This document shows, piece by piece, positions 1 through 64,000 of a stretch of DNA of 64,000 nt. Location of the stretch: positions 304,730,001-304,794,000 of the forward strand of contig JBNRSN020000005.1 of assembly GCA_051313645.2 (NCBI GenBank). Reading direction: 5' to 3'. Both the position numbers and the translations under genes were made by a program. How positions within the stretch are numbered: the stretch's first letter is position 1; each line of letters starts with the position of its first letter. Below the pieces are notes generated by a model. The model made no database searches and had not been told where the DNA came from. It saw nothing but the letters and a program-made list of their open reading frames with translations. The stretch is from Centroscyllium fabricii. Its lineage: Eukaryota.

Positions 1-399
1 CTGGATTTGTTTTCATTAGAGTAAAGGAGGTTGAGGGGTGATTTGATCGAGGTGTACAAGATCATGATGGGTTTGGATAGGCTAGATGGGGAAAGGCTGT
101 TCCCACTAGTTGACGATACAAGGACTCGGGGGACACAGATTTAAGGTTTTGGGTAAAAGATACAGGGGGGACGTGAGGAAAAACTTTTTTACGCAGCGAG
201 TGGTGAGGACCTGGAACTCGCTGCCGACGGAAGTGGTGGAAGCGGAGACACTCAATGTTTTCAAGGGGAGACTTGAGGGAAATAAACTTGCAGGGCTACG
301 GGGATAGAACGGGGTAATGGGACTGACTGGATTGCTCTACAGAGAGCCGGCACGGACTCGATGAGCCGAATGGCCTCCTTCTTTGCCGTGTGACTCTAT
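1..399 (+). mobile_element. CR1-clade LINE, 3' end fragment (ORF2 C-terminus and 3' tail)
   Basis: Translates to GHRFKVLGKRYRGDVRKNFFTQRVVRTWNSLP, the typical CR1 ORF2 C-terminus; followed by a GGCCGAATGGCCT-type 3' UTR. Confidence 0.9.
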
Positions 400-636
400 G
401 GGGGAAACATTGGGTGGCTTGCGCCAGCCGTCAGCGCCCTAAGAGAGATGCTAATGGGGCGCAAGGCACCTAGCGCCTGAGCTGGCAACTCCCGCGATAT
501 TCACCAGGGCGCTGGCAGCCATTAGTGCCCTGTGGCGCTGCGCCACCAGTGATGACATCATCGCCGTGCGCAGCACCCTGCTCGTGCCCCGGCCACGAAC
601 TTCAGTCATGCCCCCTGACTTAGCGCCGGACGCTGT
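400..636. mobile_element. Truncated GC-rich MITE, same family as 1577-2312, opposite orientation
   Basis: Aligns by eye to the reverse complement of ~2090-2312 (GGGGAAA.ATT.GGT.GCTTGC...GATGACATCATC...GAACTTCAGTC). Confidence 0.75.
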
Positions 637-921
637 CTAGGAAGTTAGGAGGTAAATTAAAAAATAGAACCTCAAAGATAGTAATCTCAGGATTGCTACC
701 AGTGCCACATGCTAGTCAAAGTAGAAATAGAAGAATATTTCAAATGAATACGTAGCTAGAGGAATGGTGCAAAGGGGAGGGATTCAAATTCCTGGGACAC
801 TGGAACCGGTTCTGGGGGAGGTTGGGGCCAGTACAAAAAGGATGGTCTGCATCTGGGCAGGGCCGGGACCGATGTCCATGGGGAAATGTTTGCTAGTGCT
901 CTGGGGGAGGGTTTAAACTAA
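637..921 (+). pseudogene. CR1 ORF1 remnant, SGNH/GDSL esterase-like domain
   Basis: Reads KIVISGLLPVPHAS...LEEWCKGEGFKFLGHW...YKRDGLHL...GLN-stop; the DGLH motif is typical of CR1 ORF1 esterase; contains an in-frame stop and a frameshift. Confidence 0.75.
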
Positions 922-977
922 AATGCCAGGGGGTTGGGAACCTGAGAGGGGAGACAGACGAAAGGGAAACAAGGATA

Positions 978-1440
978 CACAGAAACACAGAAGATAGGAG
1001 CAGGAGTAGGCCATTTGGCCCTTCAAAACACAGAAACATAGAAACATAGAAGATATGAGCAGGAGTAGGCCATTCGGCCCTTCGAGCCTGCTCCGCCATT
1101 CAATGAGATCATGGCTGATCATCCAAACCCAGTACCCTGTCCCTGCTCTGTCCCATATCCCTTGATTCCTATTGAGCCTGCACCGACACATATCCCACCC
1201 CATCCCCGTAACCCCACATATTCAATCCCCCTAACACTAAGGGTCAATTTATCTTTGCCAATCAACCTAACCCGCACATCTTTGGACTGTGGGAGAAAAC
1301 CGGAGCACCCGGAGGAAACCCACGCAGACACGGGGAGAATGTGTAAACTCCACGCAGAGAGGTCCCAGGCCAAGCAGGATTCGAACCCAGGAGCTCCTTA
1401 TTGCGAGGCAGCAGTGTTAACCACTGCGCCACCATGTTGT
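978..1440 (-). mobile_element. HE1-type V-SINE (tRNA head, V core, CR1-derived tail)
   Basis: Minus strand has A box TGGCGCAGTGG, B box GGTTCGAATCC, V core GTGTCTGCGTGGGTTTCCTCCGGGTGCTCCGG and the same 3' tail as the CR1; the tail is partly duplicated. Confidence 0.88.
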
Positions 1441-1576
1441 CAGATAAAAGCAAAAGACAGGAAGGAGAAAAACAAGAGTGGCAGACTGAGAAATCAAGGG
1501 TGTAAATCAAACATGGCCACAGCAAATAATAATTCTAAAAGATTTAAGAGCGTTAAAAAACAAGCCTGAAGGCTAT

Positions 1577-2312
1577 GGGGGAAAAATTCGGTGGCGCCCA
1601 TTTTGGGGCGCTAACCTCGGTGGTGCGCTACCTTTAGCGCCTGGCTAATGCTCGCGCCACTCCTCAGGAAATTTGGTAATAATGTCCCAAGTAGGAGGTC
1701 AGGCGCTACTGCAGGCACTCGACCTCGTTCTTTAGGTGCAACAACTGAATTTCGGGCGCTGTGGGTTGCTGCTCCATGCTATACAGAGAGCTGCGCCGCG
1801 GTACTGCAGGCCTTCCTCCCCCGATTAAAGGGGAGTGGCCTAGCGCTGTTCCGGCCGGAGCCCCGTTGGGCCGCTGGGGATTGCAATGCCGCCGAAGGAG
1901 CCCGGCACTCGAGGGAAGTGCCGGGCTCATGGAGCACAGCCAGCACACCACGGGGGCGGGGGGGGGGGGGGACAGCCGGGGACTGCAGAGGGGGCAGGTG
2001 CTGGCAGACGGCCAGCAAGAAAAATGGCTGCCCGGTACCCTTCCCTTTAATTATCGCTCCCCTGCTGCAAGCATGCACCCTTGACCCTGTCATTGGCAGC
2101 GTCAGGCGGTACGGCAGCGGGCGCGACTGAAGTTCGCGGCCGGGGCTCAAGCGGGGTGCTGCGCACTTTGATGATGTCATCACCGGCAGCGTAGAGCCGT
2201 GAGGCGCTACCGGCTACCACCCCCGCCAACGCCCCACTGAATATCGCGGGAGGCACATTAGCAGCCCTCTTAGGGCACTAACGGTAGGTGCAAGCAACCA
2301 AATTTTTCCCCC
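1577..2312. mobile_element. Non-autonomous DNA transposon (MITE), possibly PIF/Harbinger-like
   Basis: Terminal inverted repeats GGGGGAAAAATTCGGT / ACCAAATTTTTCCCCC; splits the CR1 ORF2 start (SLKA | LYLYARSIR). TSD not clean. Confidence 0.75.
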
Positions 2313-5300
2313 GTTGTATCTTTATGCGAGGAGCATTCGTATTAAGGTGGATGAATTGGCTGCGCAAATAGAGGTAAACAAATATAATATGATTGAGATT
2401 ACGAAAACATGGCTCCAGGATGGCCAAGGCTGGGAACTCAACATCCAAGGGTATTCAATATTCAGGAAAGACAGGCAAACAAGTAAAGGAGGTGGGGTAG
2501 CATTGCTGGTTAAAGAGGAGATTAACACAATTGTAAGGAAGGATATTGGCTCTGATGATGTGGAATCTGTATGGGTGGAACTGAGAAATACCAAGGGGCA
2601 GAAAACATTAGTGGGAGTGCTATATAGACCTCCAAACAGTAATGCGGAGGTCGGGGATGGCATTAGAAGGGAAATTAGAGAAGCATGCAATAAGGGCACA
2701 GCAGTTATCATTGGAGACTTTAATCTACATATAGATTGGACTAACCAAATTAGTAACAATGCTGTGGAGGAGGAATTTCTGGAGTGTGTACGGGATGGTT
2801 TTCTGGAACAATATGTTGAGGAACCAACTAGAGATCAGGCCATCTTAGACTGGGTATTATGTAATGAAAAAGGATTAATTTGCAATCTTGTGTGATTCCC
2901 CTTGGGACGGAGCGATCCTAATATGATAGAATTCTTCATTAAGGTGGAAAGTGAAGGAGTTGACTCAGGCACGAGGGTCCTGAATTTAAATAAATGAAAC
3001 TACGATGGTATGAGGCGCGAGTTGAGTAGGATTGATTGGGGAATGTCACTCAAAGGGTTGATGGTGGATAGGCAATGGCAAACATTCAAAGATCGCATGG
3101 ATGAACTACAGAATGTGTTCATCCCAGTTTGGCATAAAAATAAAACGAAAAAAGTGTCTCAACCGTGGCTAACAAGGGAAATTAGAGATAACATAAGATC
3201 CAAGGAAAGGTCTTATGAATTGGCCAGAAAAAGCAGTAAACCTGAGGATTGGGAGCAGTTTAGGATTCAACAAAGGAGGACAAATGGATGAATTAAGAGG
3301 GGGAAAATAGAGTATGAGAGTAAGCTTGCAGGGAACATAAAAACTGACTGCAAAATCTTTTATAGATATGTGAAGAGAAAAGGATTGGTGAAGTCAACCG
3401 TAGGTCCCTTGCAGTCAGAATCAGGGGAATTTATAATGGGGAACAAAGAAATGGCAGACCAATTAAATACACACTTTGCTTCTGTCTTCACAAAGGAGGA
3501 CACAAACAACCTCCCGGAGATGTCGAGGAACATGGGGTTTAATGAAAGGGAAGAACTGATAGAAATCAGTATTTGTAGGGAAATGGTGTTAGAGAAATTG
3601 ACGGGATTGAAGGCCGATAAATCCCCAGGGCCTGATAATCTATATCCTAGTGTACTTAAGGATGTGGCCCCAGAAATAGTGGATGCAGTGCTGGTCATCT
3701 TCCAAAATTTGATAGACTCTGGAACAGTACCCATGGATTGGAGGGTAGCTAATTTTACCCCACTATTTAAAAAAGGTGGTAGAGTGAAAACGGGGAATTA
3801 CAGAGCGGTAAGCCTGACATCGGCAGTGGGGAAAATGTTCGAGTCCATTATAAAAGATGTAATAGCAGAGTACTTGGAACATAGTGACCGGATCGGACAA
3901 AGTCAACATGGATTTACAAAAGGTAAATCGTACTTGACTAATCTGGAATTTTTGAGGATGTAACTGGTAAAATAGATAAGGGAGAACTAGTGGATGTAGT
4001 GTACTTGGACTTTCAAAAGGCTTTCGATAAGGCCCCGCATCAGAGATTAGCATGTAAAATTACGGCACATGGGATTGGGGGCAAGGTATTGACTTGCATA
4101 GAGAACTGGTTGGCAGACAGAAAGCAAAGAGTTGGAATAAATGGCTCTTTTCTCGAGTGGCAGGCAGTGACTAGTGGGATACCGCAGGGATCTGTCCTTG
4201 GACCCCAGCTATTCACAATATATATTAATGATCTAGACGAGGAAACTAGATGTAATATCTCCAAGTTTGCAGACGACACAAAATTGGGTGGGCGTGTGTG
4301 CTGTGAGGAGGATGCCGAGAAACTCCAGTATGATTTGGACAAGTTGGGTGATTGGGCAGAAGCATGGCAGATGCAATATAACGTGGATAAATGCGAGGTT
4401 ATCCACTTTGGTGTCAAAAACAAGAAGGCAGATTATTATCTGAATATCAATAGATTGGGGGAAGGGGAAGTACAATGAGACCTGGGCGTCCTTGTGCACC
4501 AGTCGCTGAAGCTAAGCATGCAGGTGCAGCAGGCGGTCAAGAAGGCAAATGGTATGTTGGCCTTCGTAGCGAGAGGGTTTGAGTACAGGAACAAGGATGC
4601 CTTTCTGCAGTTGTACAGGGCCTTGGTGTGACCACTGTATCCTTCAAGTACATTTCGCCAGTGTGAGAAAGCGTTTGATGCTCCAGGCGATCGGGGGTCA
4701 ACTTCGAACACTGATGGTTTCAACATTGTAGTATCCATTTCCAGTAGTTAATAAAATTGTAACCGTCAATAACGTCTTCGGAGTCGAATAGTTGGTTATA
4801 ATAATCAGGCTTTTATTAACTACGTTTAGCAATACTCAACAGAGCTGACTGTCCCCAGAATGGCATGGGGGATGGTAGCAGTCTCTTATATACCTCCTCC
4901 AGCGGGGGAGGAGTCATGGGCGGCGCCAGGTATGTCCCTGGGATCCCATACAGGTATTACAAGGTATTACAGGTATTACAAGGTATTACAAGGTATTACA
5001 AGGTGGTTCGTTATATACAGTGATATATAGTTTATCACAACCACATCTTGAGTATTGTGTACAGTTTTGGTCACCTTATCTGAGGAAGGATGTTCTTGCC
5101 ATGGAAGGAGTGCAGTGAAGATTTACCAGGCTGATACCTGGGATGGCAGGAATGACGTATGAGGAGAGGATGGGCCGATTGGGCTTGTACTCATTGGAGT
5201 TTAGAAGAATGAGAGGGGATCTCATTGAAACTTATAAAATTCTAACAGGACTGGACAGACTCGATGCAGGAAGGATGTTCTCGATGGTGGGGGAATCCAG

Positions 5301-5514
5301 AACCAGGGGTCACAGTCTAAGGATAAGTGGTAAACCATTTAGGACAGAGATGAGGAGGAATTTCTTCACCCAGAGAGTGGAGAACCTGTGGAATTCTCTA
5401 CCACAGAAGGCAGTAGAGGCCAATTCATTAAATATATTCAAGAAGGAGTTGGATATATTTCTTACGGCTAAAGTTATCAAGGGATATGGGGAGAAAGCAA
5501 GGACAGGGTACTGA
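2313..5514 (+). pseudogene. CR1 ORF2 (endonuclease + reverse transcriptase), broken into fragments
   Basis: ORF fragments 2314-2895, 3010-3291, 3370-3963, 3990-4478 and 5143-5514 are consecutive parts of one CR1 ORF2. Confidence 0.9.
4636..5039 (-). mobile_element. Truncated Gypsy LTR retrotransposon: one LTR (4758-5039) plus the first ~35 gag codons
   Basis: 5-bp TSD ACCAC (4631-4635, 5040-5044); LTR TGTGAT...GTTACA with TATATAA and AATAAA; gag start MDTTMLKPSVFEVDPRSPGASNAFSHW resembles MEKLLRPARIDLEPNGPAAAKVWKHW at 9080. Confidence 0.85.
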
Positions 5515-5639
5515 ATTTGGATGATCAGCCATGATTGCATTGAATGACAGAGCAGGCTCGAGGGGCCGAATGGCCTACTCCTGCCTTCTATGTTTCTATG
5601 TTTCTATACATGCTGGAACCTGGTGCTAAAGACTGCAGA

Positions 5640-7330
5640 GATAATGAAAGATGAAGCCATGGAGAGACTTGTAAATGGGAACTAAGATTTTGAAATTTTG
5701 TATTGGATGATAGACAACCAATGCAGATTGCTAAGGACAGGGACAATGTGAAAGTGAAATAAATTGCAGGTAGTGCAGTTTTGGATGAATTGTAATTTGT
5801 GTAGCACTTGGGAGGCCAGCAAAGTGTTGGCGTAATCAAGTGGAAAGCTGACAAAGGCATGGATAGGGATTTGATGGAGGCAAGTGATATTGCGTAAGTG
5901 GAAATTTGTGTTCCTAGGATACATAGAAACATAGAAGATAGGAGCAGGAGTAGGCCATTCGGCCCTTTGAGCCTGCTCCGCCATTCAATGAGATCATTGC
6001 TGATCATCCAAACCCAGCACCATGTCCCTGCCTTGTCCCCATATCCCTCGATCCCTATCGAGCCTGCACCGACACATATCCCACCCTATCCCCGTAATCC
6101 CACATATTCAATCGCCCTAACACGAAGGGTCAATTTATCATGGCCAATCAACCTAACCCGCACATCTTTGGACTGTGGGAGTAAACCCACGCAGACACGG
6201 GGAGAATGTGCAAACTCCACACAGATAGTACCCGAGGCTGGATTTGAACCCGGGTCTCTGGTGCTGTGAGGGAACAGTGCTAACCTCTATGCCACCACTA
6301 GGTTGTGGCTAGGATGTGTGATTTGAAGCTCAACTCTGTGTCAAACAAAACACCAAGGCTGTACACTGTAAGGCTCAGTCTGTGCGAGCAGGCAAAGAAA
6401 GGGATGTAATGAGGGGCTAAGGTACTGAGTTTTTTGGTGGGAGCCAAACAGGAAGGAATTGGTTTTGTTAACATTGAGTTGAAGGGAGTTCTTGCTCATC
6501 CAGCACTTGATGTTGACTAAGCAGCCACAAAGCACAATGGTGGCCAAGGAGTCAAGAGTGGTAGCAGAAAGGTAAATGTGAGTGTTTCAGCAAACACATG
6601 AAAGCTAACCCCATACCTATAAATAATGTCGCCAAGTAGCAGCATGTAGATGAGAAAAAGAACTGGGTTGAAGATTGAGCTTGGAGCACACTCAAGTGAT
6701 TGTATGTGGTTGGGACGAAATGACATTGCAAAAGATATACAGGCTTTTTGGGACAATTAGGAGTAGAACCAGGCTTGGTCAGTGCCACGAAGCTGGGCCA
6801 TAGAGAAGAGATGGAGGAGAATAGAGTGGTCAGGGAGGGTGTGCTGAGAATGGAACTGCACGATGACACATTGGTAAGGCTTTAAGCAAGGAAAGGGAAG
6901 TTTAAGATTTGAAGAAATTTAACAGAGGGATCAAGGGTAAGTTTTTCAAGCAGGAGGTGGTGTTGGCAGGCTTGAAAGGTAAGATCAGAACCAGAGGATG
7001 AGGAGCCATTGAGCTGAGGATGGATAATTGTTTGCCACAGAGTTGGTTTGTTAGGGGTTGAATGCTCGGACGTGGGTCTTGTATGGTGACGAATGTGGTG
7101 AGAGACAAGGAGATGGAGGATAGGCTGCAAAGGGATGTGGAATCAGAAAAGGGTATGGGTGGACGGGGGGATGGGGAGGAGGAGGAGGATGAGACACTGA
7201 GGCAGCCAAGTAGGCAGACTTGATCTTTGTGAGAAAGAAATTCATAACCTCCTCATATTTGATGTTAGAGATGAAGATAGTGTGAGCAGAAAAAAGAGGT
7301 GATTTGTCATTTTAGAGATCAACCTGGGGT
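5640..7330 (-). mobile_element. Old L2-like LINE ORF2 fragment, interrupted by an HE1 SINE
   Basis: Minus-strand fragments LFLIYMLLLGDIIYRYGVSFHVFA and IKCWMSKNSLQLNVNKT match L2/CR1-group RT motifs; heavily decayed. Confidence 0.7.
5920..6298 (-). mobile_element. HE1-type V-SINE
   Basis: Same head, core and tail as 978-1440, with a small internal deletion. Confidence 0.85.
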
Positions 7331-7559
7331 TGTCCTTACTTTGTTGTATAATTCTGGAATAGTGTGAGGATGTAGGGGAAGACATAGTACTGCTTCACAG
7401 TACTGATGTGAACCAGATATTGCAGTGGACAAACGGGCCATTTGTGCGTTAGGTGCGCACTATTCCTGCGGCCTTCAGATTTAAGGGCACTCTAGTGGGA
7501 ATTCTACAAGAAGAATGGTGGTAATGGAAGTCAGTGAGGGATTTGGAGGGGATGAGGGC

Positions 7560-7745
7560 ATCAAAGAGCAGGTTGAGTGGAGCAGCTGTGCCAGTGTCTC
7601 CTATTTTTATTTCCAATATACAGTGCCTTACATTTATCCATATTAAACTGCATTGGCCACTGATCAGCCCATGTGCGAAGCCTGCTGTGATCACTTTGTA
7701 AGGTTCTGCTCCCCTTATCTACGCTAACAGTGAACCAAGCCAACA
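7560..7745 (-). mobile_element. Short old CR1 RT fragment
   Basis: Translates to WADQWPMQFNMDKCKALYIG. Confidence 0.65.
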
Positions 7746-8462
7746 CAAAATTCTGAAGAACTGCCTCCGGTGTGAATTAATGATCTCAGATGATTAACCC
7801 ACCATGGGGAAGGGCAGCTGAATAAGAAAAAAGAAAACTTTACCTGCTTAATGCATCATGCTGGGAGGTGAACATCAACCAGCATGCCTGCACATTGAAC
7901 TCGCCACTTGCCAGCACAGTAAAATCTGTAGAAGAGATTAGGCAGCAGTATTCTGTGACGGCAAACCCCTGCAGAATAAAACTGCTATGCTCTTTCAGTC
8001 TTTATGAAACAATTTTAATAAACTTATAAAATCAGTTATGTGTGGTATAAACAGGAGTTCAGCAACTTACTGAAAAGTAGACAACCATGCATGTTGGGCC
8101 TGTGTCACTCACTCTTTCGGCTTGTGAGTTGTGCAACTGATGCCACTGTGTTTATTTTGCAGTAAACCACTAGGCCTCATCAAGTAATCTGAAAATTACT
8201 ATTAAGATGTTATCTTATGAGCACTTAATGGGTTCATATAAAATTCCTTCCTCTGCTATTTTAATAGAAATATTAACCTATTTAAAATGAACAGGTTAAT
8301 GTCTGTTAAAATAGTGAAGAAAGGAATTTGATACAAGGAAAGGAATTGAGTCTTCATACTGTAAGATTTAGCAGCACCTGGAGGGAATGATCATTTAACA
8401 ACAAAACATTAACTCCTGATGTACACTATTATTCAGTGAGTTAATCTGCAGATTTTACTAAA

Positions 8463-8650
8463 AACAGAAATAACTTACATTTATATAGCGCCTTTCACAA
8501 CCTTAGGACGTCCCAATGCACTTTACAGCCAATTAAGTCCTTTTGATGGATGTCATTGTTGTGATGTAGGGAAACGCAGCCACCAATTTGCACACAGCAC
8601 AGTCCCACAAACAACACTGAGATAATGACCAGTTAATCTGTTTTAATGAT
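8463..8650 (-). mobile_element. Deu-domain SINE (SacSINE1-like), 3' half; its 5' half lies at 16084-16255
   Basis: Tail ACTTACATTTATATAGCGCCTTT on the + strand; the sequence continues seamlessly after 16083, collinear with the copy at ~42140-42550. Confidence 0.7.
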
Positions 8651-8750
8651 AGAAACATAGAAGATAGGAGCAGGAGTAGGCCATTCGGCCCCTTGAGCCT
8701 GTTCCACCATTTAATGAGATCATGGCTGATCATCCAAATTTAGTACTCTG

Positions 8751-8981
8751 TGTCGTAAAACACAACTTCCTAAATAACCTAGGAACAGTTACTGGTTGGC
8801 CAGCTGAGGGCACCGACCAGGGAGTATAAATACCGGGGCCTAAGCACCAGTTTAAACAGAGACACTCTAGAACTAGGACGCTAGTGACTGTGAACAAGCT
8901 CTCTCTCTTTATGTTATGTTGTAAGTTGAATAAAGCCTTGCTTTATGTTCACTAAGAGCTTGGTAAGTCTTTATTACATCA
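8751..8981 (+). repeat. Gypsy 5' LTR
   Basis: TG...CA ends, TATAAA at ~8825, AATAAA at 8929-8934; direct repeat of 13427-13691. Confidence 0.93.
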
Positions 8982-9079
8982 ATTTATTCAACTTATTATC
9001 GTCTCCATGCTGGGGTGATTCGGAACAACCAGTTGCAACTCAACCTTAGAAAGGAATTTAGCAAGGAATTGAATCCATC

Positions 9080-12000
9080 ATGGAAAAACTCCTGAGGCCT
9101 GCTCGCATTGACTTGGAACCGAATGGACCTGCAGCAGCAAAGGTATGGAAGCATTGGTTTCATACTTTCGGCAACTTTCTTGAAGAATGTGGGGTGGATG
9201 CCTCTATTAAATTACGAATGCTTATCAACTACGTATCACTGCACATGTATGATTATATTGAGGACTGTACAGACTACGACACTGCTATCCAAACTTTACA
9301 CCAGTTGTATGTCAAATCTTCGAATGAAATCTTTGCGTGACACTTACTGGCCACAACTCGGCAGCAGCCAGGGGAATCACTCAATGAATTCCTCCAGAAA
9401 CTTCGCAGGCTTAGTAAAAACTGTAACTTTAAGGCTATTTCGGCTGAGAAGTATCAAGAGGAACTCATCCGCGATTCCTTTATCAATGGAATTGCGGCTC
9501 CTTTTATACGGCAGCCATTACTGGAAAATAAAACCCTCGATTTACAGGCGGCCGACGACCAGGCGTACGCTTTGGATCTAGCAAAAAAAAATGCAGACAC
9601 TTATCTCCCACTGCGTGCACGGGCGGTGGCTATCACTAGGAAAGAATTCTTAGATAGGTCTTGGGTGGAAGATCCCGCTGATGATGACTCTACTCTAACA
9701 GATGATCACCCTACCCCCGAGGCCTTCACTGATGCTGACCCCGCCTTAGCAGCGTCCTGGCAATCAAACAAAAAGTGTTTTTTTTGTGGCAGTACATTTC
9801 ATTACCGAAAATGTTGTCCGGCTCGGAATGTGACCTGCAACTATTGCAACAAAAAAGGACATTTCTCCAAAGTATGCCAGTCAAAAGCCTCGGCTAACAA
9901 GAGAGGCCGCTCCCCTAAAGCATACCGGGCGAGAGCTCATGTCAGCTTCACAGCTGCCCTCTATGGAACTGCTTCTCCCCCAAGAAACACTACTATGGCT
10001 ACAGCTGGCGAGGATGAAACTGCCCCTCCCCCTATCACAGCTGTTTTTCCACAAAGTCTGTCCTATGCAGCCAGAAGGTTTTGATCAATGGACACACTCT
10101 GAGCGCATTAATTGACTCCTGCAGCTCTGACAGCTTCATCAGTAAGCGGGCTGTCAAAAGCCTCGGCTAACAAGAGAGGCCGCTCCCCTAAAGCATACCG
10201 GGCGAGTTAAAACTTCACATTTACCCTTCGGATAGAGAGATTGCGATGGCTTTGACGACTTTGACTACCAATTCTGCTGGATTCTGTCTTGTCACCCTCA
10301 TCCTCAATGGCCGCACCTATTCCTCCACCCAGCTTGGAATACTCGAGAATTTATGCAGCGATGTGCTTCTGGGGCAAGATTTCCAGAAGCAACACAAGAG
10401 ACTCACTTTTGAGTTTGGAGGGTCCAGGCCGGAGCTTACCATTTCTAAGGCGCCGTTTTGTGCACTTTCGGCGGCCTTGCTCGGCGAACCCTCCTTATTT
10501 CCCAATCTCTCCCCCCGCTGTAAACCCATCGCCACCAGATCACAACGTTTCAGCCAGGATGATCAAGCATTTATCGGGACAGAAATTTCTCGCCTCTTAG
10601 CTGAGGGGAATCATTGAACCATCTTCGTCGCCCTGGCGGGCTCAAGTCGTCATTGTGAAGAACTCTTTAAAACCACATAAGAAATGTCTATGTATCGACT
10701 ACTCACAAACTATCAACCAATATACTGATCTGGATGCCTACCCACTCCCACGTATAGATGATATGGTCAACAACCTTGCCAAATACAAGGTATTTTCAAC
10801 TTTCGACTTAAAAAGCACGTACCATCAGGTGCCACTGAAAGATTCAGACAAGAAGTATATGGCCTTTGAGGCCAATGGTTGGCTTTATCAGTTTCGTCGC
10901 CTTCCATTTGTGGTCACCAATGGGGTGGCTGTCTTTCAACGAGCCATGGATGGCTTGGTCAGGCAAGAGTACTTGACGGATACTTTTCCATATTTGGACA
11001 ATATCACTATTGCCGGCCATGATCAGAAGGAACACGACACCAACCTGCGGTACTTTTTTGACGTCCTCCCTCGTCACCACTTAATGTTGAACAACTCTAA
11101 ATCAGTGAAATTGGTACCGTCAGTTAATATTCTTGGCTACTGGGTGGGCAACGGTGTCATTAAACCAGACCCAGAGCGACTTCATCCACTTCAGGAGCTT
11201 CCTCCTCCTGCAAATCTTGGCGCTCTTCGTCGGGCACTTGGCATGTTTGCTTATTACGCAAAGTGGATACCTCACTTCTCTGATAAAATACAGCCCCTGC
11301 TTCATGCGAAGTCCTTTCCATTAGATGCAACGGCTCTTTCGGCCTTTGACCTCCTCAAACGGCTGCTGGAGAAAGCCACGCTTCGCTCCATTGACGAGAA
11401 CCTTCCCTTTGTGGTCGAGTGTGATGCATCGGAGGTAGCGATCTTGGCTACCCTGAACCAAGGTGGGCGACCGGTGGCATTTCTATCCAGAACTTTGCAG
11501 GGTAGCGAGATCCATCATGCCCCTGTCAAGAAGGAGGCCACAACCATCATCAAAGCTGTGCGCCAATGGCGCCATTTTCTTGCTCGGCGTCATTTTACAG
11601 CAGCCTTCATGCTAGACAACCGGAAATGCACCAAAATCAAAAATAATAAAATTCAACTTTGGCGAATGGAGTTGGCTGCCTTTGGTTATACTATCCGTTA
11701 CTGACCCGGCAAACAGAATGTGGCCCCATATACCTTCACACGGGCATTCTGCTCTTCAATGTCATCATCAACCCTGGCGGATCTCCATATGGACTTATGC
11801 CATCCGGACGTAACTCGCATGCTGCATTTTGTGCAATCCAAAAATCTACCATTCTCCACGGAAGATGTCAGAAAAGCTTGCTCCTCCTGCAGGACTTGTG
11901 CGGAATTGAAACCACAATTCTTCCACCCATCAGATGGCGTACTCATACACGCTATGCAGTCCATGCAGCGACTTAGCATAGACTTGAAAGGGCCATTGCC

Positions 12001-13364
12001 CTCTTCTACACGGAATACCTACCTCCTTATAGAAACATAGAAGCTAGGAGCAGGAGTAGGCCATTCGGCCCCTCGAGCCCGCTCCGCCACCCAATGAGAC
12101 CACGGCTGACCATCCAAACCCAGCACCCCACCCCCGCCCTCTCCCCACATCCCTATCGAGCCTGCATCAACACACATCCCACGCCATCCCCGCAACCCCA
12201 CACACTCAATCCCCCCAACACTAAGGGTCAGTCCATCATGGCCAATCAACCTAACCCGCACATCTTTGGACTGACACATCTTTGGACATTGAACTGACCA
12301 TCAACCAAAAATCAACCTTGATGGGTCTAATGGCCGCAAGGGCTTGTGACAACTTGCAACACAGGTCGCCATCCATAAAAAATACAGATGAGTATTCACG
12401 CTTTCCCTTTGCTTTCCCCTGCCCTAATATGCTTACCTCTATGGTTATCAGATGCCTCGATCATGTCTTTTCTCTTTGTGGTATGACTAATTTCATCCAT
12501 TTCGATCGAGGTCCCTCCTTTATGTCTGGTGAACTTAAAAACTATCTCTCCCAATGAGGAATCGCCATGAATAAGACAACACCATATCACCCAATTGGCA
12601 ACGGGCAGGGCGAGCGGTACAACGCCATCATCTGGAACGCTGTCCGCCTGGCACTGCCGTCATGCAACTTACCCGACCAGCAATGGGAAACTGTGCTCCC
12701 CGACGTATTACACTCTATTAGGTCGCTCCTTTCTACGGCTACTAATGTCACGCCACATGAGCGATTCTTTAACCTTCGAAGTCGCTCCACACATGGGTCA
12801 TCTCTGCCATCATGGTTGGTGGCCCCAGGCCCCATGCTACTCTGGAGATTCGTCCGATCGGCCAAGAATGACCCTCTCGTGGATGAGGTGGAGCTAACGG
12901 AGGTAAACCCCACGTATGCACACGTGCGGTATCCTGATGGTCTGGAGTCCACCGTCTCACTCAGGGATCTGGCTCCCTGCCCAACCTGTCGCACGGGTCA
13001 AATTGAAGAGGGATCCCACGATAATAACACGCTACCCCCTTACGAAGATGACGCACAACCTGGGACATCGAGGAATCAGCCAGTAACGACTCAGGATGAC
13101 GTCAGCTCGGCACCTGTGGGGACCCGCACCCACAGTCACGATATTCCCTGTCCTCCACAGGATGATCAAGATGACACAGACTCTACCGGCCCACCAGTAC
13201 GGGCCAAGCGACCCAGATGGCACAATATTCCCCGTCCTCCACTGGACGATCAAGATAACACAGACTCTACCGGCCCACCAGTGCGGGTCAAGAGGCTCCG
13301 GGACCAGGACACGGTCTGGGGTGACGTGCCTTCTAGTCACAAGCGGAGAGCAAAACGACTATGA
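9080..13364 (+). pseudogene. Gypsy gag-pol (gag, PR, RT, RH, IN), disrupted
   Basis: ORF pieces 9080-9340, 9572-10084, 10246-10617, 10655-11704, 11720-12040 and 12567-13364 are in Gypsy domain order with stops and frameshifts. Confidence 0.9.
12029..12290 (-). mobile_element. 5'-truncated HE1 SINE inserted in the Gypsy integrase
   Basis: HE1 tail and body separate RNTYLL from DEYSRFPF. Confidence 0.8.
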
Positions 13365-13426
13365 CTGTTTTTGGTCCGCTTGGTCCGCTAAAGGAGGACT
13401 GGCCTCCCAAACCTAGGGAGGAAAAA

Positions 13427-13691
13427 TGTCGTAAAACCCGACTTGCTAAATAACCTAGGAAGAGTTACTGGTTGGACTTCCAAACAACCTAGGAACAGTT
13501 ACTGGTCGGCTAGCTGGGGGCACCAACCAGGGAGAATAAATACTGGGGCCTAAGCACCAGTTTAAACAGAGACACTCTAGAACTAGGAGACTAGTGACTG
13601 TGAACTAGCTCTCTGTCTTTATGTTATGTTATAAGTTGAATAAAGCCTTGCTTTATGTTCACTAAGAGCTTGGTAAGTCTTTATTACATCA
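13427..13691 (+). repeat. Gypsy 3' LTR with an internal ~34-bp tandem duplication
   Basis: Direct repeat of 8751-8981, preceded by the PPT and followed by the TSD. Confidence 0.93.
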
Positions 13692-14053
13692 CTCTGTCCC
13701 TGCTTTCTCCCCCTATTCCTTTAGCCTTAAGAAATATATCTAAGTCCTTCTTGAATATATTTAATGAATTGGCCTCAACTGCCTTGTGTGGTAGAGAATT
13801 CCACAGGTTCACCACTCTCTGGGTGAAGAAATTCCTCCGCATCTCAGTTCTAAATGGCTTACCCCTTATCCTTAGACTGTGACACCTGGTTCTGGACTCC
13901 CCCACCATCGGCAACATCCTTCCTGCATCTAGTCTGTCCAGTTCTGTTAGAATTTTATAAGTTTCAATGAGATCCCCTCTCATTCTTCTAAACTCTAGCG
14001 AATATAAGCCTAATCGACCCAATCTCTCCTCATGCGTCAAACTTGGGGATATT

Positions 14054-14801
14054 GGCCCAGAAATTGCAGTGGAGCCTTCGTGCGGGTGCAGTACCTGCTT
14101 AACGCACTTTAATTGCCCATATTCAGTTTTGCTTTTTTGCACTGAGAAATTCCCGTTGGCTCCATGCGAGTTTCATGGGCATCTGAAGGGCGTAATTAGT
14201 GCGCGGTGGCTTTTGAGACCACGTGATTGGCAGGGAGCCAATCAGTGGAAGCAATTCTCCGTTCAAAACTTCCACAGAGAAATCTGTGCGAGTTTTGAAA
14301 AGAGATTCCCAAAAGACATCTAAACACAAAAATAAAATTTTACAAACACCACATTTTTTAAACATTACCCCAACTAACACAAATAACCTATTTTAAAGAA
14401 AAAATTAAAATTTGCAGTAATTTTTTTCCACTTCCAACAGGTCTAAAAAAATATTTACCTGTCTTTAAAGTTATCAACAATTAAAAACCTGAAAAAACAA
14501 CAATTAAAATCAATAAAATACACACTTACCAGACAAAAACGGGTGTTTACGACTCCTATTTTCCAGCGTTGAATTTTCTGCTCTTGGTCCGTAGAAAAAC
14601 GTTAAAAAAACATCAGAAAGACTGGGTGATCCCGTAGTTCGCTGCTTCCTGCGCTGGACCTCGCAGGAAGCAGCGACCCCCCCCGCTGGGTGGCACAGGA
14701 AAACCCGAAGCGTGCGCTCCGGCTGCTTCCTGCGGGTTAAAGCTCTGGTGCACTCGCACCAGAGCTTAAACCCGATATGCGCAGACTGCAATTTCTGGGC
14801 C
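14054..14801. mobile_element. PIF/Harbinger-like MITE
   Basis: TIRs GGCCCAGAAATTGCAGT / ACTGCAATTTCTGGGCC; 3-bp TSD ATT. Confidence 0.82.
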
Positions 14802-14839
14802 ATTGCATCTAGTTCCCTCGTCCAGATCATTTATATATA

Positions 14840-15183
14840 CAGGTTGAGCACCGGTAATCCGGCACCCGATGGTCCGGCAACTTCAGTGGTCCGGCACGAA
14901 TCGAAACTGGTGGCCTTCAGTTTGTGGAGCAGCCACTCGGCGGCGCCATTGTTCCCGTGAAGGGTGGGGGAGTGCCGAAGGCATCAGGTGTATGGGTTGC
15001 TGTTTTTACAGTTCTTGTAAGTGTTCTACCCCCGGGCTCCCTCCCAGGGAGTGTTCTTCTGCGCGCTCCGGGCCCCGGGAGTGTTCTACCGCACGCTCCC
15101 CCTGAACCTTCAGTGGTTTGGAATTTTCAGTGGTCCAGCACCAGCCTGGTCCCGAGGGTGCCGGATTACCGGTGCTCAACCTG
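14840..15183. mobile_element. Tc1/mariner-pogo (Tigger-like) MITE
   Basis: TIRs CAGGTTGAGCACCGGTAATCCGGCACCC; TA TSD. Confidence 0.88.
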
Positions 15184-16083
15184 TATTGCGAATAGCTGGG
15201 GTCCTAGCACTGATCCCTGCGGTACCCCACTCGTCACTGCCTGCCACTCGGAAAAAGACTTGTTCATTTCAACTCTTTGCTTCCTGTCTGCCAACCAGTT
15301 CTCTATCCAAGACAGTACCTTACCCCCAATCCCATGTGCTTTAACTTTGCACGCTAATCTCTTATGTGGGACCTTATCAAAAGCCTTCTGAAAGTCCAAA
15401 TAAACCACATCCACTGGTTCTCCCTGATCTATTCTACCAGTTACATCCTCAAAAAATTCCTGTAGATTAGTCAAGCACAATTTACCTTTTGTAAATCCAT
15501 GTTGACTTTGTCCGATCCTGTCACTGTTTTCCAAGTGCTCTGCTATTACATCTTTCATAATGGACTCTAGCATTTTCTCCACTACCGATGTCAGGCTTAC
15601 TGGTCTGTAATTCCCCGTTTTCTCTCTACCACCTTTTTTAAATCATGGGGTTACATGAACTACCCTTCAATCCATGGGAACTGTTCCAGAGTCTATAGAA
15701 TTTTGGAAGATGACCAGCAATGCATCTACTATTTCTAGGGCCACTTCCTTAAGTACCCTAGGTTGTAGATTATCAGGCCCTGGGGATTTATCGGCCTTCA
15801 ATCCCATCACCTTCCCCAAAACCATTTCCCTAGAAATACTGATTTCTTTCAGTTCCTCCCCCTCATTAGTCCCTGTGTTCCCCAACATCTCTGGGAGGTT
15901 ATTTGTGTCCTCCTTCATGAAGACAGAACCAAGGTATGTATTTAATTGGTCTGCCATTTCTTTGTTCCCCGTTATAAATTCCCCTGATTCTGACTGCAGG
16001 GGACCTACACTTGACTTCACCAATCTTTTTCTCTTCACATATCTATAGAAGCTTTTACAGTCAGTTTTATTTTCCCTGCAAGC

Positions 16084-16255
16084 ATGATTTCGGTTGATGG
16101 ATAAATATTGGCCAAGATACTGGAGTAAACTCTTCTTTGAATAGTGCCATGGGATCTTTTACTTCAATCTGAGAGGACAGATGGGGCCTCGGTTTAATGT
16201 CTCATCTGAAGGACGGCATCTCCGACTGTTCAGCGCTCCCTCCTCAAAACTGCAC
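16084..16255 (-). mobile_element. Deu-domain SINE, 5'/core half
   Basis: GCCATGGGATCTTTTAC...GGGCCTCGGTTTAATGTCTCATC is the Deu-domain signature. Confidence 0.7.
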
Positions 16256-17344
16256 TTTTATTTCATTTACAATTTCTAATTTTGTGAAAATGCTTAAACA
16301 AATAATGTATTGTTAATGTCCCACTCTGAGCTGTCAGAAAAGTTACCAGAGGGCCAAACTTAACCCAGTCCACTCGGTGGGAATGGGGCAGGCAGGGGTC
16401 CTTGCACCAACCCGGCACTGTTCCTGCCACCCACCATTTTAACTTACGAGTTTCTGGCTGCATGTCAGTCACATGCCCAAGGGAAGGGGGTGGGGTCCTA
16501 ATTAAAAGGTTGAAGTCAAGCTCCAATGAAGTCATTTGCTATCGTCCAATGATGTCATACCCACTGCATTTTAACCCAAAATCGTGAATGCGTCTCCGAG
16601 CCTTGGACCACCAGCAGATCTAGCTGGATTGGTGTCTCACAGTTCCTGAAGCAGTACAAAAGGGAGTTCTCAATTGCAGTTCACTGGATCTGAGGGTTTT
16701 TTGCTGTCTGGTTTTCCAGGGGAATTTCCAGCTTCCAGATCACTACTTCCACACTTTTGTTGCCTGACAACCCTTCAGTCAGCTTTCTCTATTTACTATG
16801 GGTGCTATTCCTGTTTCTTTGTGCTGGATCTGCGGGGGCTCCCTGCAATATGCCCCAGATAGAGTCTCACGCATCATTGTGGTCTGTTTCATATTATACA
16901 ACATTGCATTGTAGAGAGGCTTGCATTTGGAAGAGGCAGTCCTGCAGCAGCAATTGTCATCAGGCAAGGAAGACCTGGGGGAAAGAGAAAAAGCAGCAAA
17001 AGGAGAAGGGGCACAGAAATGTCAGGGATCTCAACCAGAGATGTCAGTGATCAGCTCATAGCTCAGTGATTCCGTTAAGCTTCTCACACCCCTGCCCTGC
17101 GAAACTAAACAGTCCCTCTGCATAACAGTTCTTATCACATTCTTCCCCACTTCCTTCATCCTGCATTGAAGAACATTCAAGTCATTCAGACAACTTCTAT
17201 ATCAATGGCATTCTGACCATGCTGACTCAGACGATGTTATGAAACCACACTGTAGACCAAAGTGCCAAATGTAATAAAGGCGATTCATTTAATGCCTTCC
17301 ATTCATTTCTCACCCAGGTGATCAACTCACAGAGCTTTTCTTTG

Positions 17345-17690
17345 AAATAACAACAGAAAATGCTGGGAAAACTCAGCAGGCCAGGCAGCATCGGTGGAGA
17401 GAGAAATATAGAGTCGACGTTTCGGGTTGGGACCCTTTATCAAGACTAAAGCTGGGGAATGAAACAAGCAGGAAGGCGGGGGGAGGTGGGAGGGAACAAA
17501 GAGAAGACAGCTCAAAGAGAAAAGACTTTGAGAGGTATTCAAAATGAGACGAGATGCTGTGGACAGGAGACAGCTGTTGATTAGGTGTGAAAACAGAGCG
17601 GGAGGTGGCTGCCACGATAGAGAAAAGAAAGGCCAAATAAAAGGTGTGGATAAAAAGAGGTAAAAATATAATGGGGGCCAGAGTTATGTG
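17345..17690 (-). mobile_element. Penelope-like element terminal fragment
   Basis: Starts with the same sequence as the Penelope copy at 56805 (AACAACAGAAAA.GCTGG.AAACTCAGCAGGCCAGGCAGCATC); contains a degenerate hammerhead core. Confidence 0.7.
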
Positions 17691-18464
17691 CTTTTCTTTG
17701 AAGAAGGTTTCCTATCTCTACTTCTCCCACAAGGTGCTCCTGTAGTGACCTCAGCAGCGCTTCTCCTCATGTAGGGACACTTGAAACGCACGTGGCTGCT
17801 GACTTGCAGGCTGCTGCAGTCTTGCCCAGCTGATCTGCTGCCACTATGATGGGTATCGGTTGAGGGGAGAGCGAATGTGAAGACGTGCTGATACCCTAAA
17901 AGAGACCATCACGTGCTGCTCCCATTGCGTCACCGCCACTGCCTTGGGACTGGGGTTCATCACTCCCAGTAATCTGTGGGGGAGCAGATTGCAGAAAATG
18001 ACCAACCCCTTCAAAGCCCCTATCCTTTCGATCCACCATGCTCTCCATTGTGGAGCCCAGAGTCTGCATGGCAGACATTTGAGCTTCCCCCAAAGCTTCC
18101 AAGCAGGCTAGCGTGGACTCCTGCTGTGAGGGCCCGGCTGCAGCGTCCCTGGAGGGGACCACACTATGCAGGGAGTTAAAATGACCTAGGCCTCTTGGCG
18201 ACAACATCATGGGGACTTGGCGCCCACACTGCTCCACCCCGCCCATCCGATTCCCACCCCAACTTAAAATTTGGGGTTCATGTGTTTGCAATACTGATTG
18301 TGTGTGTTAATACAAGTCTCCCATGAAAGATAGGCTGTGTTTGCATTTAAGCAACCATGGTCAACAAAAAGGGTAAGAGACAGTATTAAGCTAAAATAAA
18401 AGGCTTACACAAATGCAAAAAAAAGTGGAAATGAAATCAAAATCTACTCCAGAGAGTTGTATAT

Positions 18465-19790
18465 CCGAGTTTGTTGTAAGTTGCATAGATGGGAGCAGGA
18501 AGTTACAAAGGGACATAGACAGATTAAGTGAGTGGAAAAGACTCTGGCATATGGAGTTCAATGTGGGGAAGCGTGAGGTAATCCACTTTGGATCCAAGGA
18601 AGACAAATCAGAATATTTTCTAAATGGCGAGAGAACAGAAACTGTGGACGAGCAAAGGGATTTGGGTGTCCAGGTACAAAAATCACTAAAAAACCAGTGC
18701 ACAGGTACAAAAAGTCATTAGAAAGGCTAATAAAATGTAAAAAGACACACAACACCAGGTTATAGTCCAACAGTTTTATTTGAAATCACAAGCTTTCAGA
18801 GCACTGCTCCTTCGTCAGGTGAAGTGAAGAGATACATATAGGCACAGCATATATAGTCAGAGAACACTGCCAGATGATTACAGGTAATCTTTCCTACTGC
18901 CCTTTATCACTCCTCAGCAGAGGGATAATCACAGCAATCAAAGGTGTGAATGGTGTCCAAACAGGCCATTCAGGAAAACATTACATCAAAGAACAATGAG
19001 GTGGGGGTCACAGGGGATCAAATGTTGCAGATGCTGGGGTCTGTATGAAAAACAAACTAGAAACCATTAAAAAAAATTTTTTTTTGCTGGAAATCACAGC
19101 AGGTTCGGCCGCATCTGTGTAGAGGACAAGCCAACGACGACTCATAATAAAATGCTGGCCTTTATCTCAAGAGGGTTTGAATACAAAGGGGAAGAAGTTA
19201 TGCTTTAGCTGTAGAGCGTTGGTCAGAGCCCACCTGGAGTATTGTGTCCAGTTCCGGGCGCCGCACCTCAGGAAGGATATATTGGCCTTAGAGTGGGTAC
19301 AGTGCAGATTTACCAAAATGATACCAGGGCTTAAAGGGTTAAATTATGAGGAGAGGTTGTATAAACGTGGGTTGCATTCCCTTGAGTTTAGAAGGTTGAT
19401 GGGCGATCTCATTGAGGTGTTTAAAATTATAAAAGGATTTGATAGGGTAGATACACAGAAGCTATTTCCTCTGGTGGGAGAATCCAGAAAATGGGGGCAC
19501 CATCTTAATTAGAGCCAGACCATTCAGGAGTAAAATCAGGAAGCGCTTTTTCACCTGAAGGGTAGTGGAAATGTATTATCTGTCTCCCCAAAAGGCAGTG
19601 GCTGCTGGGTCAATTGAAATTTTTAAGACTGAGATCGATAGACTTTTATTAGGCAAGGGTATCAAGGGATATCGATCAAAGGTGGATAAATGGAGTTGTG
19701 GTACAGATCAGCCATGATCTAATTAAATGAGAGAACAGGCTCAAGATGCTGTATGGCCTACTTCTGCTCGCTCCTATGTTCCTATGGCAT
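18465..19790 (+). mobile_element. CR1 LINE 3' portion, interrupted by a Penelope insertion
   Basis: LQRDIDRLSEW..WHMEFN and [13 protein letters not shown] motifs plus CR1 tail. Confidence 0.85.
18738..19144 (-). mobile_element. Penelope-like insertion (pseudo-LTR fragments)
   Basis: 10-bp direct repeat TAATAAAATG at 18728-18737 and 19145-19154; start matches the pLTR at 52921. Confidence 0.72.
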
Positions 19791-19899
19791 GTCTGTGTGA
19801 GAAACTGTGCCAGAAAGAAATACTGTGCATTTGTGATAGAGAATCAGTGTAATCGTTTGTTTATCAGAGACTCCTCCTGTGTAATGGTGCTCTTACACT

Positions 19900-20770
19900 A
19901 TTGGTACAGATAACATATATCGGTGTGTTATTTTTGGGGCAGCAGGATTTTTTTTAATGTGATTGATCAGTAAGTGTTATTTTATGGTTATATTGATGTG
20001 TGTTATTTTTTAGGGTATCAGTGTACGTTATAGAAACATAGAAACTAGGAGCAGGAGTAGGCCATTCGGCCCTTCGAGCCTGCTCCGCCATTCAATGAGA
20101 TCATGGCAGATCATCCAAACCCAGTACCCCGCCCCTGCCCTCCCCCCATATCCCTCGATCCCTCTCGAGCCTCCATCAACACACATCCCACCCTATCCCC
20201 GTAACCCCACCTATTTCATCCCCCTAACACTAAGGGTCAATTTATCATGGACAATCAACCTAACCCCGCACATCTTTGGACTGTGGGAGGAAACCGGAGC
20301 ACCCGGAGGAAACCCATGGGTTATCAGTGTACGTTATGTTATGGGTATATCAGTACTATTTTTTGGGTGCCAGCGCATGTTATTCTATGGGATATCAGTG
20401 TACTTTTTATGGGTCTATCTGTGCATGCTTTTATGGGTTATCAGTGTATGTTAATTTATGGGTATACCAATGTATGTTATTTAATTGGTATATCAGTCAG
20501 TGTTCTCTTTAGGACACCTGTAAGTGTTAATTTGGGGCTATCAGTGTATTTTATTGGATATCAGTGCAAGTCATTTTATGAGTATACCAATGCATATTAT
20601 TTTTAGGGTATAATATGGGTATATTGTGAGTGTTATTTTATGGGATATCAATATATGTTATTATAGGTATATCAGTGGAGTAATGTTTTAGGGTATTAGT
20701 GCATGTTAATTTATAGGTATATAAATGAGTGTTATTTTATGGAGTACAAGGGATTTTTGGGGGGGTATCA
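19900..20770. repeat. Degenerate ~25-bp minisatellite (consensus approx. TATCAGTGTATGTTATTTTTATGGG)
   Basis: Recurrent TATCAGTG...TTATGGG units visible by eye. Confidence 0.7.
20032..20316 (-). mobile_element. 5'-truncated HE1 SINE
   Basis: HE1 tail and V core; flanked by 16-bp TATCAGTGTACGTTAT direct repeats (20016-20031, 20322-20337). Confidence 0.85.
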
Positions 20771-23700
20771 TGTTAAAAATATAACCTAAAACAGGTTTTA
20801 AAATTGGCAATCATAACTACCTTTAATGATCTTTAAGCATACTACAAAGAGAAATATTGTCATCTTGATCATGATGTCCATATGTAATGTCACTTGTTTA
20901 CTGTGGCCGAGCAAGACAAAATCCATTTTCATTGCTTTTCATTTGTTTAACCAGGAATAGCATTCCATAACTCTGTTCATTTATAATTACCACCATTGGT
21001 TTATGGTGACTGAATAAGTCAAATTCCATTTTTATTACATAATATCCTGGGATTTTATTGGTGTTTTTTCAAATCGTATTCAGTGATTCCACCCATTTTT
21101 CCACGAAGACTGAACTTGGCCTGGCTGCATACTCCATAATGTTGAGGACTTAAAAAAAAGATATAGAATTATGATAAAGGGTTTCATTCAGACAAAGTAA
21201 ATGCTATTTCTCAAACCACCGTAGTGTAAACTTATTTTACCTAACTTATTTAAGTTTTTACTTCTCTTACTTATTTCCTTCTTGACGTATCTCTTTATTC
21301 TTTCAGTTTCAATCTTTCTTTCTTTTACTGCACCTCAGTACGTGTCTATGGTTTCGAACTATATACTATGTTAACAGCATTCTCAGAATCGACGACTGGC
21401 TCCTTTCTCCCAAGTACAGTGCGGCCGTGAAGCCTTCGAACCATTAAAAGGAAAAGTGCCTGCTTTTGGTTTGTTCAATGTAAACACTCTGCCTGCTGCA
21501 ATACGTGATTCAGGGACTGAGTGACTGTTTCAAATGCTTATAAGTGAAATCATTCCAGGACTCTGAGTACATCTTGGATCAATTAATATGGTTCATTTCC
21601 AGTCACGCCTCAGCAAATATTGAATAACTCATTTAAAAAAGGATAAACTTTATTTAACGAAATTCTCTGGACATTAATACTAGTTCTCAATAAATACCTA
21701 TTCTGTCATTTAATAGCAAATTAACGTTGCTGCAGTTCTCTCAGGTAACGTCCTATTGTGTTGCAAACGATTTCGTCGAAGAGAGAGCAGTTTGAAACTT
21801 AAGGGCTCCGCGTTTACTTTGCCTCTATTTAATACGATGAATAATGAAATATGTCGTGTATAATTATGCATGCTTGTTCTACGTAGGGCTATCGAAGTAA
21901 CCTTTTCTACAAACATGTCACAATTATTTACGATGAAATGCACGAGTTGTTTTACTAATTGAACATCTTGGGACTGAGGGTTCTTTATATTTATTAACAT
22001 CTGCCGAAACTTCAGACTTTTTTCAATCCTCCCACACCTTGCTCAGACAAACCAATAGCGGGGAACTTCAGCTTCGTCTTGGGCAACAACTACAACAACA
22101 AAAAAATCAATATAAACAGATCAATAATAAAGTAAGAGTGTAAACAATCCATGCATCAAAGCTCATGTGTGCAGCATTTCCATATAATGAATATATTTTG
22201 TTGCTAATGTACTTTTGAGTCTGTTCTGATGTTTACCACGCGATTAGGTCTAATCACACTGCCGCCAGAAACGGGCCAGGATTTAGAAGATAAACAAAAA
22301 TAAGATGCTACTGGCGAAGATTAATGTCCTCGTCTTCAATAAAACTTTCCTTTCTGTATTGGTAAATAAACAGGATGGCGCAGACTCCGAGATGCAGCAG
22401 AGATTGCCAGAGAGCAGGATCCACCGAACTGAATCTCATTTCTGGGGCTGGATAAGGTGTTTATTTACTGCAGGCTGTGGTGTCTTTGAGAGATCCACCC
22501 TGTGTGCGTGTGTATATATATAATTTTTGCAAGTGTTTTTGGAAAGTTGTAGTCCTGATAAAATCCCCTAATGCATGCCCATGCCTCCAGCAAGCCCACA
22601 GCGTCCTCAGACTTGAAGATGAGCAGCCTGGTATCTGCGTGTATTACGCTTAATCTGCTCCATGTCCTTTGCTATTTTTTCCAATCTTTCCAATGTTCGG
22701 GTCATGACCCTTGCTGGTTGGTTGCCGCCAGGGACACAATAAACTGTGAAAACATTATGCTTAAATAAAAAATAACGGGCCAATTAAATATAACAATCCT
22801 CTTATTATGGCAATGTTAACCATAAGGTTTTCTCTGTGGTATATTCAAATCAGACATGGTTTTGACCTATCAACATTAATAATGCACATTAATACAGTAT
22901 TAATTAATTAAGGTGCGTGTTGACATTGATGTTATTTTTTCATCTTCAATTGAATCGTTTTGATGGGTATTAGTATCAGAAATACTTCAATCAATATTTT
23001 TACAATGCAAAATATATATATTGTAGAAATCATCTGAAATTTAAAACTGGTTATTTATCTCGCCTGGTTCACGCACTTTAACATTTACTTACACCTTGGA
23101 ACATAGCTACGCTCGATCTCAGAGGTTTGAGATCACCAATAACAAGAGAAAATACCATTAAAATTGATAAGCTTAGAGAAATAATCAAACGCGTCATTAC
23201 CAGTTTGGGCTCCCCCCTCCACCCCCCAAAACCCGGAAGTAAGCAGTAGCCTTTTTATTCCCCACAACACGTGGAGTGCAAATCTGATTTACCAAATATA
23301 GTCGCACAAAGAAAAATGGGAATTTGCCGATCAAAGATCAAAGTGCTAGCAACTCCACCTCGAATCCCTCCTCCACTATTAGTCCTCTTACAGAACATCA
23401 ATTTTTCACACATCAATGATGGCTTAATAATAGTTGAAAGACAGTTGCATAAGGATGCAAATCTTGCCTTTGTCTTTGCAATGCTTTATAACGTGCATGT
23501 GCTGATTTAACATAGCTAAGTAAAAAGCGATCCCTTTTGTATCGGCGCTGCAGAGGCGTTAGTAATCGCCCGAATCAAAGGCGATGTAGAGATGTTAATT
23601 CCCCGTACAGTTTATACACAGCATGCTCATTTGATGCACCAACACACTTCATTCATAAGCTGGTTTAATAAAAGGGCAGAAAATAAATTATTGACCATCA

Positions 23701-24579
23701 CATAAATATTTAACCCCAAATTTGTAAAAAAAAGTGATTGTGCTATGTATAGAATATAATTAAATGTATTGTGTTTTTCTATTATTTATTTACTTGGAAA
23801 TGAAAACGTTTTCAAATGGATTAACTAACTATGTGCAAACTACCTTATAATATTGTCTTTTTTGTCAAATATAGCTTACTTTAAGTGAAGTGCATCGTCA
23901 CATTATATAAGCTGCAAAAACGATGTACCCCTATATATTTGTATTTGGACAACCTTGCACTTTAAGCTACTGAGATAGTGATATTGTGATGTCCTGGTGC
24001 AAACTAATTTCAATTTACACAAGCTACCATATTTCAATTCATATTTCAGGTTACATCTCATAAACACACGCGTCCATTGAACTCCAAATAATGGTCCGGC
24101 ACGATTTAAACTTTCCGTTTCAGTAGGTTACCTATCACTCCCGTATGGTTTATTCATTATTAAAATTACTATCACTACAATGCTCTGTATTCGTAAACAT
24201 GCAAAAGTCGCTATTCACACGGTTCCCGGCAGCTATGTGAAGAAATAAAAGTAATAAGATTAAAACACCTTTTTTATTTGTCCAGCAGAAGGAAATACAT
24301 TGCTGCACACTTAATAACTGCACGGCACTAACAAAAGCAACGCAGAAGAATTACAAACGATTATTACTGTTTATGTGGAATGGCTCAGTGCGGATCAGCA
24401 TTGTGCAGTTAGAAATCTGATAGATCAGGCCAAGCACTTAACACACATGCAAAAAAAAAGATGTCAATTTTAAAACAGTTACTATCTAGGAAGGGGAAAA
24501 AAAGATCGATTGCAAGCAAGTAAGGTAGCACAGGTTGCAATCTGTCTATCTATATCTAAAGGCTGCACAGGTTACAATA

Positions 24580-24585
24580 TCTATC

Positions 24586-24612
<27 letters not shown>
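24580..24612. repeat. (AT)n microsatellite
   Basis: Visible run. Confidence 0.9.
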
Positions 24613-24616
<4 letters not shown>

Positions 24617-24769
24617 AAAACTAGAATGGAGTCGGAAAACCCTTGATGGTTTGGTGTAAAAAAAACTGGAGCAAAAGTTAGCAGATCAAAACAAAGCAAG
24701 AAATTTAAAAAAAAATTGAGGAAAGCAAGTTCAAGGGCTTGAGATTAGCACTAAAAGCCTCAGCCAGCC

Positions 24770-25323
24770 CCTCTCTCTCTCTCTCTCTTTAGCTCTCTCT
24801 GTGTTCCCTTTTAATTTATTTATGCAGACGTCATGTAAGTCCCTCCTCATTACCCGGCTACGTATTCCCCTCTTGTGCATCTCATTAGTGCGCGAGCGGG
24901 ACAGTCTGTGGAGCTTTTCCTGTCAATCAAAGTGTCAATCAAACAGCGGCGAGCCTTTGAAGTGGAGCAGCCGCCGCCGAGTCTCCAACAACTTCACTCC
25001 GAGCAGGAGAGCCCAGCTCCTCGGCGTGCTTTCACTAACAATTACCGCGCCTTGCAATTTATTTACTCACTCACTCACAAGATAGCGAGGGGGGCAAGAA
25101 GAAGAAGAAGAAGAAGAAGAAGAAGAAGAAGAAGAAGAAGAAGGAAAAGAGAAGAGAAGAAAAAAAAAACATACTTGCGACGGATTAACAACAACAACCC
25201 CCCCCACTCCCTTTCCCCCCCCCCTCTCTCTTCCTCCTCCTCCTGAACAAGTCGGATCACTTTTATTAAAAAAAAAGGGGGCAAAGAGAGAGAGAAAGAG
25301 AGAAAAACATTTTTTTTTTAACG
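24770..25323 (+). promoter_or_regulatory. TCF7L2: Putative TCF7L2 core promoter and 5' UTR
   Basis: CpG-richer, TE-free sequence directly upstream of the ATG, with TCF/LEF and Pbx-Meis motifs at 24920-24962. TSS cannot be determined from sequence. Confidence 0.6.
25096..25143 (+). repeat. (AAG)16 trinucleotide repeat
   Basis: Perfect run, counted by eye. Confidence 0.9.
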
Positions 25324-25512
25324 ATGCCGCAGCTAAACAGCGGTGGAGGCGACGATCTGGGGGCCAATGATGAGATGATCTCTTTTAAAGATGAAGGGGA
25401 GCAGGAAGAAAAGATCTCGGAAAACGCTTCTGCAGAAAGGGATTTAGCAGACGTCAAGTCTTCATTAGTAAACGAGTCAGAGACCAACCAAAACAGTTCC
25501 TCAGACTCCGAG
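25324..25512 (+). CDS. TCF7L2: Transcription factor 7-like 2, coding exon 1 (beta-catenin-binding domain)
   Basis: [63 protein letters not shown], 189 nt, donor GAG|GTAAGC. Confidence 0.97.
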
Positions 25513-25769
25513 GTAAGCAAAAAAAAAAAAAATCATCTTGTTTATTTTTTTTTGTGGGGGGGGGGGGGGAAAGATTGCAAAAAAAAAATTATTCCCCCCC
25601 CCTCCCCCCTCCCTCCCCTCAGAAAAAATAAATTCACCACCTCAAGATACTTTTAATCATAGTATGTTGCAACCTGATGATCGCTGCTAAATAATCCAAA
25701 CTCTTGTGTGACTTTTTTTTTTGTCTTTTTCTCTCTCTCCCACCCCACCCACCCCATGTTCCTCCTCAG

Positions 25770-25839
25770 GCGGAAAGGCGGCCGCCGCCTCGGCATTCAG
25801 AAACTTTTCGAGACAAATCCAGGGAGAGTTTAGAAGAAG
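25770..25839 (+). CDS. TCF7L2: TCF7L2 coding exon 2
   Basis: Acceptor CCTCAG|G; AERRPPPRHSETFRDKSRESLEE; donor AAG|GTGAGT; phase 0 to 1. Confidence 0.96.
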
Positions 25840-26103
25840 GTGAGTTGAGTTGGCCGGGGGAAAAAAAAAGCCAGAGAGGCGAGAGAGAGAGAGAGAGGAA
25901 AAAAAAAGTTGTTGTTTTTCTCTCTCTCTCTGTGTCTTTTCTCTCAAATGAATCGGGAACGGCTGTAAAAAGAAAAAAAGGGGGGGTGGTGGTGTTTTTT
26001 TTCCAGTTGCCATGAAACAAAAAAGTATGTTGAGAAAAGTTTGATCCCTAACTTTCTTTCTTTCTCTCTCTCTCTCATTCCCCCGCCATGTTTCTTAACC
26101 TAG

Positions 26104-26228
26104 CGGCGAAGAGGCAAGATGGAGGGTTGTTCAAGGGCCCACCATACCCCGGCTATCCATTTATTATGATTCCTGACCTGGCAAGTCCTTACCTTCCCAA
26201 TGGATCTTTATCTCCCAGTGCGAGGACG
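26104..26228 (+). CDS. TCF7L2: TCF7L2 coding exon 3
   Basis: Acceptor CCTAG|C; (A)[41 protein letters not shown]; 125 nt; donor ACG|GTAGGT. Sequence fits TCF7L2 rather than TCF7L1. Confidence 0.96.
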
Positions 26229-26693
26229 GTAGGTTTTTTTTTTGCATTTTTAAAAATCTTAAAAAAAATATATATATATATGTTTAAAAAAAAGTTTTCA
26301 GCGCATTTATATTGGAAAGGGGAATAAAAAAACAACACCCCAAAACTTTTCATTGCATGAGATGAGCACAGTGTTGATATTGTCTCTCCTCCCACCCTCT
26401 CGCCACGTTTCTCTTCGAAAAGGCAGCTCATTTATTTTTTAAAGAGAATAAAAAGATTGACATCTTTCTCCTGAACTTTCTGCCCAGTGCCAAGGTGTGT
26501 GTGTTGGCAGAGTTTGTTGGGATTAAATGCACTGCAGAAACTTTTACTAATTTGGGGGTGTATTTTTTTTAAAAAAAGCCTTAGTTCAACAAGTGGACAT
26601 CACTCGACTTTCTATTGTGAGGGGGCTGTTTGTTTCAAGTTCTCTTATTTTGTTTCAGTAGCCGTGCGAAGTCTTAGATTATTTATTTTGCTG

Positions 26694-26731
<38 letters not shown>

Positions 26732-29700
26732 TGCACATCTCCCCCGGCAGAACAATCCCTGCCTGTGTGTAGTTTTTGTTTTGCAAGCCGATTGAGTAAG
26801 AAAAAAGAGGCGTGCTTTCAAAAAAAGGGGGCTGCTTTTATTGACAAACTTTACAGTAACTTGTGGAAGGCGACTTCATTGAAATCTGGATGTGTTTTTT
26901 ATATCCGATTCGGTCCAGTTTTGCTCTCTTGTTTTCATGGCATTCCGATTACGGCAGGCAGACCTTTTTTTTTGTTTAAAAACTGCGTTGGAAATTTTAG
27001 AAATTTACAGGTCATCATGCAGTACAATGGGGGTCTCAGCGGGACATCACTATTGCGATTGGGGCTAATTTGCTAGACTCGATAGGCTTTATGTTGCTTC
27101 CCAGTTTACCTCCACGATTTCTCGAACTGTCAGCTGCCGTCAGTCTTGAAATAGCACCAGAGTCACGTGAAATAAACTAGGCAAAACTTCTGCTACTTTT
27201 TTGACAAGAACCACAAGCACTGAAACTGTCCTACACCAGGATTGAAAATCCTCATTACGTCGGTTTCAATGCATTATTATTAAAATGTTGGTCCCTTTTC
27301 TCTCGCCTCTACCCCCCCCCCCCCCCCCCCCAAATCTGTTGTTTTAAATTGAATCCACGTGCTGGATTCATGAAAGGGGAAGAAATGTTGATACTGAAGT
27401 GTCACTCTGTCAATGACCGGTTATATTGGTTGCAGTGGCAAAATCCGTAGTCATTCTGCTTACTCACATTATATAGACCGAAGTGGAAGCTTTCAAAATG
27501 ATTTGAGTTTCCGTCTCATATGACATGAGTTGAACCACCCTGTTAATAAAATCTTTGGATTTTGTGTAAAATTTGTCGGATTTACTGCAGCGAAAGAGCA
27601 ATTGATTTTTTTTCTGTGTAATTTTGTACGGCTAAATAGTAATTTAAGAGACATTAGATTAGATTTCTTCTACAACTAGATGGATAGATTTTTGAAGATG
27701 TCAACATAACTTAATAGTGGTGGTGGTGGTGATGGTCATTCTAGTTCATTTAAAACATGTAGGATAGATTTAAAAAAAATTGTGATTCATTTGATTTATT
27801 TCAGCCTTGATTTAACATCCAGTTCTTCAAGTTCAGCTCTCTTTTCAGTTGAAAAGATGTTTAAAATTTAAAGGAATTACAGCATACTCAGCAGTACAGA
27901 AAATCCTGGAAATATTCAAATAAACAATTGCGTGGTGTTTGGTCTGTTTTAGAAAGGGTTTAGTGTTCACAGTTTTGTTGAAAATATATTTATTTAGAAA
28001 TGTATACATTTAGGTGCACAAATAATTCATAGTCAGCTGGTTCAGTATTGTACATTGTAGGTTAATGCATTAGCCCACATGCTGAACCACATCGAGACTT
28101 TTAAAATCGGAAGGTAGACTTGATGCCATTTGTTAGACTGACATGTTATAGCGCATTAGGTACACAAAACCTTTTGTCTAAAATTTCCACATGTACTTAA
28201 ATTGCAGGCCTTTATGTACGCTGTATCTTTTGAATAATGTATTAGATTGTACTGTTTTACAGCCCAGCAAATAGTAACATAATTAAATGTCTAGTTTTGG
28301 TACTGTTAGTCCATTATGTTGGGGATCTAGATGAGAGATTTATGATTGTTAATTACTACAGTAATTTTGGTGTCGTCGTAACATTTTAATGCTAGTTTTC
28401 AGATGAGATTACGTATATTGCCAGCATGGGGCAGTGGCCCAAAAGCAAATCGAACCTGAGTGAAACTATGCAGGCTCCTCTATAGAGGGAGAGATGATAT
28501 CCATTCCTCAAAATTGTATGGCAGTGCTTCCATGTGGTACATATCTTTTGCTTCGTACAATGCAAAAGTATTTATCATTACGCAGTTCATTATGTTTTAA
28601 ATAGGAGCATAAAATGCATATCACGTTGAACGGAGCAGGTGTTCGTGGCCTTTTGTGTTCGGAGATTTGTGCATCATGTACAAAATATTTATGACTAGCA
28701 GTTAAAGTCCAGTTCAAGTAATCTTAACTCTCCGTTTACAGGAGTCCCAGTCAGTAACTCCTCCTGAGACCTTTTCATTACTAAAATATTTGATTTATCC
28801 CTTCAGTCAAACACCTGTATATCAATTACAGCTATTCCTGTGACACATTTGTTGGTGACCTTTTTTTAAATACATTTGCCATAATGAGATCCCTGACTTT
28901 GTAGATGACTAATGGCTATTTAATTTTTATTTAACTTTTTAAATTTTCTTCTGAAGGATTGTTTAAAGTACTTTTTTTTCCATTTTCATTATGATAACAT
29001 GTTTAAGGATATTTCGGTATAAGCTTTTTATTATGGTAATTGGAAACAATTGTTGTGAGTATGTTCTGTACCTTTGGAACTACACCATTGAACTGCAAAT
29101 GAAACAATATTGGTCAAATGCAGAATTTTTTTCTTCCTGTGCTTTTGAAATTGAATTCTGCAAGTCACAAGCTTCTATTTTTTTTAAATTGAGAAACTGC
29201 ACCTTGACAGAAAAGCACAGTTTAAGCATTTTGTCTTTGCCAGTCCTGATTTCAAGAGTCAAGTAATTCTGTACTTTTACTGCTTTCGCAATAGAACCTA
29301 TAATTCTTCACTTTTTTTTTAATGTTATGGGTAATTCCTGTCAACCAGTTTGTATGTGCAGTATTCTTTGAGCATTATGATGCAAGGCATCGTACTCTTC
29401 AATTTCCTAGCCCCGTGTTTCACTATTATAAGTGCATATATCTAGGTTTAGTTTATGGAAATCAAAAGAAAAGGGTTGATGTGGTTTTAAAAAGAAATGA
29501 ATTGAAACGCTACAAAACTGGCTGAGAAATCATGTTTAGAACGATGTGTTTTCGGAGTGACAGCTGCAGAGATTAGTGAGAACATAAGTATCTGTACCTT
29601 GACTAAAGTTGGAGGAGATTTTCCAGCTGTTCTGTAAACATTTTCTGCAGTGGCTAGTTCAGTTTTTGCGACCTACATTTAACTCTCCTATACAGTGATT

Positions 29701-31499
29701 GTATGGCATGGCAGTGGTGCTTCGAGTCCTTGAGATTGCAGGAAAAATGCTGTTTATTTTTTTGCTTAAACCCGAACTAGTGTGCGAGAACTATATCCTC
29801 TGCCTGATTCCACAACTACTGGGCAGCCAAATTTACACCTTGACAAACCATCAGAAAGAAATATGCCCGCGGCTAGCAACAGAGCCGTAAATCTGCAGCG
29901 ATTATTTACGGCTTGCGTCATTTATTAATGTCGAAATACTTGACGCCGCACTGGCCTTGGACCCCGTGATCCAACGAGATGTTGGGAGTGGGGTTTGGTG
30001 CTGAAGAAAACTGGGGGAATTAGAAATGTGTTTGAGACCAGCCAGGTTTCATTATTTGCAGTGGTTATTTGTAGTTGGCTGTTTTCAATGTGCAGGGTTA
30101 ACCCTCTGAACACGTCAAGAATTGTATAATCTGGATTAAATTTGTTTACATAGGGTTTTAATTGTATGCGGCAAAGAGTTGGTTAATTCCTTGCTCCCAG
30201 GTGTGTGTGAGATTTTGTAAATGTCTTCTATCTAGTACTGTGGCTGCACTTGTTAATTGTCCCTAATTGCCATCTCCAGGGGGTTTATGGTGCTGAATGG
30301 GCTCTTTAACACCACATCAGACCCATTCTATATGTCTGATGTGTCAGTATATGAGCAGTTTTCGCGAATGCCTTGGTATTTTGCTTTTGGATTGTGAAGG
30401 CATTAGCAGGGCAGGGTACGTTTACAAAGTCTAATTAGTCTGTACTGATTGTTCATGGCCTGCCGGACCAGAAGGAGTAATTTGCACAAAAAAGTGGAGT
30501 CCAACTAAACCAGCGCGATTAAAAAAAAAACCAAAAAAAACCCCCCCCAATAAATCACTTGCATATTTGTGCAGTGATTCAAATGGAATTGGGACCGCTC
30601 CCATCTCAACATGTGGTAAATTTAAGTCAATGAAACGCAGATGTAGATTATGGTGAGGTTTCTCAGCAGTGATCAACAAATGGAAAACTATTCATGCTGT
30701 AAATATTTACAAACTAAACTTGAGCACCAGGAGTTTTTGCTGCGCCTAATGATTAAGTGCAAATGGTGATGGGAGGGAGGAGGTCTGTGCTGTTTGTCAC
30801 TTTTTTTAAAGGAGGAACAATGTAATTAAAAAAAAGTCCCTTTTTGTCAAGTGTTCAATTGCTGACACCATTATCCTTTACTCAGTGTTTCTATCCACAA
30901 GACTGGCTTCAACATCAAACTTAAAAAAAACTTTCAGGATGTGAGGGGCAAAGTCAAAACCAAAATCATACTGGTTCTGCCAAGTAGAAATGGTTAGAAT
31001 GCTATTTAAATTTGATATATTTCCCCCTTGTCATTAGTTCTCTGCTAATCATTTATTATAGCCGAATGCTCCATTTTGGGAGGGAGAGGTCATTGGGATT
31101 TAGCTTCTCTTGTCTTTTTTTTCTTCCCCCCCCCATGATATTTAACTGATTTGGCAGAACTGGTGGTGGTGGAGATGCCACTCTTCAAATCAGTCTGACT
31201 GGAAGTGGCAGTGTGATGGTGGGTGGTTCCAATGTTTGTGGTTTTTTTTTGGGTGGGGAGTGGGTTGGAAGGAAACGTTCACATTTTATATGGGGAAAAA
31301 GTTAATTCCTTTTGACTGTCGAGTCTTGAACTTGGACCGAGGGACTGAGTCCTGTGTAGAAGTAATGTGCACGCAGATGACTTGGTGAACCTAAATGCTG
31401 CAGTTTGGTACATGAGCTTTTGAATTCTGGTGGGTAACGGGAGCTACAGAGCAAAGAGTGTCCTCTGCTCCGTCCCTCCCAACAGGACAGCAGGAACGG

Positions 31500-32125
31500 A
31501 GTGGTATTTGACTTTATTATATTGCCATATGTAACTGGTACAATGGAATGCTTACTCCCCACTCACTCCCACATATAAGTATAAATATAAAAAAGCAGAA
31601 GTAAAAATAAGTATAGATGTAGACATAATCAAATAAACAAACAAATAAGCGAACAAGTGCGATTAGCAGTTCAGCAGGCGCACTGCCTGTGGGTAGAAAC
31701 TGTTCTTGAACCTGCTGGTTCTGGTTCGGATGCTGCAGTACTGACAGCCGGACCGCAGGAGGGAGAACAGATCGTGCCCAGGGTGATTGGGGTCCTGGAT
31801 AATGGAGCGGGCCTTGTTCCGACACCTGGCCTGGAAGATCTCCTCAATAGACGGAAGTGCATACCCGATGATCATTTCAGACGTCCTCATGACCCTCTGG
31901 ATGGCTTTCCTGTCCTGAGCAGTGGTGTTGCCATACCACACAGTGACACCACCCGTCAGGACGCTCTCTATGGTGGCGCGGTAAAAGTTAACAAGCCACT
32001 GTGTGCTTATGCCGCATTTCCTCAGGCACCGTACAGGGTAGAGGCGCTGGTGTGCCTTCTTCAGAATTGCCTCAGTGTTGTAGTTCCAGGTCAGGTCATC
32101 GGAGATCTGCAGACCCAGGAATTGC
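31500..32125 (-). mobile_element. Rex1/Babar-type LINE 3' fragment
   Basis: FLGLQISDDLTW...KKAHQRLY...FYRATIESVLT...WYGN...RFKNSFYPQAVRLLN. Confidence 0.85.
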
Positions 32126-32861
32126 GCCAAAACTTGGTTATTTACAGAGAGTGGAATAAGCATACATCTGGGAATAAGTGGAGTGATGTAGAGAAAAAAA
32201 CCACAAATAACTTTTCTAAAAGCTGCAACTGTGCTACATTGAGTAAAAGTTGTGAGTTGATGTCAATTTCTGCTTAACTTATTCAAATTGGACATGTATT
32301 ATATAATCTTATATATTACCGGATACTTGAGCACTACAAAAGCTGTAGTGATGCGGTACTATAGGGTGATCTCTTTCCCCTGCCCTAATGTGTGCAGGTC
32401 CCTACATGGCTTAGAGTGCCCAGACATCTATCTGTGTGGGCAACATAGGTGCGTGCCATGGAGCCCTCTTTAAATTTATGATCCCAAGTGTGCCGATACT
32501 TGCAGATTTCGTTCTGATTTATGATTTGTCCACTATTGAGACAACAGCACTAAATACAGGCCTTTCCAAGCCCACAACATTCAAACAGGACAGTCTTGAC
32601 AGATTAGAAATCTAAGCACAAATATGACCGAGTTGCCTGGGCTTCGAGGGTTTGGATTAGGATGGCTTGGGAAGGGTTCATGTGGCTCGAGATTAGACAC
32701 CACTGCCATATGGAATGTAACCTTTCTGGAACAGTAAATGGGAAAAGTGCTAACCTGTCTAGTTCTGGCATTGCTGTACTTTTCCTGCAGTTGTCCTGCT
32801 CGTGATTGCCTCCAATTTTCCCCCTTCTGCCCTCCTCAAGGCAAAAATCTCTTCATTGGGG

Positions 32862-33080
32862 TAAACACAGAAGATAGGAGCAGGAGTAGGCCATTCGGCC
32901 CTTCGAGCCTGCTCCGCCATTTTGATGAGATCATGGCTGATCATCCAAACCCAGCACCCCCCTCCTACCCTCTCCCCATATCCCCGACACCCCCAACTCT
33001 AAGAACTATATCTCACACATATACTCATGGGGAATTGTTTTAGTATCTCCAATTCACCAAACTGCATGTCTTTGGGTAAG
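32862..33080 (-). mobile_element. HE1-related SINE 3' fragment
   Basis: AGATAGGAGCAGGAGTAGGCCATTCGGCCC tail. Confidence 0.75.
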
Positions 33081-34894
33081 ATCCTGCTTGGGTGCCATCC
33101 TGTCTATTACTCTCTCTCTGGTGGTTATACATGAATCTTGAGGGTGAATATGAGTGAGCTATTCAACTATTAGAGGAAATCACAGATGCTGTCCTCACCT
33201 GGAGACCTTGCTTACTTCTCGTCGGTGTGGGCATCCTGGCCAGTATTTCCTTTCCCTAAACCATAGGCTCTGCAGCTAATTATAGTGCCCGATTGGTCCC
33301 TTGGCTGAGATCAACTAAATCCGCATAGAACATGGATCAAAACTAGGACCTTTTTATGGCTCATCAGCTGATTTGTTTTTAAGGTTCATTAGGGTGCCAT
33401 TTTTGTGTCTTAATGCATTTTTACAGTTATTAACTTAAACCTACACTGACCTGTACTCCTAATATTGAAAAAAGTAAGGAATCCCGAATGAAAGCAATTT
33501 TATTCTGAGGTACCCTCTGCAAGTATGCAGAATTTAACTTTTGATTTAGGTGCGTGACTCCGTTACTATTGTCCACATTTTTACATATACCTTACATATC
33601 GCATTCCTGTGGCATTTCACCGGGTAAGTCGGAGAGAATGGCCACTCTCTTACCTGTCTGTCCTTGATGATGCCTTTGTGTTGTTAATTCTCTCTGTCTC
33701 TCCTGATCTAATTCTGTCTCTCCGCTTTCTATTTGCTGCTTCTTTCGCTTGGTGGAGATAATCACTTGGCTTCATAGTTCTAATGTTCTATTCCATAAAA
33801 TTAAAAGTGTACATTCTCGTCCTCCCTCTCTTTCCCTCCGCTTAATATACTTTATAAAGTTTATAGAGCTCAAACCAAAAGCTGTATCTGGTGTGTAATC
33901 AATTTTTTCTCTTTTTCACGCACCGCCTCTTTAAAAAAACAAAAAAAAACAAAACTGTTACGTAAAGCTTTTGAACTTTGATCTCTTGCTTTTCAAAATT
34001 ATGTGAGGAAAAGCTACTGTGTGCTCGGGAGTAAAGAAAAACATCCTTTCATAAAAACCGACTGCACAGTGCTGTTGCATCCTGGGAAATTATGTACACT
34101 GAACGTGCTTCGAATACACAATCCAAACTCAGTTCAGTTACAGCTCTGGGCAAAAATAGCAAGTTCAAACCCAGGCTTTTGGGAGAGACTCAGATATCCA
34201 AGTAAAAACTGTAGTGAAGGCATTAAGAGACAATTCATCGGATAGATTTGATCAAGTGAATTTGAATTTTAAAAAAATTCTATATTTTTGGTTAAATCCT
34301 ATTTCGGACGCTTCTGTTACTGAGGAAAGAAAACGGCAGCGAAAATTTTTCAAAGTGTTTGGAGTGATTTGAGGGACGCTGGTGTGCAAAAATTGGCAAG
34401 TATTGTGGCATACTGTTACCATGGAAAGAACATACCTGCAGGTGCTCGTCATGAGTTTTCAGTGACGCACGTACGTGCCCCATGTACCAAATGTAATTTT
34501 TAACAATTTTTTTCTTGAGGTGCTGCCTTTGGAACTGTGGTCCAGTTCTAGATGCTGGCAGTCTTCTTGTTCTTCACCCAAATAGCTGTATAAGCTATCA
34601 TAATGTGTTCGGAAGGTATCTTTCTATGTAGGGCATCCTGTCCATACATGACATGCATACTTTCTCTGGGATAGTAATTTGAAACAAGGAAACCTGTCTT
34701 GATTTTGCTTCTTTTCCGAACTCCGTGGCATTGAGATTGCTGCATCCCAACTGTTGCTCAATTTGAGATTAACAAATTCAGCACAGGGTACTAGCTGGGA
34801 ATCCAATCCTGGGCTCTTCTGGTGTGTATATTTTACTCCACAAGGCCGTGGGTCCCACAATTCATTTTCTGATACATTTCTGATCATCAACGAC

Positions 34895-35260
34895 CCCTCA
34901 AAATCAAGAGGGGTCTGGACCGAGTAGATAGAGAGAAATTGTTCCCGTTGGCAGAATTGTCGAGAACCAGAGGACACAGATTTAAGGTGATTGGCAAAAG
35001 AACCAAAGGCGACATGAGGGGGAAAAAAACTTTTTTTACTCAGCGAGTGGTTAGGATCTGGAGTGCACTGCCAGAAAGGAGGCAGACTCAATCACTGCTT
35101 TCAAAAGGGAGTTGGGGAAGTACCTGAAAGAAAACATTTGCAGGGCTATGGAGAAAGCGTGGGGGTGTGGGGCTGGCTGAGGTGTTCTTGCAGAGAGCCG
35201 GCACAGGCTTGATGGGCCGAATGGCCGCCTTCCATGCTGTAACCAATCTATGATTCTAGT
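34895..35260 (+). mobile_element. CR1 3' fragment
   Basis: SRTRGHRFKVIG...FFTQRVVRIWSALP plus tail. Confidence 0.82.
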
Positions 35261-35832
35261 TCTGTACCACTCCTCAGATTGTTTTGTAGGGCAGAGGAAA
35301 GAGTAGACAATGGGCAGGAAGGAAGAAAGTAGAAACATAAAGTTGTGAGGTGAAAACATGGTCAGAGAGAAGGGATTATTAAATGGCTTTTGAAAGCGGA
35401 GAGGGACATGGTAGAGTAAGGGATTTATGGAGAGAGTTTCAGAGGGATGGGGAAGAATGGCTGGAAGAGTGAGAGGTACAGGGAATGTGGAGTAAAATGG
35501 CACCACAGTAGTGGAGGATCCCTACGGGGCCATGCAGCAGACAGAGATTGCTGAGGTAAGAAGGGGCAAGACCACGAAGGATCTTAAAGTCAGTGGTCGT
35601 TTAAAGACATTGACTTGGATGCGCAAAGACCGCTAGTTCAGATTTGGGGCCATTGAAAAGAGTCACAAATTTTAACAAAACTCAAAATGAAATTGGCTTG
35701 AATTCTGGCAATTAATGTTTTGGATAAATTTGACTGTGACCTGGGCTTATTGCAACAGTGGCCTGCTGAGCTTAAAATGCCAGAAAGCAGCAATAAAATA
35801 ACTACAGAAAAACAAACACTGTAAAAATACAA

Positions 35833-36693
35833 GGGACAGAAATTCGGGTTGGAGGCTTCCCGCGCGTGCAAGCCTCCAACCCACACTTAATGGAGCGCAC
35901 AGAAGTTTCTCCTCTTCTGGGATTTGAAATCCCAATTTCTGGCCGAGCTGCAAGCCCCACGCGCTGCGCTGAGGCAACTCAGCGGCGCAGATAGTGGGGG
36001 AGCTCCGCGCGGGACCACGTGGTCCACGGGGAGCCAATCGGAGCAAAGAATGCTCCATTCATAAGTCTGTCAAACTTATGAAAAACAAGAGCCCCAAAAA
36101 CACACTAAACAATAAAATAAATGGAAAAAAAATCATATTTTAAAAAATTACTATAACTAACAAATTAGCTATTTTAAACAAAAAATAAAAATGTTGAAAA
36201 AATGTTTTGACGGGCCTAAAAAACTACTTACCTGTCTTTAAAATAAAAAAAAATGAAAAACCTGTGGAAAAAAATAATTAAATTGAATAAAATAGAGACT
36301 TACATGAAGAAATCGGCTCCTTGCGCTTGTAAAAAGGAGCCGTAAATGCTTCAGTACTTACATGGAAAACAATCTTTGAATAAAAATTGGAATTGCACTG
36401 CGCACCTCTTGGTGCGCAGGCCAACGTGTTGAGGCTGGTGATCCCCCCCCCCCTCCCCGGCCTTCGTCGCAATGGCAGTTATCGCACGCATGCGCGGGAA
36501 ATGGTGTCCACCAGCACTTCGGAGGGCTGCACGCGTGAGTACCCGCTCCGCAGGGACGGGGTGCTGGGTTTGGATGATCAGCCATGATCTCATTGAATGG
36601 CGGAGCAGGCTTGAAGGGCCGAATGGCCTACTCCTGCTCCTATCTTCTATGTTTCTATATGTACTCACGCGCTGCGGCCCTAATTTCTGGGCC
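35833..36693. mobile_element. Harbinger-like MITE related to 14054-14801, containing a short HE1/CR1 tail (~36550-36660)
   Basis: TIRs GGGACAGAAATTCGGG / CCCTAATTTCTGGGCC; internal similarity to the 14054 copy. Confidence 0.72.
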
Positions 36694-38814
36694 AATGTTT
36701 TTACTTTACTGCTGTTCCAGTGATTACTGCAGTGGAGAAATCTGTAAGTTTAAAAAAAATAGAGAGTAATGAAATGCTCAGACAAAGAGAAAATGCATGG
36801 AATTTTCAAATTAAACCCCAGTGCAAACTGTTGAATAGACACCTGGATTGCTGCTCACGCTAAAGAGGCCTGCTGGGGGAAGGGGGCTGGTTCTGTGACA
36901 GTATCCAATTCCTTAGGGGGTCAGCCTCCACAGGGATTGCCCAGGGCTGCACTGGTTTTCTGGGAAGAAACGCCCGGACACGTTTCCATTAAAATTTCAA
37001 TTGGCCCACTGGGGAATGAATAAAATAGGCAGAAAGCGATCAACTTGTTAATGTTACATTCTGAGTGGGGGGGGGTGGCGTGAAATGGCTTCCAGTGAGA
37101 GCATTCTCAGGGCAGGAATTTCAGGCTGGAAAAAGCTGTGCAGGAAACAAAAGGTGTTTGAGTAGTACTTGTAATTGCTGTTAATGTTAGAATAATTAGG
37201 ACAGTCCTCCCAGTGGCCGCCTATCCGAAGAAAAGGGATGAGGGATTCGAATTCATGTTTGTCAAAGGGGGGTTGGAGTTGGGGGGCTTTATTATAATCT
37301 TGAGCTGTCCATGTGTGTGGTTCTTGTCTGTCTTTTCCTAATTTCAGCCCTATCTTGTTTTGTGCACTTATTGAGTACAAATGGATTCAGAAAAGGCTGG
37401 ATGTTTTTGTAACTCCAATCCTTAAGAAAACAGTTAAGGATTCAATTACTATCCAGGAATTTGAAGGGGAAAATAGGTTCATTTAGAGGCCTTGTTCGAA
37501 CTGTGGCAGTCACAGCTAACGTTAATTGTCTGTAGTGACCTCCTTCCATTGTAATAATAAATACTCTGGAATTTTTCATACAATATGTAGTTACCTGCAG
37601 GATGTAAACTAGAGTGAATGTCAAGGTGTGTGGCCTTTTGAGTTTTAGAATTGCTGTAGCACAAAAGAGAATAATAGTATTAACACAATTTAATTATTTC
37701 AAAAAGCTAATGTCCAATTTGCAGAATTTTACTGGGAATCAGTACATAGTAATTAGGCATTTCTTGCTCCATTTCCTGCTTCCAGTCCTGAAATACTAGA
37801 TTTTCTCACCTGCTCGGTTTCTCTCTTGCTTTTGTGAAGCCCAAACAAAATGTGTTTAAAAAAAAAAAAAACTTGACCTCATTGCTTGTTTTCCCTGTTT
37901 TAATTTAATAATATAACATTTTTATCCTGTAGTTAGAACATTATGAAGACCATGCATTGTCAAACTTAATCTGCATTCTTTAACACATCCTTTTTTTATT
38001 AAAAATTATTACAATCATCTGTGACTAGTTGAGATCGCTCCTTGAGTTGAGGTTTTTCATGCTTCTTAACTTGTCGAACAATTGCACTTTTTGTTTCTCC
38101 TAAATTGCAGTTCTTGCTACAGCCCACAGAAAGATCTCAGAAGAAATCTTGAATATGTGGCCTGTTCTCTCTCATGACGTCTGTGGTGCCGCGCTGAAAA
38201 TGACGTTATGATTAGCAGACTGGAATGGGAGCAGCGCTGAATGTTTGTTTATTTTATAAATCACTTTAAATTTGGTTCAGCATTATTTTTGCCCTCTCAT
38301 TTTCAAGCAATGGTGTCTTTGGGAGTTTTTTCTAAACGGGTGAGCTGTAGAGCTACTGAGAATGGCAACAGTGATGTGACTGCTACAATTTTTTTGAAGT
38401 ATATTGTAACGTGCAAATTTAAGAGGTAATTTTTTTTTGAACTGTTAAGCATGAAATTACAGTAAATGTTTTAGAATGCTTTGATGTATAGTCCCACTAT
38501 CCTTAACATTGTTTTCTATGTCGCCCGTTGACTACTGTATAAACTCCTTTCTTAATCCACCACCATTTTGTTAATTGCTTTGAGTCGCTGTCCATTTCAC
38601 TACTCGTGCAATTGATGCTCGTTATATGCAGGAATTTTTAGCTTGCAAGTCAGAAATTCCAAAAGATGATGCTCTCTTAATATATTTGCTGGACTGACTT
38701 TAAATTTGTATTGTTAGGGGGGGGAAAAACCTTCAAATATTTTACTGCTGTACTTTTTTTGCAAAATAAAATGTTGGTAATGCAGCTTTAATCTATTATT
38801 TTAAACATCGTGAT

Positions 38815-39295
38815 CAAAGCATCGAAGCTTTGACCACGCTCGATCAGCTCCGATGGACGGGTCACATTGTCCACATGCCCGATACGAGACTCCCAAAACA
38901 AGAGCTCTACTCGGAACTCTGGTATGGCAAGTTAGCCCCAGGTGGGCAGAGGAAACGCTTCAAGGACACCCTCAAAGCCTCGTTGAAAATGTGTAACATC
39001 CCCACCAACACCTAGGAGCCCCTGGCCCAAGACCGCACAAAGTGGAGGAGAAGCATCCGGGAAGGCGGCGAACACCTTGAGTCTCTTCGCCGGGGGCAAG
39101 CGGAAGCCAAGGGCAGGCAGCGCAAGGAGCGCACGTCAACCCAAGCACCCCACCCACCCGCCCCTTCAACCACCATCTGCCCCACCTGTGACCGAGACTG
39201 TAGGTCCCACATTGGACTCATCAGTCGCCTGCAAACTCATTTTTAATGTGGAAGAAAGTCATCCTCGGTTCCGAGGGACTGCCTAAGAAGAAGAT
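38815..39295 (+). mobile_element. RTE-clade LINE 3' fragment
   Basis: QLRWTGHIVHMPDTRLPKQELYSEL...GGQRKRFKDTLK, C-terminal CPTC motif and (AAG)n tail. Confidence 0.85.
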
Positions 39296-42139
39296 GATTG
39301 TTGTTTTAAACGCTGATTCGACTCTGGTGTCAACCCACTGGATGAGTCTGGTTTTTATTTAAAACAGCATGAACAATACTTCTAGTGTGTTCACGTCGGT
39401 ATGTTTTTGTCATGTCTCCTACCTAATCCAAACATGGTATTACAATTAGGAAATTGGGATAAATGTCCCAACAGTTGCATTTAACTTCTGATGCCTTTCA
39501 GTGTAGTTAGTGTGTGCAATGGAAACCGCGTATTAACAAGGTTGGATTCTCTTGTGACTTGGTTATTTCTGTCTAGTGGGACAAGGTTTTTCCCTCTATT
39601 AAAGGTTTATTTGTTTTGCTGGGCAACAGGGGACAGTGTTTGTTTGCACATGGTGCATTAAGCAGGGGCCAAGATGTTACGTATATATAAGCAGTGACAC
39701 TTTTTTGCTATTGAGTTTAAAACTCAAACCTAAGATTACATAGGAACAAGATTATTATTATAAAGACCCGTAATTGGGTGCAATTACGTGCAAGTACATT
39801 TTCTCTTACCAATAAGTGCGAACTGCATAAATTGACACTTGTTGTGTATATACAAAAGTGCAGAATCTTTGAACTTTCGTTAAAGGCTATAACTCATAAA
39901 TAATGTTTTATTGTTTATATTGGCTCCTTATTCCTGTCTGAATTAACCAATTCCTGCCAGAAATGGCCTTGCCATTACCAGTAATAGCATTTTAAGCATT
40001 TGAGCTTGGGAAAGAGCATGGTATTTTCATTTTGTATAAGAAACGTGGTGGTGCAGGCGTAGTCCCAAAGATTGAATCTATTTAATTCAGTTATCGTGGG
40101 ATTATCATCGGATTTTGTGCAAAATTATGCATGAGCTTAAACTGGATTTAAACCTTTCATACTGTCAGTTTTACTGCTGGTTGTATTTGTCAGTCTTCTT
40201 ATTGACTGGAAAAATAGTTTAATGCAATCTTCTAAGGCTTTTAAATTAAACTCAAATGTAAGTTGGTGTAAAAGGAATTGAGTTGCATGTTTGTATTGCG
40301 AATTGCCCATTTAAAAAAAATATATACATGCTTTTTAATGTAGCACTTACCATTTGATGGGTAATGATTTTGGAAGGTTGGGAGAGGAGATGCCAATCAA
40401 TTTCTCTCTCTCTCTCTCAATGCAAGTTATCTAATACGTTGAGAACTGTGGCTTAATCTTGTGCTAAAACTGTGCCAAGATTGTTTTCAATTATTAAGTT
40501 TATCAAAGAATATAGCATGTAAGGGCTTTTTACAGTTTCATATGCTTCTCTGATCCCACTGACTGAATTTTTGTGTCACAAGTATATGTTGAACTCCAGA
40601 CTCCGGGTTAGAGCAGAGCGGTCTACCACCTTTGTGATATTGCCCGTAGAGTTTCACTGCACCGTGAGTGCTAACGAATACTGATGATTCTTCCTGACTA
40701 TTCATTGTGGTATTCTGTACTGACCCAATGTACCACTTCATTATCAAATGTATTTGCATCATTTCTAAAGAAAAGCTGCATAAATGTTTTGTGACCTGCT
40801 TGATTACGGTCATGTGGCACTGAATTTTTTAATCAATTAATTTCATGCCTTTTATGTAACAATCTGTCAGACTGTGTGGTGTAGTGGGGTGGGCCAGTAC
40901 ACGCTTCACCTCTTGGTCTTGGGTTTAAAACACACTCAAATATCTGAACTCCTGTTTGAAAATTATTGCCCAATTTGGAACTTTCACTGTACAACAACAA
41001 CTTGCATTCTCGAACACCTTTTTAATGTAGGGAAGCATCCCAGGGCGCTTCCCAGGTGCGTAATCAGCTCTTTATTGAAAGTCAGAGTTGCCAAGCAAGC
41101 CTCGGGCTTCTTTGCTTTTCTATTAGTGTAATGAATAGTGACAAAAGTGAAGTAATCGGCAGTCCAAATACAGGAAACTCTTTGATATCCGGCACCGATT
41201 GACGTGTTGCCGGTTGATCGGAAATTCCGGATGTCGGGGTTATCTACCGAGGCTATTTTTAACAAAGAAAAATTTAAAAAAATCAAGAAATATACAGTAA
41301 TTGGGTACTCACCTATAGAATGTTGTGTTAAATGGATGGTGGAAGATGCTTGATTTAAGTACAGTACTGCCAGTTGAGGGTAATGCAATGCAATGACTAC
41401 CAGCAGTGTGGGAGACACCCAGTACCCCCGTAAAATGGCGGATCAGAAGAGACGACCGGCAGGGCAGGAGGGCCAGACTCCTGTTACAGGGGCATTGAAG
41501 TGTTCTGACTCCCAACAGCGCCAAGAAGCCGAGTAGTGGCAGTTTGGAGAACTACCCCCACTGATTAACTCGGCCAGTGCAGGAGACTCGGACTCTGCAA
41601 AATTGCAGGTTATTGAGGTGTTGGGTTTGGGATGAGAATTTTTCTGGTTAATAGAGAATTCTGGATATTTAGACGCCGGTTAAACAAGAGTTTCCTGTAC
41701 ATGGCTGCCATCAGTTCAACAACTTGGAAACCCTTGCACCTCATCTCATCCCTTCTCTTTGCAGAGAAAATGCTAGCTTTAATAGCTCTTGGCCCCCTTC
41801 CCCCATCAATGCCAGAAGTTTTGGGAAAAAACTCAAGACACAAACATGCTGGATCAATGTGCATTCATCATAGGCTGAGATCCCAAATGTACAGAGCTGC
41901 ATTTGGAAGCTCGACTGAAGTTACTTGGTATAACAGTGGTGTTACTGAAGCAGCCTTAACAGATGTTGAAATTCGTTGCAATAATAGTAGTGTTATGTTT
42001 GTTTTAAACATTGATATTTTTGTGGTACGAATTTCTGCTGGACTGATGCTTGTTTCTAACTTATACTGACTCTAAAATTTGAGTAGCCAATTGTAGATTA
42101 ACTGAAAGACTTGTGTTTATTTACTGCCATATCACATTT

Positions 42140-42550
42140 GTCAGAAATGCATTCACGTACAATGAATTACTTTTGAAGTGCAGTGACTGTTGTTACATAG
42201 ACAAACCTTGCATCCATTTTGCACACAGCAAGATCCCAGAATAGAATGTCGGTGAATGGCCGCTTAATCTTTTGTTGGGGGTGGGAAGGAGTTGGGTGCT
42301 GGTTGGCAGAGGAATGCTGAGCAGGAAATGGAGAGAAATCCTGGCTGTTTTATTCAATAGTGGCATCTGATTCTTCACATTCACTGGAGGAAGTAGACGG
42401 GGGCCTTGGTTTAATGTCTCATCTAAAGGACTGAACCCATGACCGCGCAATACTCTCTCAGTACGTCACTGGATTTGTGAAGACCTGGACTGGAGCTTGA
42501 ACCTAGTCTTGTGATTCAGAGGTGAGAGTGCCAGTAAATGAGCCAAACTG
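42140..42550 (-). mobile_element. Deu-domain SINE
   Basis: GGGCCTTGGTTTAATGTCTCATC core, collinear with 8463-8650 plus 16084-16255. Confidence 0.68.
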
Positions 42551-42708
42551 ATACCTTGACATTACCAATACATCTGCAGAAATAACTTCACAGTCAATCG
42601 TTCAATGTGAAGGTCATTGCACATCAAAGATATGAGGCGTTCTCCTACTCCGTGTCAAAACTGCCAGCACTAAACATATCCCAGAACTGAGTACAGTACT
42701 GTATTAAA

Positions 42709-43094
42709 ACCCTGCAATGGGTAGTCAAAACTGCCCAACGAATCACCCAGCTACCGTCAATGGAAAGCATCTACCTCAAACGCTGCTTACGGAGGTCTCT
42801 GAACATTATTAAAGACCCCACACACCCCAGCCACAGTCTGTTCGCCCCCCTGCCCTCCGGGAGACGCTACAGAGCAATTCGCACCCGCACGACTAGATTT
42901 CAGAACAGCTTCTTCCCCAGGGCTGTCAGCCTCCTGAACTCTAAAAATAAACTCCGGTACCTGCACGCCTGATAATGTACTTTACTGTATGCAATTTGCA
43001 TGTAATTTATTTGCACTACTCTCGGGAGCGGCGAGTCTTCGTCTCGTATTGTACTAGTACTCTGCAATGACAATAAAACGTGAATTGAATTGAA
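42709..43094 (+). mobile_element. Rex1/Babar-type LINE 3' end
   Basis: IIKDPTHPSHSLFAPLPSGRRYRAIRTRTTRFQNSFFPRAV; AATAAA and (TGAAT)n tail. Confidence 0.85.
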
Positions 43095-43247
43095 GGTATT
43101 GCTGCTCATAAACATTCCCAATATGCATTATAAATAATGGTATGCTGGAGTGGCTCTAAACCTGGGTTCAGGTGGTGTGGTTAACTGATTTCTAATTCTT
43201 AAAATCATATAATTTTCAGAAATGGACCATTGTAGCATGTGCCAGTG

Positions 43248-44033
43248 TTCAGTTCAATTCAATTCAAGTTTTATTGTCATTGCAGAGTACTAGTACAATA
43301 CAACGAGACGAAGACTCGCCGCTCCCGAGAGTAGTGCAAATAAATTACATGCAAATTGCATACAGTAAAGTATCAGGCGTGCAGGTACCGGAGTTTATTT
43401 TTAGAGTTCAGGAGGCTGACAGCCCTGGGGAAGAAGCTGTTCTGAAATCTAGTCGTGCGGGTGCAAATTGCTCTGTAGCATCTCCCGGAGGGCAGGGGGG
43501 CGAACAGACTGTGGCTGGGGTGTGTGGGGTCTTTAATAATGTTCAGAGACCTCTGTAAGCAGCGTTTGAGGTAGATGCTTTCCATTGACGGGAGCTGTGT
43601 ACCGGTGATACGTTGGGCAGTTTTGACTACACGCTGCAGGGTCTTCTGGTCCGAGATGGTGCAATTTCCATACCAGACTGTGTTGCAGCTCGTCAGTATG
43701 CTTTCATGCTTTTGATTGTGCAGCGGTAGAAGGTGGAGAGGATGCCGGATGACAGCCTGGCTTTCTTCAGCTTCCTTAGAAAGTACAGGCGCTGTTGGGC
43801 CTTCTTTATCAGAGAGGAGGTGTTTAGTGACCAGGAGAGGTCTTCTGAGATGTGGACCCCGAGGAACTTGAAGCTGGACACCCTTTCCACCTCAGCCCCT
43901 TGGATGAAGATGGGGGGGGGTGTCTTCTGTTTTCAGTCCTCCGGAAGTCCACTATGATCTCCTTAGTTTTCTTGGTGTTCAGTGCCAGGTTGTTGTCGGC
44001 ACATCAACCCACAAGGCACTGGATCTCATCATC
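43248..44033 (-). mobile_element. Rex1/Babar-type LINE 3' end, inverted relative to 42709-43094
   Basis: ERVSSFKFLGVHISEDLSW...KKAQQRLYFLR and the same C-terminus and tail. Confidence 0.88.
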
Positions 44034-44499
44034 AGAGCCATCTACTCTAATCCCATCTCCTGGAACCCCGAGACTAGACTAAAGTTTAGAATGGTTATTC
44101 TGTGTTTATTATGTAAATAGGGGGCTTACAGATCTCTTTTTTGTGAAGGTTTATGTGTCGAATTTAGTTTTAAGGGCCTGCATGCACTCGGTAGTTTTTT
44201 TGTGTACTAAGCTTTTGCTAAATCTAATGGTGGAAACTAATTCGGTGTGGGAATAAAGAAAGATGTTTTATTTTTCCCTAATCTTAAAAAAAACACAGGT
44301 TAATAGTTGAAGGGATAATTATCTGGATCCCCGGACTGTTGCTGTTTATAACTACTGCTGTCATGTTCATCATCAAGTGTATATACTGTTTTGGGTTTAA
44401 TTGATTGAACTTGAGAGTTGGTTATATTTGCAGTTATATTTTATATATGCAGGTTATATTTTATATTTCCTGTCAGTGGGCCTGAGCCACATACCGGGG

Positions 44500-44870
44500 T
44501 TAACATTCCCGTGCAGTACTGAAGGGATTTGCATTGTTGAAGTTGCTGTCCTTCAGATGAGGGTTAAACAGAGATCCTACATAGCTGCTTGTTCAGGTAG
44601 ATGCTGAAGAGCCCATGACACTATTTGAAGAAGAGCAGAAAGTTCTTAAGCGTCGAGCCATATTCTTCCCTCGCCCAATACCACAACGAGCAGATTAACT
44701 GGTCATTCTTCTCATTGGTGCCTGTGGTCCGTGGGTGGCGCACAAAGGTTGGCACATTTTCCTACACAACAGTCGCTGCACTTCAAAAAGTAAAAGTGAT
44801 TCATTGTGTGAAGCACGTTGAAATGTTTTAACATGAGGTGCAAGTATTTCTTATTGCAGCAATTGATATA
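44500..44870 (+). mobile_element. Deu-domain SINE, decayed
   Basis: GCAGTACTGAAGGGA...CAGATGAG.GTTAAAC...CATGACACTATTTGAAGAAGAGCAG. Confidence 0.62.
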
Positions 44871-46794
44871 AACAAGTAAATAATAGTGCACCATGCTGTA
44901 GGATTGATGAGGCGGTGTATTCAGTATTGTAATCTAAATGGGATTTTTAGTTTGGTTGAGCACTGTTTGATATGGGGTTCTACCACTCTCTATGGCATCC
45001 AGTCTAGTCCAGGGTTTAATTTAGAAATGTGTTACTGCCTTTCCACTGCCATATCATAGACTGGTTACAGCACAGAAGGAGGCCATTTGGCCCGTCGAGC
45101 CCGTGCTGGCTCTCTGCAAGAGCATTTCAGCGAGTTCCACTCCCCTGCCCTTTCCCCGATAGACATTTCATTATATATGCAATAATAAAAGTTGCAAATT
45201 CTGCACGGTCCTGCTCTCGCCTAATGTCTGTGCACGCACACGTTTTAGCTGGCGTCGTTGGGATAGTGATTTAAGAGCGGGAGCTCCGATTGATATCTCC
45301 CCATCTCCTTTTCACCTTCCCCCTTGCCCAACTCCAGGAGCACTCGAGCAAATTGTAGCTTCCCAATTGCTGGCTTGGCTGAGATCAGCTAACTAGGCAC
45401 AGGACAGTAACTGAACCTCTGACCTTCTGGTGTGTATGGCTTTGTGTGACTCCAGGTGGTGGTATTGACTGTTTTGCAGGAAGTACAAAACTGCTAACCT
45501 ATCACAAACCCAAAAGTTAAGTTCCTCGCATATTATAGCATTGCAGGGAATTAAAAAAAAAAGTTACATGTCGTACCTCTTAAGATTTTTTTTTCCATTG
45601 GTGCTTGTTTAGTTTGGATTGTGGGAGGATGCCATCCATGTACCACTTTCCTGCACGTTGCACTGCTAAAACTGGCTCCCTCATCAAAGTGGCAGAATTA
45701 TGGACCTGCATTTTTGTCGAGGGTTAGCAATGCTGGCGCGCAGATGCCAATCTCCAAACTAAGCAGACGTCAATGTAAACATGCCTTCAGCTTCTGCTGG
45801 TTGCAGGAGTGTGGCCCAACATAACTTGCTTGAAGATAGTACCTGGTCTCTACTCTGCCTCTTGACAACTTGGGACTGACTCCAGGAACATGTCGGGTGA
45901 GGAACCTCGAGCACGGAGGACTCCCCATGTTCTGTAACCGTATTGGGCGGCGAGTTGGAGAAGGAAAAAGGTCTACTCCTTTTTGATCTTCGAATATCAG
46001 TGGCAAACACTACCTGTAGATTGTTCCTCTGTCCAATACATGTCGAATGTTAGCACGGGTTGTCTGTTTGTCAACTGATTGTGTGGTGTTTTAATTAGTT
46101 CCCTTCTGAATCTTGGTAAATATTTCAGATGTTAAAGGCAGAAAACCTGAAAACAAAGCGATTGAAATTGTATCCTGTACCCAGCTGACATTGTATCCTA
46201 TAGTTCAGAAATGTGTGTAATAGGGTTGAGGAGTTTCTGGAGCTCTACAGATAATGAGGATTTTTTGAGGTGGGGTGGGGGTGGGGTGTAGAGAAGAGAG
46301 AGGGAGCTTGTGTTTACACAGCTGAATTGGTGCTTGTTGCCTAGGAGTTAGTAACATTGTTCCATTCTATTTTTTTTGAATGCAGAAGTACTCATCTCCT
46401 AGCAATTCTGCACGAGACTTCAGCTGTCTAGCAGTGCTCATTACCAGCTCTATTCTGTACAACTGTTGCCTAGCCCAGCCTTGCCTTGGGTTTCATCAAT
46501 TGTATTCTTGTTTACATTGGAACTTAATGCAATGAAACACTGGGTAGATGCTTTAAAAAAAAAAAAAAAAAATGGGACTTGGTGCTGTTTAGCATCAAAA
46601 TCAATTTTATAATTGACTCATTGAAACTGGTTTTGTACCAAGAGATTGGAAAGCTTTATGATGCATTGGCACTGACAGTTACTATATTTTACACTCAATT
46701 TCTGTCGGACATTTTTATATAGTAATGGAAAGTAGTAAAAAAAAATATATTTTTGAAAGGTAAAGTATTTAGCAAGTTCCAGTGATTGACGTTC

Positions 46795-47345
46795 CATAGA
46801 ACATAGATTATACAGCACTGTACAGGCCCTTGGGCCCTCAATGTAGTGCCGCGCTTAGTCCGTCTCTGATTTTTCCTGTCCCCCCTACTCTTCCTTCCCC
46901 TCCATATACCTATCTATCATCCTTTTAAAAGCTCCCAGACTGTCCGCATCCACTATTTCAGATGGTAGCCTATTCCACTCCCCGACCACTCTCTGTGTAA
47001 AGAACTTGCCCCTGCCATCCCTTCTGAATCTTCCGCCTTGAATCTTGTGCTCGTGCCCTCTTGTTGTCGTTCTTCCCACCCGGGGAAACAGTCTCTGCAC
47101 GTTTACTCTATCGGTCCCCTTCATCATTCTTAAACATCTCTATTAAGTCCCCCCTCTTCCTTCTCCGCTCCAGGGAGAAGAGTCCCAGCTCCCTCAACCT
47201 CTCCTCGTACGACTTTCCCCCCATTCCCGGCAGCATCCTGGCGAATCTCCTCTGCACCCTCTCCAACGCCTCCACATCCCTCCTGTAGTACGGTGCCCAG
47301 AACTGCACACAGTACTCCAAGTGTGGTCTCACCAGTGACCTGTAC
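46795..47345 (-). mobile_element. CR1 3' fragment (different subfamily)
   Basis: [14 protein letters not shown]...FFTQRVVGEWNRLP plus tail. Confidence 0.88.
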
Positions 47346-48268
47346 AGCTGTTCCAGTTTGGTACAAATTAATAAGAATCACAAATAGCTGATGATTTTCA
47401 TGAACAAAATACTATATTTTTTTATTTTTAAATTGTTTATTTTTTGAAAAAAAGGCTTAGTGTAGTGTAACATTTAATTAAAGTAAGACTACTGCACTGC
47501 CTCCTTTTTTAAAACACTCCTTTTACAGCACAATTTAAAATAAAATGTGTAATGAGGCTTCTGCTATTGAAGCATTGACTTGTTAAGCTTGTATCCAAAT
47601 TGAAGACTAGTAAGCACAATTCATCTTCGCGAGCTGTGTGGGGGACTGACGCTGCGCTTACTGGAGCAGATGTTGACATACGGGCAGTCATAGAACTAAT
47701 TGTTGTTTGAATTACCCGTTATGATATGATGACAAATCTCCAGTGTTCCTGCCACTGGAGCAGAAAATGTAGCTTGAATTGGAATGATGTTAGCAAGTGT
47801 AAACTGTATTTCAACAAGATGGATAAATGCAATTATTGAGGAGACCTGTAGAGAGAAAATCCATTTAAATCTCGTAATGTTAAGCAGAGCACTGGTTAAT
47901 TCATTTGGGCCAATTTGCAGGTGATAGACGAGTGTCGGTGCACATTAGTCAAAGGGGAATGGATGTGCTAAGAGTGATTGGATGCGCTGAAGCAGATGTT
48001 GGCTGTTTCTTGCTGGGACAGCAGCAGAGAGGTGCCCAGTTCCAGCTGCTAGTACAAATGGGTTTGGCGAGCTCAAATGGCAAAAAGATGTACTAACTGA
48101 TATTGCAGGAGCAACGCAGTGTAAACGCAACAACAGGAGGTACCTCAGGCAGAAAGACAAGTCTGGTCTCTAACTCGCATTGGGAGCTTGAATGATTGTT
48201 CCCCCACTCCAAAAAAAAAAAAAAAAAAAAAAGTCTATAGACCACTGCAATAATTTCTTTTGCAATTA

Positions 48269-48975
48269 CAGTTTGGGTACCGGTAATCCGGCACCCGATG
48301 GTCCGGCACCTTCAGTGGTCTGGCACGAATTTTTCAGTTTGCGGAGCCGCTCGGCGTCCAACGCTTTCAAGCAGGCGCACCGTGCCTTGCATCTACAAAC
48401 ACATCCTGACATACTTACCTGGCGTGATCCCCGAGCGATGGAAACCTTGTGGAAAACGTGGGAAAATGCTTTGGAGCTGGGAAAACGGGGATTTAATTAG
48501 TTTAAGCACCCTCCTAACAAGCACAATTGAATGACCCGCCGCTCAGTGCCGTGTCTGTAAAGCGCAGGCAGAACCGGTACTCTGGGAAGCTGACGAGGAG
48601 GCGGGTTCAGAGCACGATACCGGCCCACTGTCAATCTTTTTGATTTTGACAGCGGTCCCGTCTCCAAACTCGTTCTCTGAGTGCTGGCAAAATTCTGGCC
48701 AAAGTAGGGTTGAGGAATTACCCCATAAATATTAGGGCCAGTGTGTCCTACCCTCCAATCCTCCACTGAACAAAACCCTGTGCTGGTTGTGTAGTCTTCA
48801 CTGAAATTTATATTCATTGGTTTCAGCAAAAGTTGCGTGGTTTTGAATCACTGTTTAAGTGTTCTATCCCCAGGGAGAGTGTTCTACCCGCGCGTTGTAC
48901 CAGAACCTTCAGTGGTCCGGCAATTTCAATGGTCCGGCACCAGCCTGGTCCCGAGGGTGCCGGATTGCTGGTATT
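48269..48975. mobile_element. Tigger-like MITE, degenerate
   Basis: Ends match the TIR and sub-terminal sequence of 14840-15183. Confidence 0.7.
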
Positions 48976-49306
48976 GAAGTCAAACTTTTGGGATTTTGCA
49001 AGACTAAACTGAAAATAAGTTTGTGCTTCATGTAAGAAATACAAATGTAGTTTTAAAAGTTCTGTTTCTCTAAATACAGCTGAATGCACGTCACAAGAAA
49101 TAAGCTGCAGTGTTCCTGGCATAGTTGTCTGGTTCTTTAAGTAGTATAATCCAATTGTAAAATAAAAGTTGGAAGCTGTCAGGGAAACAAATCTACTTGT
49201 TAAGTATAAGTAAACAGTAACGTACATTACAATGTGCATTTAAGATTAATCTTTTGGTACCATTTGGAATTTTTTGAGCATTGTATGTATTTTCCCTTTG
49301 TCAATA

Positions 49307-49734
49307 CAGGCTGAGCACCGTTGATCCGTTACCCGAAAACCCGGCAACTTTGAACGTCCGGCAATTTCCCCGACTGCCCCGTGCATGCGCAAAATGGCAG
49401 CCGCGATTGATGCTTCGGCGAATGATCTGCGCATGCGCCACCGAACGGCGAGCGCATGCGCAGATCATTCACAATGGCCTCTCCGAGCTGATGGCCGGGC
49501 CGGGAATCTCCGATCGCGGGCTGGGCCGGGACTCTGCGATCGCGGGCTGGGCCGGCACTCTCCGATCGCGGGCCTGGACTCCCTGACCGATAAGCGTGCG
49601 TAGACCACTCAAAATGGCCGCTGGCCATTTTGAATGGTCTGCGCATGCGCTGGCCAAAGCTTCAATCGTTGGGATTTTCAGTTTCCCGGCACGGGCCTGG
49701 TCCCGCCCGTGCCGGATTAACGGTGCTCAACCTG
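49307..49734. mobile_element. Tigger-like MITE
   Basis: TA|CAGGCTGAGCACCG ... CGGTGCTCAACCTG|TA. Confidence 0.85.
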
Positions 49735-50633
49735 TAGTACAACTTGCTATTCAATATATAGTGCTCTTTCTAACTGAATTTTTTATGTATGCATTTTGTT
49801 GATAAATCTAAATAACAAATAACAAAATTATTGGTTAAAAAAATCTACACTATTTAGAAATATGTCACGGGGAGATTAACCCAGTATGCAAAATTTGTGG
49901 TTTTCAGTAAAAGGAGAATTGGTTCACAGTTTGAAACCACAAATGTAAAGTGTGCAGCTTTCTGATTTCAAATTACTCAGTTCATAATTGTCCTCAGCCC
50001 CAGCATACGTTTTTTTATCTGAGTGTTAGAATTCATATGTACCAGCTATGGTTAGAGGCTTGGTTTGTGGTTTTGAGTGTCAAGTGTAGTCTGTTGATCT
50101 TGATTATACAGTTAGGACCTTATTAATGTTCTTTTGTAAATATAAATTATGCCCATGCCGAAAGTTCCCAGTCTCTGCAGCTTGCTTCCATTTCTAAACA
50201 CACCGTTATTACAATTTAATTTGATCTCCTGTTTTCAGCCGGAGCTTTCTTAAAAGGTGTGATGTGATGAGTTCAAACTAAAACTGTCACCACATGATAA
50301 TGGGGTCAGTGCATCAATAACATGGGGCCAAGTCAACTCATGATATTTCTACTGAGCTGTCCTGATAACAGTACTGTAATGTACCATTTTATTATCTAAA
50401 ATATAAACTGTGCCTCAGGATTTCCATATTTTGTACCACTAATACTGTACTTTTTTTTATGGCATGAAGTTGAGCCCTCTATGTTGAGTTTTTTCAATTT
50501 CTTTATATTGCCTGTGTTCCACAAGTACTTTAATGTGGTGTACTATTTTGAATAAAGAGCAGTACAAAAATAAATACCATACTTATGTTAAATTTTTTTT
50601 TTTGATTTAAACTCTAACTGCATTTTAAAACTA

Positions 50634-51246
50634 CAGGTTGAGCACCATTAATCCGGCACGGGGGGGACCAGGCCCGTGCCGGGAAAGCGAAAATCCCGAA
50701 CGATTGAAGCTTCGGCAAGCGCATGCGCAGACCACTCAAAATGGCCGCCGTGAAAGGCCGGTGGCCATTTTGAGTGGTCTGCACATGCGCTTATCGTTCG
50801 GGGAGGCCCAGCATCGTTCGGATTTTCTATAGCTCCTCAGTTTTGTGCTCTTTAGAATCCTCAATTGTTCAAATATTATGAGTTCCAACTTTAAAGGTAG
50901 CTTTGTGCAACTATCACAACCGGCTGGGAGCGACTCGGGGCGGCTCGCAGAGCCCCGGCTCGGGACGGCTCGCGGAGCCTCTGCTAGGGGCGGCTCGCGG
51001 AGGTCCGGCTGGGGGCAGCTCGCGGATCCTCGGCTGGGGGCGGCTCGCAGTGCCCCGGCTGGGGACGGCTCAGCCATTGTGAATGATCTGCGCATACGCT
51101 TGCCGTTCGGCGGCGCATGCGCAGATCATTCGCCAAAGTGTCAATCGCGGTGGCCATTTTGCGCATGCGCAGGGCAGTCGGGGCGATTTGTGCCGGACGT
51201 TCGAAGTTGCCGGCTTTTGGGTAACGGATTAACGGTGTTCAACCTG
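50634..51246. mobile_element. Tigger-like MITE, inverted copy of 49307-49734
   Basis: TA|CAGGTTGAGCACC ... GGTGTTCAACCTG|TA. Confidence 0.85.
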
Positions 51247-52338
51247 TATCTGATTTCATGTTTGTTGGTCTGGTGACATTTTATTCACTGCATTATTTTC
51301 TGGTGGAAGTGTTGAACTAAACTATCTGTAACTTTACATCAGGCTTGCTTTGTGTCTTATTTATGCTCCATTTAATTATTTTTTGTTGGTTAAATTGAAA
51401 ATGTTGTGAGTTAGCTACCAGTAAAATTAATTTGTGTAGCCTGTCAAACAACAAGGAAAACCAGTGTAAAGTGCAGGAAGAAGTTGTGGGCGTAATGTCC
51501 AGTTGGTGCGATGATTGTTTGGGAAAAGGTTCCCCATGTGTTCAGTAGTTCTGTCCTGTCAGGACATTTCACGCCTATAGTTTTTTTTACTTTCAATTGG
51601 ATTTAAACTCTTAACGACATTTTAAGACTTTGATTTTTGTGTGTTTTTGGTTTCCAAGTTTAACATTATTTTTTGAATGGGTTTGTGCAAGTGTTGGTAA
51701 GTGCTTAAATGTCTTATCGTCAAGAATGCAAGAGTTTTCAGAACAGCACAGGCTCTCTTTTGAAAAAGATGTGCAATCCAGCATTGAAGTATTTGTGTTG
51801 TGTGCTGTCTTCTCAGCAGCAGTGGTATTGCTAGGTTTACAAGACGCAGTAATGCATATGTGCCTACCTCAGGAACTCCTCCTACCTTGTACACTAGTTT
51901 GTCTCGTATTGTTTCTTAATTAATCTCTGGTTTGCGTAGGTTCCGGGAACCTTTGCGTGACAGTGTTTGCATTGGCAGATGGGCAACATTCCTGGCATGT
52001 CATTTTTCGCAGTGTAATGTTAGCTGGCCTTGTTGATGAACTTTTGATTTTTCTGTGGTTTTAGTCAGTCTCTTCTGATTTTTAAGCAATACAGAATAAC
52101 TTGTTCTCGTCTTTTTTGGACTTAAAAAAACAACTTGTTTGGGTATTTTGTTTCTTCCAAAAATGTAAATTGAAATTAATGAGAGAGAAAGAAATCATGA
52201 AATATGAGATCCAAAAACATTGTGAAAGATAACTCTTAGCCCACTATTTGTTCGATTTATTTAAGAAAATTCTCCAGTTTATCATGCAGCCCTTGGCTTT
52301 TGTAGATCCTTTTATTGAACAACATGATTTTCCAAGTA

Positions 52339-52711
52339 CAGGTTGAGCACCGGTAATCCGGCACCCTAGGGACCAGGCCGGTGCCGGACCATTGAAAATT
52401 CCAAACCGCTGAAGGTTCGGGGGGAGCACGTGGTAGAACACTCCCCAGGGCCCCGGAGCGCGTGGGTAGAACACTCCCCAGGGCCCGGGGATAAAACACT
52501 CCCCAGGAGAGAGCCCGGGGATAAAACACTTACAAGGCCTAAAATAACAGCAACCCAAACGCCCGACGCCTTCGGCGCTCGCCCACCCATCGCGGGAAAT
52601 GGTGGCGCCGCCGAGCGGCTGCTCCGCAAACTGAAGACCGCCGGTTCCCATTTGTGCCGGACCACTGAAGGTGCTGGACCATCGGGTGCCAGATTACCAG
52701 TGCTCAACCTG
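52339..52711. mobile_element. Tigger-like MITE, same family as 14840-15183, reverse orientation
   Basis: Matching TIRs and TA TSD. Confidence 0.87.
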
Positions 52712-52920
52712 TATAGACTTTGACAAATGCCGATTTGTCTCTGTCAGTGTAAGATTTATGAGGAATCATTACAATAACGAAAATTCCTTCGTACATGGCA
52801 ATTTTTCACTTTAGTGTTCGAAGCACTGCATGATGTGGCAAGTTTATTTAAAAGTTTGTATGTACACGTGCGTTAAAAATTTTTTAATAGAAAAAACAGA
52901 TCCTGCCATTATATTTCATG

Positions 52921-53245
52921 CAAGACGTCACACAACACCAGGTTATAGTCCAACAGTTTTATTTTAAATCACAAGCTTTCGGAGCGTTGCTCCTTCATCA
53001 GACGAAAGAGAAGTTAATTTGAAGACAGCACATATACAAGGGAGAGAGCAGTCTAATTTCTTCCAATTAGATTAGATTGCTCTCTCCCTTGTATATACGC
53101 TGTCTTCAAATTAACTTCTCTTTCACCTGACGAAGGCGCAGCGCTCCGAAAGCTTGTGATTTAAAATAAAACTGTTGGACTGTAACCTGGTATTGTGTGA
53201 CATCTTGCATTTGTTCACCCCAGTCCAACACCGGCACCTCCACAT
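52921..53245. mobile_element. Penelope-like inverted pseudo-LTR pair forming a long hairpin
   Basis: Arms ~52918-53057 and 53071-53210; 14-bp TSD CATT(A/G)TATTTCATG at 52907-52920 and 53246-53259. Confidence 0.82.
53123..53159 (+). ncRNA. Minimal type I hammerhead-ribozyme-like motif (Penelope-derived)
   Basis: TCAC-CTGACGA-aGGCGC AGC GCTCC-GAAA-GC-TT-GTGA: stem I, catalytic core, stem II and palindromic stem III. Activity untested. Confidence 0.55.
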
Positions 53246-56200
53246 CATTGTATTTCATGACTGCAATTCTATCATTTTCAGTCCTTGCTCAGTGTTCGTG
53301 GCGGGTGGGAAGTTTTAGTTAAGAGAAAAGTAACGGCTGATTTCATTTGTATTTGCTTATTTGGTTTTCCAGTCCTGTGCTCAAGTTAATGTTGTGTCCC
53401 AGTTCATTGTCGAGATCCTTGCTCTGTTTCAGGCTGGGGCAGGAAGATCTTATTTACTTCATAGCTGTTGGCAGGACGGCAGGGGCAATCTGGACCAGAT
53501 TATGATTTATTGTGATTTATGAATTGTTGCTGGGGACCTGAGGCCTCGTAAATTGTGAACCTTTTCCCTAATTGTTTACAGAGGCTGTTGGCAACCAGCG
53601 CTTCGTAGCTTAGTGGTTGTATGTGCATTCCCTTTGGTATTTGTGAGGCTAGATTGCGCTCCGGGAGTGTGTCCGATAGACAGTGTGGCATTGTTAGTAC
53701 TCCTATGCAAAGATTGTTGTAAAATTTAATGCACATTCCTCCTCATTGTTAAACATAGTTTGGACTTTTGTCCAGGCTGTATTGCTGCAGCCGCAGTGGT
53801 TTATTTCAGGTAATAGAAGGGAGCTAATGGAAGCGGTTTGTTGAGGAGAGCTTTGGGCAAGACTCCTTTCCTAATGCTCCAAAAGGGCTATACTTTATTT
53901 TTAAAAAGTAAAAACAAACTAGGCAGTTACAGTTGATTCCATAAGCTTGTCCAAGTCCAGTTACAGAATTCCTTTTTCGTATTTATAAAGCCACCTTTTA
54001 GAAGGATAATCTAACTTTATTTTACATGTTTATATAGCAGTTTTTTAAAGCTAGAATGGCAATGAAAGAGTTAATAGTCTTTACCCTTTGTGCTGCTGTG
54101 CCAGTTGCCTATTTTTATCATAGCATCACAGAGAGGGATTGAATCTTAATAATTGGTGATCTAACTGGCACACATTCAAACCAAGAGGTATTTGTCATCT
54201 AGTCATTAGAAGCACATACTGGGCAACGTGAGTTTGAAAACAGTGAGTGCTCAGTGTTGGAGATACTGCTTGTTCTGTTGGAAGACGATTCTATGAATTC
54301 GACTGAGAGCGGCTTCTGTGAGGCATACCACACTTTCTGTAGTCTCGATTTATATTCGAACTATAATTTGTGTCTATAACTCTGTGTTTCCAAGAATGCA
54401 TCATCATAAACCAGTTTGTGTGGGAATTTTGCAACTTCGAAATTCTTGGAATCCCATTCTTAGCAAATCTATTATAAGGCCCCTTTAGTCCAAAATAAAA
54501 CTGGATGTAATTTGGATGATTTTTAACCTACATAACTTGTGGTTCATTTAAAAACCTTGATTTTCTGGTTATTAAATCATGAATGATAAAAAAACATTCT
54601 AATCGCTGCACGGTGTATTAGTACCTACTAATTTTAAGAGTGCAATACTGTGGCGGTGCACTGAAATAAAGGACGTGTGCACGTGGACCTTTATGTGAAC
54701 CTTTTAGTGCGGCACTTTGGCATTTCAAGATTTAGCTTTCAAGTAATGAGAGTTGAGAAACCATTCCTTCTAATGTGGCTTTGAATAGATATTTATCCTG
54801 ATAGCCACCTAGTGGTAGGCTTGCTGGCTGAACTGAGATGGCCAAATCTTTATTGATTCCCAAGACTTAACCTCTTAATGGCTGGGTCCTAGTCAGTTGC
54901 TTACTTTTACGTTTACAATTAAAACAAGGCAGGAGTAAACTGCTGTTGGGTGTTGGACTGTGTTTGAGTTTTGACCTTACTTGCCAAAAATGTGCTGTCT
55001 ACCTTTAAGTTTGTTCTTTCATTTTTTCATTAAATTTGTTGACTTGTGAGTTTACAGTGAATTCTCGCAAGTGGGTTCATTATTGCAGATATTACCTAAA
55101 GCGCTGCTCTCCTGTACATCAGTTGGGATTTCTCATGCTTTATGTTATAAAGCCCAAATTAACAGCTGTTTTGGTTTGTGTTCACATGGATCTGACTGTG
55201 GGATTAGGTTGCGTTCTCATGTGTATCAATCTGGTTTGATTTATTTCAAGTCTATCAAAAAGATCAATTAAGCTCTTTCAAAGTAAAGCTCCAATGAGCC
55301 CCCTCCTAACATGTCAGTAGCGTGAGGTTGCTACCAAACTGCACTGACGAGGTCCAACTTGTCGATTTGGAGAAACAAAACAGATTCTAGTCTCGAACAG
55401 GAGATTCAGTTGTGATTGTCAAATTCTTTGAAACTTTGTTCAGCCATGTAGTACAGGAAGGTATATTAATGTTGATGCATTACTAAAGGATATGCCTGGC
55501 ATGTGTGTGTTTTTAATTTAATTCTAAATTCGGTTTAATATATAATTTCATTCCAAAGAAAGAGTAAGAGGCTGTTTAAGTTCAGGTACTCAGTCTGTTG
55601 TTTGTTTAATCAAAATTTTAAATAAAGGTTATTTTGATAAATGAATCTGTCATCTTTAACAGCCAGAACCGTCTAGTTAGGCGACCAGAAATCCTAAAGC
55701 TCCCGTACTAAATACTGGCTTTGTGCTAATGAAAATGGCTGTCAGACAGGCAGACTAACAGGAAATTAGGTTAGTACTTTGGTTCCAGAACTAATGTTTT
55801 TCTTAGTCCATTTCTTCACACTTCTTCACACTTTTAGTAGCCAATCAACATTTGCTGTTAACGTTCTGATTTCTCTTTCGGTGATCAAGTATTATTACAA
55901 ATTCCAAGTATTCAGTATTTTGAATGTGAATTCCTTTATGACTGTTAATTAGTATCCGAATCAGACATTTTCAAATAGGAGGCTCAATTTGAAATGGGCG
56001 ATCTGTTTCGCATGTACAGGGTATCTGCAATTCGGTGACAATGCAGGACACCTGACCCGTAGAAAACGAATGGAATTTTGATGATTTTTGTTTTGGGGGG
56101 TGATCTGCTTATGAAGTTTGCAATTTGAGCCTCGTGCCTTTTTAATATGCTAGAACAGCATTTTTTCGCTCTTTAATCTTTTGATACTATAAGGAGCTAT

Positions 56201-56804
56201 AGTTTGAGTGGACTTGTACCTTGGAAAAGATGGAAGGCCTTCCTTTGTAATTGACCTTTCACCTGATAATGGCCAGGACCTGCAGCGTGGGGAGGTGGGT
56301 AGAGCCTTCTATTTGGGAGGAGAAATCTTTTTGTAGAGACTCGGCAAGTAGACCTTCAGGAGAACATAAAGCCATTTGCCTTCAAATTAATCAGCTGCAC
56401 TAATTGGGTTATTGGTACAAGACAAATTACAGGCTACAAATCCTTTGGGATAGCTTCTGACAGCAATAGCAGTGATATGGGATGTAACTTTTCAATGCAT
56501 TCTAGGAAGGCCAGACCATATGCCTTAGCAAAAAGAAGCCAGTACGTAATTCTGTAGGAATTGGAAAGGGCAGAGTATTGGTCAGATGAAGAGGGAAATT
56601 AGTAGGGGAAAATGAGGGCTTGAGGCTCCTCGAACTTGTACTGTGTATTTTCTTCAACGCTCAGTGACTTTTTAAATAATTCTCTCTTTACATTTCCTTC
56701 CACTTGGTAATTGAATATATGAGTGATATGGTAGCTTGATTTCTAGAGATTTTAATAACTTGTAGATATAGATTTCTGGAGTAATGGCTAGTTAGGTAGT
56801 ACAA

Positions 56805-57360
56805 AATAACAACAGAAAACGCTGGAGAAACTCAGCAGGCCAGGCAGCATCGGTGGAGAGAGGAGCAGAGTTGACGTTTCAAGTCGATGACCTTTCTTCA
56901 GAACTGGAGAAGCCAGGAGGGGGGATAGATTTAAAGCTTGTGGGGGCTGGGGAAAGGGGAGGTGGAGGTGGCTGGAAGGTGGGGGGGAGATAAGAGATGT
57001 GCGGAGAAATTGAAGAAACACAGGATGGCTCAGAATAGGTGTGAACAGCTTTAGCAGAGTAAAGAAAAAAGCCCAGACGAAAGTGTGGATTGAAAAAAGA
57101 GAAAATATATATCTGTAAAAAATGTGGTCGGGGCTGAGGTTCTGATCTAAAATTGTTGAACTCTATGTTTAGTCCAGAGGGCTGTAGCGTGCCTAAGCGA
57201 AAGATGAGGTGCTGTTCCTCGAGCTTACGCTGGGCTTCCGTGGAACAATGCAACAGGCCGCAGACAGTGAGGTCTGAATGGGAGTGTAGTGGAGAATTAA
57301 AGTGACAGGCCACCGGGAGCTCGGGGTCCCCCTTACGGACTGAATGGAGGTGTTACGCAA
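56805..57360 (-). mobile_element. Penelope-like element, GIY-YIG endonuclease C-terminus and pLTR
   Basis: ACHFNSPLHSHSDL...RKLEEQHLIFRLGTLQPSGLN. Confidence 0.85.
56869..56905 (-). ncRNA. Minimal hammerhead-ribozyme-like motif
   Basis: Minus strand AGTT-CTGAAGA-aAGGTC ATC GACTT-GAAA-CG-TC-AACT, with a GUC cleavage triplet. Confidence 0.6.
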
Positions 57361-57519
57361 GGTAGTACAAAATCCTGCAGAGCTACTCATGAATATTCAA
57401 ATTTGAAATCACTGAATTGGCCACCTGTGATCCAATCTTCGATCATCACCTGTTTTTAAATATCTTTCTTGGTTCTGATTGGCACTTTTCTTAAAATGTA
57501 ACTAGTTTTGCACATCAGT

Positions 57520-58060
57520 GAAAGCCAGGCTGTCATCCGTCATCCTCTCCAACTTCTACCGCTGCACAATCGAAAGCATACTGACAAGCTGCATCACAGT
57601 CTGGTATGGAAATTGCACTATCTCGGACCGGAAGACCCCGCAGCGGGTAGTCAAAACTGCCCAACGAATCACCGGTACCCAGCTACCGTCAATGGAAAGC
57701 ATCTACCTCAAACGCTGCTTACGGAGGTCTCTGAACATTATTAAAGACCCCACACATCCCAGCCACAGTCTTTTCGCCCCCCTGCCCTCCGGGAGACGCT
57801 ACAGATCAATTCGCACCCGCACAACTAGATTAAGAACAGCTTCTTCCCCAGGGCTGTCAGCCTCCTGAACTCTTTAAAAAAAATAATAAATAAATAAATA
57901 AATAAATAAACTCCAGTATCTGCACACCTGAAAATGTACTTTACTGTATGCAATTTGCATGTAATTTATTTGCACTATCGGGAGCGGCGAGTCTTCATCT
58001 CGTTGTATTGTACTTGTACTCTGCAATGACAATAAAACTTGAATTGAATTGAATTCAATT
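57520..58060 (+). mobile_element. Rex1/Babar-type LINE 3' end
   Basis: FYRCTIESILTSCITVWYGNC...; same family as the copies at 42709 and 43248. Confidence 0.87.
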
Positions 58061-59741
58061 GAATCAGTGAGAAGACTCCAGGTGGGCAGCTGGTAATTAA
58101 CAACCTCCTGGGGTTGCAAGTGTGGAACTGTGCTCATAGGACACCACACCCTTCCAGGGATGGGTCTGCGCTGAGAAAAACTAGGCCCGTTCAGAAGTAG
58201 AGCTGCACTGGAAACACTAGGCCCATTCAGGCACAGAGCTGTGCTGGGAATCCCAATGCCTATCCAGGATGTAGTCGTGATGGGGGACACTTGAGTTAAG
58301 CCCTGGCATGGAATGGATCACCTTTTTCTTCATTTTTTTCTTTTTTTACTGGTTTATTTGGAGTGAGTGCAGCCCTTTAGTCCGCATTTATTGGAACTGC
58401 ACTTTTTAATGGAAATGTTACCAGCCTATGTTAAAAAAAAACTGCTGAATGTATAAAAATAAATTAAATGTTCTTTTTAAAAAAAAATACACTTATTACG
58501 TTCTGATATTAAAATGCTCTTAGATTTCAAAATTATTACTTTATTTTTTAGATTCAGCTTTTCAAAGTTTTTTTTTATTACTTCCTGTTTCTCACCACAT
58601 TAATATCTGGGTCCTGAAGTTGCCGGGTGATTTTTATTGTCATCTTCTCTCCCTTTTAATGGCCATCACAATGCATTTGACCTTTGATGATTGGAGCCGT
58701 TCCGTCAGCAGACAGTATTTCATTGTCCATTGAGCCAATCCATCAGCCAAACAGCTTAAACTCCACAACTAGGTAACAGTGTATTTATGGGGGAATAAAA
58801 TTAGAGTTTTAGCTTTTACAGACTGTAGAATACTGTCCCCGATCAGTGTTACTAACATTTCATTGATCCCAAACGAAGCCTTCGTTGGAGGCCACTCTTT
58901 GAGAATGCTGCAACACACTACACCAAGGAATGATGGGATGTGGGTCTGTGCCTGTGATTTCCGCATACATTGAGCTCCTAATTTCAATCATGCCGCTGTG
59001 AGCTGCTACCACAGCGGGTTGGGGGGGTGGGTGAGGGTAGACAACTTTCCCAGAGAAAGGAAGAAAAGTGGGACCAATAGTTCAATTTTAATTGGGTCTT
59101 TTCCCTGTTATGTGAATGCTGAGCTAACCGTGCCTATGAATGGAATTCTCTTGCCGCCTTTTGTGGAGAGCAAGAAAGAAGGAGAAGGAACAACTCTGAA
59201 TCTCGGCCTGGTCAGGATTTCCAAAGTCTAGAGGCCAAGATGCACATGCCCTTGAAATTCTGCCTAGGGCTGAATGCAAAGAAGAGTAGGCTGCTAATGT
59301 CCTCATGGCCATATCAGGAACAGTACTCCCCTAGGTTATGAAAAACAAGAGGCGATAGTCCTGAGATTGTAATAACGATGCTCGAAGAAAAATATATTGA
59401 ACAGAGAAGCCGCCTCTGCTAGGAATAGAAACCAGGACACTGTGGTCTGGTATGTCATATTTCCAAGAATGCTATTTACACAACACGTGCTGATTGTTTT
59501 GTACTAATGTCCTGAGCAATCATTTTCTATTCTAATCTCTTAGGCTCTCTGTACACTTAATGCTACAATTTGTTTTTTAAAGGGCTGTTTGAAGCCCAGC
59601 TTTGGGCATGTTACTGTTACATTGCTGGTTTGGATCAGTCTTGTAACTTCTTGAAAAGCACTGGCTCTCGGAGTAATCCAAACCTGCTGATTGAGTCTGT
59701 GCAAGCGGAGCAGACTGAGAGGTGCTGTCCCATTCTTAGTA

Positions 59742-60087
59742 CAGGTACACAATCGCTTATCTGCAACTCCAAAAACCGAAAAGTTCCAAAAACTGAAGTT
59801 TTTCTTCAATTTATTTAAGAAAAAAATGATTTAAGCTGTAGCAGAAAAAACACGTTCCTACCCCGATCTCGTGCTGTTGATGCCGTGCTGAGGAAAAAAA
59901 TGGCCGGTCTCCCCCCTCCAAACGGCCGGTCTCCCGCTCCCTGACCGCGAGTTGGGCCGCAAACACGGAAATGCGCATGCGCAAGTGATCTGCGCATGCG
60001 CACTGGGGCCAACTCTAAAAACCGTATTTATCCGAAAACCAAAACCCGCCCGATCCTGAGGTTTTAGGATAAAGGGTTGTGTACTTG
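59742..60087. mobile_element. Tigger/pogo-like MITE (distinct family)
   Basis: TA|CAGGTACACAATCGCTTATC ... GATAAAGGGTTGTGTACTTG|TA. Confidence 0.78.
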
Positions 60088-62788
60088 TAGTAGGCTGTGC
60101 CATTTCACTGATGTGGATTGTATAAAACAGTTTTTATATTTCTCCTCCCTCAAAAGTGCTGCTTCATGCCCTTGTCCTGGGTACCCATCCTCCTCTGGTA
60201 TCTTGCGCAGGTGGCTCTTCGTTGAGAGAGCCTGGGCAGTGAATGTTGGTAGGTTATGCAACAGGGTGGTGGTGGGGGGTCACGGTTTTACCCTATCCTT
60301 CTCTGATGGCTACACACGTGCATTTCCATCGGCGGGGGGCGCGGGGCGTGGGGGTGTGTCACAGGATAGCTAGCGATTGGGAATGAAACTGTTGGATGAT
60401 GGTTTGTTTTTTCTAATCCTCCCTTTTGGAATTCCATTAGTGTTGATCTGAGATGGACAAAATCAGGTGATCTATAATTACAAAGGTCTGATGTTTTTCC
60501 TGTAAGCGAGGGTACTCATTTTCCTCTAGATGTGAGATTCCATTCTAATTAAAATTCGCCCGAGTAGGTTTGGCTCTCCACAAAGCGCGAGTGTTTTTTT
60601 GTTGAAAGTACAGTATTCAGCCATTCTGATTCAGTACTTACCTTTTCCAAGAGGGAGGGTTAAATGTGAAATTGTTTGAAATTCCTAGAAGACAGTACAG
60701 TATCTGCACACTTACTAACTTTGTGCTGTGTTACCACAATCTTGGCCAGAAGCAATATGTTGCCCTAGCCTTTGTGGAAGTTTACACAAAACAGTTGGAG
60801 AAGGTGTGCTGGGAGTTTACTGCAGCTGCACGTTGGATTTGGTCACATGGGAGTAGATACAGTGTCTATATATTCTTGTGGTATTCATAGTCGATAGTTT
60901 AGTGTAACGTGAAGGAATTTGGTTCACCATTTTCTTCCCTCCATTAATTTTTTTAAAAGGGAGATTTTTTTTTCCTGTTGGTCTTCCACAGCTCGTGCTG
61001 TCTCTGGTAATGTCTGATCTACCAGAGAGGTCATATTTTTTTTACTTTGATCTTCATTTTCTTCATCTAAGTTGACACTTTCTGCAGTAAAAAGCATTAT
61101 GTTGAGATCTGTGGGGGAGAAAGACTTTCTATTGAATATATATAACTTAAAATCCCAGCACTTACATATTTTAAGAAGTTGCTTTTCACCCCCTTCCCCC
61201 ACCAAAATAGATTAAGTTTGCCATGTTAAATGCAAGTACATTAAAAAAAATTGAAACTAGATTGTAGGCAGGTGAGGCAAATAATAACACCATTTAAATT
61301 TCACTGTATAGTAATAATAGAAGTAATACAGAGAGATTTATTAACCTAATATAACATTCGAAGGAATGCTTTTATAATAATCTTGAATAATGTAGCATAT
61401 TGGACCACATGGTGGAAAATTGACCGTTAAATTTTTTTGGTGGTGTTCAGGAAAACCAAACCACACTTCGGTTGTCATTGCTTCCCCCCACCCCCAAACG
61501 CTTGACACAAACTGAAGCTGGATTTTAACACCATATTCTTGCAAGAGTTTTATATGTGTGTGTATTTGTATATGTATGTGTGTGTGTATAACTGACTATA
61601 GAAAGAAGACTTTGCAAATTTACACTTGTTGAGCTATACAATAACGTCGTCCCCATGTACAAATGTATTGGGGGAGGGGTGGCAAATCCCAACCAGAACA
61701 TGTTTATGTTTATTAGAGCCAAACCCGTCTGGAAGCTAAAATCAGTGAGTTAAAATTATTACTGCTTTTACTTCTAAACTGATTTTAGAGCGAAAACATT
61801 AGGATTTGTTTCATTTTTCCCCCCACTTTAATTTAGTCTCTGACTAGATTGGACTGTTTCAACACTTCCCCCTTTAAGCCTTCCCTTTTTGGCTTGGTTT
61901 TTACATATATCACAGCCTGGCAGCCTAAGAGCCTGGGACTTCCCCACACCACACTCCGCTGCTTTGATCTCTAGCTTTGGAGGTAACATCAAAAGGATTG
62001 TTGAGAAAGCCAGCCACTACTGTGAAGTTCAACGTTCAAGTTGACGGCTTGGCTGGGGGCGGCTGCTGAGGCTGACGTACAGATAGACTATTGAGCCTCC
62101 CCCTCCCCCCCCCTCCCCTTTCGGTTCTTCATTAAAGATTCACCTTCCTGTTTGAGGCCGTTAATTTTTAAACATACACAATTCTTTTAACTAAAGCAAA
62201 GATCGTTCTTTAATGAAAGAAACAAGTGCGTGGAGTAATGCTACTTTTAAATTGGTTAGGTGAGTAATCGTGCCAGTGCATTCAAGACTGCAGCTGTGAC
62301 CTGCAGTGCATCTTTGCAGAATTGTGTTTTCTTTAGGGTGACTCTCACCTGTGTGTTATTCGATTTTGTTGAGCAGTTTCACAACACAGGTGTCTTCATA
62401 ATTTCTTGAAAAATCTTCTGCCTGACTTCTTAAAATGATTTCTGGTTTAGGGTTAGATCTCATTTCGATGAGATTTAAAAGCAGTGCCAGGCAAATGTGA
62501 ATGTTTTATAGGAATTTTTATATTAAGAAACACACGTACTTACCAAATAAGCATTTACATTTGGGCTGCACTCTCCCTATAAAGTAGTGTCCGTGCAAAG
62601 CGGTTATAGTGTAAGTGCAGCCTGAATCTGGTGTCCAGGCCCAAATTGACACTGGAGCGAAGAGGAGCGAGAGTCTCCACAGGAGGTGGTCTCTCTTGCT
62701 TTGGAGTCATTTTGGGTCTTGACACCTGAATCACATCACAGGTTCAGCTGATGTTAACCCTGGATTGAAGGAAAATGAATGTCTTGTG

Positions 62789-63150
62789 ATAGAAACATCG
62801 AAGATAGGAGCAGGAGTAGGCCATTCGGCCCTTCGAGCCTGCTCCGCCATTCAATGAGATCATGGCTGATCATCCAAACCCAGCACCCTGTCCCTGCCTT
62901 CTCCCAATATCCCTCGATCCCTATCGAGCCTACACCGACACACATCCCACCCTATCCCCGTAACCCCACATATTCAATCCCCCTAACACTAAGGGTCAAT
63001 TTATCATGGCCAATCAACCTAACCCGCACATCTTTGGACTGTGGGAGGAAACCGGAGCACCCGGAGGAAACCCACGCAGACACGAGGAGAATGTGCAAAC
63101 TCCACACAGATAGTACCCGAGGCTGGATTTGAACCCGGGTCTCTAGTGCT
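62789..63150 (-). mobile_element. HE1-type V-SINE
   Basis: B box, V core and CR1 tail. Confidence 0.88.
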
Positions 63151-63429
63151 GATGTGATAACAGATACTTTTTGAAACCCCACTGAAGTGCATCTTGTAGA
63201 ACATTATCACATCAGTCTCGTGACAATTTCAGGTGTCTCTTCCTAAGTTTTTGATAGCTAAGATTTCTTTCAATGTTGTGTTAGTTTATTCTGCTCTGTT
63301 TTGTAGCTATGCAGGAAATTATGGTGTTTGTTCAAAAAGGCACAAGACGATTGGTATTGAATTGGTTAACCTGTCGTGTAAGCTCCTGTACCCTCTGTGC
63401 ATGGAAACTGGGATTTGGCGACGCATGGT

Positions 63430-64000
63430 GTCACGGCGACATGCAAGCTGTGATCCTGACCAATGGTTCCACCACAGACTCAATTCACGTACGAACCGGG
63501 GTCAAACAAGGCTGTGTCTTCGCACCAACGCTCTTCTCGATCTTCTTTGCTGCAATGCTCCATCTCCCCCTCCGTAAGCTCCCTGCTGGAGTGGGGCTAA
63601 CTTACAAAACAAACAGGAAACTGTTCAGCCTCCCGTCGCCTCCAGTCCAGATCCAAGGTCGTCCCATCCTCTGTCGTCTAATTACAGTATGCAGACGACG
63701 CTTGCGTCTGCGCTCACTCGGAGGTCGAACTCCAAAACATCGTCCGCACCTTCACCGAAGCGTACGAGAGCACGGGCCTTACGCTAAATATCCGTAAGAC
63801 AAAGGTCCTCTACCAACCTGCCCCCGCCACACAGTCCTGTCCCCGATTATCAAAATCCACGACAAGGCCTTGGGCAACATGGACCACTTTCCATACCACG
63901 GGAGCCTACTGTCAACAAGGGCAGACGTCGACGACGAAGTCCAACACTGTCTTCAGTGTGCCAGTGCAGCCTTCGGTCGCCTGAGGAAGAGTGTTTGAAG
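63430..64000 (+). mobile_element. RTE-clade LINE RT fragment (runs off the window)
   Basis: VRTGVKQGCVFAPTLFSIFF...LQYADD. Confidence 0.85.

Follow-up and report, generated by a model that had tools for sequence, protein, structure and literature searches.

The window, that is, the whole stretch of 64,000 nucleotides of Centroscyllium fabricii DNA that was analysed, which we take to be repeat-rich with CR1 LINE and SINE content, contains two Gypsy elements, one of family B on the minus strand and one of family A, used for comparison, on the plus strand. Their features are as follows.

4631..4635, plus strand: left copy of the target-site duplication ACCAC (from the sequence and the empty CR1 site)
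4636..4738, minus strand: gag start of family B, 34 codons, truncated at an internal GGATACA (from the gag profile score)
4744..4756, minus strand: primer-binding position (PBS) TTTTATTAACTAC, which pairs with the LTR of the same element and is not of the TGG type
4757..4757, minus strand: one-base spacer A between the LTR end and the primer-binding position (from the sequence)
4758..5039, minus strand: 5' LTR of family B, 282 bp, TG...CA (from the sequence and contigs of other runs)
4807..4810, minus strand: GCCT adjoining the arm, with the predicted cut at 4811/4810
4811..4823, minus strand: LTR arm GTAGTTAATAAAA, the predicted self-primer, with AATAAA inside at 4817-4812 (from the clade survey)
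4885..4892, minus strand: putative TATA box TATATAAG, 31 nt upstream of the initiator-like CCATTCT at 4863-4857 (read from the sequence by consensus)
5040..5044, plus strand: right copy of the target-site duplication ACCAC (from the sequence)
8751..8981, plus strand: 5' LTR of family A, with the target-site duplication CTCTG at 8746-8750 and 13692-13696
8922..8934, plus strand: LTR arm of family A TAAGTTGAATAAA, 13 nt
8983..8995, plus strand: primer-binding position of family A TTTATTCAACTTA, 13 nt, one base past the LTR end, with the spacer A at 8982
9080..13364, plus strand: gag-pol of family A, decayed, with stops, frame breaks, and a SINE-like insert near 12027-12290; the RT motif is YLDN
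13427..13691, plus strand: 3' LTR of family A, behind which the target duplication stands in place of a complementary arm

The family B element was an incomplete insert of 404 bp (4636-5039) nested in a CR1 LINE; it comprised the LTR and the leader and ended 34 codons into gag. The minus-strand order was the LTR (5039-4758), the spacer A, the PBS (4756-4744), five bases, and the gag codons. The empty CR1 site, with 4630 joined to 5040 and five letters in common, was found in the contigs of all four runs compared. The LTR end GGTTACA at 4758 and the single spacer A described in the earlier note were both seen, and the end was fixed independently by contigs of three runs (X1, X15, and X19), which matched up to 4758 and then continued into unrelated flanking sequence.

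The truncated end of the stub, GGATACA, matched the LTR end GGTTACA at six of seven bases and was flanked by a clean 5-bp duplication (window 4631-4642). Contigs of other runs extended past 4636, with a sequence that differed from the CR1 flank. This end looks like the product of integrase joining at a cryptic internal site. The U3 of family B contained five near-tandem copies of a 10-base unit (window 4952-5000). Over window 4637-4826, a contig from organism D (X12) was identical for 190 bases and one from organism C (X9) had one difference; close kinship, transfer, and contamination may each account for this near-identity.

Element A carried a 34-nt duplication in its 3' LTR (window 13448-13509), an 84-nt repeat at the end of pol (window 13137-13292), and, in the protease region at about 10156-10207, a copy of approximately 50 nt of gag sequence from about 9884. 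Further perfect inverted pairs were located at window positions 14662, 49420, 50727, 51081, and 53012 within repeats that look like the MITE type.

The two arms of family B (4744-4756 and 4811-4823) were 13 nt long and 100% complementary across a 54-nt loop, and the perfect pairing of 4756-4744 with 4823-4811 stated in the earlier note was thereby reproduced. Family A showed the same layout, with 13-nt arms at 8922-8934 and 8983-8995. The spacer A and the 13-bp stem were the same in both elements, as had been claimed; the loop sizes, also claimed to be the same, were similar but not equal (48 nt in A versus 54 nt in B). The LTRs of A and B had nothing in common beyond 7-mers, each with an E value of 2.9, which agrees with their description as unalignable. 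Folding of the leader, a check proposed at the outset, gave a divided result: the local folds were better than those of shuffled sequences at 4740-4830 (z of -3.6, 0/200 shuffles as good) and 8915-9000 (z of -3.8, 1/200 shuffles as good), but the longer windows were not significant (z of -1.5 for B and -0.8 for A). No Rfam match was obtained across either leader.

Families A and B were assigned to one clade because a profile built from 46 relatives of the gag of A gave the gag start of B a score of 23.3 bits, the best of 1,000 shuffles scoring 1.6 bits. Searching with the gag N-terminus of A retrieved 854 cluster representatives at E ≤ 0.001. The named relatives (Macrobrachium, Oratosquilla, Procambarus, Hydra, Xenia, Ischnura, several butterflies and moths, Trichonephila, and Trichuris) came from cnidarians, crustaceans, insects, one spider, and one nematode, and no relatives were found in viral contigs by RT or gag alignment. 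The polyproteins of all six full-length relatives had the Pfam order PR-RT-RH-IN, and none of the six contained a chromodomain; the best solved match was Ty3 Gag-Pol (E of 6e-71) (no chromo family at E ≤ 0.01 in the six). TG...CA LTRs, 5-bp target-site duplications, and this domain order place the elements among the Ty3/Gypsy LTR retrotransposons, family B via its gag start only. The RT motif was Y-x-D-N in element A (window 10601-11704) and in 10 of the 14 hairpin families with a readable motif and Y-x-D-D in four (L003, L037, L066, and L070); the stem was present with both kinds. It was also present in intact single-ORF elements with near-identical LTRs (L004, L008, and L037).

For the survey, a metagenome scan matched 269 stretches, of which 146 were confirmed, and the best 80 of these 146 were combined with the two window elements to give 82. 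Nine with less than 99 nt upstream were left out, and the 73 usable elements were grouped at 80% gag DNA identity into 33 families. The gag N-termini of 21 representatives had a median identity of 46% (25-83%). The stem score was the longest perfect stem whose 3' arm begins one base past a CA located within 200 nt of gag.

Such an anchored stem of at least 11 bp was found in 43 of the 73 elements and, counting any member, in 23 of the 33 families, which are not fully independent owing to their kinship and to a possible origin of several loci in shared hosts. Taking the unselected first member of each family, the count was 18 of 33. None of 1,980 dinucleotide shuffles reached 11 bp, and the arm of one family paired with the LTR of another at this length in 9 of 650 combinations. 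The frequency of the stem was therefore above that of the composition controls, and the selected RNA pairing common to the clade that the earlier note had proposed gained support. Chance complementarity in AT-rich sequence could appeal to the AT-rich arms and to the presence in the window of several further 13-bp inverted pairs that are perfect and lie 20-80 nt from each other; set against the shuffles, the fixed register, and the matched double change described below, it is extremely improbable.

In the 26 families with a stem of at least 9 bp, stems ranged from 9 to 18 bp and loops from 24 to 72 nt, and the constancy of stem length and loop size claimed from the first two elements does not hold across the clade. 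The unselected stem positions 10 to 16 were paired in 23, 26, 24, 23, 18, 18, and 13 of the 26 families, respectively, and position 17 in 7 of 25. Seven of the 33 families (L002, L030, L039, L046, L052, L055, and L059) had no anchored 9-bp stem under the strict test. A looser examination revealed 11-12 bp in L030 and L055, and the other five were still without a stem.

The PBS was represented by 21 distinct 11-mers in the 26 families, and two to four different Watson-Crick pair types were observed across families at every position from 2 to 13. As positions 1-9 of the pair table are Watson-Crick by selection, pairs were recounted free of that bias in the 48 anchored elements: with G-U scored equal to Watson-Crick, 610 of 624 cells were Watson-Crick, 4 were G-U, and 10 were mismatched. 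Copying of one arm from the other would be expected to leave almost no G-U pairs. Within family B, the plus-strand variants 4749 T>G and 4818 A>C are stem partners. They occurred at similar depth in X1 (21% and 16%) and in X14, and in X15 the double change was carried on one contig, a single low-depth record (depth of 4.2). Among 40 of the 43 variant rows listed, these two were the only changes in the arms, and the loop varied at nine places.

Within the same 40 of 43 rows, the 22 nt just outside the stem (4824-4845) held 13 substitution rows at 12 places and several indels. The 13-nt arm had one variable place, and 4846-4900 was quiet again. The jump in variation at 4824-4845 could correspond to the U3/R border or to a free 5' tail. 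In the family of L022 (L022:137 region) and L025, the arm ended in GAAGA and the PBS was changed to match, with no AATAAA or ATTAAA nearby.

The diversity of the PBS bears on the identity of its partner. A tRNA, a tRNA half, or another host small RNA might bind the PBS, with the LTR arm acting as a competing closing stem; half-tRNA priming is described for copia lineages in passages of PMC6317226, and the PBS has a partly fixed pattern, TTT at positions 1-3 and ACT at positions 9-11. We regard this as very unlikely because the 21 different 11-mers each track the LTR of their own family, and a host RNA would keep the site constant. A TGG-type start, the complement of the tRNA 3' CCA, was found in none of the 26 PBSs.

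The position of the arm relative to the LTR end was regular. The spacer base was A in 24 and G in 2 of the 26 families, and the four bases following the LTR arm (+1 to +4) were G, C, C, and T in 22, 24, 22, and 19 families, respectively. Spacers of 0, 1, 2, 3, and 4 nt were counted in 0, 23, 1, 3, and 8 of the 33 families, the values at 3 and 4 nt being confounded by LTR ends such as CAACA; the register argument therefore rests on the elements with two LTRs. In all four families of this kind (window element A, the L008 group, L070, and L080), for which the LTR end was set by comparison of both LTRs, the arm began one base past that end. A fixed one-base register favours a primer, which requires it because this register sets the LTR end.

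The stem might instead serve mainly to hide the poly(A) signal of the 5' LTR, blocking premature cleavage there and allowing it at the 3' LTR, while another primer is used. This explanation is attractive because a partner arm was found behind the 5' LTR only and because 19 of the 26 arms contain AATAAA or ATTAAA. Retroviruses must suppress their 5' poly(A) site, as passages of PMC3694450 describe, and a TATA-driven upstream start would make such suppression useful. However, masking requires neither the one-base register at the LTR end nor the scarcity of G-U pairs (4/624 cells), and under it the element would have no primer site, given the lack of TGG-type starts. Seven of the 26 arms were paired yet had no hexamer, including the GAAGA arm of L022 with its matched partner change. 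As the main role of the stem, masking thus appears unlikely; because of the seven arms without a hexamer, it is probably secondary to self-priming.

Tf1 of fission yeast is an element in which self-priming has been proven. By analogy, the pairing of PBS and LTR in this clade would probably provide a tRNA-independent self-primer, and it is likely that the whole group uses a fragment of its own RNA to initiate reverse transcription. The 5' leader would fold back on itself, and the RNase H of the element would cut just past the last paired base, between 4811 and 4810 in family B. The freed 3'-OH would be extended across the 54-nt loop, and the short DNA would jump to the 3' end of the RNA by means of the 15-30 nt that separate AAUAAA from the poly(A) site. 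Plus-strand synthesis would then copy the primer into a new PBS, as in the general self-priming scheme known from Tf1 work, and such copying would keep the arms in perfect Watson-Crick step. Covering of the 5' AAUAAA may be a side benefit of the stem.

The junction at which the cut would fall was conserved as AAA/GCC. A helix of at least 4 bp starting directly after the arm (GCCU/AGGY and variants) was present in 19 of the 26 families, for which shuffles expect 5.6; helices of this length at other offsets from the arm were found in 4 to 13 families, and both window elements reached 3 bp only. This short hairpin, beginning at the first base past the cut, may help mark the cutting position. Folding of the loop itself was little better than that of shuffles in the 26 families (mean z of -0.5, 3/26).

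The primer could also be supplied by another copy of the LTR, which would pair with the PBS: either the R copy at the 3' end of the RNA, or a short RNA that terminates at the 5' poly(A) site and is trimmed back to the duplex. The arm ends with the poly(A) hexamer and itself occurs at both RNA ends, the TATA boxes found upstream in 6 of 21 families would lengthen R, and cis and trans pairing are alike in sequence. The local fold-back, in contrast, has its partner within 24-72 nt and corresponds to the predicted minimum-energy fold, and the hairpin at the first base past the arm fits a local cut. We know of no precedent for priming by another LTR copy, and we consider it improbable.

Under the self-priming reading, the length of the primer depends on where the RNA begins, for which the general consensus motifs of initiator, TATA box, and DPE were used. 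In family B, the TATA/initiator pair would put a candidate RNA start at 4861, 38 nt upstream of the arm, unlike in Tf1. An initiator-like YYNAGY with its A at -11 was found in 14 of the 26 families (background of 0.8% per position) and would yield a Tf1-sized primer, but the pairing usually extends to positions 13-16. A TATA box at the right distance from the arm was found in 2 of 24 families, where 1.8 were expected, and TATA boxes 81-127 nt upstream in 6 of 21, where 2.0 were expected. A DPE-like motif was found in none of the 26 families. The contig breaks at 4822-4826 were considered as RNA starts and rejected, as they adjoin variable sites. In Tf2, alternative starts include or exclude the self-primer, according to passages of PMC5341516, and thus both starts could be in use here.

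Passages on LTR retrotransposons, including those of bioRxiv 10.1101/2022.12.06.519325, describe self-priming as common among the Tf1/sushi chromoviruses. As in Tf1/Tf2 of Schizosaccharomyces pombe, Tj1, and the Tf1/sushi group, the PBS of the present clade complements its own LTR and not a tRNA, and the duplex of approximately 11 bases or more and the Gypsy domain order are also shared with that group (passages of PMC7175516, PMC4600332, and bioRxiv 10.1101/2022.12.06.519325). The clade differs from Tf1/sushi in lacking the chromodomain, which is usual there but not universal, in 6/6 polyproteins and in having a primer arm that ends in the poly(A) hexamer in 19/26 families. Unlike in Tf1, the stem is 9-18 bp with a short loop, and the arm may lie inside the leader instead of at its 5' end. 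A third duplex of the pretzel structure around the PBS is described for Tf1 in passages of bioRxiv 10.1101/2022.12.06.519325; in our 26 families, the mean z for such a duplex was +0.2, with 2/26 below -1.64. The present clade probably works like Tf1, yet two marks by which Tf1/sushi membership is tested, the chromodomain and the three-duplex pretzel, were not found in it.

Self-priming has been predicted from sequence complementarity alone for plant Tcn1 and TAR in passages of PMC6317226. These belong to other lineages and hosts than the present elements, TAR being a copia element and Tcn1 a chromovirus. In passages of PMC3601003, hairpin priming is mentioned for chromoviruses only. HIV-1 and foamy viruses suppress 5' polyadenylation via U1 snRNP at the splice donor and via RNA structure (passages of PMC3694450); the present elements resemble them in having a poly(A) signal in both LTRs and differ in that the partner strand is the PBS itself. 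The supplement of PMC6238403 lists the Cigr-1 clade of Ty3/Gypsy under Mag, and the main texts of the mollusc and annelid surveys reporting Cigr (PMC6238403 and PMC8556966) gave no match for PBS or primer binding. The literature covered, mostly open-access and with repeat databases outside its scope, contained no report of self-priming in this clade.

As a tentative extension, it is conceivable, though doubtful, that a pan-animal, non-chromoviral Gypsy clade evolved self-priming independently, with an internal primer ending at the poly(A) hexamer, and that a single duplex both protects the 5' poly(A) signal and sets the position of the cut, thereby coupling full-length RNA to priming. A large chromodomain-free animal clade with the Tf1 signature would mean that self-priming arose again or is older than thought. 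Self-priming would also account for the failure of tRNA-based annotation to find a PBS in elements of this kind. The overlap of the arm with AAUAAA raises the testable question of how priming and 3'-end processing use one sequence, and the short leader (<130 nt), together with the many natural matched variants, would make cutting and priming readily accessible to in vitro study.
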